Origin: Verrucomicrobiota bacterium
Lineage (GTDB): Bacteria; Verrucomicrobiota; Verrucomicrobiia; Limisphaerales; SIBE01
Length of the DNA stretch: 44,117 bases
Direction: 5' to 3'
NCBI GenBank assembly: GCA_016190065.1
Contig: JACPRI010000298.1
Coordinates: 1 to 44,117, forward strand
The notes under the pieces are model-generated. The model was not told the origin of the DNA, did not search any database, and saw only the letters and a list, made by a program, of their open reading frames with translations. Shown here in pieces: positions 1 through 44,117 of the stretch (position 1 is its first letter; each line of letters opens with the position of its first letter). The translations under genes and the position numbers were made by a program.

Positions 1-66
1 AACCGCCGCGTCTTTGCCCGCAGCGACGCAGAACTGGTTTGCGCTTCGCTGGAGGCGGAGCCGTGA
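1..66 (+). CDS. 3' end of a gene running in from the left; C-terminus resembles PQQ-like/BamB-type beta-propeller proteins
   Basis: Frame 1 reads NRRVFARSDAELVCASLEAEP* (TGA 64-66), similar to the typical 'R.F.R...EL.C..L' end of PVC PQQ-repeat proteins. Confidence 0.4.
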   Translation, partial: NRRVFARSDAELVCASLEAEP

Positions 67-184
67 GTTTTAACGTGGGAGACCGACGCTGCTCGGATTT
101 GTCGCTTTCAAGAATGTTGGAGCGATCATGAAACTTGTTACGAAACAAAGTTGACGGCTCTGCCGTTCTCTTTCAGTGTAGCGC

Positions 185-667
185 ATGAAAAAGCGAAATC
201 GCATGGGGAGGGTTGTCGCCAAGATCAAAATCACCAACTACGGAGACCAGATCGTGCTCGAACGCGGTTTGACGAGGGATAAACCGCGTGCGCTCGAAGT
301 GGAGGCGCTGGTGGACACGGGAGCCACGGAATTGGCGCTCAAGCCCAGCGTCATCAAGGCGCTTGGCCTGGAACCGCTGCAAACCGCGCGCGTTTCAACG
401 GCAACGGGTCCGGCGAGAATCCGCCGATATGGCGCGGTGAAACTGGAGCTGATGAACCGATGGGTGATCTGCGATGTCGCTGAGGTGCCGGAGCGTGTCC
501 CCAATCTGCTCGGGCAGGTGCCCTTGGAGGTCCTTGATTTGGTGGTGGACTGCAAACGGCAACGGCTGATCGGCAACCCGGAACACGGAGGAGTCCAAAC
601 CCTTGAATTGTATTTCCGCGTTGCGCCACGACGGCCACGCAGGTCCCGCCGCGGGCCAGCCGGATGA
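185..667 (+). CDS. Retropepsin-like (clan AA) aspartyl protease
   Basis: ALVDTGAT catalytic motif and LLGQVPLE..DL..D flap/C-terminal motif. Confidence 0.85.
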   Translation: MKKRNRMGRVVAKIKITNYGDQIVLERGLTRDKPRALEVEALVDTGATELALKPSVIKALGLEPLQTARVSTATGPARIRRYGAVKLELMNRWVICDVAEVPERVPNLLGQVPLEVLDLVVDCKRQRLIGNPEHGGVQTLELYFRVAPRRPRRSRRGPAG

Positions 668-705
668 TCAGTTTCGTTGACGGGCTCTGAGCAACGTGGC
701 TTACG

Positions 706-827
706 AACGCGAAGGAAACAAGGTTCCGACACTCGGGGACTCGATCCTTGAACCGCGAGGAGTGACAGGGCGCGGAAGGGTCTGTTTTCCACTTCCTCCT
801 TTGCGGCTTTGGCGACCTTTGCGTGAG
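706..827. repeat. Degenerate oligomer/inverted repeat between convergent genes
   Basis: AACGCGAAGG.. left arm and CCTTTGCGGCTTTGGCGACCTTTGCGTG right arm with repeated CTTTG(C/G) units. Confidence 0.4.
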
Positions 828-847
828 TTTCTTCTGCAGGCGCACGG

Positions 848-2368
848 CTAGGAATCCGCCCGGTGACCTTTGGGGGAAATCCAGATCGTGGCCAACGTCA
901 ACCCAACTGCGCAAAACGTGAAGGCCAGCGCATTCGGAGTTCGGCTTGTCCATGTGGTCCAAGGCCACGGGAAGTGAAAGAAGGCGTAGTTGAGGCCGAA
1001 GTAGAGCCACGTGCAAATCAGCAACGACCTCCGAGCGAATTCGCCGGCTGATAATTCGCGGTTGGATCCCCATGCAAACCAAATCGCGGCAAGGATCGTC
1101 AGCACGAGTGGCAAGATGCCATACAGCAGCCAGCCGGGCACAAGGCCGATCGCCTGTTCTCGATACACCAGTTGGCGGATGGTTTTGCCGGCGATGGGCA
1201 GAGCCGTGATCGGGAAAACGAGGAAAAAGGGCCACCATCGCCCGCCGGCCACGGCTACCATTGGAATCAATGCCAGAACCAGCCCGAGATCGTAGAAAGA
1301 GCTGATGGCGCGGACTGAACCAAACTCCGCGAGCACGAGCAGCGTCACGTGAAGGCTGACGAGCACCCATTCAAGTGCAAGAGTCACGTGAGAATTCCCC
1401 GTGGACGTAGTCGCTGTTGCCTCGTTCAACGTGAAAGCATGAGCCTCGTTACCTCGGCTGCTACTATTTTCAGGAAGCGCGATGTGCCGGGAATTCAGCC
1501 AGAGTCCAAGGCCGAGGCACGCGCCCATGATTGCACCAAACGTGGTTTCCATCCAATTCCACCAATTCATGACCGGATCAAGGCGCAGCCAGATCCCGGT
1601 TTTGAAGAGTTCCGGATTCCACGCGTGAAAAGCTTGCAGCGATTGACCCAACGGGAAACCGAGCGCGCCGCCCACCATGCCCCACCATTCCAGATTGCGT
1701 GCGAGTCGATCGCGGCGAATCGCGCTGACCCAGGCCCATGCTCCGAGCAGTGCGAACAACAGTCCGCCCCAACATTCTCGCCTTGGCTTGAGATCAGCGC
1801 CCGGTTCCCAGTGCCAGTCATCCGAGAAATAAATCCACGGCAGGGTCTTGTGGGCCGGATCGAAGGGCCGATTCAGCGCCCAGACGCCGAAGGCATAGAG
1901 CGCGAGCATGGCCAGCATGAGGAAGAGAACTTCGCGCGCGCGATATCGAACGCTTCCCAGGCCCATGCCGAGGAAAAGGCCGGCAAACCCGATCCAGATT
2001 CCGCCTTTGATCGCGAGCCCGAACATGCCCCAGCGGAGCGCAGCCCAATTCCCGATGAGCGGCGCGTCGTGGGTCAGCCCGACGGTTTGTCCGTAAGTCA
2101 TCGACCCGCCGAACCCGATCGTGATAGTCCCCATCGCGACAGCGCGAGCAGCGGGAAGCAAAGCGGCTTGAGGACAGAGCAGGAACACGAGCACCAGACT
2201 GACGAGCAAGCCGGCGATCATGGCGCCCGTCTCGTGGCCGTACTGCCCGCGAATACCCCAGCCCATTCCGCCTGCCAGCGCCGCGAGCAGGACGGGCTGC
2301 CAGAGGGGCATGGAGAAGGGCTGAGATTCAGAGCCTGAAGAATCCGTAATTTGGGTGCCTTGGATCAT
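848..2368 (-). CDS. Polytopic membrane protein of unknown function (start 2368 or 2311)
   Basis: Many hydrophobic Gly/Trp-rich helices; conserved-looking GWGIRGQYGHETGAM and GGSMTYGQT motifs; the ORF's upstream extension overlaps the divergent gene. Confidence 0.8.
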   Translation of the reverse strand: MIQGTQITDSSGSESQPFSMPLWQPVLLAALAGGMGWGIRGQYGHETGAMIAGLLVSLVLVFLLCPQAALLPAARAVAMGTITIGFGGSMTYGQTVGLTHDAPLIGNWAALRWGMFGLAIKGGIWIGFAGLFLGMGLGSVRYRAREVLFLMLAMLALYAFGVWALNRPFDPAHKTLPWIYFSDDWHWEPGADLKPRRECWGGLLFALLGAWAWVSAIRRDRLARNLEWWGMVGGALGFPLGQSLQAFHAWNPELFKTGIWLRLDPVMNWWNWMETTFGAIMGACLGLGLWLNSRHIALPENSSSRGNEAHAFTLNEATATTSTGNSHVTLALEWVLVSLHVTLLVLAEFGSVRAISSFYDLGLVLALIPMVAVAGGRWWPFFLVFPITALPIAGKTIRQLVYREQAIGLVPGWLLYGILPLVLTILAAIWFAWGSNRELSAGEFARRSLLICTWLYFGLNYAFFHFPWPWTTWTSRTPNALAFTFCAVGLTLATIWISPKGHRADS

Positions 2369-2487
2369 TTTCCGAAGAGGTCGTTTGCGCAGTGTTCCCG
2401 TGCGACGGCAATTAACGCTTGAAGGTACACCAGACAGTAAACATGATTTCAGCCCAAAAGTTGCAGCCCGAATCAAATCCAGACTTC

Positions 2488-4032
2488 ATGAACCCAAGAT
2501 TGACTGCCAGAGTCCGCGCACCTTTCCGCTCACACTTATGCTCGCCCCAGGGTGAGGGAAAAGACCGTGTAGGATTTGACAAGCGGGCCAACCGTTCTTC
2601 CACGGCTTCAAAAATCCTGAGAGTAGTTTGCCTCGGTCTTCTGGCGGCGATGCTTCATCCATTGAGCAAAGCTGCAGAGGCTGCAACAGCCTGGAAACCG
2701 CTCTTCAACGGCAAGAATCTAACCGGCTGGGACAGCTTCCTCGCGCCGCCGCCCGGAAGCAAAACGCCGCTCGGCTGGAACAACGATCCGCGCCGCGTGT
2801 TCACGGTCGTGGAGACCGACGGCGCTGCCGCTATTCGTGTTTCGGGTGAAATCTACGGTTCGATTACGACCCAAGAGCAGTTCACCAACTTCCACTTTCG
2901 CGTTGAATTCAAGTGGGGCGAGAAACGCTGGCCGCCGCGCGAGACCGTGGGCCGGGACACCGGCATTCTTTATTGCTGCGTCAACGAGCCGAATCCCCGC
3001 ACCGGCTGGATGACCTCGGTCGAGTGCAACGTCATGGAGAAAGGCGTTGGACAATGGTGGAGTGTCAATGGCGCGATCATCGACGTCGAGGGCTTGCACG
3101 TCACGAAGGAGATGGAACCGTCAATTCCCTATAAGAAGGAGGGAGCCGGCGAGAAAATCATCGTTTACAAGCGCGGTGCTCCGCGAATCGTGGCTGATCC
3201 AAGCTATGGCGTGACGCCGAGCATCGACGACGAGAAGCCGTTCGGACAATGGAACACGGCCGAAGTCGTCTTCTGGGCCGGCAACTGCATTCATTTGCTG
3301 AACGGCAGGGTCAATCTGATCGCGACAAATCCTCGTTACACGGAGGCCGGCCGCGTGATCCCTCTTCTTTCGGGAAAAATCCAGCTCCAGTCTGAGGCCG
3401 CCGAGTGTTACTACCGCAAGGCCGAAATCCGATCCCTCGACGAAATCCCAGCCGAGTTCCTCGACCTGATTCCAAACGCCCAGGATGACGAGGCTGGATT
3501 CAAGCCGCTGCTTGGCCAGAACGCCGCCGACGGATGGGCGCAATGCGGCCCCGGCAATTTCACCGTCGAGAATGGAGTGGCTACAGGGCATGGCGGCATG
3601 GGGCTTTGGTGGCACACGAAACAAACTTACACCAACTTCGTTCTGCGCGGAGAATTCCTGCAGGAGCAGGCCATCGCGGACTCCGGCGTGTATGTGCGTT
3701 TTCCAAATCCTGGCAACGACCCCTGGGTCGCCGTCCGCCAGGGACACGAAATGGAAATTGGCGATCCAAATCCGGAAAAGCCGACTTGGCGCACAGGATC
3801 GATTTATCCATTCAAAGCTTCCACGATCGCCAACACCCAACCGCCCGGCCAATGGAACGCTTACGAAATTGTCTGCATCGGGCAGGATTATTCGGTTCGT
3901 ATGAACGGCCGGCTGGTGACGACCTGGAGTGACGCCAATCAACGAACGCGTGCGGGTTACATCGGCTTGCAGAACTACAATGATGGCAAAATTGTCCGGC
4001 ACCGGAATCTCCGGATCAAGGATTTGCCGTGA
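2488..4032 (+). CDS. Secreted protein with two DUF1080 (3-keto-disaccharide hydrolase-like) domains; start uncertain (2488-2650)
   Basis: W.PLFNGKNLTGW, NFHFRVEFKWG, G.IQLQSE, second domain DSGVYVR...GQWNAYEI...GYIGLQN; hydrophobic signal segment before AAEA. Confidence 0.85.
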   Translation: MNPRLTARVRAPFRSHLCSPQGEGKDRVGFDKRANRSSTASKILRVVCLGLLAAMLHPLSKAAEAATAWKPLFNGKNLTGWDSFLAPPPGSKTPLGWNNDPRRVFTVVETDGAAAIRVSGEIYGSITTQEQFTNFHFRVEFKWGEKRWPPRETVGRDTGILYCCVNEPNPRTGWMTSVECNVMEKGVGQWWSVNGAIIDVEGLHVTKEMEPSIPYKKEGAGEKIIVYKRGAPRIVADPSYGVTPSIDDEKPFGQWNTAEVVFWAGNCIHLLNGRVNLIATNPRYTEAGRVIPLLSGKIQLQSEAAECYYRKAEIRSLDEIPAEFLDLIPNAQDDEAGFKPLLGQNAADGWAQCGPGNFTVENGVATGHGGMGLWWHTKQTYTNFVLRGEFLQEQAIADSGVYVRFPNPGNDPWVAVRQGHEMEIGDPNPEKPTWRTGSIYPFKASTIANTQPPGQWNAYEIVCIGQDYSVRMNGRLVTTWSDANQRTRAGYIGLQNYNDGKIVRHRNLRIKDLP

Positions 4033-4062
4033 ACTGCCCGGAATGGAGAATAGCGGCAGTCG

Positions 4063-4140
4063 GTTCGACGTTCAGCGTTCGACGTTGGATGTTTGTGCCG
4101 CGCAATCTCAACGTCGAACATCGAACACCGAACGCTGAAC
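4063..4140. repeat. Inverted arrays of 7-nt units (GTTCGAC-type / AACRYYG-type)
   Basis: GTTCGAC GTTCAGC GTTCGAC GTTGGAT GTT ... AACGTCG AACATCG AACACCG AACGCTG AAC. Confidence 0.75.
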
Positions 4141-4175
4141 ACGCCATGAAACGCTTCAGCCTGACTCGTTAAGAC

Positions 4176-5294
4176 GTGAAGACTCCGCCTCCCGTCCGCC
4201 TCGGCATCATCGGTTGCGGCAATGTGCTCAGCGCTTATCGAACCGCCATCGACAAGCTGCGCCTGCGTGGCGCGGTTGAGGTGGCGATCGCTTGTGGCCG
4301 CGAGAGCCAGCGCGACACCGCCTGCGCCGCGCTTGGGACTGGCAACTTTACGACAAACCCAACCGACGTTCTCGCGTCGGGCAGGGTCGATCTGGTGATA
4401 ATTCTAACTTCGATGGTTGAGCACGCTCCGTTGGCGCGTGCCGCGCTGGAGGGCGGTAAACACGTCCTCGTGGAAAAACCGCTCGCCACGACGCTCGAGG
4501 AAGCGGCCGCGCTTGCCGAGTTGGCCGGGCGCAGCCGAGGTTTCCTGGTCGGCGCGCCGTTCACGATTCTCAGCCCGACGTTTCAAACCATTTCGCGCCG
4601 AATTCAGCGTGGCGACGTCGGAAAGATTTGCTCCGCGCGCGCGCGCTACGGCTGGTCCGGCCCGTGGTGGAGCGAGTGGTTTTATCGACAGGGCGGGGGA
4701 TGCTTGTTCGACCTGGGTGTCTATTGCCTCACGAGTTTGACCGGATTGATCGGCCCGGCCAAACGCGTCATGGCGATGACGGGCGTGGCGGTCCCGGAGC
4801 GCGAAATCAACGGGAGAAAGATTCGTGTGGAGGCTGAAGACAATGCGCAGATTTTGCTCGATTTCGGCGGCGGAGCGTTCGCCGTGGTTACGACCGGCTT
4901 CACGATCCAACAGTACCGCTCACCGGCTCTGGAAATCTACGGAACCACGGGCACGATCCAGATGCTCGGCGACGATTGGGACCCGGACGGCTACGAGCTC
5001 TGGCAAAATTCCGTCGGCGCGTGGCAAGTGTTCAAGGAAACCGATCCCGATTGGCCCTGGACCGACGGCCTGCGGCATTTGGTTGATTGCATCCAAAAAG
5101 GCACACGCCCACTCCTGACGCCGGAACATGCCTGCCACGTGTTGGAAGTCATGGTCAAGGCGCAGCAATCGGGACGCGAAGGCCGGGCGATGACGATTGA
5201 GACCACGTTCACACGTCCGGTGTTTAAGGAATCCGCAAACTCGGAAGCGGCTCATCTTGTTCATGACCGCACGCGAGAACCCCGGGTGGAATGA
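4176..5294 (+). CDS. Gfo/Idh/MocA family oxidoreductase
   Basis: GIIGCG Rossmann motif, KHVLVEKP, GGGCLFDLGVY. Confidence 0.92.
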   Translation: MKTPPPVRLGIIGCGNVLSAYRTAIDKLRLRGAVEVAIACGRESQRDTACAALGTGNFTTNPTDVLASGRVDLVIILTSMVEHAPLARAALEGGKHVLVEKPLATTLEEAAALAELAGRSRGFLVGAPFTILSPTFQTISRRIQRGDVGKICSARARYGWSGPWWSEWFYRQGGGCLFDLGVYCLTSLTGLIGPAKRVMAMTGVAVPEREINGRKIRVEAEDNAQILLDFGGGAFAVVTTGFTIQQYRSPALEIYGTTGTIQMLGDDWDPDGYELWQNSVGAWQVFKETDPDWPWTDGLRHLVDCIQKGTRPLLTPEHACHVLEVMVKAQQSGREGRAMTIETTFTRPVFKESANSEAAHLVHDRTREPRVE

Positions 5295-5396
5295 CGAATG
5301 ACGAAGGCCGAATGACGAAAGAAGCCCGAATGACTAATCACCAACTCCGGAGACCTTTGGGCCTTCGGGCTTCGTCATTCTTTCGTTATTGGTCAT
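5289..5396. repeat. Inverted GAATGAC heptamer arrays
   Basis: GAATGAC GAATGAC GAAGGCC GAATGAC ... TTCGGGCTTCGTCATTCTTTCGTTATTGGTCAT; the left arm contains the stop codon of the upstream gene. Confidence 0.8.
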
Positions 5397-5465
5397 CTTT
5401 CTGGAATTGGGGCTCAAGACTCTGCTGTTGAATCATTGCATGAAACTCAGGATGACGCTTGGATT

Positions 5466-5605
5466 TCTCCCTCTCTTCCCTGCGAAGGGAGGAGAGGGCT
5501 GGGGAGAGGAGGGGCGTCTTCATGGGGCTTCCCCTCTCCTCAATCTCCCCACTCGTTCCTCTGCCTCTGCGGGGCACGCAGACAGGTCGCGGGGAGAGGA
5601 AGAAG
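5466..5605. repeat. Purine/pyrimidine-tract palindromic repeat (CCCTCTC...GGAGAGGG family)
   Basis: CTCCCTCTCTTCCC..GGGAGGAGAGGGCTGGGGAGAGGAGG and CCCCTCTCC..CTCCCCACTCGTTCC..GCGGGGAGAGG. Confidence 0.7.
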
Positions 5606-5669
5606 ATCTGCGGTTCCCGCCTCGCTTAATCCAAGAGCCGTCGCGGCTTTGGAAGAAGGGAGCCCCTTG

Positions 5670-6761
5670 ATGCCTCTCTGGTTCCTTTGGTCGCTTCTCG
5701 CGCTCATTTCCTGGGGAATTTGGGCGCTCATGTCCAAACTTATCGGAGACGCGCTTTCAGCCGCGCAAAGCCAGGCGCTCTCGACGATTGGACTTCTGCC
5801 CATTCTCGCGATGCTCGCGGGCCGTGAGAGGAGTTCATTGATGCGATTCTTGAAGAATCGAGGTGGATCGGTTGGTGGACATCCCTTTTCCCCTCACCCC
5901 GGCCCTCTCCCCAGAGGAGAGGGGGCATCGATCGACACGATTCGACCGTCCGAACGCTCCGCGTTGATCAATGCGCAGGATGCGTCGTCCCCTCTCCCTG
6001 AGGGAGAGGGTCAGGGTGAGGTGGAAGGAGGCACAAAGACTTTAGTTGTGTCCTCCTCTGCGGCGTTGAAAGCCAAACGTGGGTTAGCTTTCGCGGTGAG
6101 CGCAGGTGTTTTGTCCTGTTTGGGCAACGTGGCGTATTACCATGCGTTGAACGTGGGCGGCAAAGCGGCCACCGTGATTCCGCTGACCGCGCTCTATCCG
6201 CTCGTCACGATCGTGCTGGCGCTGCTGTTGCTCGGAGAGCGGCTGAACCGGACGCAAATCGCCGGGGTCATCCTTTCCTTGGCGGCGATCTATCTTTTCA
6301 ACGTTCAGCGCGAGGGCGGTTTCTTATCCACGTGGTTGGCGTTCGCTTTGATTCCCATTGCGCTGTGGGGCGTGGCCGGTCTTTTGCAGAAGCTCGCGAC
6401 CAATCATCTCTCCGGCGAGGTGTCCACCGTGTGGTTTCTGTCGGCGTTCGTCCCCGTGGCCTTTCTGATCCTGCTCACGCAACCGTGGCCTGCAAGTATC
6501 GCCCCGAAAACCTGGCTGCTGGCCGCCGCGTTGGGTTTGTTTTTCGGCCTGGGGAATTACGCCTTGCTCGCCGCGTTTGCGCGGGACGGCAAAGCTTCGA
6601 TCATCACGCCGCTCACCGCGCTGTATCCGGTCGTGAGCGTGCCGGTAGCCGTTTTCTTCCTCGGCGAGAAAGTCGGCGCGCGCGAGTGGGCCGGCATCAG
6701 TTTGGCGCTCGCCTCTGTCGTCGCGCTGTCGTATGAGAAGCCGAACAACGCTGTTAAATGA
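5670..6761 (+). CDS. EamA/DMT family transporter with an in-frame repeat insertion
   Basis: Two EamA halves, each with G.A..I.PLTALYP..T/SV....LGE; likely start MPLWFLW at 5670 because the upstream ORF extension is translated repeat. Confidence 0.85.
   Translation: MPLWFLWSLLALISWGIWALMSKLIGDALSAAQSQALSTIGLLPILAMLAGRERSSLMRFLKNRGGSVGGHPFSPHPGPLPRGEGASIDTIRPSERSALINAQDASSPLPEGEGQGEVEGGTKTLVVSSSAALKAKRGLAFAVSAGVLSCLGNVAYYHALNVGGKAATVIPLTALYPLVTIVLALLLLGERLNRTQIAGVILSLAAIYLFNVQREGGFLSTWLAFALIPIALWGVAGLLQKLATNHLSGEVSTVWFLSAFVPVAFLILLTQPWPASIAPKTWLLAAALGLFFGLGNYALLAAFARDGKASIITPLTALYPVVSVPVAVFFLGEKVGAREWAGISLALASVVALSYEKPNNAVK
5890..6022. repeat. CCCTCACCCCGGCCCTCTCCC...GGGAGAGGGTCAGGGTGAGG inverted repeat inside the EamA CDS
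   Basis: The arms are near reverse complements and translate as PHPGPLPRGEG ... PLPEGEGQGEV within the ORF. Confidence 0.85.
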
Positions 6762-6873
6762 GTTAGAGGCGTAAATATGGGTTAAATGGGTCAAATCTCC
6801 GGCGACAGAAAAACCATACCGCGCTGCCGGGTCGCACGATTTAACTCATCTAACGTTTTTAACCATTTAACCT
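6752..6873. repeat. AT-rich inverted oligomer repeat (GTTAAATG / CATTTAAC)
   Basis: GTTAAATGAGTTAGA..GGTTAAATGG ... TTTAACTCATCTAAC..TTTAACCATTTAAC; contains the EamA stop codon. Confidence 0.7.
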
Positions 6874-6882
6874 CTTCCACCC

Positions 6883-7830
6883 ATGGTGAACTCAATCGAG
6901 ACCAGATTAAAGACGGGCGTGGTGCTGGGCGACGGCGGGTATCTCATCGAACTCGAACGGCGCGGGTACGTGGACAGCGGTTCCGGGCGCGAGAAGGTCG
7001 GCACGGGCAAGGGGAGCGGACAGTTCACGCCGGAAGTGGCGATCGAGCATCCGGACGCGCTGCGTGAATTGCACCGTGAATTCCTCGCGGCCGGTTCGCA
7101 CGTGTTGCAGGCTCTGACCTTCTTTGCCACGCGCGAGAAACTTACTCGTGCCGGGTACGGCGCGCAGACCGAAGCGATCAATCAGGCGGCGGTCAGAATT
7201 GCCAAAGAGGTCGCGGGCAACCAGGCGCTCGTGGCGGGGAGCGTTTCACGAACTCAACTTTTCGAGCGGGAAGGCCCGGCAGCGGCCGGTCACGCGCGGG
7301 ATCTTTTCGACGAACAAATCCGATTGCTCAAAGAGGCCGGCGTCGATTGCCTCATCCTCGAAACTTTTTTTCGCCTGGACGAAATGTTGATCGCGCTGGA
7401 CTGCGCAGCCCGGAGCGGCCTGGCGGTTGTGGCCACCATGAGCTTTCGCCCGATGATTACCAAGTGCAGTGATGATCATACGCCGGCCGAGTGCGCGCGC
7501 GCGATGGCCGAGCATGGCGCATGCGCAGTGGGCGCGAACTGCGAACAGGAGCCGTTGCGCATGCTTCCGCTGCTGCGCGCGATGCGATCGGCGGTGAATC
7601 TGCCGCTCGCGGCGCAACCGGCGGGCTTCCGCACGACGGACGCCTGCCATTGCTTCACGCGCCAGGCCGCGTTTCCGGACGACCTGGAGACCATTCAGGT
7701 GTCGCGGCGGGAGTTTTTTGACTTCGGCAAGCTCGCGAGCGCCGAAGGGATCGGTTACATCGGTGGCTGCTGCGGTTGCAATGCGGCTTACATCCGCGCC
7801 CTTGCGCACGGGTTGTCCGAGGCGAAATGA
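6883..7830 (+). CDS. Homocysteine S-methyltransferase (BHMT/MmuM-like) family protein
   Basis: LGDGG..ELERRG, LHREFL.AGS.V.QA.TF, GANC and Zn-binding IGGCCG. Confidence 0.9.
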   Translation: MVNSIETRLKTGVVLGDGGYLIELERRGYVDSGSGREKVGTGKGSGQFTPEVAIEHPDALRELHREFLAAGSHVLQALTFFATREKLTRAGYGAQTEAINQAAVRIAKEVAGNQALVAGSVSRTQLFEREGPAAAGHARDLFDEQIRLLKEAGVDCLILETFFRLDEMLIALDCAARSGLAVVATMSFRPMITKCSDDHTPAECARAMAEHGACAVGANCEQEPLRMLPLLRAMRSAVNLPLAAQPAGFRTTDACHCFTRQAAFPDDLETIQVSRREFFDFGKLASAEGIGYIGGCCGCNAAYIRALAHGLSEAK

Positions 7831-7865
7831 ATTTGGAACCGGCTGTCGAGAGGGCAGGAGATTTG

Positions 7866-8010
7866 TGAACCACGAATGAACACGAATGAACACGAATGAG
7901 CACTAAGGAAAGATCGTTCCTGAGATTTCCAAAAGGGACAGGACCCGGACAGGACCCTTTCCTCTCCAGAAGCACGGTTCATTAGTGTCTGTTAGTGTTC
8001 ATTAGTGGTT
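7866..8010. repeat. Inverted 10-nt unit arrays (CACGAATGAA)n ... (ATTAGTGTTC)n
   Basis: CACGAATGAA CACGAATGAA CACGAATGAG CACTAA ... ATTAGTGTCT GTTAGTGTTC ATTAGTGGTT. Confidence 0.8.
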
Positions 8011-8024
8011 TCCACCGTTTCAGG

Positions 8025-8981
8025 ATGAATCCGCAGCGTCAAAATGCCGCCCATGGGCTTCCACCCTTCTGCGCCATTGGCGTGGATGTCGGTGGCACGA
8101 AGATCGGCGCGGGACTCGTGACTTTTCCAGAGGGTTCCCTGCGCGCCCGCCGCGTCATTCCCACAGATCCGAAGCGCGGTGGCAAAGCCGTGCTCGCGGA
8201 GGCCCGGCGAGTTGCCGCAGAACTCGCCGCAGAAGCGCGCGCCATGAAGCTGGAACCTCGCGGTCTGGGCATTGGTGTTTGTGAGTTGGTGGACCTTGCA
8301 GGCAACGTCGTGAGCGCAAACTGTGTGGACTGGAAAGGCGTGCCGCTTCAGGAACAGTTCGGTGCTATCGCGCCGAGCGTGGTCGAGGCAGACGTCCGTG
8401 CCGCGGCCCTGGGTGAAGCACTGTTCGGCGCCGGGAAGCCGTTCGACACCTTCCTTTATTTGACCGTCGGCACCGGGATCAGTTCTTGCGTGGTCATCGA
8501 AGGCAAACCATTCAGAGGCGCGCGCGGGGCAACGGGCACGATCGCCAGCAGTCCGCTCAATAACGTCTGTGGGAGCTGTGGCCAAGTCGAGCATCGTTCG
8601 CTGGAGGAGGTCGCGTCCGGACCGGCGCTTGTCCTGCGGTACAATGAGCAGGCGTTGAGCAGAGCCAACTCGGCGGAGGACGTGATTGCCGCCGCTAGTG
8701 CGCGTGATGCGGTGGCCGTCGAGATCGTGCGAACCGCCGGTGAAGTGCTGGGGCGAACCGTCGGTTGGCTCGTCAACGCGCTTGATCCCGAAGCCGTGAT
8801 CATCGGCGGCGGTCTCGGCTTGAGCGGCGCGGTTTATTGGGAAGGCCTGGAAGCTTCGACGCGAAAACAAATCTGGTCTGATCTCCATCGGCAACTGCCC
8901 ATCCTCCCGGCCGGGCTCGGTCGTGACGCAGGGATCGTGGGCGCCGCGGCCTGCGCCTGGCTGAACGCGGATTCTCGCTGA
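8025..8981 (+). CDS. ROK family sugar kinase
   Basis: IGVDVGGTKI, EADVRAAALGE, LTVGTGI, C.SCG...SLEEVASG, DPEAVIIGGG. Confidence 0.9.
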   Translation: MNPQRQNAAHGLPPFCAIGVDVGGTKIGAGLVTFPEGSLRARRVIPTDPKRGGKAVLAEARRVAAELAAEARAMKLEPRGLGIGVCELVDLAGNVVSANCVDWKGVPLQEQFGAIAPSVVEADVRAAALGEALFGAGKPFDTFLYLTVGTGISSCVVIEGKPFRGARGATGTIASSPLNNVCGSCGQVEHRSLEEVASGPALVLRYNEQALSRANSAEDVIAAASARDAVAVEIVRTAGEVLGRTVGWLVNALDPEAVIIGGGLGLSGAVYWEGLEASTRKQIWSDLHRQLPILPAGLGRDAGIVGAAACAWLNADSR

Positions 8982-9119
8982 TCCGTGTCCAAGCGATTCA
9001 ACCGCAACTCGACGCCAAGGAACGCGAGCGAAGACTGGACGTTCGAGCTGAACAAATTGAACAAACGTTGAAGTTTGAACGATTCATGGAGGACCACAGA
9101 AGGCTGATGCACTCCAAAC

Positions 9120-9602
9120 TCAGCAATTCGTCGGCACTTCCTGGAGGACTTCCACGCCATGTGGAATCGCGCCGACCACAAAGCCGAGGCATTCGACCGC
9201 GCCGCTTGGTTTGCCGGGGAGACAGAGGACCAGTGTCTTGTCCACCACGACGGCCAGATTCCGGGAGAGGATGGCGTTCTTGGTGAGCTTCATGGATTCC
9301 AGCCGCATGACCTCTCCAAAGCCGGGCAGTTCGCGAACGGCAATCTCACGGACGGCTTCGGGGGTGACGTCGCGCAACGCCACGCCGGTCCCGCCCGTCG
9401 TGAGCACGAGGTGGCAGCCCTTCGCGGCGTGCTCGCGGACGGCGCGTTGGATGTCGCGTTTCTCGTCCGGGACCAACGATTCCACCACGATTTTCCATCC
9501 GTAGCTTTCCGCCGCCTTGCACAGCGCCGGTCCACCCAGATCGTCGTATTCTCCACGCGATGCGCGATCGGAGATGGTGATAATTCCAACGTGAATTTGC
9601 AT
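9120..9602 (-). CDS. mog: Molybdopterin adenylyltransferase (MogA/MoaB family)
   Basis: ITISDRAS.G.Y.D..G, TTGGTG...RDVTPEA, LPGFGE.MR, LPGKP. Confidence 0.92.
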   Translation of the reverse strand: MQIHVGIITISDRASRGEYDDLGGPALCKAAESYGWKIVVESLVPDEKRDIQRAVREHAAKGCHLVLTTGGTGVALRDVTPEAVREIAVRELPGFGEVMRLESMKLTKNAILSRNLAVVVDKTLVLCLPGKPSGAVECLGFVVGAIPHGVEVLQEVPTNC

Positions 9603-9637
9603 TGCGCTATTGTTTGGTAGCAATGGTTGTTTAGGTC

Positions 9638-9739
9638 AACCGCGAATCGACGCCCATCAACGCGAATAAAGGGATGGGGAATTAGCCGGCAAGGCTGGCG
9701 CGCTTCGGATTTGCGTCGATTCGCGCCCGTTGGCGGCTA
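9638..9739. repeat. Imperfect inverted repeat (AACCGCGAATCGACGC ... GCGTCGATTCGCG)
   Basis: Arms at about 9638-9668 and 9708-9738; abuts the moaC stop codon. Confidence 0.65.
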
Positions 9740-10204
9740 CGGCCCCGGAAGGTCATGTTTCGTTTTCGAGATCAACCGGACATTTGTGATCCGCATTTTT
9801 TTGTCCACGGCTTTGCACATGTCGTAAATGGTGAGCGCGGCGGCGGCCACGGCGGTCAAGGCTTCCATTTCCACACCGGTCTGCGCGGCGATCTTTGCTG
9901 ACGCTTGAATCGCAATCCGGTCGCGGGATTTCGGAATTTCAAAACGAACCTCGCAATGGCTGATGGGCAAGGGATGGCAAAGAGGAATCAGTTCCCCCGT
10001 TTTTTTGGCCGCCTGAATTCCGGCCAGGCGCGCGGTGGCCAGGACGTTGCCTTTGGCCAGAGCGTTTCTCCGGATCAGATCGAGCGTGGCGCTCTGCAAC
10101 CGGATCTCGCCAGTCGCAATGGCTTCCCGCCGTTGAATGGGTTTGGCGGAGACATCGACCATCCGAGCTTCTCCGCGCCGATCAAGGTGTGTAAGATGTT
10201 TCAT
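9737..10204 (-). CDS. moaC: Cyclic pyranopterin monophosphate synthase
   Basis: LTH.D..GEARMVDVS, LIPLCHP, TGVEMEALTA, IYDMCKAVD. Confidence 0.97.
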   Translation of the reverse strand: MKHLTHLDRRGEARMVDVSAKPIQRREAIATGEIRLQSATLDLIRRNALAKGNVLATARLAGIQAAKKTGELIPLCHPLPISHCEVRFEIPKSRDRIAIQASAKIAAQTGVEMEALTAVAAAALTIYDMCKAVDKKMRITNVRLISKTKHDLPGP

Positions 10205-10967
10205 GATGTTGAATCCCTTCCCGCCAGTCTCGAATCGCGGCGCGCATTTGTTCGGCCGCGTTCAAACGGGGCTTGACGAACTTCGGCGTAAACCAGGGAA
10301 AGGTTCCCAGCAAATCGTTGGTCACCAGGATTTGCCCGTCGCATTCGGGACCGGAGCCAATCCCGATCGTCGGGATTGGAATCGCCTCGCTGATTTCCTT
10401 GGCCACAGCCGGAGTGACGATTTCCAGCACGAGCGCGAATGCCCCTGCTTCGGACAAGACCCGGGCGTCCGCCAGCAACGTTTCGCGCTGGGTTGGAGTC
10501 CGCCCTTTGATCCGATAGCCACCTTCCTCGCGCACGTGTTGCGGTAACATGCCCAGATGGCCGAAATAGGGAATTCCCGCACTCACCATCGCGCGAACCT
10601 GTTCCAGAATCTCCTGGCCCCCTTCCGCTTTGATCGCTTCGGCACCCGCCGCCATCAACCGGCGCGCGTTTGCGACTGCGCTTTCGGCAGTGTCGTAACT
10701 TCGATACGGCAAGTCCGCCGCCAAGAGCGCCCGCGGCCTGGCACGCGCGGCCGCGCGGACATGGTGCTCCATCTCTTCCATAGTGACGAGGGTGGTATCC
10801 GGATACCCCAAGACGAGCATGCCCAAGGTGTCCCCGACGTGAATGAGATCAACGCCCGCTTCATCCAGCAACTTCGCCATCGGGTAGTCGTAGGCCGTGA
10901 GCGCGGCGATCTTCCGCTTGCCTTTCCTCGCGCGGATCGATTCCGCGGTGACTTTGGTCAAACTCAT
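10182..10967 (-). CDS. panB: 3-methyl-2-oxobutanoate hydroxymethyltransferase
   Basis: LTAYDY, VGDTLGM, DLPY.SY, GHLGM.PQ, PTIGIGSG..CDGQILV. Confidence 0.95.
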   Translation of the reverse strand: MSLTKVTAESIRARKGKRKIAALTAYDYPMAKLLDEAGVDLIHVGDTLGMLVLGYPDTTLVTMEEMEHHVRAAARARPRALLAADLPYRSYDTAESAVANARRLMAAGAEAIKAEGGQEILEQVRAMVSAGIPYFGHLGMLPQHVREEGGYRIKGRTPTQRETLLADARVLSEAGAFALVLEIVTPAVAKEISEAIPIPTIGIGSGPECDGQILVTNDLLGTFPWFTPKFVKPRLNAAEQMRAAIRDWREGIQHHETSYTP

Positions 10968-11099
10968 GACCTGAGCATGGCACAAATGAAAAATGATTGG
11001 CAATCTTCCGCGCGCTCGTGTAGAAGGAATTCACGATTTACGTGTGATTGCAGACGCACCTCTGAATCCCAGGCGGAACCTGAAACATGATTTCCAATT

Positions 11100-11564
11100 G
11101 TGGATCAAAACCTGTTACTCGAAATTTTTAAGAGTCCGGAACTTCTCGTTTCCTTCAAACCCGGCCAGACCATTTTCCGGGAAGGCGAGGAGGGCGACAC
11201 CATGTACGTGCTGGTCGAAGGCGTGGTTGAGGTGCTCGTTGGCTTCAAGGTTGTCGGCGCCTTCGAGCCGGTCGAAATCTTCGGCGAAATGTCCGTGATC
11301 GACGCTGGTCCCCGGAGCGCCACCGTGCGCGCCAAAGGCTATTGCAAGCTCGCGCCCGTGAACCAGAAGCGGTTTCTTTTTCTCATCCAGCAGAAGCCGC
11401 AACTGGCGCTTCACATCATGAAAATGCTGGTGGAACGGATCCGTTGGATGAATTCCGTCGCCTCCGGCAAGGGTGGTGGACTGCCGTCGGACGAAGCCCA
11501 GGCGAATGCGCTACCCGATGGCGGCACTCCTGCGTCGGCCCCACAGGGTGCGACCGCGGCTTAG
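11100..11564 (+). CDS. Stand-alone cyclic-nucleotide-binding domain protein (no HTH visible)
   Basis: IFREGEEGDTMYVL..G.V, FGEMSVID..PRSATVRA. Confidence 0.88.
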   Translation: MDQNLLLEIFKSPELLVSFKPGQTIFREGEEGDTMYVLVEGVVEVLVGFKVVGAFEPVEIFGEMSVIDAGPRSATVRAKGYCKLAPVNQKRFLFLIQQKPQLALHIMKMLVERIRWMNSVASGKGGGLPSDEAQANALPDGGTPASAPQGATAA

Positions 11565-11573
11565 CCGCGGTGA

Positions 11574-12821
11574 TTATTCCGGCAGTGGTTTCCCCTTGGT
11601 CTCCGGCGCAAGCCAGATCAGAAACAATCCCACCAGGTAGATGAGCGTAATCGTTGCCCCGGCCTGGGCGTAGCTTCCGCCGTAATGAGCCACAAGCTGG
11701 CCTTGCCCCAAAGCACCCGCCGCGGCCAGGATGCGCCCGAAATTGTAACTCAAACCCTGGCCCGTGGCGCGCACGCGCGTCGGGAAAAGCTCCGGGAGAT
11801 AGAGCGGAAACCAGCCGTAGAAAGCAGCGGTGACGCAACCGACCACGCCGACCGTGATCAGAAACAGCGCGTTGTATTCGCTCACCGTGCGGAACAAGAA
11901 TCCGCAGGAGATCAAGGAACCGAGGCACAGGATAAAGTAAGCCGGCCGCCGCCCCATTCTCCCGCCGATCCACGGGCCAATGAAACAACCGATGATTGCG
12001 CCCACTCCGGAGAGAATTTGTGTCATCGCTTTGGCGGCTGGCACCTTGCCGCCCGTCATCTGATCGGCCCACAGCGGCAGCCATTGCACTGATCCCCATG
12101 TGCCGATCAAGGCAATCGAAGCAAATCCGATAGCCAGAACGGTGTTGATCAGGAGCGGCTTATTGGAGAACAGGATCTGGAGCGGCTTTTCATTCCCAGG
12201 GCTGCGCTGCACCGAAGCTTTCCATTTCTCGGATTCCGGCACGAAAATCTGAATGAAGAACGTCAGGACAGCCGGAGCGGCACCGGCAATCATCACCCAC
12301 CGCCACGAGGAAGTCGTGATTTTGACAAAGACTCCCAGCACCGCGATGAGCAAAAAGCCCACGTTCGCGGCGGCTCCGATCACTCCGGCCAACAGGGGAC
12401 GATGCTTCTCCGGCCAGCATTCCATGACCAGGGCCACGCCGAGCGACCATTCTCCTCCCATGCCCAGAGCCGCGAAGAATCGCAGCGCCCCGAGGTGCCA
12501 GGGCGCACCCGCGAACGCACACAGTCCGCTGAAGATGGAATACGTGAGGATGCTCAGACTCATGGCTCGGACCCGGCCGATTCGATCGCCGAGCCAGCCG
12601 AAAACCAGTCCGCCCAGAGCGGCTCCAACCAGGAACAAAGCCGTGATGATTCCCATCCACTTCCCCACGTTGGCGTCCCCTGTGACCCCCAGCAAATCCT
12701 GGAGCGCCGGCCGCGCCACGAGCGGGAAAATCCCCATTTCCAATCCATCGAACATCCATCCTAGAAACGCAGCGACGAGCACCAACCATCGCGACCTGGA
12801 CTGATCTGAGTTTTCCGTCAT
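11574..12821 (-). CDS. MFS transporter (sialate/aromatic-acid type)
   Basis: FLGWMFDG, G.LGDRIGR, LGMGGEW, ELFPTRVRATGQG; start MTENS at 12821 because the upstream ORF extension is repeat-derived. Confidence 0.92.
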   Translation of the reverse strand: MTENSDQSRSRWLVLVAAFLGWMFDGLEMGIFPLVARPALQDLLGVTGDANVGKWMGIITALFLVGAALGGLVFGWLGDRIGRVRAMSLSILTYSIFSGLCAFAGAPWHLGALRFFAALGMGGEWSLGVALVMECWPEKHRPLLAGVIGAAANVGFLLIAVLGVFVKITTSSWRWVMIAGAAPAVLTFFIQIFVPESEKWKASVQRSPGNEKPLQILFSNKPLLINTVLAIGFASIALIGTWGSVQWLPLWADQMTGGKVPAAKAMTQILSGVGAIIGCFIGPWIGGRMGRRPAYFILCLGSLISCGFLFRTVSEYNALFLITVGVVGCVTAAFYGWFPLYLPELFPTRVRATGQGLSYNFGRILAAAGALGQGQLVAHYGGSYAQAGATITLIYLVGLFLIWLAPETKGKPLPE

Positions 12822-12911
12822 CGGGCTGTCCTTTCGTTGAGGGTCGCGCGGATAGTAGATGAATTCGGACCGTGAGAGCCACAAGAAACGGTTGTTTCCA
12901 GCAAGTCCCTC

Positions 12912-13137
12912 CATGAACCCACCTACCCCTTCACCCCTCCCAGGAGGGGAACATGCAATCGGCGCACGAAACGTGGCTCTCCTCCAGGGAGGGGAAGGGG
13001 TGGGTTCAGGGTCCGTGTGCGGTTCTTTTTGGAACAGGTGGCTACCCATGAACCGAACCCCTCATCCCGTCCTTCTCCCTCGCTGGTGGAGAAGCTGTCC
13101 GCAGGACGGTTGAGGGGGAGCGCGATCGGTTCATGGG
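12912..13137. repeat. Compound repeat: two palindromic units bounded by CCATGAACC / GGTTCA(T/G)GG
   Basis: CCATGAACCCACC..CCCCTCCCAGGAGGGG..GGGGTGGGTTCAGGG, then CCCATGAACCG..CCCTCATCCCGTCC..GGACGGTTGAGGG..CGGTTCATGGG. Confidence 0.8.
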
Positions 13138-13205
13138 CGCAATGAATTGCTGTTTGTTTTCCGCCAACGCTCCATTAAGCTGCCGCAGCAATTCGGGCGT
13201 TCGCG

Positions 13206-14273
13206 ATGAATCAGAATTCTTTTTCCTTTGGCATGCGGCACTTGTTGGCTGCCTTCGTTTGGCTGGGCGCAGTGACGAGCGCTTGGGCTCAGTCTTCGAC
13301 TGGTTACGTTGAGACCGGGGACGTGGCCCGAGAATTCACGCTCAAGAACCGCAAGACTGGAGAACCTCTCCGGTTGAGCGATTACGCGGGCAAGATTGTT
13401 GTGCTGGACCTCTTCGCGTATTGGTGAGGCGCTTGCCAGTTGCTCTCGCCGGTCGTCGAGAAAGAAATCAATAAATACTACAAAGCCAGGGAGGGGAATC
13501 CCGCCGGAATTCAGGTCGAAGTGCTGGGTGTCAACACCGACCAGACCAGTTCGGACAACACGGACGAATTCATCGGTGCCGTGGGCTTTGAGGTCGTGGC
13601 GGATGATCCGGACTGGGTGACGTATGGTCAATTCGGCCCCGGCGGCGCGGCGTCGCGTTACGTGATCATCAACGGTGTTGCGGACTCGCCGACGCACAAG
13701 CAGTGGGAAGTTCTGTTCAACGAAACGTTTTTCCAGCCTGGTGATGTCAGTCTCCTGCGTGCGCTGATCGACAAAGTCAAAACGCCCGTGCCCGCGCCGC
13801 CGAAGATTGCCGCGCAACCGCGGCCTCAAGAAGTGCTCCGAGGCGCAACCGTCATCCTCACTGTTTCCGCCACGGGCACGTCGCCGCTGTACTATCAATG
13901 GCACCGGAACGGCGTGCCCATTGCCGGCGCCACGGAGAAGTCACTCCTGCTGACCAACGTCAGTTTAGCCGACGCGGGCGAGTACTCAGCCACGGTCAGC
14001 AATCTCTTCGGCTCCGAAACGAGCCAGTCAGTTACGTTGAAGGTGACGGAGCCGCTTCGGCCTGTCCTTAGCGGCTTGTGGCGCCACGGCGACGGTGGCG
14101 TGGAATTTGTGATGAGCGGCGAGGCTGGCCGTGAATATCACATCGAATTCTCCACGGATTTAAGATTGTGGAAGCGCGTCGCAACGCTGCGCGCCAGCCA
14201 GGCGACTTCGATCTATCGGAATCCTGATACGGTCACAGAACCGCGAGGTTTCTTTCGCGCAGTAAGTGACTGA
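13206..14273 (+). CDS. Candidate selenoprotein: signal peptide + TlpA/redoxin domain (UGAC) + Ig-like domain + verrucomicrobial-type C-terminal domain; 355 aa, Sec at codon 74
   Basis: ORFs 13206-13427 and 13440-14273 are in one frame; LSDYAGKIVVLDLFAYW-TGA(13425-13427)-GACQ places TGA at the first Cys of CxxC; hairpin follows. Confidence 0.85.
13444..13461 (+). promoter_or_regulatory. Putative bacterial SECIS hairpin
   Basis: TCTCGCC-GGTC-GTCGAGA (6 pairs, one C/U mismatch); loop 23 nt after the UGA; identical in the paralogue. Confidence 0.75.
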
Positions 14274-14786
14274 GTTGGATCTAATCGCGAATCCACGCGG
14301 TGAAGTTGTTTGCACACCGCTTGCCTTCGCGATTTGAACGCAGGATTGCATGTGCAACAAAGTTTCTGGAATCCGAGAATGAGAGATCCTCGAACTCAAG
14401 ATGACGTGTTGTCCGGATCGAGGGTTGCACCGCGCTGGATTTGCCGATTTCGCTCATCATCGGTTGACCGGCATGATCCGAACAAAACCGCGTTTCGGCC
14501 TATGCCAGACGCTGTTTCCTCTGTGCTCTCCTGTTAAATTCAGCTCGGCGAGTTGGTGCTGGCGAAGAATCTCCTGGACCCATGCCGCATCGGACGCCGG
14601 AAGCGGCGGTTCGAGTTCGGAGCGGTAGCGGAGCAAGTGATAGCGTCCTTTTTCGTGGCAGTGATCGATCAGGGGTTGCAGCCTGGGATACCCAATCGCC
14701 AACCACGGAAAACCACCGGCGCCGTTATTCGGGGTTGTTTCCAGAGCGGAAACAGGTAGATTGTCGGCGGCTTGAGCGCCGAATTC

Positions 14787-15626
14787 ATGAAGCCAGTGGA
14801 CATTGCGAGATCCGAGCGAGGTTTTTCACCGGATGCCGGAAGGCGCTTTCTAGCTTTGTTTGTCTTGCTCCTGGCGTTCGCGCAGGTGACGCTCCCGGCT
14901 AAGGCCGCTTTCGTGCGTGTGGGGGAAATTGCCGCGGACCTTACGCTGAAAAAGCGCAAGACCGGCGAGGCCGTCAGCTTGAGGGATTTTGCCGGAAAGG
15001 TGATTTTCCTCGATCTCTTCGCGTATTGGTGAGGGTCCTGCCAATTGCTCTCGCCGGTCGTCGAGAAAGACATCAACGAATATTACAAGGCCCGGAACGG
15101 CACGTCGGCGGGCGTGGAGGTCGTCGTCATTGGCATCAACACGGACGTCACCAGCCAGGCGAATACGGACAATTTCATCCGGAACGTCGGCTTTGATTTG
15201 GTTCTGGATGATCCGGATTGGAAAAGCTACGCGCAGTTTGGCCCCGGCAATTCGGCGTCGCGCTACGTCATCATCAACGGCCTGGCCGACTCACCCAGCC
15301 ATAAGCAATGGGAAGTTCTTTTCAACCAGGTCTATTTTCAGCCGCGCCAGCCGGAAGTCGTCCGGGCCATCATCGAAAAGGTCAAGCCTCCCCCGGTTGC
15401 CGAACCGATTCGCCCCGTGCTCGGAGGCGTTCGGCGAATCGACTCCGGCGCGGTGGAGTTTGCGTTGAGCGGCGAAGTGGGCCGAAGATACCACGTGGAG
15501 TTTTCTACCGACCTGCGAAGTTGGACGCGCGTGGCCACGCTCACCGCCGGCGCGGAGAAAACCACTCACCGCGACGACCGCGCGGCTGCGGCGGCGCAAG
15601 GTTTTTATCGCGCCGTCAGTGAATAG
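14787..15626 (+). CDS. Candidate selenoprotein paralogue: signal peptide + redoxin (UGSC) + C-terminal domain, no Ig; 279 aa, Sec at codon 82
   Basis: LRDFAGKVIFLDLFAYW-TGA(15030-15032)-GSCQLLSPVVEK continues in frame into ORF 15045-15626. Confidence 0.85.
15049..15066 (+). promoter_or_regulatory. Putative bacterial SECIS hairpin
   Basis: TCTCGCC-GGTC-GTCGAGA; loop 23 nt after the UGA. Confidence 0.75.
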
Positions 15627-15630
15627 ACGG

Positions 15631-16671
15631 CTAGCGACCGCGCACTCGGATCGTAAAAGCATCCCGCGGGTTCATCACAAGCAACCCGCGAACCTCCTCG
15701 TCAGTGAAACCTTCCTTCTTCAGGGCAGGCATGAACGCGGTAAACAGCGGGTCAAACGGGCGAAAGTTTCCGCCCCCCGGTTCGCCCACGTGGTACCATC
15801 CCGCGTCGTGGGAAATGAGGACACGGTTCAGGAATCCGCGGTCGCGCAGCGTTCGGACGAATCTCACGTGCTGGTCGATGCTCTTGGGGGCGATCCCGTC
15901 AAACTCCACCCAGGCCCCGAGTTCGGCGGCTCTGGCGTGCAGGTCGGGATTGGATTCGCTTTGTGCGTGGACCCAAATGAACGCTTCGCTGCGCAAGCCT
16001 TCCTCCTGGATTACACGGAGTTCATCCAGCGCGGCGGCGCCGTTGCCCGTGTGGGCCGCGATGGTGAGCCCTGTTGCCCAGTGCGCGCGCGCCGCGGCTC
16101 GAACCAGTTTGCGATGAACTTCCGAGAGCGGCCCGGCATCGACGCCGATTTTCATGAAGCCGGGCCGAACGCCCGTGCCTTCAATTCCCTCTTTGGCCTC
16201 GCGAATCCAGCGCGCGGCAAGTTGATCCGCGGATTCTGTGAACGCGTGTTCCGGAAGATACTTGTTTTGCGCCGCGCCGTAATAACCCGTGTTCGTGAGC
16301 GCATTCAATCCAGTGGCGCGGGACAGGCGTTGCAGGAGCCTGGCATCGCGTCCGATGTAGGCCGGGGTGCATTCGACCAGTGTCTGACAACCAAGGTCGC
16401 GAATCCGCTGCAGATGCGGAAGCGCGACCTGGAAGACTTCGTCCGGCCGATAACGGGATTGGCTGATCTTCGCGGCGCCGATGAAATCGACCAGAACATG
16501 CTCGTGCGGCAATGTGATTCCAAGCTGGTCGGCACGAATCGGACCAAGAACAGTTTGAATCGCGCCTTGCGAAGGTACGGTCGGACGAGATCGACAAGAG
16601 CTGGCCTGGGCCACCAGACAACCAGTCCCGGCCAATGTGTCGCGAATGAATTCTCGACGTGTCGTGCTCAG
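15631..16671 (-). CDS. Phosphotriesterase-family (PTE/PHP) amidohydrolase, probably Tat-exported from a CTG start
   Basis: TVLGPI..LG.TL.HEH, LVECTP..IGRD, NTGYYGA, HTG, H, LISHDAG; upstream in-frame CTG-STTRREFI after AAGGA. Confidence 0.85.
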   Translation of the reverse strand: MSTTRREFIRDTLAGTGCLVAQASSCRSRPTVPSQGAIQTVLGPIRADQLGITLPHEHVLVDFIGAAKISQSRYRPDEVFQVALPHLQRIRDLGCQTLVECTPAYIGRDARLLQRLSRATGLNALTNTGYYGAAQNKYLPEHAFTESADQLAARWIREAKEGIEGTGVRPGFMKIGVDAGPLSEVHRKLVRAAARAHWATGLTIAAHTGNGAAALDELRVIQEEGLRSEAFIWVHAQSESNPDLHARAAELGAWVEFDGIAPKSIDQHVRFVRTLRDRGFLNRVLISHDAGWYHVGEPGGGNFRPFDPLFTAFMPALKKEGFTDEEVRGLLVMNPRDAFTIRVRGR

Positions 16672-16672
16672 T

Positions 16673-17542
16673 CTATTCCTTGGCCGCTTCGGCCTCCGCG
16701 ATCAGTTTCTCCAATTCCTCGTCCAATACTTCTCCGCCAGGAGAGCCGAGGTGCTGATGCCGAATGACGCCCTTGTGATCGATGAGGAACAGTGTCGGCC
16801 ATCCGCGAATGCCCCAGGCCTGGGCAATCGGACCGCCGGTGCTCCCTCCGTCCCACCACGAGCGCCAGGTGATGTTCTCTTGCTCCAGAACCTTCCGCAG
16901 CCGTTCCTTCGGGTCGCTGTTGACGCCCAGCAGGACAAACGGGCGGCCTTCCAACCGCTTCACGAGCGACCGCTCGTGCGGGTACATGGCCCGGCAAGGC
17001 CCTCACCAATCCCCCCAGAAATCCACCAGGATAACTTTGCCGCGATAATCGCTGAGCGTAAACTCCTTTCCGTCCACGTCTTCGCCTTCGATTTCCGGGG
17101 CGGCTTGGCCCAGTACGAACTTCTCTTTGGCTGAGGCCGCCGCCGTGATAGCTTTGATTTCCCCGCGAACCAACTCGACGATCTGCGGCGTGGAGTTTTC
17201 GCGGTCGGGCGAGAGCATGGTCAGACGAATGACCGAGCCTTTCGGGCCACGAATCATTTGCACGACCTTGCTCATGTCGAGTCCCGCGGTCTTGACGGCC
17301 GGTTGGTCACCCTGAGCGATGGCAATGATGCGGTCGTTGGCCTTGATCTTGCCGCTCAGTGCCGCCGGTCCGCCGGACAACACCTGCTTCACCACAATAC
17401 CATCGCCCTCTTTGTTCAAGGCGACTCCGATTCCTGCAACGTCCTGTCCGAGGCATTTCACCCCGGCCACAAGGCAAAACATCAGCATGAAAGCGGCGGT
17501 TCCGATGCACGTCTCGCCAGTTCTCAGAAGAATGGATTTCAT
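16673..17542 (-). CDS. Candidate selenoprotein: signal peptide + PDZ domain + TlpA/redoxin (UGPC); 289 aa, Sec at codon 180
   Basis: GIGVAL..PDZ..IRGPKGS; APEIEGEDVDG..LSDYRGKVILVDFWGDW-TGA(17005-17003)-GPCRAMYPHE..WPTLFLIDHKG in frame; AAGGA RBS before ATG 17542. Confidence 0.88.
16961..16978 (-). promoter_or_regulatory. Putative bacterial SECIS hairpin
   Basis: Perfect 7-bp stem CACGAGC-GGTC-GCTCGTG; loop 31 nt after the UGA. Confidence 0.78.
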
Positions 17543-17800
17543 ATGTTTCCTTAGTGAGTTATTTGCGACCTGGAGGCTCATGCCGGAAGGTAGCACAGAA
17601 TGATCGCGGCCAGGAAGAGGAATTGGCTTAGCTCTGAAGATGGACATCCGTGAAAACGATCATCCGGTCTGGAGTGGCCGATTCGGAGTCCAAGCGCGTC
17701 CCTGAAAACGCAGCCGTTCACGCCGGTCGGCGCCAGCATCCAGTGTCGAAACCGGGAAGTTCGCCTGTTGAGATCGACGCGGTTCAATCGCGCCGTTGCT

Positions 17801-20155
17801 TCATCTGCCGGCGTTGGCGCCCGCGCGGTAGCTTTCCAGCCGCGCGGCCATTTTTCTGGCGAGATCGTCCTTGCCTGACGCGCGGGCCAATTGAAGGGCA
17901 TGCTGCGCGGAGCGAATCGCCTCGGTCATACGCCCGGCCTTGGCGTAAGACACCGACAGCCAATCGTGCAGGACCACCGATGAATCGATCTCGGGCTTGA
18001 GCGCCACAGCGCTGGCATGATGTCGAAGCGAATCTTCGAGGACGCCTTGCGCCGCCAAGGCCAAGGCCAGGAGATAATGAACTTCGGCGTTCCCTGAGTC
18101 CAACCGCACTGACTCGTTAAGATGTTCTGAAGCTTCGGCGAAGCGCCTTTGCTGCACCAAGGCGCGTCCGAGATAAAAACGAACCGCTTGGGGCTTGTAA
18201 TGGCTGTCTGCGCTCAACGGCAATGACTCCAAGGCCGCTTTGAGATGGCCGACGGCTTGATCGGTTTTGTTCTGGCTCAGCAAGGCCATGCCCATATCAC
18301 AGCGAGCAAGTCCGTTCCTGGGATCAAGCCGAAGCGCTTCCGCGGTGTGCGCCAGTCCTTCTTGGAATTCATGTTTGGCATTGAACAGCAAGAATCCGAG
18401 CCGCTGATGCGCGTTGACATTCTTCGGATTCAATCCGAGCGCCTGGCGATATTTTTCAATGGCTCGGTCCGGCTCGCCGGAACGATAGAACTCATTGCCC
18501 GCTCGCTCGAAGGAGTAGTCGTCGAGAAACTGTTCCCGGATTTTCACAATCGCGCCGGGAGACAAGTTGACGAATTCAGGAATGTTCGCCGCACGGTCGG
18601 GGGCGGTCATATGGGCCAGCGACACGGCGGGAGAACTCTCGCCTTGCTCGTCAATATGAGTGAGAAACAGTTGGGTGTAGGGCGAATTTGCTTTGGAGGA
18701 GAAGACCAGCCAGCGGCTGTTGGGCGACCAACTGTGCCAGGAATTCATGCGCGCAGTGTTGGCGCGCAACCGGCGGGCTGAGCCGCCACTGGACGGGATG
18801 ATGTAAAGCTCGCTGTCAGGTTGGAGCAGCATGTAGTTGGCGGCGCGGCAAAAAACGATCCATTGGCCATCGGGCGAGTAACGCGGGAAATAATTGCTGA
18901 AACCGTTATTGGATGCGCCCTCCAACGGCTCCGATTTCCCGCCTTTGCCGCCGTTATACGGGAGGCGATACAGATCGAAGCGGAAGGGTTTGCCTTCTTT
19001 GAGGAACTCCCGGCATTCATCCGGCGTGAGCAACACCTTCCCTTGACCGGCGGTGTGGCGGAGGTCGTCGGCCTTCGTCCGAGCGAAAACCAGGTATTGA
19101 CCGTCCGGACTCCACGCCGGATTGCTTTGCACATAGCCCGGATCATCGGCGCCGGGCAACGGCGCGAAGGTCCGCGTCTCGCGGTCAAACACCACCAGGA
19201 TGCCTTTGATCGGAAAGAAAAGCTGCGAGAACGCGAGGTCCGGTTTGGGGACGAACACCGATTTGTCTTTCACCGTGCTGACGACGCGTTTGCCGTCCGG
19301 CGAGACCTGCGACAACAAGCCGAAGGTGAGTTCGCCGTCTTCGCGGCGATAATCGTCCCAGGTGATGATGTCCTTCGGAGCGAGCGTCATCTGGGGCGCG
19401 GATTCGGTAATGACATACGAGCCTTTGCTGTTGGCGTAATCCACGTCCATGCCGAACACCTGGCCGTCACGCGAAAAGGAGTGGCAATTGCCACACACGG
19501 GCAATTTCTCCAAGACGACCGGTGGCGGGTGCGGAGAATCGATCGGCCCAAAGCGCCAGCGAATTTTGCTCGGGTCTTTGACCGCTTCTTCAAAAGGCAG
19601 GTTCACCTCACGATAAAAAAGCGGCGCGCCCACCCGGTCCTTGCTGGTCGCGAACGTGACGGCGCCACGGGAAAGCACGCGACGCGGATGGTTGGGATTG
19701 AAACCCAAGATTGTCACTCGAGCTGGCCGGTCCGTCGAACGTGCTTTGAGGACCTCCCAGGTTTCCGAATCGGGCCGCCACTCGGCCAAGGGCACTGATA
19801 ACTGAAGACTGTTCGAGGCTCCGTGGAATTGCACGTGAACGAGCCAGGCTTCCACGCCGGATTGGTCGTCCGCCCATCGAAAAACCGGCGGCGGCATTTC
19901 CGGCGGGAACAGAGTTGCATCCAGCGGATTGAGAATTTGTATCTGCGGACGGTGGGCTTGTGAGTCAATCGCCGCCAGGGGCGAATCCTCCACCGACTGC
20001 GCTGCGGTGACCGGGAGGCTCAGACTGAGGAGCATGAGGACGATAGCGCTGCCAGGCATTTCACAAGTGGTGGCGAAGCTCACTGCAACCATCTTAGCGA
20101 GGACAATTTTACGCGTCTTGATCGCAGTCAAAAACCAAGACGCGAGAATTGTCAC
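17801..20155 (-). CDS. Secreted TolB-like (PD40) beta-propeller protein with CxxCH motif and C-terminal TPR repeats (true start probably about 20060-20090)
   Basis: VCGNCH; SPDG/WSP repeats; MNSWHSWSPNSRWLVFSSK; TPR helices (A..LNPKN..AH..LG). Confidence 0.85.
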   Translation of the reverse strand: MTILASWFLTAIKTRKIVLAKMVAVSFATTCEMPGSAIVLMLLSLSLPVTAAQSVEDSPLAAIDSQAHRPQIQILNPLDATLFPPEMPPPVFRWADDQSGVEAWLVHVQFHGASNSLQLSVPLAEWRPDSETWEVLKARSTDRPARVTILGFNPNHPRRVLSRGAVTFATSKDRVGAPLFYREVNLPFEEAVKDPSKIRWRFGPIDSPHPPPVVLEKLPVCGNCHSFSRDGQVFGMDVDYANSKGSYVITESAPQMTLAPKDIITWDDYRREDGELTFGLLSQVSPDGKRVVSTVKDKSVFVPKPDLAFSQLFFPIKGILVVFDRETRTFAPLPGADDPGYVQSNPAWSPDGQYLVFARTKADDLRHTAGQGKVLLTPDECREFLKEGKPFRFDLYRLPYNGGKGGKSEPLEGASNNGFSNYFPRYSPDGQWIVFCRAANYMLLQPDSELYIIPSSGGSARRLRANTARMNSWHSWSPNSRWLVFSSKANSPYTQLFLTHIDEQGESSPAVSLAHMTAPDRAANIPEFVNLSPGAIVKIREQFLDDYSFERAGNEFYRSGEPDRAIEKYRQALGLNPKNVNAHQRLGFLLFNAKHEFQEGLAHTAEALRLDPRNGLARCDMGMALLSQNKTDQAVGHLKAALESLPLSADSHYKPQAVRFYLGRALVQQRRFAEASEHLNESVRLDSGNAEVHYLLALALAAQGVLEDSLRHHASAVALKPEIDSSVVLHDWLSVSYAKAGRMTEAIRSAQHALQLARASGKDDLARKMAARLESYRAGANAGR

Positions 20156-20328
20156 GGGCGCAGCAATTCTCGAAGAGAGCTTCGATCGTCACGGCCGTTT
20201 CATGTTGTGTTGGCGGCACAACCCTCGGGTGGCTTACCGGAGGTAGGCGTTCCGCGTAGAGGCGATGCTGGAAGGGCCTGATTGTTCCGGCGCTCGGTTG
20301 GCCGTAGCTTCGGATGGAAAGCGAGGAT

Positions 20329-20587
20329 GACTATGAGAAAGCACGGCTTTGTCGCCGGACAACTGGAAAGAACGAACCAGCCGTCACGGAGGATTGAAAC
20401 TTCGCGTTTGCCTGAAGCGACCCGGACCACCGCTGGCGTTGCTCATCACGGCAAGGATGCGCCGGATCGCAGCACAACGGATTCATTCGTGCAAGAGATT
20501 CGCGAACGAGCCAACAAGATCACCGAGGTGATGGAGCAACTCTTGCGTCGATCGAACACCGACCGGCCCTGGGGATTGCACGAGTGA
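20329..20587 (+). CDS. Possible small hypothetical protein
   Basis: Open frame filling the gap; no recognisable motif. Confidence 0.25.
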
Positions 20588-20601
20588 CGGCCTGAACGCT
20601 A

Positions 20602-22161
20602 TCACCGCCGCAGCACCTCCGGACGGGCAAATGAATTGCCCTTGTTGCGAAGGATGAGCAACGAGGGGCCTTCCTTCTCCCAACGCGCCGTGAGCTTGTC
20701 CGGCGCGCGAAACGGCGTCTTGAACGCCGCTCCCAGCGCCAGGTCGATATCTCCATCGGCATCCAGATCGCCGGCGTCCATGGTCAGCCACCGGCCTCGT
20801 TCGCAATCTGGAAATGTCCGCGCCTCGAACTGAAGGTTGCCGCGGTTCTCCAGATACACAAAACTCTCTTCCGGCGACCGTTCGTAATCGGGAAAAAATG
20901 AAATGGAGGCAATGTCGAGATCGCCGTCCTGATCGAAATCCGCGGCGAGAGCCTTGTAGGCGCCATTCAGAGGAAAGAAAAACACCTCACGAAATTTGAA
21001 CTTGCCGTCGTTGAGGTAAATGCGGACGCCATGGTAACGCTTGGGCGGGCACTCGAAGTCGCCGAGGTCGCCGTTGGCCGTCAACAGGTCAAGGTGGCCG
21101 TCCCGGTTGAAATCGACGATTTGCAGGCTGACAAAACCCCAGGCGGGCGGCTCGGTAATCAGGGGAATCTCAGTGAAATGATCGCCGCCTTCATTGCGAA
21201 AAAGAAAAACGCCTTCCTTCGCCTGGGCGATGAGAGCGATGATATCCAGCCGGCCATCGTGGTTGGAATCCAGCAGCGCGCAGCGCGTGGCGCCCGGCCG
21301 ATCCATCAAGACGTGCTCGGTGTAGTTCGTGCCCCCGCGGTTTTTATACCAGGCCAACTGGCCTGAGACACCGTTGCGATTTCCGTAACTGCACACAACC
21401 AGATCCGATCGCCCGTCCCCGTCCAAATCGCCGGCCGCACAGTCAATGGGCCGGACCAGGTTGGTCAGCACGTCGCGCTCACGGGCAAAGGGCAGTCCCG
21501 TCCGAGAAAAGCGAGTGAGCCGGCCCAGCGGTCGATCATCGGGGACAACCATGCCAATCTGGACGCCGAGCCAGCCGCCAGGTTGACGCAGCAACTGGAC
21601 CAGCGTGCTGTCCACTTTCAAGCTCGCCAGGCCGCGGCCTTGTTGGTCGAGCACGTCCAGGCTGCGAGTCAGCGCGTTGCCGACGTAAATTTGGCGAGTC
21701 TCCGGATCGATCTGAAGCAAGGTAGAGTAGCAGAGACCCTGGCGGTAATGCGGATCCTCGACGCTGAATAGCTTAAGTTCGCGCTGAATCGAGGCTCGCG
21801 GAGCTTGCGGGATGGCCTCCTTGGGAGCCGCCTGGAAATAGTAATCCTCCCACACCGACCACCAGTCCGCGGCGGCCTCCTTGTCGGAGGGATTGGGTTT
21901 CGGATCGAACCCGGCATTCCTGCACATCAAGTGCACCACGTGCGTGCGCCACGTTTTCACGTCGTGGAGATCCGGCTCCGGATAGACATGGCATGGCGTG
22001 CAGTACGTCCGAGAGAGTTCCTGCGCGCGTTTGAATTCCGGGGTTGGCGACGGAATCAACTGGGAGAGGCAACTGGTGCTCGCGGCCAGCCAAAGCGCCA
22101 ACGTAGCGCCGATTTGCAATCTGCCGTATCGATTCCGAGAGCAACATGGGTTCGCTTTCAT
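20602..22161 (-). CDS. FG-GAP/VCBS repeat protein with N-terminal cytochrome-c-like CxxCH domain
   Basis: YCTPCH..PEP..W...V..M; repeated D(L/F)DGDG..D motifs; ATG 22161 overlaps the upstream TGA (ATGA). Confidence 0.85.
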   Translation of the reverse strand: MKANPCCSRNRYGRLQIGATLALWLAASTSCLSQLIPSPTPEFKRAQELSRTYCTPCHVYPEPDLHDVKTWRTHVVHLMCRNAGFDPKPNPSDKEAAADWWSVWEDYYFQAAPKEAIPQAPRASIQRELKLFSVEDPHYRQGLCYSTLLQIDPETRQIYVGNALTRSLDVLDQQGRGLASLKVDSTLVQLLRQPGGWLGVQIGMVVPDDRPLGRLTRFSRTGLPFARERDVLTNLVRPIDCAAGDLDGDGRSDLVVCSYGNRNGVSGQLAWYKNRGGTNYTEHVLMDRPGATRCALLDSNHDGRLDIIALIAQAKEGVFLFRNEGGDHFTEIPLITEPPAWGFVSLQIVDFNRDGHLDLLTANGDLGDFECPPKRYHGVRIYLNDGKFKFREVFFFPLNGAYKALAADFDQDGDLDIASISFFPDYERSPEESFVYLENRGNLQFEARTFPDCERGRWLTMDAGDLDADGDIDLALGAAFKTPFRAPDKLTARWEKEGPSLLILRNKGNSFARPEVLRR

Positions 22162-25100
22162 CTTATCTCGGGTGAATCCCATGTCACCGTGATCTCGCGG
22201 CTGGAAACCGGGACCGGCGTGAGTGTGGTTCTCCCTCCCGGCCAGCGCACCCAGAGATGCGACGCAGGTTCCGGTTGCGCCAGCACGAGCAGCGGGCTGT
22301 CCTGCGACCAATATCCGGAACCGGAGCGCACTTCGCGCGCCGGACCGAAGCGATCTCCAAATTTCAGCCGAACCACCGCGCCAATCACGGGCCCTCCGTC
22401 GCCGCGCTTCTGGAGACGCACTCGAAGGCCAGGGTTCGCCGCACGGTTTCGATAAAGTTTTGTTGCGGCATTGTTTTGTGTCACGACGAGGTCCACGCGA
22501 CCGTCGCCGTCGAAATCCGCGACTGCAGCGCCGCGCTGCTCACCATAGACCGTGACGCCGCTGGCTTGGGCCGGAACGGCCTCGAACTGCGCATGTCCAT
22601 CTCCGCGCAACCAGAGTCCGCGTCCGGCGTCGTCGCGCGAAGTCTCCGTGTCCCGGCCAAAAAAATTCTGGCTTAGGAACACATCCTCCCGCCCGTCGCC
22701 ATCGGCATCCGCTACGCACGCGGCGAACGCCGGAGCAAGCTGCGCTTCGAGAGGAAGCGGCACGGCCTCGAAATGGTCGTGCCGATTCAGCAACACGAGG
22801 GAGGTGCGGCAAACCGTTTCTTTGAATCGCGTTTCGGCTTGGCAATCCTTCAGCACCGTGTCGATGTCTGTTTTGGCCCAGGCTGCATAAGTTGGGAAGG
22901 CTTCTGTCAGGAAGGGCATCGCCCGCGCGTAACGGTCCAGCGATCGGTCCGGTACAAATTTCCCACGCCGGTCGTCAAGGCCGGCTTCGATGATCTCGAC
23001 GATTCCATCACGATCGTAGTCTCCGTAGTACACCCGGACCGCGCGCGGGCCATAATGCTCGAAATAGGAATTGTGGCCCCAATTGGCCGCCAGCAAATCG
23101 AGCGCGCCATCGCCATCAAAATCGCCGCTCGTGATTCCGTTCCACCAGCCGGTGAGTTGGGTGAGAGTTGAGAGTTGAGAGTCGAGAGTTGAGAAATTTT
23201 TGGCCAGCGTCACGGGCCAATTCCAGGGTTTCAGCACGCCGGTTTCGTAGCGAAAGATGAGGATCGGGCCCCATTCACAGGCGAGAATCAGTTCTGGCTT
23301 CCCGTCGCCATCCAGATCGCTGAACAAGGCTCCGCTCACGAGCCCCGTTTTCTCGAGGGTTTTGTTGCTCTCGGCGTCGAGGCGAAATCTCCCGTTGTCG
23401 TGCAGAAAGAGCCGCGACGTCGCGGACTCGGGGTAGCGCCCTGGCACGACTCTGCCTCCGACAAACAGGTCGAGATCACCATCCCCGTCGTAGTCGGCCA
23501 CCGCCAACGGGCCGGTCGAGGATTCAGAGCCGGGGACCAAGGACGCCGGTGCGGTCGTGCGTGCGCTCCAGAGTTCGACCGCCGGTCCGTTGGTCGAACC
23601 AACTTCGTAATTCGAGACACCGACCAACAGGCGGCCTCCTTCCCAGCCGGCGAGTCCGGACTGATCTTGCTCAGCGAGCCGATCCCAGACTCCTCCCTGC
23701 AAGCGCTCGAATGCTCCCTGGCCATTGTTGCGGTATGCCGCAAGTTTCCCGCCACGTCCAGCGCCGACCATCAAATCATCCCGGCCGTCTCCATCCAGGT
23801 CCCACCACGCCACGCCTGGACCGAGCTGGCTGAGACGGCGCGTGAGCAAAGGCTGGCGCGCGAAATCGTCGAACAGCGCGTCTTGGTGCCGATGATTGAT
23901 CCGATCGCTCACGTCCTCGAAAAGCGTGGGGGACTGGGAGCGTGGAGCGTGATCCGTGACGCGTGAGAGAGTTGACGAAGACGCTGCAACGCTCGGACGC
24001 TTGGACGCTTCAACTCCAGGATCGGCACCGGCCAGCGGTTCTTCGATTTCGCAGATGGAATCGGGGCGAACGTCTCGCACGACGCTGCGCTTGCCCCGGC
24101 GCCAGTCCACTTCGATGGTGAGGCGATTCGTCGAAGCGCCCGCCGCGAAGGCTCGTTGGGGTTGATCGCTCGACAAATAGCGCCCACCGCAAATGATCTC
24201 TTGCGATTGGCTGACCGGACCGCCGGTGACGCGGATGCGCGCGCCGATCCCGGCGGTGTTCGGCCGCAAGCCACGCAGGCGCACCGCCACCCGCGGCGCC
24301 GAGCTGTCATTCCGGTAAATCCCGGCGGCGCTGTTCAGATTGTTCAGGACCACGTCCATGTCACCGTCATTGTCCAGATCCGCGAGGCAGGCGCCCTGAG
24401 AAATACCCGCGTCGGCAAAACCCCAGGCTGCGCCGCACTCGGCAAAGCGCAGTTGGCCGAGATTGCGAAAGGCGACGTTGGGCGTATTGAGCACCGGGAA
24501 CAACCGGCGCATGCGAAGTTCCTCGGCGCCGGAAAGTCGTTGAGCCGCTTTGGCGGCATCGATCTGCTTCAGGATATCGAGATTCATGTTGTCGCGGATG
24601 AAACCATTCGGCACGAGCACATCCTCAAAACCGTCTAGGTCCACATCGAGCAGGATGGGGTTCCACGACCACTCGGAAGCTTCGAGGCCGGAATATGGGG
24701 CGATTTCAGCATAGGTGCCGTCGCCGCGATTCAGGAAAACCGTGTTGCGAGGATATTGCGGCCGCGCCTCGATCACGCCCGCGGGCGCAAGCTCGGCGCG
24801 GCTGATGTTGCGCTGCACCAGACGCCGCTCGTGATCCCGGCTGAGCATGTCCACGACAATGACATCATCAAAGCCGTCGCGGTTCAAATCACCGGTATCC
24901 AGCGCCATCGAAGCCAGACTGGTGTGGCGGAAGGTCAACGCCGGGGCGGCGCGAAAGCGTCCTTGGCCGTCGTTCAACCAGAAGCGGTCGGGCGTGCCGA
25001 AATCATTGCACACATACAGGTCCGGCCAGCCATCCCCGTTGAAGTCGCGGAACATCGCGGCCAATCCCCAGTCAAACGGCGACTGACTCAACAGTTGGCC

Positions 25101-25958
25101 GCGCTCGTCACGGAAGGTGCCGCGGTCAAACGGCTCGTGCTTGAAGCCGCCTCGGCCATCGTTGAGAAAAAGGGCGTCGGGCTCGCCTAATTCTTCGTGA
25201 GAGAAACGCCCTCGGCCATCCGATCCCAAAGCGATCTGAACGACGAAACGGTTGGTCCATTCGGGATCGGTCAGGGACTTGCCATTGATCCGATTCAGCA
25301 GGGGCTGGCCATTGACCATTCTGAAACTGAACCGTGTTCCCGGCGCGTCCATGATTGTCGCTGACCGATAGTTCACCACATAGACGTCGAGGTCACCGTC
25401 GCCATCGACGTCAGCCAGAGCCAGGGAAGTGCCCCCGCGGTGCTCGTTCAGCACAGGAGCACACTGCTCGAAGTGTGCTCTGCCGTTGTTAAGGAACAGG
25501 TGCGTTCCGCCGCCGATCGAATTCACGATCAGGTCAAGATCGCGGTCTCCGTCGAGGTCGGCCAGAGCGGCGCCGGTGGCGTCGAGTCCGGCACAGGCCA
25601 CGCCCGCGGCAGCGGTGATGTCCTGAAACCGCCATTGGCCAAGGTTTCGGTAGAGTTTGTTGTCCGAATTGAGGCCGCAGAAATACAAATCGCACCAGCC
25701 ATCGCCATCCACGTCGCCCGCGGCGACCCCGGAACCGTTCGGCAAGATTTGGTTCGTGAGCGAGCGCGAATCCGGGAGTACGTTGGTGAACCCAAGGCCG
25801 GTTTGTTCGGCTGCGAGACGCGTGAAGCCGGTGTGGCCTGAACCAACGGGAACAACTGCCGTGGAGAAGGAATTCTGTCGGTCGAATGAATCACTGGCTC
25901 TGGCAGTCAACCCTGTCAGCAGGAGCAGCAGGGGCCAGACCGGTGCAGCCAGCCGCAT
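22158..25958 (-). CDS. CRTAC1/ASPIC-UnbV family protein with FG-GAP repeats (two UnbV-type regions)
   Basis: GSGVAAGDVDGDGWCDL, many DxDGDG repeats, N..GIGARI.V...GGRYLS and GSGYWSQ...VRWP.G; signal peptide MRLAAPVWPLLLLL at 25958. Confidence 0.88.
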   Translation of the reverse strand: MRLAAPVWPLLLLLTGLTARASDSFDRQNSFSTAVVPVGSGHTGFTRLAAEQTGLGFTNVLPDSRSLTNQILPNGSGVAAGDVDGDGWCDLYFCGLNSDNKLYRNLGQWRFQDITAAAGVACAGLDATGAALADLDGDRDLDLIVNSIGGGTHLFLNNGRAHFEQCAPVLNEHRGGTSLALADVDGDGDLDVYVVNYRSATIMDAPGTRFSFRMVNGQPLLNRINGKSLTDPEWTNRFVVQIALGSDGRGRFSHEELGEPDALFLNDGRGGFKHEPFDRGTFRDERGQLLSQSPFDWGLAAMFRDFNGDGWPDLYVCNDFGTPDRFWLNDGQGRFRAAPALTFRHTSLASMALDTGDLNRDGFDDVIVVDMLSRDHERRLVQRNISRAELAPAGVIEARPQYPRNTVFLNRGDGTYAEIAPYSGLEASEWSWNPILLDVDLDGFEDVLVPNGFIRDNMNLDILKQIDAAKAAQRLSGAEELRMRRLFPVLNTPNVAFRNLGQLRFAECGAAWGFADAGISQGACLADLDNDGDMDVVLNNLNSAAGIYRNDSSAPRVAVRLRGLRPNTAGIGARIRVTGGPVSQSQEIICGGRYLSSDQPQRAFAAGASTNRLTIEVDWRRGKRSVVRDVRPDSICEIEEPLAGADPGVEASKRPSVAASSSTLSRVTDHAPRSQSPTLFEDVSDRINHRHQDALFDDFARQPLLTRRLSQLGPGVAWWDLDGDGRDDLMVGAGRGGKLAAYRNNGQGAFERLQGGVWDRLAEQDQSGLAGWEGGRLLVGVSNYEVGSTNGPAVELWSARTTAPASLVPGSESSTGPLAVADYDGDGDLDLFVGGRVVPGRYPESATSRLFLHDNGRFRLDAESNKTLEKTGLVSGALFSDLDGDGKPELILACEWGPILIFRYETGVLKPWNWPVTLAKNFSTLDSQLSTLTQLTGWWNGITSGDFDGDGALDLLAANWGHNSYFEHYGPRAVRVYYGDYDRDGIVEIIEAGLDDRRGKFVPDRSLDRYARAMPFLTEAFPTYAAWAKTDIDTVLKDCQAETRFKETVCRTSLVLLNRHDHFEAVPLPLEAQLAPAFAACVADADGDGREDVFLSQNFFGRDTETSRDDAGRGLWLRGDGHAQFEAVPAQASGVTVYGEQRGAAVADFDGDGRVDLVVTQNNAATKLYRNRAANPGLRVRLQKRGDGGPVIGAVVRLKFGDRFGPAREVRSGSGYWSQDSPLLVLAQPEPASHLWVRWPGGRTTLTPVPVSSREITVTWDSPEIR
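23153..23194. repeat. Tandem heptamer (GAGAGTT)n inside the CRTAC1 CDS
   Basis: GAGTTGGGT GAGAGTT GAGAGTT GAGAGTC GAGAGTT GAGA, translated as STLDSQLSTLTQL. Confidence 0.7.
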
Positions 25959-26025
25959 TATTCTCAGCCGAAAGTTTCCAGAGGGAACTGGAGAGCACAT
26001 GCGCCGCGTGTCCCAGCCAGGCCCC

Positions 26026-26160
26026 GTAGCGCGGATTTTCCATCTGCTGCCTCGTGGAATTGCATGCCGCACGCTTCCGAAAAGGTCGAGCGCCTTGGAA
26101 CTTGCCAAAGCATCGCCGATTGAAAATCGGCGATACGGCAGAGTGCAACTCTGCGCTACG
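26026..26160. repeat. REP-like inverted repeat GTAGCGCGGATTTTCCATCTGCTG ... CGGCAGAGTGCAACTCTGCGCTAC
   Basis: GTAG-headed arms with internal palindromes (CCGATTGAAAATCGG); a half copy occurs at 22103-22130. Confidence 0.75.
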
Positions 26161-26315
26161 GCGGAAGGCCCGCTAAACAAATACCCCAGCCGGTCGGATG
26201 GTGGCTGCAATGAGTCAAGTACATGGTGACTCATCGAGACACGCGAGTGTGGTTGGCGAAGGCTCCGACCACAGCACGCAAGGCGGCGTGCGTTCCCCAT
26301 CTCAGGCAAAGTCAC

Positions 26316-26349
26316 AAAAAGAAAAAAGACCGGGCCGAAGCCCGGTCTC
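26316..26349 (-). terminator. Intrinsic terminator
   Basis: AGACCGGGC-TTCG-GCCCGGTCT followed by TTTTTCTTTTT, about 25 nt after the stop at 26373. Confidence 0.9.
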
Positions 26350-26372
26350 TTGTTACTTCATGACCGCAAGGG

Positions 26373-29300
26373 TTATTGGCCCTTGACCCGGAAGTACGTG
26401 GCTTGACCGGTCGCGCCGGTGCTGTAGGGCTTGGTGGCGCCAACGTCGGTCCACGGCCCGGTGACGCTCGCGGCCGACTGCAGCGTGCCGTCACCCTCCC
26501 ACGTGATGGAGATATTTGGCTTGGCCCAGGTCACCGTCAAGCGGCCTGGCGCGGCGCCGCCCACTTTGAAGTCGCCGTATTGACGGAACTTCGCCACGGA
26601 CGAATGCCCGACTCCATTGCCGGTTTCGTTGTTGTTCATCTCCGGCGAGTAGTAGATGCCGACGAGCAATTTGTCCGGCATCGGTTCGGTGGTGAACGTC
26701 TGCGCGCCGTAGGAGGTCCAGCTCTTGCCGTCGGCGCTGTAGAAGCCGGTGAACGTCTGGCCGGTCCGCTGCATGCGCATCCAGGCATTCGGATAGCTCG
26801 GAGTTCCGGCGCCGGTGCCGCCGTAATTGCCGCCATCCGTCAGGCGCCAGTCAGCCTCGAATTGGTTGTTGCCGCCGCTTCCGTTCCACTGCACGGCCGG
26901 GTTTGCGCGCAGGAAGTAGCGCTTGGCCATCGTGTAACCGCCATTGACCTGAGCCCGGGTCACGCCTTCATCGGCATTCGGCGTTGCCGCCATGCCCGCT
27001 CGCGCCCATTGGCTGGTCGGATCGTGATACTCGACGCGAACGACTTTGTCGAAGTCGCCGGTCACTTCTTCATAAACGAAGGTGGCTTCGTCGTAGTTGT
27101 TCCAATTCGCCGTGCCGCCACTGACCAGGTCGAAGTCCTGATCGCCCGAGGCGATGGCGTCGTCCGGCCAGAGAGAAGGATCCGGGGCGGCGGTCAAACC
27201 TCCCCCGAGCTCGCCTTCCACGTAGTCGTTGCCGCCCATTGCGGCCCACTTCATCTTTTGTGTCACCTTAATCGATCGGGCTTCTCCGGCGGCCGCAATA
27301 GCGTTGCCCTTGAGGTCTTTGACGTTCTTGGCGGTCACTGTGATGGTGTCGCCTGGGGAGATTCCCGACGTGGTCAGGACCACGGCGTAGCCGTTGAACG
27401 GCCCTTTCGTGCCCACCACGAAATTGGCGGCCTCGCCTTCGTGCGCGAACTGTTGATACCGCACGCCGGTCACGGTGCCCTTGGACAAAGCGAAATTGGC
27501 GGCCGTGCTGGCCGACACTTTTTCCACCGATTCATCGAACCGGAGACCGATCTCAACCGCCGTGCCCTTGATCAACGAGCCCACTCCGTCAAGCTTCGGC
27601 GGGAATGTGTCCGGCACCACCGTCAGCGTCGCCGCTGAACTCTGAGTGGAAAAGGTCGGCACGCTGAGGGCAACTCGGTACTTCGCACCGCTGTCCGCCA
27701 GAGACAGGACTGGCGTTGTGTAAGAACTCGCTGTCGCCCCGCTGATGTCCGAGAATGTCGAGCTGCCGGGCGGCGCCTTTTGCCATTGGTAGCTCACGGT
27801 CGTTCCGTAAGCGGAGGTGCCCGTCGCTCCGACGCTGAGTTTGGCCGTGCGGTTTTCCTGCCCGGTGATGTCTTGCGGTTGCTGGGCAATGGTCACATTG
27901 GCCCCGTTTGGATCGAGGAACGTGCCGATGGCGCTGCCCCGCATTCTCATGCCCGCCGTGCTGGTGGCCGGGTCGGCTTCGCCTTCCTTGATGAATGTGA
28001 CATCCACGCCGTCACCGCCTCCGCCCTCATCAACCAGCGCTTCGATGTAGTACCGCTTGCCGGCTTGGAGGGTGATGGCGTTGCCCGTGGGCCATTCCGT
28101 GCCGGGGAATTGGTCGGAACGCTTGGTGTCCGCGCCGCCACCGTTGGCGGTGAGCCATTGGTACTGGTTGCTCCAACCCGTTTCCTGAGCGACCAACTTC
28201 TTGTTCGCGGGATTTTCGTCCGTGCTCAGATAAACATTGCTCGCGTCATCCGAGGACGTGAAGAAGACAAAGTTGCCGCTGCTGGGTGGGACGAAGAAAC
28301 CCGAGACCCGGGCGGAGTAATTGTCGCGGGCTCCCCAGGGCGCGCCGAACTGGGTCACCGCCGAACTGAAATCCGGCGGACGAATGGAGCCAGCGGTAAT
28401 CGAGTCGGCAAACGCGGTGATGTTTCCGGGATCGCCGTTTTCATTGTGCCAGCGTTCGTAGGTGGCCCACCCGGTCTGAAATTTGTCGGCCAGGAAATTG
28501 AAAGTACTGTTCGCTACAAGGGCGTTGTTGGCGGTGTCTTTCACGTTGCTCACGGTGAGTGTGAGGGTCGCGCCCTCGCTTTGCTTGCTGGTTTTCAGCA
28601 CCACCTGGTTGTCGTTCGGCGCGGCACTCAGTGTGGCTGACGACACGGTAATTCCGCCCGAGAGTTTATAGTTTGCGGCGGCTTGTGCGGTCGTCGCGTC
28701 CAGCGGCTCGGAGAATGTGACCTTGATCGAATCCAAGGTTGCGGAACCAATGGCCGAGACAATCTTGGGCGGCTCAGTGTCCGGCGTCACGGTCACCACC
28801 GAGCTGGCGCTGATGACTTCCTTGCCCGCGCCAAAAAGCCGGGCGCTGTAGGTTCCCGAATCGCTGATCTGCGCCAGCTTGACGGTGTAGGTCGCCGCCG
28901 TCGCCCCTTTGATATCGGTGCCATCCTTGCGCCACTGATAATGAACCGGATCGCCCGTCGCCGCCACCGTGAGCACGAGCGGCTTGTTGGCGTTGATTGA
29001 GACCGTCGAGGCAGGCTGAGTCGTGATGGCGATGGGAACCGCAACGTGCGCATCGAAATTGCTGAACACCGCTTTGCCCCCATTGGGGTCCGCATCATTG
29101 TGGGCCGTCACGGCCAGTCCAAACAGAATAGTCGTCGGCCAAGCCTGGTTGAAAGACGAGGCGTTGTCTGCTCCTGGAGGGCTCGAACCCGCCGTGTCCA
29201 AGAGGGTCGGCTGATACATCGTCCAGTTCTTTCCATCCGTGCTGTAATACAGGTAGAAGACGCTGCCCAGGCGCTCCATACGCAGCCAAGTGTTGGGATA

Positions 29301-29816
29301 GGTTGGCCGGGCGGTCGGGATAGGCCTCCGCCAATCGGATGCGCCGTCCCGTGTCACGCGCCACTGCGGCCCCAATTCATTCTGGCCGGCGGAGCGCGTG
29401 GCCATGTTCGAGATATGCGGGTCGCCGCCTTGAGGCGCGCCCGATCCGTCATCCAGCCGCGCCATCAGTTCGGCCTTGGTCCAGTTGTCGGGCCCTTGCA
29501 GGTCCTCCACCTTGACGATGTAGTCAAAATCACCCGTGGCCTTGAAGTAGGCGTAATGGAAGTTGTCCGAGGTATTCCAAATATCGTTCCCGCCGCCGAC
29601 GATAGTGATTTTGCCTCCGGCGATCGTCATTGTTCCCGGCAGACTCGGAGAACCCACGTCCAGATTGTAAAGGGTGGGAGTCGCTGCGTTAACTTGAGAG
29701 GCCGCGGGTAGGGCTATCGCCGCGGCCAGCCAGAATGCCCACGATCTCGTCCGGGGACGAACGACCGTGGCCGATCCATTCAATAGTTTGAATCTGTCAG
29801 TTGAGTACTTATCCAT
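26373..29816 (-). CDS. Large secreted/surface protein: ConA/DUF1349-like, Ig, Big, PA14, Ig, Big, ConA-like, C-terminal domain
   Basis: Signal peptide; two GDFD..V.V...W..A..M..W.RM.R.G..F...YS.DG..W domains; ITTQP..YQW Ig domains; PA14 (F.PP.SGN..F...SDD.S..YLS..EGGGGD); C-terminal LQSA.SVTGPW..YFR. Confidence 0.88.
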   Translation of the reverse strand: MDKYSTDRFKLLNGSATVVRPRTRSWAFWLAAAIALPAASQVNAATPTLYNLDVGSPSLPGTMTIAGGKITIVGGGNDIWNTSDNFHYAYFKATGDFDYIVKVEDLQGPDNWTKAELMARLDDGSGAPQGGDPHISNMATRSAGQNELGPQWRVTRDGASDWRRPIPTARPTYPNTWLRMERLGSVFYLYYSTDGKNWTMYQPTLLDTAGSSPPGADNASSFNQAWPTTILFGLAVTAHNDADPNGGKAVFSNFDAHVAVPIAITTQPASTVSINANKPLVLTVAATGDPVHYQWRKDGTDIKGATAATYTVKLAQISDSGTYSARLFGAGKEVISASSVVTVTPDTEPPKIVSAIGSATLDSIKVTFSEPLDATTAQAAANYKLSGGITVSSATLSAAPNDNQVVLKTSKQSEGATLTLTVSNVKDTANNALVANSTFNFLADKFQTGWATYERWHNENGDPGNITAFADSITAGSIRPPDFSSAVTQFGAPWGARDNYSARVSGFFVPPSSGNFVFFTSSDDASNVYLSTDENPANKKLVAQETGWSNQYQWLTANGGGADTKRSDQFPGTEWPTGNAITLQAGKRYYIEALVDEGGGGDGVDVTFIKEGEADPATSTAGMRMRGSAIGTFLDPNGANVTIAQQPQDITGQENRTAKLSVGATGTSAYGTTVSYQWQKAPPGSSTFSDISGATASSYTTPVLSLADSGAKYRVALSVPTFSTQSSAATLTVVPDTFPPKLDGVGSLIKGTAVEIGLRFDESVEKVSASTAANFALSKGTVTGVRYQQFAHEGEAANFVVGTKGPFNGYAVVLTTSGISPGDTITVTAKNVKDLKGNAIAAAGEARSIKVTQKMKWAAMGGNDYVEGELGGGLTAAPDPSLWPDDAIASGDQDFDLVSGGTANWNNYDEATFVYEEVTGDFDKVVRVEYHDPTSQWARAGMAATPNADEGVTRAQVNGGYTMAKRYFLRANPAVQWNGSGGNNQFEADWRLTDGGNYGGTGAGTPSYPNAWMRMQRTGQTFTGFYSADGKSWTSYGAQTFTTEPMPDKLLVGIYYSPEMNNNETGNGVGHSSVAKFRQYGDFKVGGAAPGRLTVTWAKPNISITWEGDGTLQSAASVTGPWTDVGATKPYSTGATGQATYFRVKGQ

Positions 29817-29980
29817 GCGTCCTTTCACTCAGTTGGTGGGATGAGCTTCATGGCGGCGCAGCGCAAGCGCCGTTGATCTCCGCCCCTGTTCGTTTCCCTC
29901 CCGCAAGTGTGTGTTGCGGGAAATCTTTTGTTCTTCATCGGCTTCCGGGCCGCACCATAACGAGAAACACTTCGAAGGCC

Positions 29981-30150
29981 TTGACCCCTGTCAAAAAACG
30001 GGCCGCATGAATTTGTGATTGGCACGGCAATACTGGGAGACCTCTGATCAAGAGATGGAACTGCGCGGCGGCAGACACCTTCAGTCTGAGTCCGATGGCC
30101 TGACGGTCCCGCCGGGCAAGAAAAGCGAATCGGGCGTTGACGCGGGTCAA
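29981..30150. promoter_or_regulatory. Two TTGAC-N4-GTCAA palindromes (29981-29994, 30137-30150) in a divergent promoter region; CRP/FNR-type boxes
   Basis: TTGACCCCTGTCAA and TTGACGCGGGTCAA, each followed by an A-run. Confidence 0.55.
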
Positions 30151-30185
30151 AAACCGCTGACGAAGGCTTGGCATCATGCGGGCAA

Positions 30186-32174
30186 ATGCGGAAGAGTCAG
30201 AAAGCACGGCTCGCGCTGTCGGCTGGAATTCCTCTGCGCTCCGCCGACGTGAAGGCATGCTCCGGAGACGCGCCAGCGCAGCTTGAAAAATCATCCTTCG
30301 TTTCCACATTTCCAGTTTTGGTTCTATTGCTGTGTTTCTGCATTTACGTCTGGGGGCAGATCGACCCATCGCTCCAGTACCAGGCTGCGGGCCGGACGTT
30401 CATTCTCGGCGCCGAGTTTCTCAAGAGCTACCTCACTCGTCCCGGTGGGATGACCGAGTATGCGACGGTGTTCCTGGCGCAGTTCAATCAGGTCGCCTGG
30501 CTTGGGGCGCTGGGCTTGACGCTTGGGGCCTGGTCAGTGCTTTCCGTCACTCGGCATCTGCTGGACGGGATTGCCGCGCTTCGGCTGGGGCCTGTTTTCT
30601 TCCTGCTCTTGCTGGCCAACCAATACGATTCCGCGCCTTGGCAGACGGTGCTCGAACTGTTCCTTAGCCTCAGCTTTGCGCTCGGCTACGTCGCTCTGCC
30701 TGGGCGGCGCGTGGGGGTGCGGTTCGCCGCATTTGCACCTGGTGCGCTGCTGCTCTATCACCTGGCCGGCGCGGGTCCTTGTTTCCTCTACGGCAGCCTT
30801 TGCGCCCTTTTTGAGTTTGCGCGCACTCGGCACTTTTTGGTGGGGGCGTCCAGTCTCTGCATGACGTGGGCAATTCCGTTTGTGGCCGGCTTTTTGTCGG
30901 GCGTTGATCTCAGCGACAGTTTCAAGCATTGGGGAACGGGAGTTCCATTCTGGCTGGCCGTGGCGTTCTACCTCTTCTTCCCGATCACGGCGTGGCTGGC
31001 CTGGGTCGGGAATGCGAAACGCCGATCGGGCAAGGAGGACTGCGTTCCTCCTCAACGTGAACTGATCCCCCTCACCCCGTCCCTCTCCTCCCGTGAGGGA
31101 GAGGGTGTCCGAAGGACGGGTGAGGGGGATTTCATCCGGCTCCTGGGCCGTGACCAGGTTAAGGCAGATTGCTTCATGCTGGCCCTGTTCCTTCTCATGC
31201 TGGGGTTGGCTTTACTCACGTTCGATCGGAATCGGAAGGCGCGGATGGAGGTCGATCAACTTGCGGAGCGCGGGAGATGGAATGAAGTGTTGGCCACCGC
31301 AGCGAAACTTCACGAGACCAGTCTTTTCTCCGCGCTTCAAGTTGATCGCGCGCTTTTCCATTCGGGCCGGATGGGTGACGAACTCTTCGCCTTTCGTCGA
31401 TTCAAGGGGCTTGATCTTCTGCCCGGCCTGGACAAGGGCCTGGAGCATTGCCGCGCCTTGAGCGCCACCCTTTTGGATCTCGGACACGTTAACCTCGCCG
31501 AACACTTCGCACACGAGGCCCTGGAATTGGAGGGCGAGCGTCCGGTTCTTCTCTGGCTGTTGGCGCGCATCAACGTCCTGAAGGACCGGCCTGACGCAGC
31601 TCGGGTTTTCCTGAATCTGCTGCAGAAAATTCCTTTTCAGCGTGAGGCGGCCGGCCGCTGGCTGTGCGCGCTCGAAGCCGATCCTCAATTGCGGCAGCAA
31701 CAAGACCTGGCGCAAGTTCGTTCTCGCATGGTTGCGGTGGATGAACCCGAGGGCGGTCTGCTCACGGAAACTCTCCTGGAGCAACTCCTGCAAGCGAATC
31801 GTCGGAACCGCATGGCCTTCGAGTACCTGATGGCCCATTGTCTGTTGACTTTCCAACTCGATAAGTTGGTTCAGAACCTTGGCCGGCTGGACGATTTCGA
31901 TTGTCCGACGATTCCCACGCATTACGAGGAAGCGATTCTTTTGCGGCAACGATTCAAAGGAGAAATTCAGATCGATCTCCGCAGCCGAAAAATCAGCTCG
32001 AAGAGCGTGGAAAAGTTTGCGCGGTTCCAAGCGCAAATGGACCGCTTCCAGAACCGACGCGAGGAAGCCCGGACCGCACTGGTGGGCGAGTTTGGCGACA
32101 CCTACTGGTATTACTTTCTTTTCGCGCGAACGGCCGGCCAGAAGGCGACCGCCGTGCAGGAGTCCGAGCAATGA
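30186..32174 (+). CDS. DUF6057-like membrane protein with C-terminal helical/TPR-like region
   Basis: PGG..EY...FL.QF N-terminal motif, multiple TMs, N.MAFEYL.A..LL...L and GDTYWYY C-terminal motifs. Confidence 0.75.
   Translation: MRKSQKARLALSAGIPLRSADVKACSGDAPAQLEKSSFVSTFPVLVLLLCFCIYVWGQIDPSLQYQAAGRTFILGAEFLKSYLTRPGGMTEYATVFLAQFNQVAWLGALGLTLGAWSVLSVTRHLLDGIAALRLGPVFFLLLLANQYDSAPWQTVLELFLSLSFALGYVALPGRRVGVRFAAFAPGALLLYHLAGAGPCFLYGSLCALFEFARTRHFLVGASSLCMTWAIPFVAGFLSGVDLSDSFKHWGTGVPFWLAVAFYLFFPITAWLAWVGNAKRRSGKEDCVPPQRELIPLTPSLSSREGEGVRRTGEGDFIRLLGRDQVKADCFMLALFLLMLGLALLTFDRNRKARMEVDQLAERGRWNEVLATAAKLHETSLFSALQVDRALFHSGRMGDELFAFRRFKGLDLLPGLDKGLEHCRALSATLLDLGHVNLAEHFAHEALELEGERPVLLWLLARINVLKDRPDAARVFLNLLQKIPFQREAAGRWLCALEADPQLRQQQDLAQVRSRMVAVDEPEGGLLTETLLEQLLQANRRNRMAFEYLMAHCLLTFQLDKLVQNLGRLDDFDCPTIPTHYEEAILLRQRFKGEIQIDLRSRKISSKSVEKFARFQAQMDRFQNRREEARTALVGEFGDTYWYYFLFARTAGQKATAVQESEQ
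31067..31130. repeat. CCCCTCACCCCGTCCCTCTCC...GGGAGAGGG..GGACGGGTGAGGGG palindrome inside the CDS
   Basis: In-frame; translates as IPLTPSLSSREGEGVRRTGEGD. Confidence 0.8.
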
Positions 32175-32189
32175 ACCAGAAACTTCCAG

Positions 32190-32503
32190 TTGAAATGGCC
32201 AAAAGAGAACTCAACACGGTTGACGCATCAAGCAGCGAGATTAGCCACAAAGGAGCGCAAAGATCGCAAAGATACCTACTTCGTATCCGTGCAATCCGTG
32301 GTCGCTTTGGTCGCGGCTCGGCTGCGCTGTGTTCTTTCGCTTCTGGTTTGGACCTTCCCATGAACCTGGTAGGGACGGATTCCACTCCGTCCCTGATCTT
32401 ACTCCGCGATCGAACGAGCCATATCGCGGACGCGGTGGAACGCGTCTCTACCAGTTCATGGTCCGTGCGCACGGCTCGAAGGCCGTGGAGGTTTTCCATG
32501 AAA
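32190..32503. repeat. Cluster of several repeat families, including a REP-like GTAGGGACGGATTCCACTCCGTCCC...GGACGCGGTGGAACGCGTCTCTAC unit bounded by CCCATGAACC / GTTCATGG
   Basis: Direct reading of palindromic arms at 32357-32461; CGCAAAGAT and ATCCGTG repeats at 32243-32300. Confidence 0.75.
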
Positions 32504-33994
32504 ACTTTTCCAGATCGAGTGTTGGTGGCCGCGTGGCTGGCAGTTCTACTTTATTTCGGAGAGTGCTCCGTGGGCCATGCCGCCGACTTCAAGAACACCG
32601 CCCCGGCGCAGCGGCCGCCCCGGATGGTTCCTGACTACAATGGCACCACGATTCCGCCAAACATCGCGCCTTTGAATTTCGTCCTGAACGAGCCGGGCGC
32701 GCGATTTCACGTGCGGATTCATTCGACACAAGGCCAACCTATCGAGGTTTCCAGCCGGAAACCGTCCATCGTCATTCCCCTTAAATCGTGGCAAGAACTG
32801 CTGCGTGCGAATGCGGGCCAGCCGCTCTATTTGGAAATATTCGCCGGCGAGGGGCGAGACCAATGGCTGCGCTTCGACACCGTCACCAATCGCATCGCCC
32901 GCGAGGAGATGGATGGTTACCTCGTTTATCGGTTGCTCAAGCCGCTCTACAACATCTATGTCAACCTCAGCATTCATCAGAGAAACCTGCAGAGCTACGA
33001 GGAGCGCGAAGTCTTGCACAACCGGTCCTTTGGCCGCGATTGTCTCAACTGCCACACCTTCCTTAACCAGAGCCCGGACCACATGGCTTTGAACATTCGG
33101 AGCAAAGCTCGCGGGAGCCCCATGCTCTTGGTGCGCTCGAATACCGTGGTCAACGTCGCCAAGACCGCCGGTTACCTTTCCTGGCATCCGAGCGGGCGGC
33201 TCCTGGCTTTTTCCGCCAACAAGCTTTCCCTGTTCTTCCACACGAAAGGCGAGGAGACGCGCGACGTTTTCGACGCCGAATCCGATCTGGGCCTTTACCG
33301 CGTGGACTCGAACACCGTGGTCATGCCGCCGCCGATCGCCAGCACGAACCATGTCGAGACATGGCCCGCGTGGTCGCCGGATGGCCGGCATCTCTACTTC
33401 TGCCGCACGTCCACGGGGCGCCGCCAGCGCTTCGCCCAGGTGCGTTACGATTTGATGCGCGCCGCTTACGATCTCGACCATGATAAGTGGGGCGAACCTG
33501 AAACTCTGGTGTCCGCCCGCGAAACTCGCTTGAGCGCCGCGCAGCCGCGTGTGTCGCCGGACGGACGATTCCTGCTGTTCTGCCTCAGCAAGTATGGCCA
33601 CTTTCCGATCTACCAACCCAACAGCGATCTGTATGTCATGGATCTGGCGAGCCGGAAGTATTGGCGGTTGGAGATCAACAGCGACCAAGCGGACTCCTGG
33701 CACTCGTGGTCGAGCAACAGCCGCTGGATTGTGTTCAGCAGCAAACGCCGCGACGGATTATTCGCCAGGCCTTACTTTAGTCATGTGGACGAGCAAGGGA
33801 TTTTTCACAAACCGTTTTTGCTCCCGCAAAAAGGTCCGGCCTTCTACGACTCGTTCATCAAAACAGTCAACCTGCCCGAATTCATCCGCGAACCGATCCG
33901 GGTCACGCCCGGCGAACTCGCTCGCGCCATCGTCGCCCCGCGCACCGTGCTGACGCCCAAAAGCGAACCGGCGCGGGGAATTGCGTCTCCCTGA
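32498..33994 (+). CDS. TolB-like (PD40) beta-propeller protein with CxxCH motif; paralogue of 17801-20155 without TPRs
   Basis: PDY.G.TIPPNIAPLNF, CLNCH, WHPSGR, WSPDG, DSWHSWSSNSRWIVFSSKR.DGLF; GGAGG RBS before ATG 32498. Confidence 0.85.
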   Translation: MKTFPDRVLVAAWLAVLLYFGECSVGHAADFKNTAPAQRPPRMVPDYNGTTIPPNIAPLNFVLNEPGARFHVRIHSTQGQPIEVSSRKPSIVIPLKSWQELLRANAGQPLYLEIFAGEGRDQWLRFDTVTNRIAREEMDGYLVYRLLKPLYNIYVNLSIHQRNLQSYEEREVLHNRSFGRDCLNCHTFLNQSPDHMALNIRSKARGSPMLLVRSNTVVNVAKTAGYLSWHPSGRLLAFSANKLSLFFHTKGEETRDVFDAESDLGLYRVDSNTVVMPPPIASTNHVETWPAWSPDGRHLYFCRTSTGRRQRFAQVRYDLMRAAYDLDHDKWGEPETLVSARETRLSAAQPRVSPDGRFLLFCLSKYGHFPIYQPNSDLYVMDLASRKYWRLEINSDQADSWHSWSSNSRWIVFSSKRRDGLFARPYFSHVDEQGIFHKPFLLPQKGPAFYDSFIKTVNLPEFIREPIRVTPGELARAIVAPRTVLTPKSEPARGIASP

Positions 33995-34173
33995 TTTCTG
34001 GCGATCATCCTTTGCCCCACGCTGCTGAATTAAGCAGTGCGCGACCACAGGTCTTCTTCCTCTCCCCGCGAGGAATGAGCGGAGAGAGGACCTGAATGAT
34101 CGACATTCAATTTCCTTCGCAGATTGATCTTCGTTCGTTGAAAACTAGTCGGGTTTCATTCACACTTGCCCGT

Positions 34174-35040
34174 GTGAAAATCATCACCGACGAACGTTGC
34201 ACGGCTTACTCATCGCCGGGCCATCCGGAACGTCCCGCGCGCATCAGCAAGAGCCTCGAGCGGCTCCGTGGCCAGACCGACCTCGCCATCGCTTGGGCCG
34301 AACCCCTGATGATCGACGAAGAGATACTGCTCCGCGCCCATTCCAAGGAACACATCGCGAGAGTGAAGGCGGCGGCCCATGATTTCGACGGAGACACTCC
34401 CGCGCACGCCAAGATTTACGAGCACGCCTGCCGTTCGGTCGGCGGCGCGCTGCAGGCGCTGAAAGCAGCGCGCAATGGCCAGGCCGCCTTCACTTTGTTG
34501 CGCCCGCCGGGCCATCACGCGACGCGCGACCGGGCCATGGGTTTTTGCTATTTGAGCACGATTGCGATCACGGCTCTCGAAGCGCTGGCGACGGGCACGG
34601 CGAACGTTGCTGTGTATGATTTCGATGTGCACCACGGGAATGGCACCGAAGCAATCCTGGTCGATCATCCGCACGCGGCGTTTTTCTCGATCCACCAACA
34701 TCCGTGCTATCCGGGGACGGGGACAAAAAACGTCGGCAGCAATTGCTTCAATTATCCGGTCGCGCCTCGGACACCGCGAGTCGAGTATCGCAAAGTCCTG
34801 GCACGAGCGCTGGACGATTTGAAGAAGTTCAAGCCGAACCTGGTGCTGGTGTCCGCGGGTTTCGATGCTTACGCGCGCGATCCAATTGCGCAGGAAACTC
34901 TGGAAGCCGAGGATTTTCACTGGCTGGGGGAATCGATCCGGAAACTCAGCATTCCCGCGTTGAGCCTGCTGGAGGGCGGTTACAGCAGCGATCTGCCCGA
35001 GTTGATCCTGGCTTACTTGAAGGGATTGGAAGGGAAGTGA
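34174..35040 (+). CDS. Histone deacetylase family (acetylpolyamine/acetoin utilisation-type) amidohydrolase
   Basis: HPERP.R, RPPGHHA, MGFC, DFDVHHGNGT, SAGFDA..DP, LEGGY. Confidence 0.93.
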   Translation: MKIITDERCTAYSSPGHPERPARISKSLERLRGQTDLAIAWAEPLMIDEEILLRAHSKEHIARVKAAAHDFDGDTPAHAKIYEHACRSVGGALQALKAARNGQAAFTLLRPPGHHATRDRAMGFCYLSTIAITALEALATGTANVAVYDFDVHHGNGTEAILVDHPHAAFFSIHQHPCYPGTGTKNVGSNCFNYPVAPRTPRVEYRKVLARALDDLKKFKPNLVLVSAGFDAYARDPIAQETLEAEDFHWLGESIRKLSIPALSLLEGGYSSDLPELILAYLKGLEGK

Positions 35041-35113
35041 CAGTGACCGAGACCGAGAAGGGCAATTCCAAAAACATTGTGGGCAGACCGTATTGCCGCT
35101 ACCTTCCAGTATT

Positions 35114-35353
35114 ATGACTGCAGAGGAATTGAAGGAGCTCGTCGCGAGGTCTGCTGTGTCACCCATCCATATTCATACTACAGATGGAGCCATGTATCCC
35201 ATCAATCACCCTGAACTCGCTGTCATATCCCGATCTATGATTGTTATCGGGACGGGGATTGACAACCCGGCGCGTGGCATTCCAGAACGTCTCGCCTTCT
35301 GCCCGATCGCACAGATCACCCGAATCGAAACGTTTCCCCAAAAGGCCGCGTAA
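35114..35353 (+). CDS. Small hypothetical protein
   Basis: P..IH.TDG..Y.I.HPE pattern that I recall from small PVC hypothetical proteins. Confidence 0.65.
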   Translation: MTAEELKELVARSAVSPIHIHTTDGAMYPINHPELAVISRSMIVIGTGIDNPARGIPERLAFCPIAQITRIETFPQKAA

Positions 35354-35482
35354 ATGGCCGAGCAGCGCGTGCGTTGAACGAGTTGCCTCGCCCGACTGGA
35401 GGCTGCCGACCGTATGGCCCGGCGGACCGGAAGGCCGGTGTTCCCAGACTTCAAAAAATCTCACTTTTCGCTTGCCGCACCA

Positions 35483-35524
35483 GGATTACTCGTGTAATCC
35501 TTAGTTGACGTTTACAGATGTAAT
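35483..35524. promoter_or_regulatory. Two BlaI/MecI/CopY-type operators flanking a TTGACG -35-like hexamer
   Basis: GGATTAC-TCGT-GTAATCC (35483-35500) and TTTAC-AGAT-GTAAT (35511-35524); family consensus TACA-N2-TGTA. Confidence 0.8.
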
Positions 35525-35535
35525 CTACAAGACGC

Positions 35536-35910
35536 ATGAAACCGATGCCCAAAATCTCCGAAACCGAATGGGAAGTTATGAAGGTCGTCTGGTCCAGGTC
35601 GCCCCTCTCGGCCGCGGAGATCATCGACGCGCTCATGAAAGCGGACTCCACCTGGCATCCGAAGACGGCCAAGACCCTTTTGAACCGGCTCGTGAAGAAA
35701 AAGGCGCTCGGCTTCAAAAAGGAGGGGCGGGCTTATCTCTATCGTCCGCTCGTCCAGGAAGCGGACTGTGCGCTGGCCGAAAGCGAATCGTTTCTGGACC
35801 GCGTCTTTGGCGGCTCGCTCAAACCCATGCTGGCTCACTTTGTCGAACGCCGAAAGTTATCCGCTCAGGAGATTCAGGAGCTAAAGCGGCTGCTCGAGGG
35901 CCGAGAATGA
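35536..35910 (+). CDS. BlaI/MecI/CopY family repressor
   Basis: ISETEWEVMKVVW, W.PKT.KTLL.RLVKK, Y.YRPLV, FLDRVFGGS...L.HF. Confidence 0.95.
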   Translation: MKPMPKISETEWEVMKVVWSRSPLSAAEIIDALMKADSTWHPKTAKTLLNRLVKKKALGFKKEGRAYLYRPLVQEADCALAESESFLDRVFGGSLKPMLAHFVERRKLSAQEIQELKRLLEGRE

Positions 35911-35929
35911 AAGCCTGGGAAGGCCAGCC

Positions 35930-38900
35930 ATGACATTCCTCACACTGATTGACTTCACCAGCGGGCTGCTCCGGGTGTCGTTACAGGCCTCGGTTGTGAT
36001 CGGGCTGGTTTTGCTGGCGCAATGGTTGTTCCGGAACAAGCTTTCGCCCCGGTGGCGGTATGCGTTATGGATGGTGGTGTTGCTTCGCCTGGCGTTGCCG
36101 GTTTTGCCAGGGAGTCCGTTCAGCATTTTCAATTATACCCAAGGCGTGGGCATGTTCGCCCGCCGCACCGACGCCTCCGGGGGTGCGCGGCCCGAATTGT
36201 CCGTTCCTGCTCCAACGCCATCCATCCCCGCTCTGACTCCCGCGACGGATGAACGGCTCGCAAACACTTCGAGCCGTGACACGGGTTCCAGGAACCTCGA
36301 TCCAGGCGCGTTGACCGGGGCGAGCGCAGGAACCGCGGCGGGAGAGGAAAAATCGGCGGACCTGGCTGTCCCCGCTGCAAAGCGCTCACGCTCCACGCTC
36401 CCCACGCTCCACGTGTTCCTCTCCTCGCTCTGGCTGACCGGCGTTCTGTTACTGGCCGCACGAATTCTCTCATACCCGAGGCGGCTCAACGCGCAATTGG
36501 CGCAGCACGAGTCGCCGACCCCGCCGGCGCTCTTCGAGGTATTGGAAGAGTCCAAGCGCCTCATCGGGGTCAAGCAGGTGCTGCCAATCGTGCAAAGCGG
36601 CGCGGTGAAAAGTCCGGCATTGCTGGGCTTCATTCGGCCCTGGCTGCTGTTGCCGGAAGGCATGGCGGACCGATTCACGCCGCAGGAATTGCGCCTGGTG
36701 TTCTTGCATGAGTTGGCCCATCTGAAACGCCGCGACATCGCGGTCAACTGGCTGATGACGCTCCTGCAAATCTTGCACTGGTTCAATCCGCTCATCTGGT
36801 TCGCATTTGCCCGCATGCGCGCCGACCGCGAATTGGCCTGCGATGAACTGGCGCTGTCGCACGCACCCGAAGCCGATCGTCAGCCTTACGGGGAGGCCAT
36901 GATCAAACTGTTGGAAAGTTTCACACGCCCCGCGGCCGTCGCCGGCCTGGTGGGCATCCTCGAAGACAAACAACAAATGAAACGGAGAATTGGTATGATA
37001 GCACGGTTTGATGGAGCAATCCGTTGGTCCGCCGTGATTCCTCTTGGGCTGGCGCTCTTACTGGGAATCGTCGGCTTGACGGATGCTCAAACGGATGAGC
37101 AGCGGAAAGACGCGACACCGGAAAAGCCGGTTTCAGCGGTAGTGGTCCGACAAGTTTGGGCGCCAGCCCAGGCTACCGGCGGTACCATCAGCTCGCACGG
37201 GCGCTATCTCTCCTTTTCGGATCCGGAGTCGGGCGACGTGGCCGTTCGAGACTTGACCACGGGAAAGAACCGACGACTCACCGGCAAGGGGTCGTGGGAC
37301 AAATCAAACGAGTTTGCTGACGAAACAGTATTTGCACCTGACGGAAAACGGCTGGCGTATTCATGGTACGACGGCCAGAAATTCTTCGAGTTGCGCACTA
37401 TTTCCCTTGATGATCCCCAACCGCGTGTCCTCGCCAAGGACAACTCGTTTGATGTCTGGGACTGGTCGCCGGACGGCAAGAGCATCCTCGCCACGAGTTG
37501 GGGAGACTATCAAACAAAAGGTAGCCAGTTACTTCTAGTAACCGCTGAGGACGGTGCTATGCGGATGATCAAGTCATTTCGTGGCTCCGGACCCTGGAAT
37601 GCCAAGTTCTCGCCGGACGGGCGTTTTCTAGCGGTTTCCTACAGAAATGATAAATCGGTGGATATTGCGCTCCTCAATATGGAGAACGGGACCGAGCTGC
37701 CGCTCGTGCAGCATCCGGCTGAGGATTTAGTCGTCGGTTGGACTCCGGACGGGGCAAGCGTTTTATTCGTGAGCAATCGGCGCGGGGCGAAGGATCTCTG
37801 GAGCATTGACGTTGAGGAAGGCAGAGCCAAAGGACTCCCGGTTCTGCTAAAGGCGGACTTCGGCGATGTCCATGTTCTTGGGATATCTCAACAGGGCCAG
37901 TTGTGGTACGGCGTCTCGCGGAACTCCGACAACGCAATGGCGGTTCTGGAAATCGATTTCCCAACCGGGAAAGCAAGATCAGGCTTGCGTCAAATCGCGC
38001 ATCCAGCCAACCACTTTCTGCGTGGAATGGCCTTGTCGCCGAATGGGCGCTATTTGGCATTTGCGGCGACCGAGACGCGCAGCGGACCTCCAAAGCAAAA
38101 ATTGTTCGTTCTCGACTTGGAGACCCGCATTCAGCGGGAGGTGACCAACCAAGTTCACCTGGGACGCTGGCTCGCGGACAATCGAACAATCTTTCGAAGA
38201 ATTGGTGCGCCTGGCAAACGCGAGGAACTTTCGTTGCTCGACACCGAGAAGGGTGAAGTCACAGAACTCGGAGGCGACGAGCACGGACCCTGGCCAGGGA
38301 TCGGACGGACGGGTAATTTCATGTTCAATTCCACCGAGCAAGCCCTTCTTTACGTGTGCTGGAGTTCCAAACGGCAAGCCTTTATGGCAAAACGCCGTGA
38401 TCTCCGAACCGGTGACACGATCGAAACCGTCGTAGCAACCGCGCCGGAACCTGACACAGAATACAGTTTTGACATCACCAGCGACCTGAAATCTGTGTTC
38501 TACTCCGCAAACCCAAAGGAAAAATCGTCCGAACGCCCCAGCCGGATATTCCGCTGCGTTCTTGAAACAGAGACGACGGTCGAATGGATGCGTTCCACGA
38601 ATTATCTCAACGCATTCCCTTCGCCAAATCCTTCGCGAATCGCCGTTGCAGAAGCGCCGACCTATTGGGAACGAAACATACGGCTCTACTCTCTGGAAGC
38701 GAATCCTCCCCGGGAACTCTGGACCGCGCATGTGCCACCTCCAGTGGTAGTTTACGGTTGGACTCCGGATGGACAGTATTTGATCTGCCGGGGGCCGGGG
38801 ACGGATGACCACGCTGCAAAGATTGATCCAAATCCGATAACTTTGGTTTCGGCCTCAGGACAGGTAACAAGAACCGACGTCAAGATTCCCCAAATGGGCT

Positions 38901-39019
38901 ATATCGCTGCAGTCCACCCGCACGCTGGCCAAATCTTCATGATACTCCGCGAGCCGCCGGTCCGGGAAATATGGGTCATGGAAAACTTTCTGCCTAAAGG
39001 CAAAATGGCGGCGAAGTGA
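35930..39019 (+). CDS. BlaR1-type M56 metallopeptidase fused to an extracytoplasmic TolB-like beta-propeller sensor
   Basis: SPALLGF..P.LLLP, HELAH.KR.D, HWFNP..W, DRELACD; then repeated (W/F)(S/T)PDG blades; ends WVMENFLPKGKMAAK. Confidence 0.92.
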   Translation: MTFLTLIDFTSGLLRVSLQASVVIGLVLLAQWLFRNKLSPRWRYALWMVVLLRLALPVLPGSPFSIFNYTQGVGMFARRTDASGGARPELSVPAPTPSIPALTPATDERLANTSSRDTGSRNLDPGALTGASAGTAAGEEKSADLAVPAAKRSRSTLPTLHVFLSSLWLTGVLLLAARILSYPRRLNAQLAQHESPTPPALFEVLEESKRLIGVKQVLPIVQSGAVKSPALLGFIRPWLLLPEGMADRFTPQELRLVFLHELAHLKRRDIAVNWLMTLLQILHWFNPLIWFAFARMRADRELACDELALSHAPEADRQPYGEAMIKLLESFTRPAAVAGLVGILEDKQQMKRRIGMIARFDGAIRWSAVIPLGLALLLGIVGLTDAQTDEQRKDATPEKPVSAVVVRQVWAPAQATGGTISSHGRYLSFSDPESGDVAVRDLTTGKNRRLTGKGSWDKSNEFADETVFAPDGKRLAYSWYDGQKFFELRTISLDDPQPRVLAKDNSFDVWDWSPDGKSILATSWGDYQTKGSQLLLVTAEDGAMRMIKSFRGSGPWNAKFSPDGRFLAVSYRNDKSVDIALLNMENGTELPLVQHPAEDLVVGWTPDGASVLFVSNRRGAKDLWSIDVEEGRAKGLPVLLKADFGDVHVLGISQQGQLWYGVSRNSDNAMAVLEIDFPTGKARSGLRQIAHPANHFLRGMALSPNGRYLAFAATETRSGPPKQKLFVLDLETRIQREVTNQVHLGRWLADNRTIFRRIGAPGKREELSLLDTEKGEVTELGGDEHGPWPGIGRTGNFMFNSTEQALLYVCWSSKRQAFMAKRRDLRTGDTIETVVATAPEPDTEYSFDITSDLKSVFYSANPKEKSSERPSRIFRCVLETETTVEWMRSTNYLNAFPSPNPSRIAVAEAPTYWERNIRLYSLEANPPRELWTAHVPPPVVVYGWTPDGQYLICRGPGTDDHAAKIDPNPITLVSASGQVTRTDVKIPQMGYIAAVHPHAGQIFMILREPPVREIWVMENFLPKGKMAAK

Positions 39020-39084
39020 GCCGGTCGCCTCGTCTTCGCCAGTCACGTCAACTCGCGGACCGCAGTCCACTGCGGAAGAATTGA

Positions 39085-39150
39085 GCGCGGCTTACGCGGA
39101 TGGGCACGGAGAAGAGGCTTTATCCGCGTCATCCGCGCGATCCGCGGTTG
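39085..39150. repeat. CGCGG/ATCCGCG oligomer inverted repeat
   Basis: CGCGGCTTACGCGGATGGGCACGGA ... ATCCGCGTCATCCGCGCGATCCGCGG. Confidence 0.65.
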
Positions 39151-39171
39151 AAACCGAGGGCTTGCGGCACA

Positions 39172-39327
39172 CGGCGAACCGGAAGCCTCGGTTTGGAAAT
39201 GGAAGAACTTCGGGAACCGGTCATCGCTCTGGACGGCAAGAATATCGCCTTCACCGCAGGAGGCATTAAGAGCGAGGTATGGGTCATGGAGAATTTCTGG
39301 CCCAAGGAAAAAGTGGCCGCGAAATAA
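39172..39327 (+). pseudogene. Orphan 3' end of a BlaR1-propeller gene
   Basis: ..SLGLEMEELREPVIALDGKNIAFTAGGIKSEVWVMENFWPKEKVAAK*, homologous to 38972-39019 and about 43720-43875. Confidence 0.85.
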
Positions 39328-39520
39328 GTGCTCCGAACGAGAGTTGGCGATAAGGACCGAGTATGCAGCGACTCCGTAAACACCATTGCGTCGCTCCAGA
39401 GTCGTCATGGTAGGAATCCGAATCGCTAGATAACAACGACAGCTCAATTCGTAGATGGTGAGGCGTGAGAACTCGATAATGGAATTTGCGCCCCATTTCA
39501 ATTCCGGCTAGAGTTGGCTA

Positions 39521-39730
39521 ATGACGGCTGCGAAAGTCATTGAGGAGATCTTGCATCTTCCGCGTGAAGAACAATCACGAGTCCTGGAATTTGCTTTCGA
39601 ACTCGCGCGAAAACGCCAGCTTTCGGGGAAGGAGTTATCCGCATTGGCGCAACGGATGGTGGATTCAGACGACCCTGCTGAAGTGGAAAGACTGAAGTCC
39701 GAAATCACCCGTGGATTTTACGGCGATTGA
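39521..39730 (+). CDS. Small hypothetical protein, antitoxin-like first gene of a pair
   Basis: 69 aa helical; MT...VIEEI..LP.EEQ..V start; abuts the next ORF. Confidence 0.7.
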   Translation: MTAAKVIEEILHLPREEQSRVLEFAFELARKRQLSGKELSALAQRMVDSDDPAEVERLKSEITRGFYGD

Positions 39731-39975
39731 CCGTGCCGCGTGTTCGGCGACAGAATCTCCCGCGGGACCTCTGGGCGCACCTGTTGGAGCGCATCAAGAG
39801 CCGGCACATTTCCGTTGATCAACTTGGGCTGCTGGCTGACTGGCTGGCAACAGAGCCCGACGTTCCTCAGGGAAAATGGTTCAAGAGATTTCCCGGGATG
39901 ATCGTGTGTGGCGAGGGCGAATTGATCAGAACTTTTCTTCAGATCGGGCAAACTGCGGTCGGTGAAGAATTGTAG
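39727..39975 (+). CDS. Small hypothetical protein, second gene of a TA-like pair (start 39727 or 39733)
   Basis: About 80 aa; HLLERI..R.I...L..WL...P.VP.G.WFK.F....CGEG...TFL; coupled to the upstream gene. Confidence 0.7.
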   Translation: MTVPRVRRQNLPRDLWAHLLERIKSRHISVDQLGLLADWLATEPDVPQGKWFKRFPGMIVCGEGELIRTFLQIGQTAVGEEL

Positions 39976-40034
39976 TGAATCAAATCATCGTCTCCGGTCA
40001 GTGACGACGAGAGAAATTGGAACTGTTTGAGGTC

Positions 40035-40446
40035 CTTCGCTCCCTCTCGAACAAGTTCTCCCCTCACGGACATTGGATTGTTTATGATCAGCCTCAAACC
40101 AAGGGGAAGCTCGAACCCGACTTGTATCTGCCCGCAACGCATGGCTCCAGGGAAGTCTCCCGAGTGCAGGGTCTGGCCAACGATCGCGTCATCGGCCGTT
40201 TTCCCAGGCATCCTTGCTTCCGAGTAGGCGCGGGAAGGGAAATCATCTTATTGCGAGCACCAGTCCGTCCTGGTGCGACGCGAGCTCGACGCCGGCGCGG
40301 AAACCAAAGTTCACATTGGTCCAGACAAGTATCGGAGCTTTCCTTCGCCCGATGGCCGGCACATCGCGTTCACCGCCGGCACCTGGAAACACGAGCGGTG
40401 GGTGATGGAGAACTTTTTGCCGGAAGAGAAGGTGGCGGCAAAGTGA
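40035..40446 (+). pseudogene. Internally deleted relic of another BlaR1-propeller gene
   Basis: KFSPHGHWIVYD..DLYL.A..GSREV..VQ..ANDRVIG aligns to about 37600-37750; another frame gives GAETKVH..PSPDGRHIAFTAG..WVMENFLPEEKVAAK* (TGA 40444-40446). Confidence 0.8.
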
Positions 40447-40466
40447 ACACGGCAATTGGAAGTTAT

Positions 40467-40709
40467 TTACCGCAGCCGGGAGAGCTTGGCGCGTTCTTCG
40501 AGCCGCTTGGCGCGGCGGAATTCCTGGTAAGGACCACGCAACGCTTCTTCGAGCTGTGGCCGAGACAGCCTGGGCCCAACGCCGCGAGCGATCGCCTGGT
40601 CCAGCAATTCGTGGAAGCGGATCAGGAGCGCGTCGTGTTAAGTCTTGGCGCAAGTGTCCAGGTCGAATTTGGCCTGGAGCACCGCTTCCAGTTCAGGATT
40701 CCTCGACAT
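40467..40709 (-). pseudogene. 80-codon gene with one internal TAA (40638-40640); absent from the ORF track
   Basis: MSRNPELEAVLQAKFDLDTCAKT*HDALLIRFHELLDQAIARG..QLEEALRGPYQEFRRAKRLEERAKLSRLR*; ATG overlaps the end of the upstream gene. Confidence 0.6.
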
Positions 40710-41112
40710 TGAACACGGCCTTCAAGATCTCACGGCGACGCTCCGGCGAGAGGGTGTTCTGATGCCACATCCGATCGTCAATACGCAGGTTCTCGATGGC
40801 CGCTTCCACGTCGGCCAACTTAAAGCTAACGACTCCTTCCGGCAGCCCCCCTTTCCCCTGGACCTCCGTCACCAGACGCTCACCTTCGGCGGTCAGACTG
40901 GAGATCCACGTGCGATGTTGGCGCAGATCGTCCGGCGTCGGATCGTGGAGGTAAAGGTGTTCATCTTCGGCGAGTCGGAACAAGTCCACGGCCTTGAACC
41001 AGGCGACGAGGTCTTCGACCAGCGAGGTGCGCCCGTTCAGGAAGTCGCGCGCGTTTTGGTCGATGACCAAACCAACGGCTTGCCAGCGGGGCGGTTCCAG
41101 CACTTCAGGCAT
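40693..41112 (-). CDS. Hypothetical protein (139 aa), first gene of a two-gene pair
   Basis: Acidic helical ORF from MPEVLEPP; the longer ORF extension runs over the BlaI operator and is unlikely to be coding. Confidence 0.7.
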   Translation of the reverse strand: MPEVLEPPRWQAVGLVIDQNARDFLNGRTSLVEDLVAWFKAVDLFRLAEDEHLYLHDPTPDDLRQHRTWISSLTAEGERLVTEVQGKGGLPEGVVSFKLADVEAAIENLRIDDRMWHQNTLSPERRREILKAVFNVEES

Positions 41113-41359
41113 GGCCTTAGAATGCCTCAATCTCAGCCCGAGGGTCAAACCTCGCAAACTTGGCCCATTCTCTTGAATCGCCTTTTCGCATGCACAACGG
41201 TCTCGGTAAGAAAGGAGGACAACGGGGTCGGTGAGGCCGAGGATGCGCGCCTCCGCGTCGGGCCTCTGGCTGAGGGTTCCGCGACGTGTGCTCTCCGCAA
41301 TGTTCCGACCTCGGCAATGGCGCATCCGCGGCTCGCTCGAAGAAATGGTTAAAAAGTTG

Positions 41360-41407
41360 TTGACACATGCTACGCGTGTAGCATACATGTGCTACATGCG
41401 TAGCATG
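41360..41407 (+). promoter_or_regulatory. TTGACA -35 plus a double BlaI-type operator forming a 42-bp palindrome
   Basis: TTGACA 41360-41365; ATGCTAC-GCGT-GTAGCAT (41367-41384) and TGCTAC-ATGC-GTAGCA (41390-41405). Confidence 0.85.
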
Positions 41408-41412
41408 AACCT

Positions 41413-41787
41413 ATGAAACACCCCATCAAAATCTCCCAAGCCGAATGGGAAGTCATGACGGTCGCCTGGAAGAAATCGCCCGTCGCCGCCAGCGAAATCG
41501 TCGGGCAACTGGCCCCGAAAAACAATTGGCATCCGCGAACGATCCGCACTTTGCTGGCCCGGTTGGTGGGCAAAAGGGCGTTGCGCGCCGCGCGGGACGG
41601 CAAGCGCTACCTTTACGAACCGAAAGTCACGATGGAGGAATGCGTGCAGCACGAGAGCCGCTCGTTCCTCGAGCGCGTCTTCGGCGGGGCGCCGGCCTCC
41701 ATGCTGATCAATCTGGTCAAGCACGCGGAGCTGAGGCCCGAGGAAATCCAACAACTCAAAAGAATTCTTTCAGAAAAGGAGAAATGA
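41413..41787 (+). CDS. BlaI/MecI/CopY family repressor (second copy)
   Basis: ISQAEWEVM...W, WHPRTIRTLLARLV.K, YLYEP, FLERVFGG. Confidence 0.95.
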   Translation: MKHPIKISQAEWEVMTVAWKKSPVAASEIVGQLAPKNNWHPRTIRTLLARLVGKRALRAARDGKRYLYEPKVTMEECVQHESRSFLERVFGGAPASMLINLVKHAELRPEEIQQLKRILSEKEK

Positions 41788-44117
41788 TCATGGAGACTCT
41801 GAATGCCGTTTTCGCTTGGCTGCTGCGCACCTCCTGGCAGGCGTCGGTGCTGGCCGGTCTGGTGCTGCTGGTCCAATGGCTGTTCCGCAACAAGCTCTCG
41901 CCGGGTTGGCGCTTTGCCTTGTGAAGATTGCAAACAGTGCATGAACCTGCGGACACCCCTCACGGTCATCGAGACACCCGAAGTGAAAAGCCCGGCCCTC
42001 TATGGGTTCGTCCGGCCCCGGCTGGTTCTGCCGCAAGGGACGCTCGCGGCCTTCACTCGGCAGGAGTTGCATTACATCTTTCTGCACGAGCTGGCCCACG
42101 TGAAACGCTGTGACATGGCCGTGAACTGGCTGATCAGCGGCCTGCGCGTGCTCCACTGGTTCAATCCGATCCTCTGGTTTGGTTTCCGGCGTATGGCGGC
42201 CGACCGGGAAGTGGCCGCCGATGCTTTGGCCCTGTCGCGCGCGCCCGATGGCGACCCGCAGCCTTATGGACAAACCATCATCAAACTTTTGGAAAGCTTT
42301 ACCCGCCCGGCCGTGCTGCCGGGTTTGGTCGGAATTTTGGAAGACAAACAACAAATGAAAAGGAGAATTGCTATGATCGCAAATTCAAAAAAACTGCGCC
42401 GTGGCCCGCCTTGGCACCCGTGCTTTTGCTGGCGCTGGGTTTGGTCAGTCTGACCGACGCACAAACGAAGAACGCGGAGTCCAAGAGCGACGCCACCAAA
42501 ACCGCTGAGCATTCCGCGGCAACATTGGCGGGCCCAACACTTCGGCAACTTCAGTTGCCGGAGGATTTCAACTTTCAAGAAGGCGGCGTGTCGCCGGATG
42601 GACGTTACTTCGTTGGAGAGAACTGGCCATCAATGCGGCCAGAAATTCCAATCTTATCCGTGCTTGAGCTTGCCACGGGCACCCAACGACACATCGGCAC
42701 AAATCTCCTTGGGGGCATTTTCTCGCCCGACGGGAAACAAGTCGTAAGCGTGCCGTTGGCAACGAAGCGGCCTCCCAATGAACTTGCGCTCGTTAATGTT
42801 GAAACCAGTGAGCGACGCTCGTTTTACCGGAACGAGAACCTCAAGTCGATCTGGCCGATGGATTGGTCGCCGGATGGTCGGTCGGTTCTCACTCAGCTTT
42901 TGAAAAAAGACGGGACCTGGCAAATTGGATTACTCTCCGCAACCGAGATGTGTATGTCGCCGAGCTTGACCCCGGTTCTGGGAAGGTTACGGGAACACCC
43001 ACAAAACTGAGCGAACGCTTCGAAGGTCACAACCAGATGCCAGACTGGTCGCCCGATGGACGGTTTATCGCATATATCTCGATGCGCGGAGCAGACCAGT
43101 CTTACGGCGTACTCTGCATCCGTGATATGGAATCCGGCACGGAGCGAGATGTGCAGTCCGACACCGGTCCCGTGGCTCATCCGCGCTGGTCGCCTGATGG
43201 GCGATATGTTTTTGCGCGGGGCTACAGCCAGGGCCGAGCCACGCTGCTTCGTATCGACGTGCAGTCGGGCAAATCAACCCTCGTGCTCCGCGAATCCGCG
43301 CTGAACTATGCCCCCAGCCCTTTCGAGTTGGCCGCAGACGGAAAGTCGTTCTACTACCAGCCCGCCTCCCTGAAGGGATTCAGTAACCTCGGCTCGCCAA
43401 TAGTTCGCCATGATATGGAATCGGGTGCGGAGACGCGAATCCACCCCGCAACCAATTCCTGGATGGCACCGTGGGCGCCATCGCCGGACGGCAAATCGAT
43501 TGCTTTTCGCGGTGCCTGGGGAAAACGGAGCTTTGACGAAACATTCGATCTCAACGTGATCTCGACAAGTGGAGGCGAACCACGCGTGTTGCTAAAGGCT
43601 TCTGGAGTAAATCCTCGCTCAGCATTGGCTTGGACGCGCGACGGTCGTTATGTGCTGTTTGCCAAAAGGCTTGGTCCTGGCGCGAAGGTTTCTCTATTGC
43701 GTGTGCCGGCATCTGGCGGTGAACCGGAAAGCCTGGGCTTGGAAATGGAAGCCATTGGCGACCTGCGTGTCTCTCCGAACGGGCGCCAACTCGCATTCAT
43801 CGCCGGCCGACCCAATAACAAACTTCAAGTCTGGATCATGGAAAATTTTTTGCCGGCCAAACAGTCCGCCGCGCGCGAAGCGGGGGCCGAAGAGAGACCA
43901 GGCGAAAAGTCCGAGGCGTCTTCTCGAAAAAGCTCTGAGCCATCCGCGGCCAAAGCGGCAGGTTTAACGCTGCGGAAGCTGACTGAAGGAGGAACCACTT
44001 ACGGGAACAGCCATCCTTCCCCGGATGGACGTTACATCCTTATGCCCTGGCAAAATTCCATGGCGCTCCTCGATGTGACGACTGGAGAGCAACGCGAATT
44101 CGGACCGAATCTTGATG
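41784..44117 (+). pseudogene. Disrupted BlaR1-type M56 + beta-propeller gene, continuing past the window end
   Basis: Starts MIMETLN (ATGA overlap with blaI); deletion/frameshift at about 41922, -1 frameshift at about 42380, deletion/frameshift at about 42945; HELAHVKR.D retained; the last frame is open to 44117 and starts a second propeller after WIMENFLP. Confidence 0.85.

Follow-up and report, generated by a model that had tools for sequence, protein, structure and literature searches.

Three genes in one stretch of a Verrucomicrobiota genome carry an in-frame UGA at the active site of a thioredoxin-fold domain, and each UGA is followed by a hairpin with the same GGUC loop. Do these hairpins act as SECIS elements and, if so, are they of a kind specific to the lineage, as an earlier note on this DNA had proposed? 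We have addressed this in the 44,117-nt stretch (GCA_016190065.1, JACPRI010000298.1:1-44117; hereafter the window), in the genome that it comes from and in loci fetched from relatives.

Three genes with a UGA in the redox motif

The features of the locus are collected in Table 1. Gene 1 runs to a true TGA stop (14271-14273) and encodes AhpC/TSA-Redoxin and Ig domains, together with a signal peptide and a C-terminal domain that gene 2 has in common with it. The gene 2 product is 59% identical to that of gene 1; because the two are paralogues, the window offers two independent cases and not three. All three proteins exceed the Pfam AhpC-TSA cut-off of 26 bits (34.4, 28.7 and 78.5 bits for genes 1, 2 and 3), with additional matches to Ig_3 in gene 1 (44.8 bits) and to PDZ in gene 3 (40.3 bits). 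Pfam AhpC-TSA/Redoxin/Thioredoxin models span each UGA, and UxxC stands in place of CxxC in the redox motif: WUGAC, WUGSC and WUGPC in genes 1, 2 and 3, as compared with WCGPC in homologues. At the position of the gene 1 UGA, Cys homologues read DLFAYWCGPC, and when 40 Cys homologues are aligned with the Sec forms, U falls on the first Cys of WCxxC.

Table 1. Coordinates of the three genes, their in-frame UGA codons and the downstream hairpins (positions in the window)
Feature	Position	Strand	Description
Gene 1	13206..14273	+	Predicted secreted thioredoxin-fold selenoprotein, W-U-G-A-C; translated with TGA=U
Gene 1 in-frame UGA	13425..13427	+	Residue 74, first Cys position of CxxC site
Gene 1 probable SECIS hairpin	13444..13461	+	UCUCG-C-C[GGUC]G-U-CGAGA, 23 nt past UGA
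Gene 2	14787..15626	+	Gene 1 paralogue without Ig domain; W-U-G-S-C; start uncertain (ATG 14787 or TTG 14772)
Gene 2 in-frame UGA	15030..15032	+	In-frame translation
Gene 2 probable SECIS hairpin	15049..15066	+	Identical to gene 1 hairpin, 23 nt past UGA
Gene 3	16673..17647	-	Predicted PDZ + AhpC/TSA (TlpA/ResA-like) selenoprotein, W-U-G-P-C; start uncertain (ATG 17647 or internal start)
Gene 3 in-frame UGA	17003..17005	-	Residue 215
Gene 3 probable SECIS hairpin	16961..16978	-	CACGAGC[GGUC]GCUCGUG, 31 nt past UGA

The genome encodes a tRNA-Sec with a UCA anticodon, SelA (398 bits), SelD (369 bits; itself Sec-containing, with one in-frame TGA) and a SelB whose wing domain matches PF09107 at 67 bits, well above the cut-off. 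The C-terminal 153 residues of SelB align with the Moorella (1LVA, E 2e-11; 1WSU, E 6e-11) and E. coli (2PJP, E 1.7e-4) SelB domains, and the C-terminal winged-helix region is, judging by these alignments, canonical. TGA is still the commonest true stop, terminating 2117 of 3728 long ORFs.

Could the three TGAs be real stops, the result of sequencing errors, pseudogenes or split genes, with the ORFs downstream separate or dead? Public gene calls do cut such genes at the TGA. However, there is in-frame coding signal on both sides, a single Pfam domain spans each TGA, the Sec machinery is complete, and 26 Sec-form sites, drawn from many genomes, all have TGA at this codon. We regard the probability of real stops as negligible; the UGAs of genes 1-3 are most likely decoded as selenocysteine. 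The three genes can be misread as six fragments unless UGA is taken as Sec, and the finding therefore corrects the annotation of the locus.

Sequence and folding of the hairpins

The sequences and positions that the earlier note gave for the hairpins (TCTCGCC-GGTC-GTCGAGA twice on the plus strand, CACGAGC-GGTC-GCTCGTG at 16978-16961 on the minus strand) are exact, and the codon phase of the loop does differ, being CC[G GTC] for genes 1 and 2 and C[GG TC]G for gene 3. As a refinement, a full 7-bp stem is formed in gene 3 only; in genes 1 and 2 the stem consists of 5 bp, a C.U mismatch and a closing C-G pair. The distances of 23, 23 and 31 nt between the TGA and the first loop base are likewise correct; their inequality had been raised as a caveat, which falls away as all three lie inside the published range of 16-37 nt.

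Genes 1 and 2 align over 498 nt with 68% nucleotide identity overall. As had been noticed, a 26-nt block covering the hairpin is identical in the two (13440-13465 and 15045-15070) and is flanked by the synonymous differences GGC/GGG and CAG/CAA. It is the longest exact run of the alignment, and the second longest, of 20 nt, spans the TGA.

Folded alone, the perfect 7-bp stem of gene 3 yields -10.5 kcal/mol, and the stem common to genes 1 and 2 is a weak one (-4.2 kcal/mol). The 66-nt folds of genes 1-3 are no better than those of shuffled sequences (z = +1.46, +0.42 and -1.08), and the minimum-energy fold of gene 2 at this length does not contain the hairpin. The 57-nt segments of genes 1 and 2 reach -9.5 and -8.3 kcal/mol, the gene 2 fold again leaving the hairpin unused. 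Because the 66-nt folds do not exceed shuffles, folding energy shows nothing here and the case rests on enrichment and comparison. Rfam yielded no SECIS or other credible match, either in the whole window at gathering thresholds or in 13300-17200 with E allowed to reach 10. For this genome RNAfold draws a further helix below the gene 3 hairpin; it was discarded, as orthologues do not preserve it.

Enrichment after in-frame TGA codons

We counted GGTC-loop hairpins within a 13-37-nt window after each in-frame codon of long ORFs. The background is 6357 of 1,624,673 codons (0.39%), with 60 of 16,897 for Cys codons. An equal frequency after true stops had been named in advance as evidence against a SECIS; the hairpin is no commoner after true TGA stops (9/2117) than after any codon. 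That all three genes, of which two are paralogues, should score a hit is far beyond chance.

A dicodon, six-frame coding comparison identified 128 in-frame TGAs that have coding signal before and after them. Eight are followed by a GGTC-loop hairpin, seven of these at redox-type motifs. A score based on codon usage only was too noisy and was abandoned (245 candidates, mostly in antisense frames). When candidate selenoproteins were picked by eye from the 128 TGAs without regard to hairpins (redox motif, no start codon right after the TGA), the GGUC hairpin was present in 7/9. Across the genome as a whole, the loop is found in eight of ten selenoprotein candidates, seven of the eight with a C-G closing pair, and the distance from UGA to loop ranges from 19 to 34 nt. 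The two candidates without it are SelD, with a GUG loop, and a DsbH-like protein (C323), in whose family no hairpin separates the Sec (6) from the Cys (8) forms. A scan that starts from CGGTCG hairpins returns 245 hairpins and 107 TGA pairings, mostly by chance, and is useful only when combined with coding context.

The hairpin in Sec and Cys forms

Among 66 active sites in the fetched loci of relatives, whose genomes are non-independent samples, the hairpin is present in 20/26 Sec forms and 0/40 Cys forms, in line with the comparison that the earlier note had put forward as a check. In a further family, the sole Sec form carries GAGCG-C-CC[GGUC]GG-A-CGCUC (1/1) and none of 11 Cys orthologues has the hairpin.

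The hairpin codons are frozen at their synonymous positions. For gene 3 we collected 17 Sec homologues from 13 genomes and 11 families. The hairpin is present in 16 of them, and in the seventeenth the loop remains with the uppermost 3 bp. From +10 to +14 the codons read GAG (16/16), CGG (17/17), TCG (17/17), CTC (17/17) and GTG (16/16), and the one synonymous change within the hairpin is CAC>CAT, which turns C-G into U-G at the second pair from the base of the stem; flanking conserved residues use 2-5 synonymous codons each. A block of 22 nt that includes the gene 1 hairpin is invariant among the Sec copies of the genus (5/5), and the codons on either side of it differ. Covariation of the stem is seen in a separate family, with G-C replaced by C-G at two pairs: 94% of cells are paired as compared with 54-77% when partners are slid, and 0/500 shuffles reach the observed score.

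A reading that needs no RNA function would make the hairpins by-products of the conserved peptides LSPVVE and HERSLV, the UGA being decoded, or terminating, without them. Parts of these peptides do recur in Cys forms (HER in L041, QER in L039 and SPDVEK in L072), and the folding energies, no better than shuffles, also speak for it. Selection on the peptide does not, however, account for R, S, L and V codons, with 6, 6, 6 and 4 synonyms, that are invariant in 16-17/17 Sec homologues while their flanks vary, nor for the absence of the hairpin from both sets of Cys forms, nor for the same loop arising in unrelated genes, from unrelated peptides and in different codon phases. We consider the by-product reading extremely unlikely. 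The Sec/Cys and codon comparisons instead show hairpins that are tied to the Sec forms and, as their codons indicate, under selection at the RNA level.

The further family also provides a clean Sec/Cys orthologue pair: one Cys orthologue has a near-identical peptide (KSAKSDAQG versus KSARSDAQG), with mostly synonymous differences.

Relation to known SECIS elements

In the bSECISearch model of bacterial SECIS elements, as summarised in PMC13188914 (Fig. 2 legend), the apical loop has 3-9 nt and the upper stem 4-16 bp, the spacing from the UGA is 16-37 nt, G at loop positions 1-2 precedes a G or U, and the energy is at most -7.5 kcal/mol. The 4-nt GGUC loop, the spacing and the position 3' of a catalytic-site UGA all agree with this description in genes 1-3, as do the stems (7 bp in gene 3; 5 bp, a mismatch and 1 bp in genes 1 and 2). 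The energy value of PMC13188914 is clearly reached only by the gene 3 hairpin. The three hairpins also fit the outline of bacterial SECIS elements given in PMC4605307.

The closest counterpart is E. coli fdhF, where the UGA is followed after 18 nt by GCA[GGUC]UGC, with an apical loop identical to that of genes 1-3; fdnG and fdoG have GCA-AGUC-UUGC. Loop residues G23 and U24 are reported as essential in a review (PMC8659212), and the 17-nt fdhF minihelix and the genes 1 and 2 hairpin have equal energies, -4.2 kcal/mol. There are differences: the closing pair is C-G here and A-U in fdhF, the spacing is longer, and the bulged U of E. coli (U17) is missing from the gene 3 stem and replaced by the C.U mismatch in genes 1 and 2. 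The hosts differ too, being secreted thioredoxin-fold proteins here and formate dehydrogenases in E. coli.

The earlier note had read C[GGUC]G as a lineage-specific SECIS, that is, a private code that has co-evolved with a divergent SelB and is distinct from those of other bacteria. The uniformity of GGUC in the genome and of its C-G closing pair is unusual, the 19-34-nt spacing is wider than the 18 nt of fdhF, and the gene 3 stem has no bulged U. However, the loop also caps fdhF, with AGUC on fdnG and fdoG; loop, stem and spacing all fall within the general consensus as stated in PMC13188914; and SelB has a C-terminus that PF09107 recognises and that can be aligned with SelB domains of solved structure. 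Nor is the motif common to all SECIS elements of the genome: SelD does without it, C323 has no such hairpin, a WUP[FY]C subfamily found also in the same genus uses GUGA/CGUGA, and relatives in the GHCU family (see below) use AGUU. A private code is thus very unlikely. The SECIS half of the claim is upheld by the Sec/Cys split, the synonymous freezing, the enrichment and the Sec machinery, and the lineage-specific half is not supported, given the shared fdhF loop, the fit to the general consensus and the exceptions within the genome. The three hairpins are, with high probability, SECIS elements of the ordinary bacterial kind found in E. coli fdhF. Because the signal is an ordinary bacterial one with the E. 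coli GGUC loop, the hairpin is real but is no new kind of element.

We infer that SelB binds the hairpins and that Sec is actually inserted. While the UGA occupies the ribosomal A site, the hairpin, 23 or 31 nt further on, would lie at the mRNA entrance; the C-terminal winged-helix domains of SelB would bind its apical tetraloop, which contains G-U, and bring in Sec-tRNA(Sec). Selenocysteine would then be inserted for the UGA where the UxxC redox site begins, and the products would be three secreted thioredoxin-fold (TlpA/Prx-like) thiol:disulfide oxidoreductases.

Prx-like thiol:disulfide oxidoreductase (PF00578; UxxC or UxxU) and Redoxin-family (PF08534; UxxC) selenoproteins are listed in PMC13188914 (Table 1) and in PMC1088965. 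Genes 1-3 resemble them both in the AhpC/TSA-Redoxin fold and in the placing of U at the first CxxC position. No curated NCBIfam selenoprotein model scored above its cut-off for the nine proteins tested (best, NF041054 WAxxUGC_long, 39.7 bits with a cut-off of 300), and the architectures, with Ig and C-terminal domains in gene 1 and PDZ in gene 3, are unlike those of the named NCBIfam models.

The hairpin as a search key

The finding brings no new mechanism. It shows that a very distant and mostly uncultured lineage has retained the loop that SelB recognises in E. coli, a small tetraloop with G-U; a scan for TGA followed by a GGUC hairpin therefore finds selenoproteins there. Its practical value lies in natural SECIS variants with spacings of 19-34 nt, with and without mismatches, and in the Sec/Cys pair, whose members are set apart by little besides the hairpin and which could help in designing reporters and annotating selenoproteins in the lineage. 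Tentatively, and with rather less than even confidence, we suggest that the SelB of this order may read a bulge-free, G+C-rich helix with an R-G-U-Y tetraloop at an unusually broad range of distances, 19-34 nt, a latitude wide enough for one hairpin to serve both UGAs of the conserved UxTU subfamily, and that as a search key this signal may expose families cut at the UGA, including the perhaps undescribed GHCU family. A literature search for Verrucomicrobia together with selenoproteome returned nothing specific.

The UxTU (two-Sec) subfamily has two UGAs 9 nt apart and one hairpin; the UxTU paralogue corresponds to the UxxU variant listed for the Prx-like family in the table of PMC13188914.

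GHCU proteins are secreted and have a thioredoxin fold with a vicinal Cys-Sec pair. The family has no Pfam or NCBIfam match, and a literature search with GHCU-type motif strings found only unrelated papers; the catalogues deep-Sep, BSepDB and PMC13188914 may already list it, or genes 1-3. Of 120 listed database entries for GHCU, almost all are C-terminal fragments.

Selenocysteine machinery and the UGA-containing genes

The window is one contig of a 5.56 Mb draft genome (59% G+C, 68% complete; contig C234) that carries tRNA-Sec with a UCA anticodon (contig C149) and, on a second contig (C141), selA (398 bits) together with selB, whose product matches PF09107 at 67 bits (cut-off 23.2). SelD is a selenoprotein, its gene having one in-frame TGA itself. 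Over its last 153 residues, this SelB aligns with the structurally solved C-terminal domains from Moorella and E. coli; 1WSU, one of these structures, is the complex with SECIS RNA. The commonest stop codon in the genome is TGA, which accounts for a majority, so a reassigned genetic code is ruled out as the explanation of in-frame TGAs.

When TGA is translated as U (Sec), three ORF pairs of the window fuse into three genes, and in each the UGA is spanned by the Pfam AhpC-TSA, Redoxin and Thioredoxin models. The nearest NCBIfam models are ResA/TlpA-type thiol:disulfide oxidoreductases, under every curated cut-off. Genes 1 and 2 lie in tandem (13206-15626) and are paralogous, with a common C-terminal domain (EFSTDLR.W.RVATL...GF.RAVS); an Ig domain between this and the thioredoxin fold is present in gene 1 only. 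The neighbours encode an MFS transporter, a phosphotriesterase-family protein (between genes 2 and 3) and a TPR/PD40 protein, and no selenium-metabolism gene was found among the window neighbours of the three genes.

UGA-containing genes of the window and of other contigs (C-numbers) of the same genome, with fetched loci (L-numbers); U is Sec and brackets enclose the apical loop
Gene	Position	Strand	Motif	Hairpin	Description
Gene 1	13206-14273	+	W-U-G-A-C	13444-13461	signal peptide, thioredoxin-fold domain with the motif, Ig domain, C-terminal domain
Gene 2	about 14787-15626	+	W-U-G-S-C	15049-15066	paralogue of gene 1
Gene 3	17647-16673	-	W-U-G-P-C	16961-16978	PDZ + AhpC/TSA protein
L003	C293:5006-5596		W-U-G-W-C	GUUGAGC[GGUCU]GCUCAAC	Thioredoxin_7 protein, selenoprotein candidate
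L005	C270:17021-17347		C-E-P-U	UCCAGC[GGUC]GCUGGA	AhpD/CMD-family protein, selenoprotein candidate
L004/L092	C40	-	F-L-U-P-S-C	GAGCG-C-CC[GGUC]GG-A-CGCUC	carboxypeptidase-regulatory-like domains
L006/L082	C317	-	G-H-C-U	GAGAGGG[GGUC]CCCUCUC	secreted protein, 378 residues
L007	C358, ORF 824-2218	-	U-R-T-U	GGUC loop	gene 3 paralogue, two in-frame TGAs three codons apart
selD (L081)	C408	-	S-C-A-G-U	GACGCAA[GUG]UUGCGUC, 33 nt after UGA	SelD; not a GGUC loop
L002/L104	C323	+	W-U-G-A-C		DsbH-like thioredoxin gene, good coding signal both sides of TGA

The hairpins in the window

An earlier note on this DNA had described a hairpin with a shared C[GGUC]G loop after all three UGAs and proposed it as a candidate lineage-specific SECIS. 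Checked on the window, its sequences and coordinates are all correct, as are the UGA-to-loop spacings (23, 23 and 31 nt), the reading of the loop in different codon phases and the identical 26-nt block in genes 1 and 2, which is the longest exact run in a paralogue alignment 68% identical overall. In genes 1 and 2 the stem has 5 bp and then a C.U mismatch below the closing C-G; the stem of gene 3 has 7 bp and no mismatch. Folding energy by itself proves nothing about the element, because none of the three 66-nt segments after the UGAs folded better than its shuffles, and the minimum-energy fold of the gene 2 segment omits the hairpin.

GGUC hairpins across the genome

We scored the hairpin as present if, 13-37 nt downstream, a GGTC loop had its closing pair and its stem had either a run of 5 or more pairs or no fewer than 6 pairs out of 7, and counted background rates in ORFs of at least 300 codons. 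It follows 6357 of 1,624,673 in-frame codons of any kind (0.39%), with 76/21,796 after TGG, 44/12,281 after TGC and 16/4,616 after TGT; the counts after stops are 9/2,117 for true TGA stops, 4/821 for TAA and 2/790 for TAG. TGA stops are therefore not characterised by the GGTC hairpin, and the possibility that it is equally frequent there, which could have refuted the proposal, did not hold.

A hairpin-blind, six-frame dicodon screen requiring coding signal on both sides passed 128 in-frame TGAs, most of them at the border of two genes, where a start codon follows the stop directly. The GGUC hairpin follows eight of the 128 (about 0.5 expected), and seven of these eight stand at a redox-type motif: those of the three window genes and of the C293, C270, C40 and C317 genes. 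The eighth (contig C2) has weak coding scores, and its hairpin looks like chance. Eight screened TGAs picked by eye (redox motif, no start codon after the TGA) and SelD, from a family search, make up nine selenoprotein candidates, seven of which have the GGUC loop; this becomes 8/10 once the C358 gene is added, which came from the hairpin scan and again by homology. The other two are SelD, with its GUG loop, and the C323 gene. For the latter, which has Sec forms in five other genomes as well, no hairpin was found that separates its six Sec from its eight Cys forms.

Probably a standard bacterial SECIS

PMC13188914 gives the bacterial SECIS consensus as a 4-16-bp stem and a 3-9-nt loop, 16-37 nt from the UGA, with G in loop positions 1-2 and then G or U; the description in PMC4605307 has a 6-8-bp stem and, some 20 nt downstream of the UGA, a conserved G in the loop. 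The window elements agree with both. In the E. coli K-12 record, fdhF reads UGA, 18 nt, GCA[GGUC]UGC, and the window loop is thus the fdhF loop; fdnG and fdoG read GCA-AGUC-UUGC. Unlike in E. coli, the closing pair in the window is C-G, the gene 3 stem lacks a bulged U and those of genes 1 and 2 have the C.U mismatch, and spacing is longer and more variable (19-34 nt across the genome). These differences are real but modest. A G-U step is common to all loops seen (GGUC, AGUU, GUGA, GUG and AGUC), and for the E. coli element a review (PMC8659212) gives G23 and U24 as the bases conserved in the apical loop.

Since the elements fit the consensus and share the fdhF loop, and the SelB C-terminus aligns with the solved domains, the hairpins are very probably standard SelB-binding SECIS elements. 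SelB would bind them, and Sec would be inserted at the UGA. The SECIS interpretation of the earlier note is supported; its "lineage-specific" is not, because a gammaproteobacterium shares the motif (E. coli fdhF) and GGUC is not the sole loop in the genome or the genus. The window elements would be new instances of a known SECIS type and not a new class.

Sec and Cys relatives

Across all fetched loci, the hairpin accompanies 16/22 UxxC and 4/4 UxxU sites versus 0/40 CxxC sites. Four of the Sec rows come from the genome of the window itself, and one of the CxxC rows probably represents something other than a thioredoxin site. Equal conservation in Cys orthologues, a further possible refutation, is thus not what was found.

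A gene 3 homologue is present in 116 of 121 genomes sampled from the order, with 21 one-TGA matches at E <=4.5e-50. Our set comprises the 13 of these within fetched loci and four two-TGA forms (17 sequences, 13 genomes, 11 families). CACGAGC[GGUC]GCUCGUG is kept in 16/17, although in two of these CAC is replaced by CAU, a synonymous change by which a C-G pair becomes U-G; the 17th encodes SQRSLAR and retains the loop and top three pairs, its lower stem being rebuilt around a bulged C. At codons +10 to +14, which encode E, R, S, L and V, a single synonym is used throughout (GAG 16/16, CGG 17/17, TCG 17/17, CTC 17/17, GTG 16/16), whereas equally conserved flanking residues vary in codon: four codons for Pro +8, four for Pro +21 and five for Leu +24, with Lys +20 encoded by AAA (9) or AAG (7). 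The nearest Cys forms (52% and 47% identity) encode QERALA and HERAIA and have no such hairpin.

Besides the C358 paralogue, U-x-T-U gene 3-like proteins (UPTU and ULTU) occur in three genomes of other families (L058, L040, L059). In all of these forms, the C358 gene included, the same HERSLV hairpin with its GGUC loop follows the two UGAs at distances of 31 and 22 nt, and a conserved GGCC-NNNN-GGCC mini-hairpin sits immediately upstream of it; both UGAs are apparently served by a single SECIS. Prx-like UxxU forms are already listed (PMC2398784 and PMC13188914).

The C40 protein reads U-P-S-C-Y-A-D-C, and its 11 orthologues (L093-L103) have C in place of U (C-P-S-C-Y-x-D-C). Its hairpin occurs only in the Sec form (one Sec, 11 Cys). 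The Sec form differs from one Cys orthologue, whose peptide is almost identical, by three synonymous changes and one Lys-to-Arg, exactly at stem and loop. On sequence comparison, this pair argues most cleanly that the hairpin goes with the UGA and not with the protein, and it looks like a recent Cys-to-Sec conversion.

Matches to genes 1 and 2 occur in 9/13 genomes of the taxonomic family, this one counted. A 22-nt block around the hairpin is invariant in each of the five Sec copies that the genus has, and codons on both sides differ. A WUP[FY]C subfamily in five genomes, one in the same genus, has a different hairpin, GCCG-C-CC[GUGA]GG-U-UGGC or CCGCC[CGUGA]GGUGG. The Cys forms (DLFAYWCGPC), some of which come from named MAGs of Opitutaceae (43% identity), Pirellulales, Flavobacteriales and Saprospiraceae, lack the hairpin. 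The GUGA-loop hairpins (L012, L015) have a C.U mismatch below the top pairs, as in genes 1 and 2, on unrelated stems; either coincidence or a common requirement could account for this.

The GHCU family

The C317 protein (T-G-H-C-U-G) keeps its TGA in 10/10 matches, found in 8/121 genomes of the order (relatives L083-L091), with GGUC loops in four, AGUU in five and an unclear loop in one. Two pairs of its 7-bp stem vary in a compensatory manner (G-C to C-G); 94% of cells in the aligned stem are paired versus 54-77% for slid partners, and the covariation score was reached by 0/500 shuffles. The family has no Pfam or NCBIfam match, a motif search of the literature, which is a weak test, returned no paper on it, and among 120 listed database relatives nearly all are 248-290-residue fragments starting after the UGA. 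Modelling of the complete protein (pLDDT 79.8, pTM 0.79) predicts a thioredoxin-like N-terminal domain, nearest to ERp19, DsbH and DsbD-gamma (Foldseek E 2e-4 to 2e-2). A vicinal Cys-Sec pair would characterise GHCU, which may be a selenoprotein family not described before.

Follow-up and report, generated by a model that had tools for sequence, protein, structure and literature searches.

Three neighboring thioredoxin-fold genes of a groundwater Verrucomicrobiota bacterium encode predicted UxxC selenoproteins

Introduction

According to the accessible part of a review (PMC13188914, Table 1), the UxxC thiol:disulfide oxidoreductases of the TlpA-like and Prx-like types are known or predicted prokaryotic selenoprotein families. 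The Prx-like proteins (PF00578) contain a UxxC or UxxU motif and the TlpA-family proteins (cd02966) a UxxC motif. The same source gives a consensus for the bacterial SECIS element (bSECIS), with a loop of 3–9 nt containing G at position 1 or 2, a stem of 4–16 bp, a distance of 16–37 nt from the UGA, and a minimum free energy of ≤ −7.5 kcal/mol. It also includes NF041199, a Trx7/PDZ domain-containing selenoprotein with a CxxU motif.

Here we report three neighboring genes (g1, g2 and g3) for Trx-like proteins, predicted to be exported, each containing one in-frame TGA, in a Verrucomicrobiota genome from groundwater. The genome is a binned MAG (68% complete, 2.3% contamination), and the window analyzed is a 44,117-nt stretch of one of its contigs.

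In-frame TGA and domain structure

In all three genes, TGA replaces the first Cys of the W-C-x-x-C motif in a TlpA/ResA-like Trx fold (Table 1), and Pfam matches to AhpC-TSA, Redoxin and Thioredoxin run across the TGA. Scores against PF00578 were 34.4, 28.7 and 78.9 bits for g1, g2 and g3 (cut-off 26), which together with the W-C-x-x-C motif places them in the family. An earlier note on this DNA, made from the sequence alone, had located the three TGA codons at this nucleophile on both strands and proposed full-length products; its coordinates are exact, as are its lengths when TGA is translated as U. It had also held that ORF calling missed these genes. Public gene calls do truncate them at the UGA: the sole entry for g3 in the protein collection is a 179-aa fragment that breaks off at ...FWGDW, and one NCBI ortholog is a 175-aa "PDZ domain-containing protein".

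Table 1. Positions of the genes, domains, predicted Sec codons and candidate bSECIS elements in the window
Feature	Position	Strand	Description
g1	13206..14273	+	355 aa, predicted TlpA/ResA-like selenoprotein; translated with TGA=U
g1 Sec codon	13425-13427	+	residue 74; ...TAT TGG TGA GGC GCT TGC, YWUGAC
g1 candidate bSECIS	13444..13461	+	UCUCG(C)C-GGUC-G(U)CGAGA; UGA-to-loop 23 nt
g1 Ig domain	13797..14045	+	residues 198-280; Pfam Ig_3 1.8e-11, I-set 1.1e-9
g1 C-terminal β domain	14052..14270	+	~70 aa, ends FFRAVSD
g2	14787..15626	+	279 aa (284 aa if start is TTG 14772), YW-U-GSC
g2 Sec codon	15030-15032	+	...TAT TGG TGA GGG TCC TGC, YWUGSC
g2 candidate bSECIS	15049..15066	+	same 18 nt as g1
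Phosphotriesterase-family gene	15631..16635	-	Pfam PTE 7.3e-55; neighbor between g2 and g3
g3	16673..17542	-	289 aa, PDZ + TlpA/ResA-like, DW-U-GPC; translated with TGA=U
g3 predicted bSECIS	16961..16978	-	CACGAGC-GGUC-GCUCGUG; 7 bp, 4-nt loop, 31 nt after UGA
g3 Trx-fold domain	16736..17110	-	residues 145-269; AhpC-TSA 4.1e-22, Redoxin 1.1e-18
g3 Sec codon	17003-17005	-	residue 180; ...GAT TGG TGA GGG CCT TGC, DWUGPC
g3 PDZ domain	17219..17434	-	residues 37-108; Pfam PDZ 3.6e-10, PDZ_6 5.1e-7

The g1 product contains, in order, an N-terminal signal-like segment (judged by eye only), the Trx fold with YW-U-GAC, an Ig domain, and the C-terminal β domain. In its AlphaFold (AF2) model (mean pLDDT 83.7), the Trx fold is unbroken and the C-terminal domain is all-β. 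Foldseek returned DsbE/ResA-like and Ig matches, including a Bacillus thiol-disulfide oxidoreductase (4nmu) and DsbE (3gl3_C, TM 0.80, rmsd 2.4). No Pfam or NCBIfam family matched the C-terminal domain above cut-off; in 7/7 significant matches within the same genome it lies three residues or fewer from the stop. The g2 product is a paralog of g1 (60% identity) and shares the C-terminal domain, while the Ig domain is missing by alignment from g2 and from one homolog (L019). As the earlier note had claimed, g3 is of a different subfamily, alignable with g1 over only 61 residues (36% identity) and containing PDZ in place of Ig.

We conclude that g1, g2 and g3 very probably code for full-length exported TlpA/ResA-like thiol-disulfide oxidoreductases, with Sec as the predicted attacking residue. 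The earlier note had favored Sec, and the decoding machinery, Sec/Cys pairs, dN/dS, the g3 SECIS and co-occurrence with selA, all given below, strongly support this choice.

Comparison with described systems

Like the PF00578 and cd02966 selenoproteins, the three products have an AhpC-TSA/Redoxin Trx fold scoring above the cut-offs, with Sec in place of the first redox Cys, a candidate bSECIS just downstream, and abundant Cys homologs. They differ in their PDZ-TlpA and TlpA-Ig-C-terminal β architectures and in their Pedosphaerales/Limisphaerales-type Verrucomicrobiota lineage, neither of which is mentioned in the accessible part of PMC13188914, the comparison being by description only. The three proteins are thus additions to the already catalogued UxxC TlpA/Prx-like selenoproteins, with domain architectures that are undescribed in that source.

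By score, the curated selenoprotein model closest to these proteins is NF041054 (ResA-like WAxxUGC selenoprotein), which shares the ResA-like fold and a Sec in the active-site loop. There, however, Sec occupies the second redox position (W-A-x-x-U) rather than the first (W-U-x-x-C). Membership of g1 and g3 was rejected, since they scored 16.7 and 40.1 bits, below the cut-off of 300, and contain W-U-G-x-C; g2 was absent from the matches. Assignment of g3 to NF041199 was likewise rejected, as this model was not among its NCBIfam matches at E ≤ 0.01 and the motif is UxxC, not CxxU. The best general matches of g3 were the ResA subfamily (NF002854, 71.5 bits) and TlpA (NF047696, 64.9 bits); with cut-offs of 170 and 230, and g1 and g2 scoring lower, orthology of g1–g3 to ResA or TlpA was rejected.

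The Cys-type TlpA/ResA/DsbE (CcmG) proteins share the W-C-x-x-C geometry, and the g1 model superposes on DsbE, but the present proteins have Sec for Cys and additional PDZ, Ig and C-terminal domains. Also similar is the exported protein DipZ of M. tuberculosis, whose C-terminal portion (5cyy, 2hyx) has a TlpA-like Trx domain followed by one or more β-sandwich modules and matched the whole g1 model (Foldseek E 8.6e-9). Global superposition was poor (rmsd 29), and the domain orientations therefore differ; in addition, g1 is without the DsbD membrane part and has Sec for Cys.

Sec decoding machinery and proposed function

A search for the Sec machinery, as proposed in the earlier note, revealed selA, selB, selC and selD in the genome. 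The selA (479.6 bits, cut-off 268) and selB (321.8 bits, cut-off 242) genes lie together on one contig (C141), and a tRNA-Sec(tca) was detected on another (C149) by aragorn and by Rfam RF01852 (65.6 bits, gathering score 47). The selD gene (369 bits) itself contains one in-frame TGA (...SCAGUASK). All are on contigs other than that of the window, and a scan of 20 window ORFs showed no sel gene, in agreement with the earlier note.

By the established bacterial pathway, SelA would convert Ser-tRNA(Sec) to Sec-tRNA with selenophosphate from SelD, itself a predicted selenoprotein here. SelB-GTP carrying Sec-tRNA(Sec, UCA) would bind a coding-sequence hairpin 23–31 nt 3' of the UGA and deliver Sec, so that the ribosome would not terminate. 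By analogy with Cys-type TlpA/ResA/DsbE, the mature enzymes would cycle via a selenenylsulfide at U-x-x-C, in the periplasm or at the surface, probably as reductases or isomerases receiving electrons from a DsbD/CcdA-type membrane transporter. A DsbD/CcdA transmembrane domain was not found in the 68%-complete genome, but is present in 4/4 close relatives checked. The PDZ domain of g3, the Ig domain of g1 and the C-terminal β domain of g1 and g2 may function in substrate binding or anchoring. The β domain, at the extreme C-terminus, might serve in sorting or anchoring, and if it anchors g1 and g2, these would constitute a selenoenzyme on the cell surface.

Candidate SECIS hairpins

The g3 hairpin agrees with the bSECIS consensus in all four features, namely loop, stem, spacing and energy (−10.5 kcal/mol; −15.0 kcal/mol including the lower stem). 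It is unchanged in 14/16 aligned Sec forms and missing from Cys forms. It is under synonymous-site constraint: for its Arg, Ser and Leu residues, all 6-fold degenerate, 24/24 distinct Sec forms use one and the same codon each, whereas conserved Gly, Pro and Ser codons flanking the hairpin vary. Because the hairpin is invariant, it shows almost no covariation (0/7 pairs with a double change). In the one divergent copy (the second gene of L029), RNAalifold indicated three broken pairs, which re-pair by eye with a one-base bulge.

In the g1/g2 hairpin, a 5-bp stem is extended across a C/U mismatch by one C-G pair. Its GGUC loop, 23-nt spacing and 5+1-bp stem fit the bSECIS model, but its energy (−4.2 kcal/mol) misses the threshold of −7.5 kcal/mol, and the 66 nt 3' of the UGA folds no better than shuffled sequences (z +1.46 and +0.42 for g1 and g2). 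This weak hairpin is the one soft spot of the Sec reading. It may be that Sec is inserted inefficiently in g1 and g2, or that some unrecognized signal is used.

These features would also fit partial or conditional recoding, in which g3 is a true selenoprotein and the UGA of g1 and g2 mostly terminates, or a non-Sec residue is inserted, such as Cys under selenium scarcity. Insertion of Cys, which the earlier note had named as an alternative, is known from other systems. We consider this unlikely. The 26 nt at 13440-13465 of g1 are identical in g2 and in two further loci (L012, L013), and the lack of any synonymous change across the 8 codons of this element has a probability of about 0.001. Both the TGA and the element are kept in g1, g2 and the orthologs from G001 and G002 despite a pS of about 0.65, and 139–281 codons downstream of the UGA are under purifying selection. 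TGA forms that are more distant fold into stronger hairpins in this position (−6.9 to −10.2 kcal/mol). Across the g1 family the hairpin position is constant while the stem sequence differs per subfamily, with compensatory change in 3/5 predicted pairs. Sec decoding of all three genes remains the preferred reading.

The candidates resemble the E. coli fdhF-type SECIS in that the UGA is closely followed by an intra-CDS hairpin whose small apical loop starts with G; the spacing here is 23–31 nt, and the stem sequences are unrelated. The fdhF loop also reads GGUC. Three further genes of the present genome (C358, C270, C317) have this GGUC loop 3' of their Sec codon. No Rfam model matched this region.

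Conservation and selection among homologs

The earlier note had suggested a search for Cys/TGA pairs among homologs. In 61 related genomes, each of the best 23 g3 matches contained one TGA, as did the 12 g1 matches listed; TGA forms come from 12 (g1) and 9 (g3) related genomes. The TGA column is identical in all 22 genes with fetched DNA (9/9 of the g1 family, 13/13 of the g3 family), and the TGA is kept in all close homologs checked, at the level of genus, family, order, and one Pirellulaceae genome. Orthologs of g3 at 65–71% identity have it, and 29 fetched g3-family Sec forms (24 distinct) contain FWG[DH]WU[GP]PC. Because of this conservation, a chance TGA is excluded. Weaker g3 matches with TGA were found at E 1e-19 to 1e-24, one of them (G050:C81) from a genome in which no selA was detected.

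Cys occupies the same column in other lineages. Among 26 loci from named genomes (Verrucomicrobiota and the Pirellulaceae genome), 15 have TGA and 7 have Cys. The g1 column contains TGA in L012, L013, L014, L015, L016, L019 and L021, and Cys in L017, L018 and L020. All nine full-length database proteins aligned have Cys at the Sec column (for example, FWGHWCGPCRAMYAHERSLV), and the g3 Sec codon aligns with Cys in database homologs (≤70% identity).

Downstream of the UGA, dN/dS was 0.068/0.627, 0.109/1.081, 0.114/1.967 and 0.159/1.497 in four ortholog pairs, and 0.274/1.534 for g2. Identity was higher downstream than upstream in 6/8 pairs. Ratios of about 0.1–0.2 strongly support the prediction that translation goes on beyond the UGA. 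The selA gene was present in 15/16 related genomes with TGA forms, compared with 12/45 others (Fisher p = 3e-6, with related genomes being non-independent); the lone selA-negative genome with a TGA form (G012) is 60% complete.

The interruption of these ORFs by gene callers might be taken to mean that three redoxin genes are decaying after independent nonsense mutations, and screening the genome for self-paralogs yielded mostly noise. With the same codon being TGA across so many genomes, purifying selection beyond it, a SECIS hairpin at the right distance and co-occurrence with selA, this is highly improbable, and is refuted as far as sequence data allow.

The earlier note had raised the possibility of an assembly error. 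No variant was observed at any of the three TGA codons in independently assembled Logan contigs, which come from two studies and four runs: those of X1, X3 and X4 span 13425 and/or 15030, and that of X5, from a different study, covers 16980-17208, all with 0 differences. TGA is also an ordinary stop, as the earlier note had stated, ending 13/17 window ORFs with a Pfam family and g1 itself. An erroneous TGC/TGT, or genome-wide reassignment of UGA, for which the accessible part of one report (PMC13462651) offers the only lead with UGA-to-Trp in some Verrucomicrobiota, is extremely improbable and, within the reach of sequence comparison, refuted by these contigs and stops, by the alignment of the column with Cys rather than Trp, and by the aragorn results (tRNA-Trp(cca), and a sole UCA-anticodon tRNA typed as tRNA-Sec).

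Genomic context and wider selenoproteome

The earlier note had described a selenoprotein island. The three genes are indeed neighbors, with the PTE gene between g2 and g3; it has the orientation of g3 and is separated from the g3 3' end by 37 nt. The order MFS-g1-PTE-g3-TPR/PD40 is shared only with the same-genus genome G001, which is without g2 and is the only one in which PTE adjoins the g3 ortholog; elsewhere, g1 and g3 homologs sit on separate contigs. The island is a genus-level juxtaposition only.

Other Sec components of the lineage include a UxxU TlpA-like protein and an AhpD-like CxxU protein. Somewhat speculatively, Pedosphaerales-type Verrucomicrobiota might be an unrecognized selenoprotein-rich group, with exported Trx-fold redoxins rather than formate dehydrogenase at its core, a shared lineage-typical GGUC-loop SECIS, and systematic truncation in public annotation. 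The present genome contains at least seven Sec genes, including a member of a ~370-aa family that no Pfam or NCBIfam model covers and that has a vicinal Cys-Sec site (G-H-C-U-G; G-[HR]-C-U-[GA] in the family).

Three redoxin genes with an in-frame TGA

Translation of g1, g2 and g3 with TGA read as Sec (U) gave full-length proteins, in which the Pfam matches AhpC-TSA, Redoxin and Thioredoxin run across the TGA (Table). The three TGA codons lie exactly where an earlier note had placed them. That note had interpreted the genes as selenoprotein genes, and this interpretation is supported by the Sec machinery of the genome, conservation of the TGA, selection downstream of it, SECIS hairpins and co-occurrence with selA. 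Taken together, the comparative data make it very probable that g1, g2 and g3 encode Sec, with higher confidence for g3 and lower for g1 and g2.

g1 and g2 are paralogs with 60% identity, and the alignment of g3 with g1 is limited to 61 residues surrounding the active site. The N-terminus of each protein contains a hydrophobic, signal-like segment, identified by eye.

Table. Coordinates of the Sec genes and other features discussed in the text (C, contigs of the source genome; L, fetched loci)
Feature	Location	Strand	Description
g1	window 13206-14273	+	355 aa, ...LFAYW-U-GACQ; extra Ig domain
TGA of g1	window 13425-13427	+
C-terminal β domain of g1	window 14052-14270	+	~70 aa, ends F[FY]RAVS[DE]
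g2	window 14787-15626	+	279 aa, start ATG 14787, ...LFAYW-U-GSCQ
TGA of g2	window 15030-15032	+
C-terminal β domain of g2	window 15405-15623	+	~70 aa, ends F[FY]RAVS[DE]
g3	window 16673-17542	-	289 aa, ...FWGDW-U-GPCR; extra N-terminal PDZ domain
TGA of g3	window 17005-17003	-
Phosphotriesterase-family gene (PTE)	window 15631-16635	-
Homocysteine S-methyltransferase family gene	window 6883-7830	+	Pfam 1.3e-46
BlaR1/peptidase M56 sensor-like gene	window 35930-39019	+
BlaR1/peptidase M56 sensor-like gene	window 41803-42453	+
C358, TlpA-like	C358:848-1282 = L064:228-1439	-	404 aa, FWHRL-U-RT-U (UxxU, two UGAs)
C270, AhpD/CMD-like	C270:17048-17344 = L063:249-545	+	99 aa, C-E-P-U (CxxU)
C317, exported protein	C317:4159-5292 = L062:19-1152	-	378 aa, TGHC-U-GNATSVRGGPLS

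Sec decoding machinery and sequence accuracy

The source genome (5.56 Mb in 472 contigs, 59% G+C, 68% complete, 2.3% contaminated; the window is on contig C234) contains selA, selB, selD and tRNA-Sec. Contig C141 carries both selA and selB, each scoring above its curated cut-off. A single tRNA with a UCA anticodon was typed as tRNA-Sec by aragorn, and scored 65.6 bits against the Rfam tRNA-Sec model (gathering score 47). A further Rfam match on C156 scored 50.8 bits, barely over the threshold, and no second UCA tRNA was found by aragorn. The selD gene has one in-frame TGA (...SCAGUASK), and SelD is therefore itself a selenoprotein. A DsbD_TM search of this 68%-complete genome gave no DsbD/CcdA membrane domain, which would be the expected electron donor; all four close relatives examined have this domain.

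TGA is the usual stop codon in the window, ending 13 of the 17 ORFs with a Pfam family, and g1 also terminates at TGA. A genome-wide reassignment of UGA was rejected on the basis of these 13 ORFs. Re-initiation after the TGA, giving two separate polypeptides, was rejected because the split would fall at the active site of the Trx fold.

Assembly error as the source of the TGA codons was excluded using independently assembled contigs of four public sequencing runs aligned to the region. The contigs agree at the codons that they cover, and no TGC, TGT or other variant was listed at any of the three. Run X1, possibly the source sample itself, has one contig that matches 13206-15065 without any difference. 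X3 contigs span 13206-13531 and 14819-15077, and an X4 contig spans 15005-15155. A contig from X5, a hot-spring metagenome from a different study, is identical to the window over 16980-17208. The public sequencing runs that match the region best are groundwater metagenomes, and no RNA run was among those listed.

Conservation of the TGA and occurrence of Cys forms

To investigate the occurrence of the TGA in homologs, a search was carried out in 61 related genomes of the same order. For g3, the best 23 matches, in 12 genomes and with 49-71% identity, each contain one TGA, and the first TGA-free match is at rank 24. For g1, one TGA is present in each of 12 matches listed, which come from 9 genomes. 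In the genes that were fetched, the TGA corresponds to U of W-U-x-x-C in 9/9 of the g1 family (AYWUG[AS]C, [AT]WWUP[YF]C) and 13/13 of the g3 family (GDWUGPC). Weaker TGA-containing g3 matches have E values of 1e-19 to 1e-24, and one of these is in G050, a genome without detected selA. Three g3-like genes form a tandem array in G030 (C125 55337-58070) and two lie in tandem in G053 (C70 11339-13062), one TGA in each gene; G053 has five such genes overall.

A scan of named genomes gave 26 loci, with the motif FWG[DH]WU[GP]PC in 15, FWGDWCxxC in 7 and no motif detected in 4. The hosts of the 15 Sec-type loci are Pedosphaera, Limisphaerales, Verrucomicrobiales, one Akkermansiaceae MAG and one Pirellulaceae. 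Pooling of both sets gave 29 g3-family Sec forms, 24 of them distinct because some named-genome loci come from genomes already in the set of 61. Cys forms occur inside the order (AWWCGPC, AHWCGPC, AYWCGPC), and the protein collection includes Cys forms such as FWGHWCGPCRAMYAHERSLVKRLEGKPF, with up to 70% identity in the Trx domain. Both Sec and Cys states are thus present at the active-site column.

selA was detected in 27 of the 61 genomes. It is present in 15/16 genomes with listed TGA forms of g1 or g3, the exception being G012, which is 60% complete, and in 12/45 of the remaining genomes (Fisher p = 3e-6, which overstates the association because related genomes are not independent). In two genomes of two other families of the order (G016:C4 163220-167799 and G037:C275 11508-17091), a TGA-form g3 homolog shares a contig with selA, at a distance of 3-4 kb.

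Selection downstream of the UGA

Codon comparisons of 8 pairs revealed purifying selection on the part 3' of the UGA, which was better conserved than the upstream part in 6 of the pairs. Downstream dN/dS was 0.068/0.627 for g1 versus G002, and 0.109/1.081, 0.114/1.967 and 0.159/1.497 for g3 versus G001, G012 and G004, respectively. These values indicate that translation goes on beyond the UGA in the g1 and g3 families. The reading of g1-g3 as pseudogenes was rejected, because the frame after the UGA is under purifying selection and the TGA is conserved in relatives.

SECIS hairpins

The consensus bSECIS model has a loop of 3-9 nt with G at position 1 or 2, a stem of 4-16 bp, a distance of 16-37 nt from the UGA and an MFE of -7.5 kcal/mol or lower (PMC13188914). 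The g3 hairpin, CACGAGC-GGUC-GCUCGUG, agrees with this model in every respect, lying 31 nt past the UGA with an energy of -10.5 kcal/mol (-15.0 including the lower stem). It is invariant in 14 of 16 aligned Sec forms, and covariation is consequently nil. The 6-fold degenerate Arg, Ser and Leu codons within it use one codon each in 24/24 distinct sequences, and nearby Gly, Pro and Ser, equally conserved as residues, use 2-5 codons, which shows a striking synonymous constraint. A hairpin of the g3 type is absent from the Cys forms examined.

g1 and g2 have a common hairpin, UCUCG(C)C-GGUC-G(U)CGAGA, 23 nt past the UGA. The 26 nt spanning it are shared without change by g1, g2 and their G001 and G002 counterparts, at a g1-g2 pS of 0.65 (chance ~0.001). 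More distant g1-family TGA forms contain different hairpins at the same place (-6.9 to -10.2 kcal/mol), with both-side changes in 3 of 5 predicted pairs. The window hairpin of g1/g2 has an energy of only -4.2 kcal/mol, weaker than the consensus model requires, and this is the weakest link of the Sec case. An Rfam scan of 13000-17700 (E ≤ 1) gave one chance miRNA match and no match to the hairpins.

Family placement and protein architecture

The nearest NCBIfam models of g1-g3 are ResA, TlpA and DsbE, with scores far under the equivalog cut-offs. The scores against the curated selenoprotein model NF041054 (WAxxUGC) are also far under its cut-off, and NF041199 (Trx7/PDZ, CxxU) is absent from the NCBIfam matches. 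g1-g3 are therefore TlpA-like redoxins belonging to no curated selenoprotein model.

The structural model of g1 (mean pLDDT 83.7) contains a TlpA/DsbE-type Trx domain, an Ig domain and a second β domain. The Trx domain resembles 3gl3_C (TM 0.80) and 4nmu, and the whole model is like the C-terminal part of DipZ (Trx plus β-sandwich). The C-terminal β domain of g1 and g2 matched no Pfam or NCBIfam family above cut-off. In 7/7 significant matches in the source genome, which include ORFs as long as 1082 aa, no more than 3 residues separate it from the stop, and it may serve to sort or anchor surface proteins of Verrucomicrobiota.

Gene neighborhood

The genes near g1-g3 are functionally unrelated, and include those for an MFS transporter and a TPR/PD40 protein as well as the PTE gene, which separates g2 from g3. 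An MFS-g1-PTE-g3-TPR/PD40 order was found again only in G001, of the same genus, without g2. The homologs of g1 and g3 are on separate contigs in both G009 and G012. The selenoprotein "island" of the earlier note was thus not borne out as a conserved module, and the cluster is a local juxtaposition combined with tandem duplication.

A homocysteine S-methyltransferase family gene is located 5.4 kb upstream of g1. Certain members of this family methylate seleno-amino acids; its closeness to g1 is probably coincidental. Among other genes of the window, two are BlaR1/peptidase M56 sensor-like, of which one carries a fusion to PD40 β-propeller repeats, and several encode TPR/PD40 and FG-GAP proteins.

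Annotation and relation to known selenoproteins

The earlier note was correct that ORF calling had missed these genes: g3 of the window is present in the protein collection only as a 179-aa fragment ending ...FWGDW, and an NCBI ortholog is annotated as a 175-aa 'PDZ domain-containing protein'. As a result of this truncation, domain content, redox capacity and Se dependence are under-called in these bacteria, which are abundant in soil and groundwater.

[quoted passage not shown] Within the PVC group, reports of selenoproteins have to date concerned mainly Planctomycetes (PMC4807772). From these families and the Planctomycetes report, the kind of selenoprotein is already known; new are the membership, comprising the g1-g3 subfamilies and their architectures, and the lineage. 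The main text of PMC13188914 does not mention Verrucomicrobia. The main texts of deep-Sep (PMC12013277) and BSepDB (PMC13326102) contain none of Verrucomicrobi-, Planctomycet-, TlpA, thiol and PDZ, and that of the ISME J 2016 study (PMC5029168) neither Verrucomicrobi- nor Planctomycet-; the supplements of all three may list such genes.

The finding brings exported Sec redoxins with PDZ and Ig modules into the PVC group, and leaves the understanding of Sec decoding unchanged. With its invariant SECIS, clear Sec/Cys pairs and selA co-occurrence, the g3 family provides a clean benchmark for selenoprotein predictors.

Other Sec genes of the genome

The 68%-complete genome contains at least seven Sec genes (g1, g2, g3, C358, C270, selD and C317); six or more selenoproteins define a selenoprotein-rich organism (PMC5029168). 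TGA is absent from all five of its molybdopterin-family matches, and a Sec formate dehydrogenase was accordingly not seen. A Sec/Cys screen against the ORFs of the genome recovered only g3 among 527 filtered candidates, the rest being mostly spurious alternate-frame matches, and the screen was discarded as a basis for counting selenoproteins.

C358 contains a g3-type hairpin, CAUGAGC-GGUC-GCUCGUG, 31 nt from the first of its UGAs and 22 nt from the second, and C270 has UCCAGC-GGUC-GCUGGA 19 nt after its UGA. A GGUC apical loop is present in five of the six Sec genes other than selD, plus g1/g2 with a mismatch, which suggests that GGUC is a lineage-typical SelB recognition loop. A genome scan for GGTC-loop hairpins gave 4 coding-like candidates, a number that is not significant versus 0-4 for four control loops. 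Three of the four had already been recognized as Sec genes, and C317, the remaining candidate, withstood further examination.

The C317 protein matches no Pfam or NCBIfam family, and the N-terminal domain of its model has a DsbH/DsbD-gamma-like Trx fold. Its TGA is followed by a strong GGUC-loop hairpin (-13.0 kcal/mol) with a stem of 7 bp or more. Homologs from 8 of the 61 relatives have TGA at the same column in 10/10 cases, with compensatory changes in the hairpins. All 53 near-length database relatives are 'hypothetical' fragments of 210-292 aa, and most of the 150 matches listed in a profile search begin directly after the U column. The aligned full-length relatives without TGA mostly show Gly, Leu or Glu at this column, with the Cys before it retained, and a single one has Cys at the column itself. 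The C317 family, located outside the window, is a candidate for an unmodelled family of selenoproteins in which Cys and Sec are vicinal, and looks more novel than g1-g3. Several non-TGA relatives (P0220, P0221, P0227 and similar entries of the protein collection) are fused to an N-terminal ECF sigma factor-like region and a membrane segment, as judged by eye from the alignment, which hints at a sensory role for the C317-family domain.
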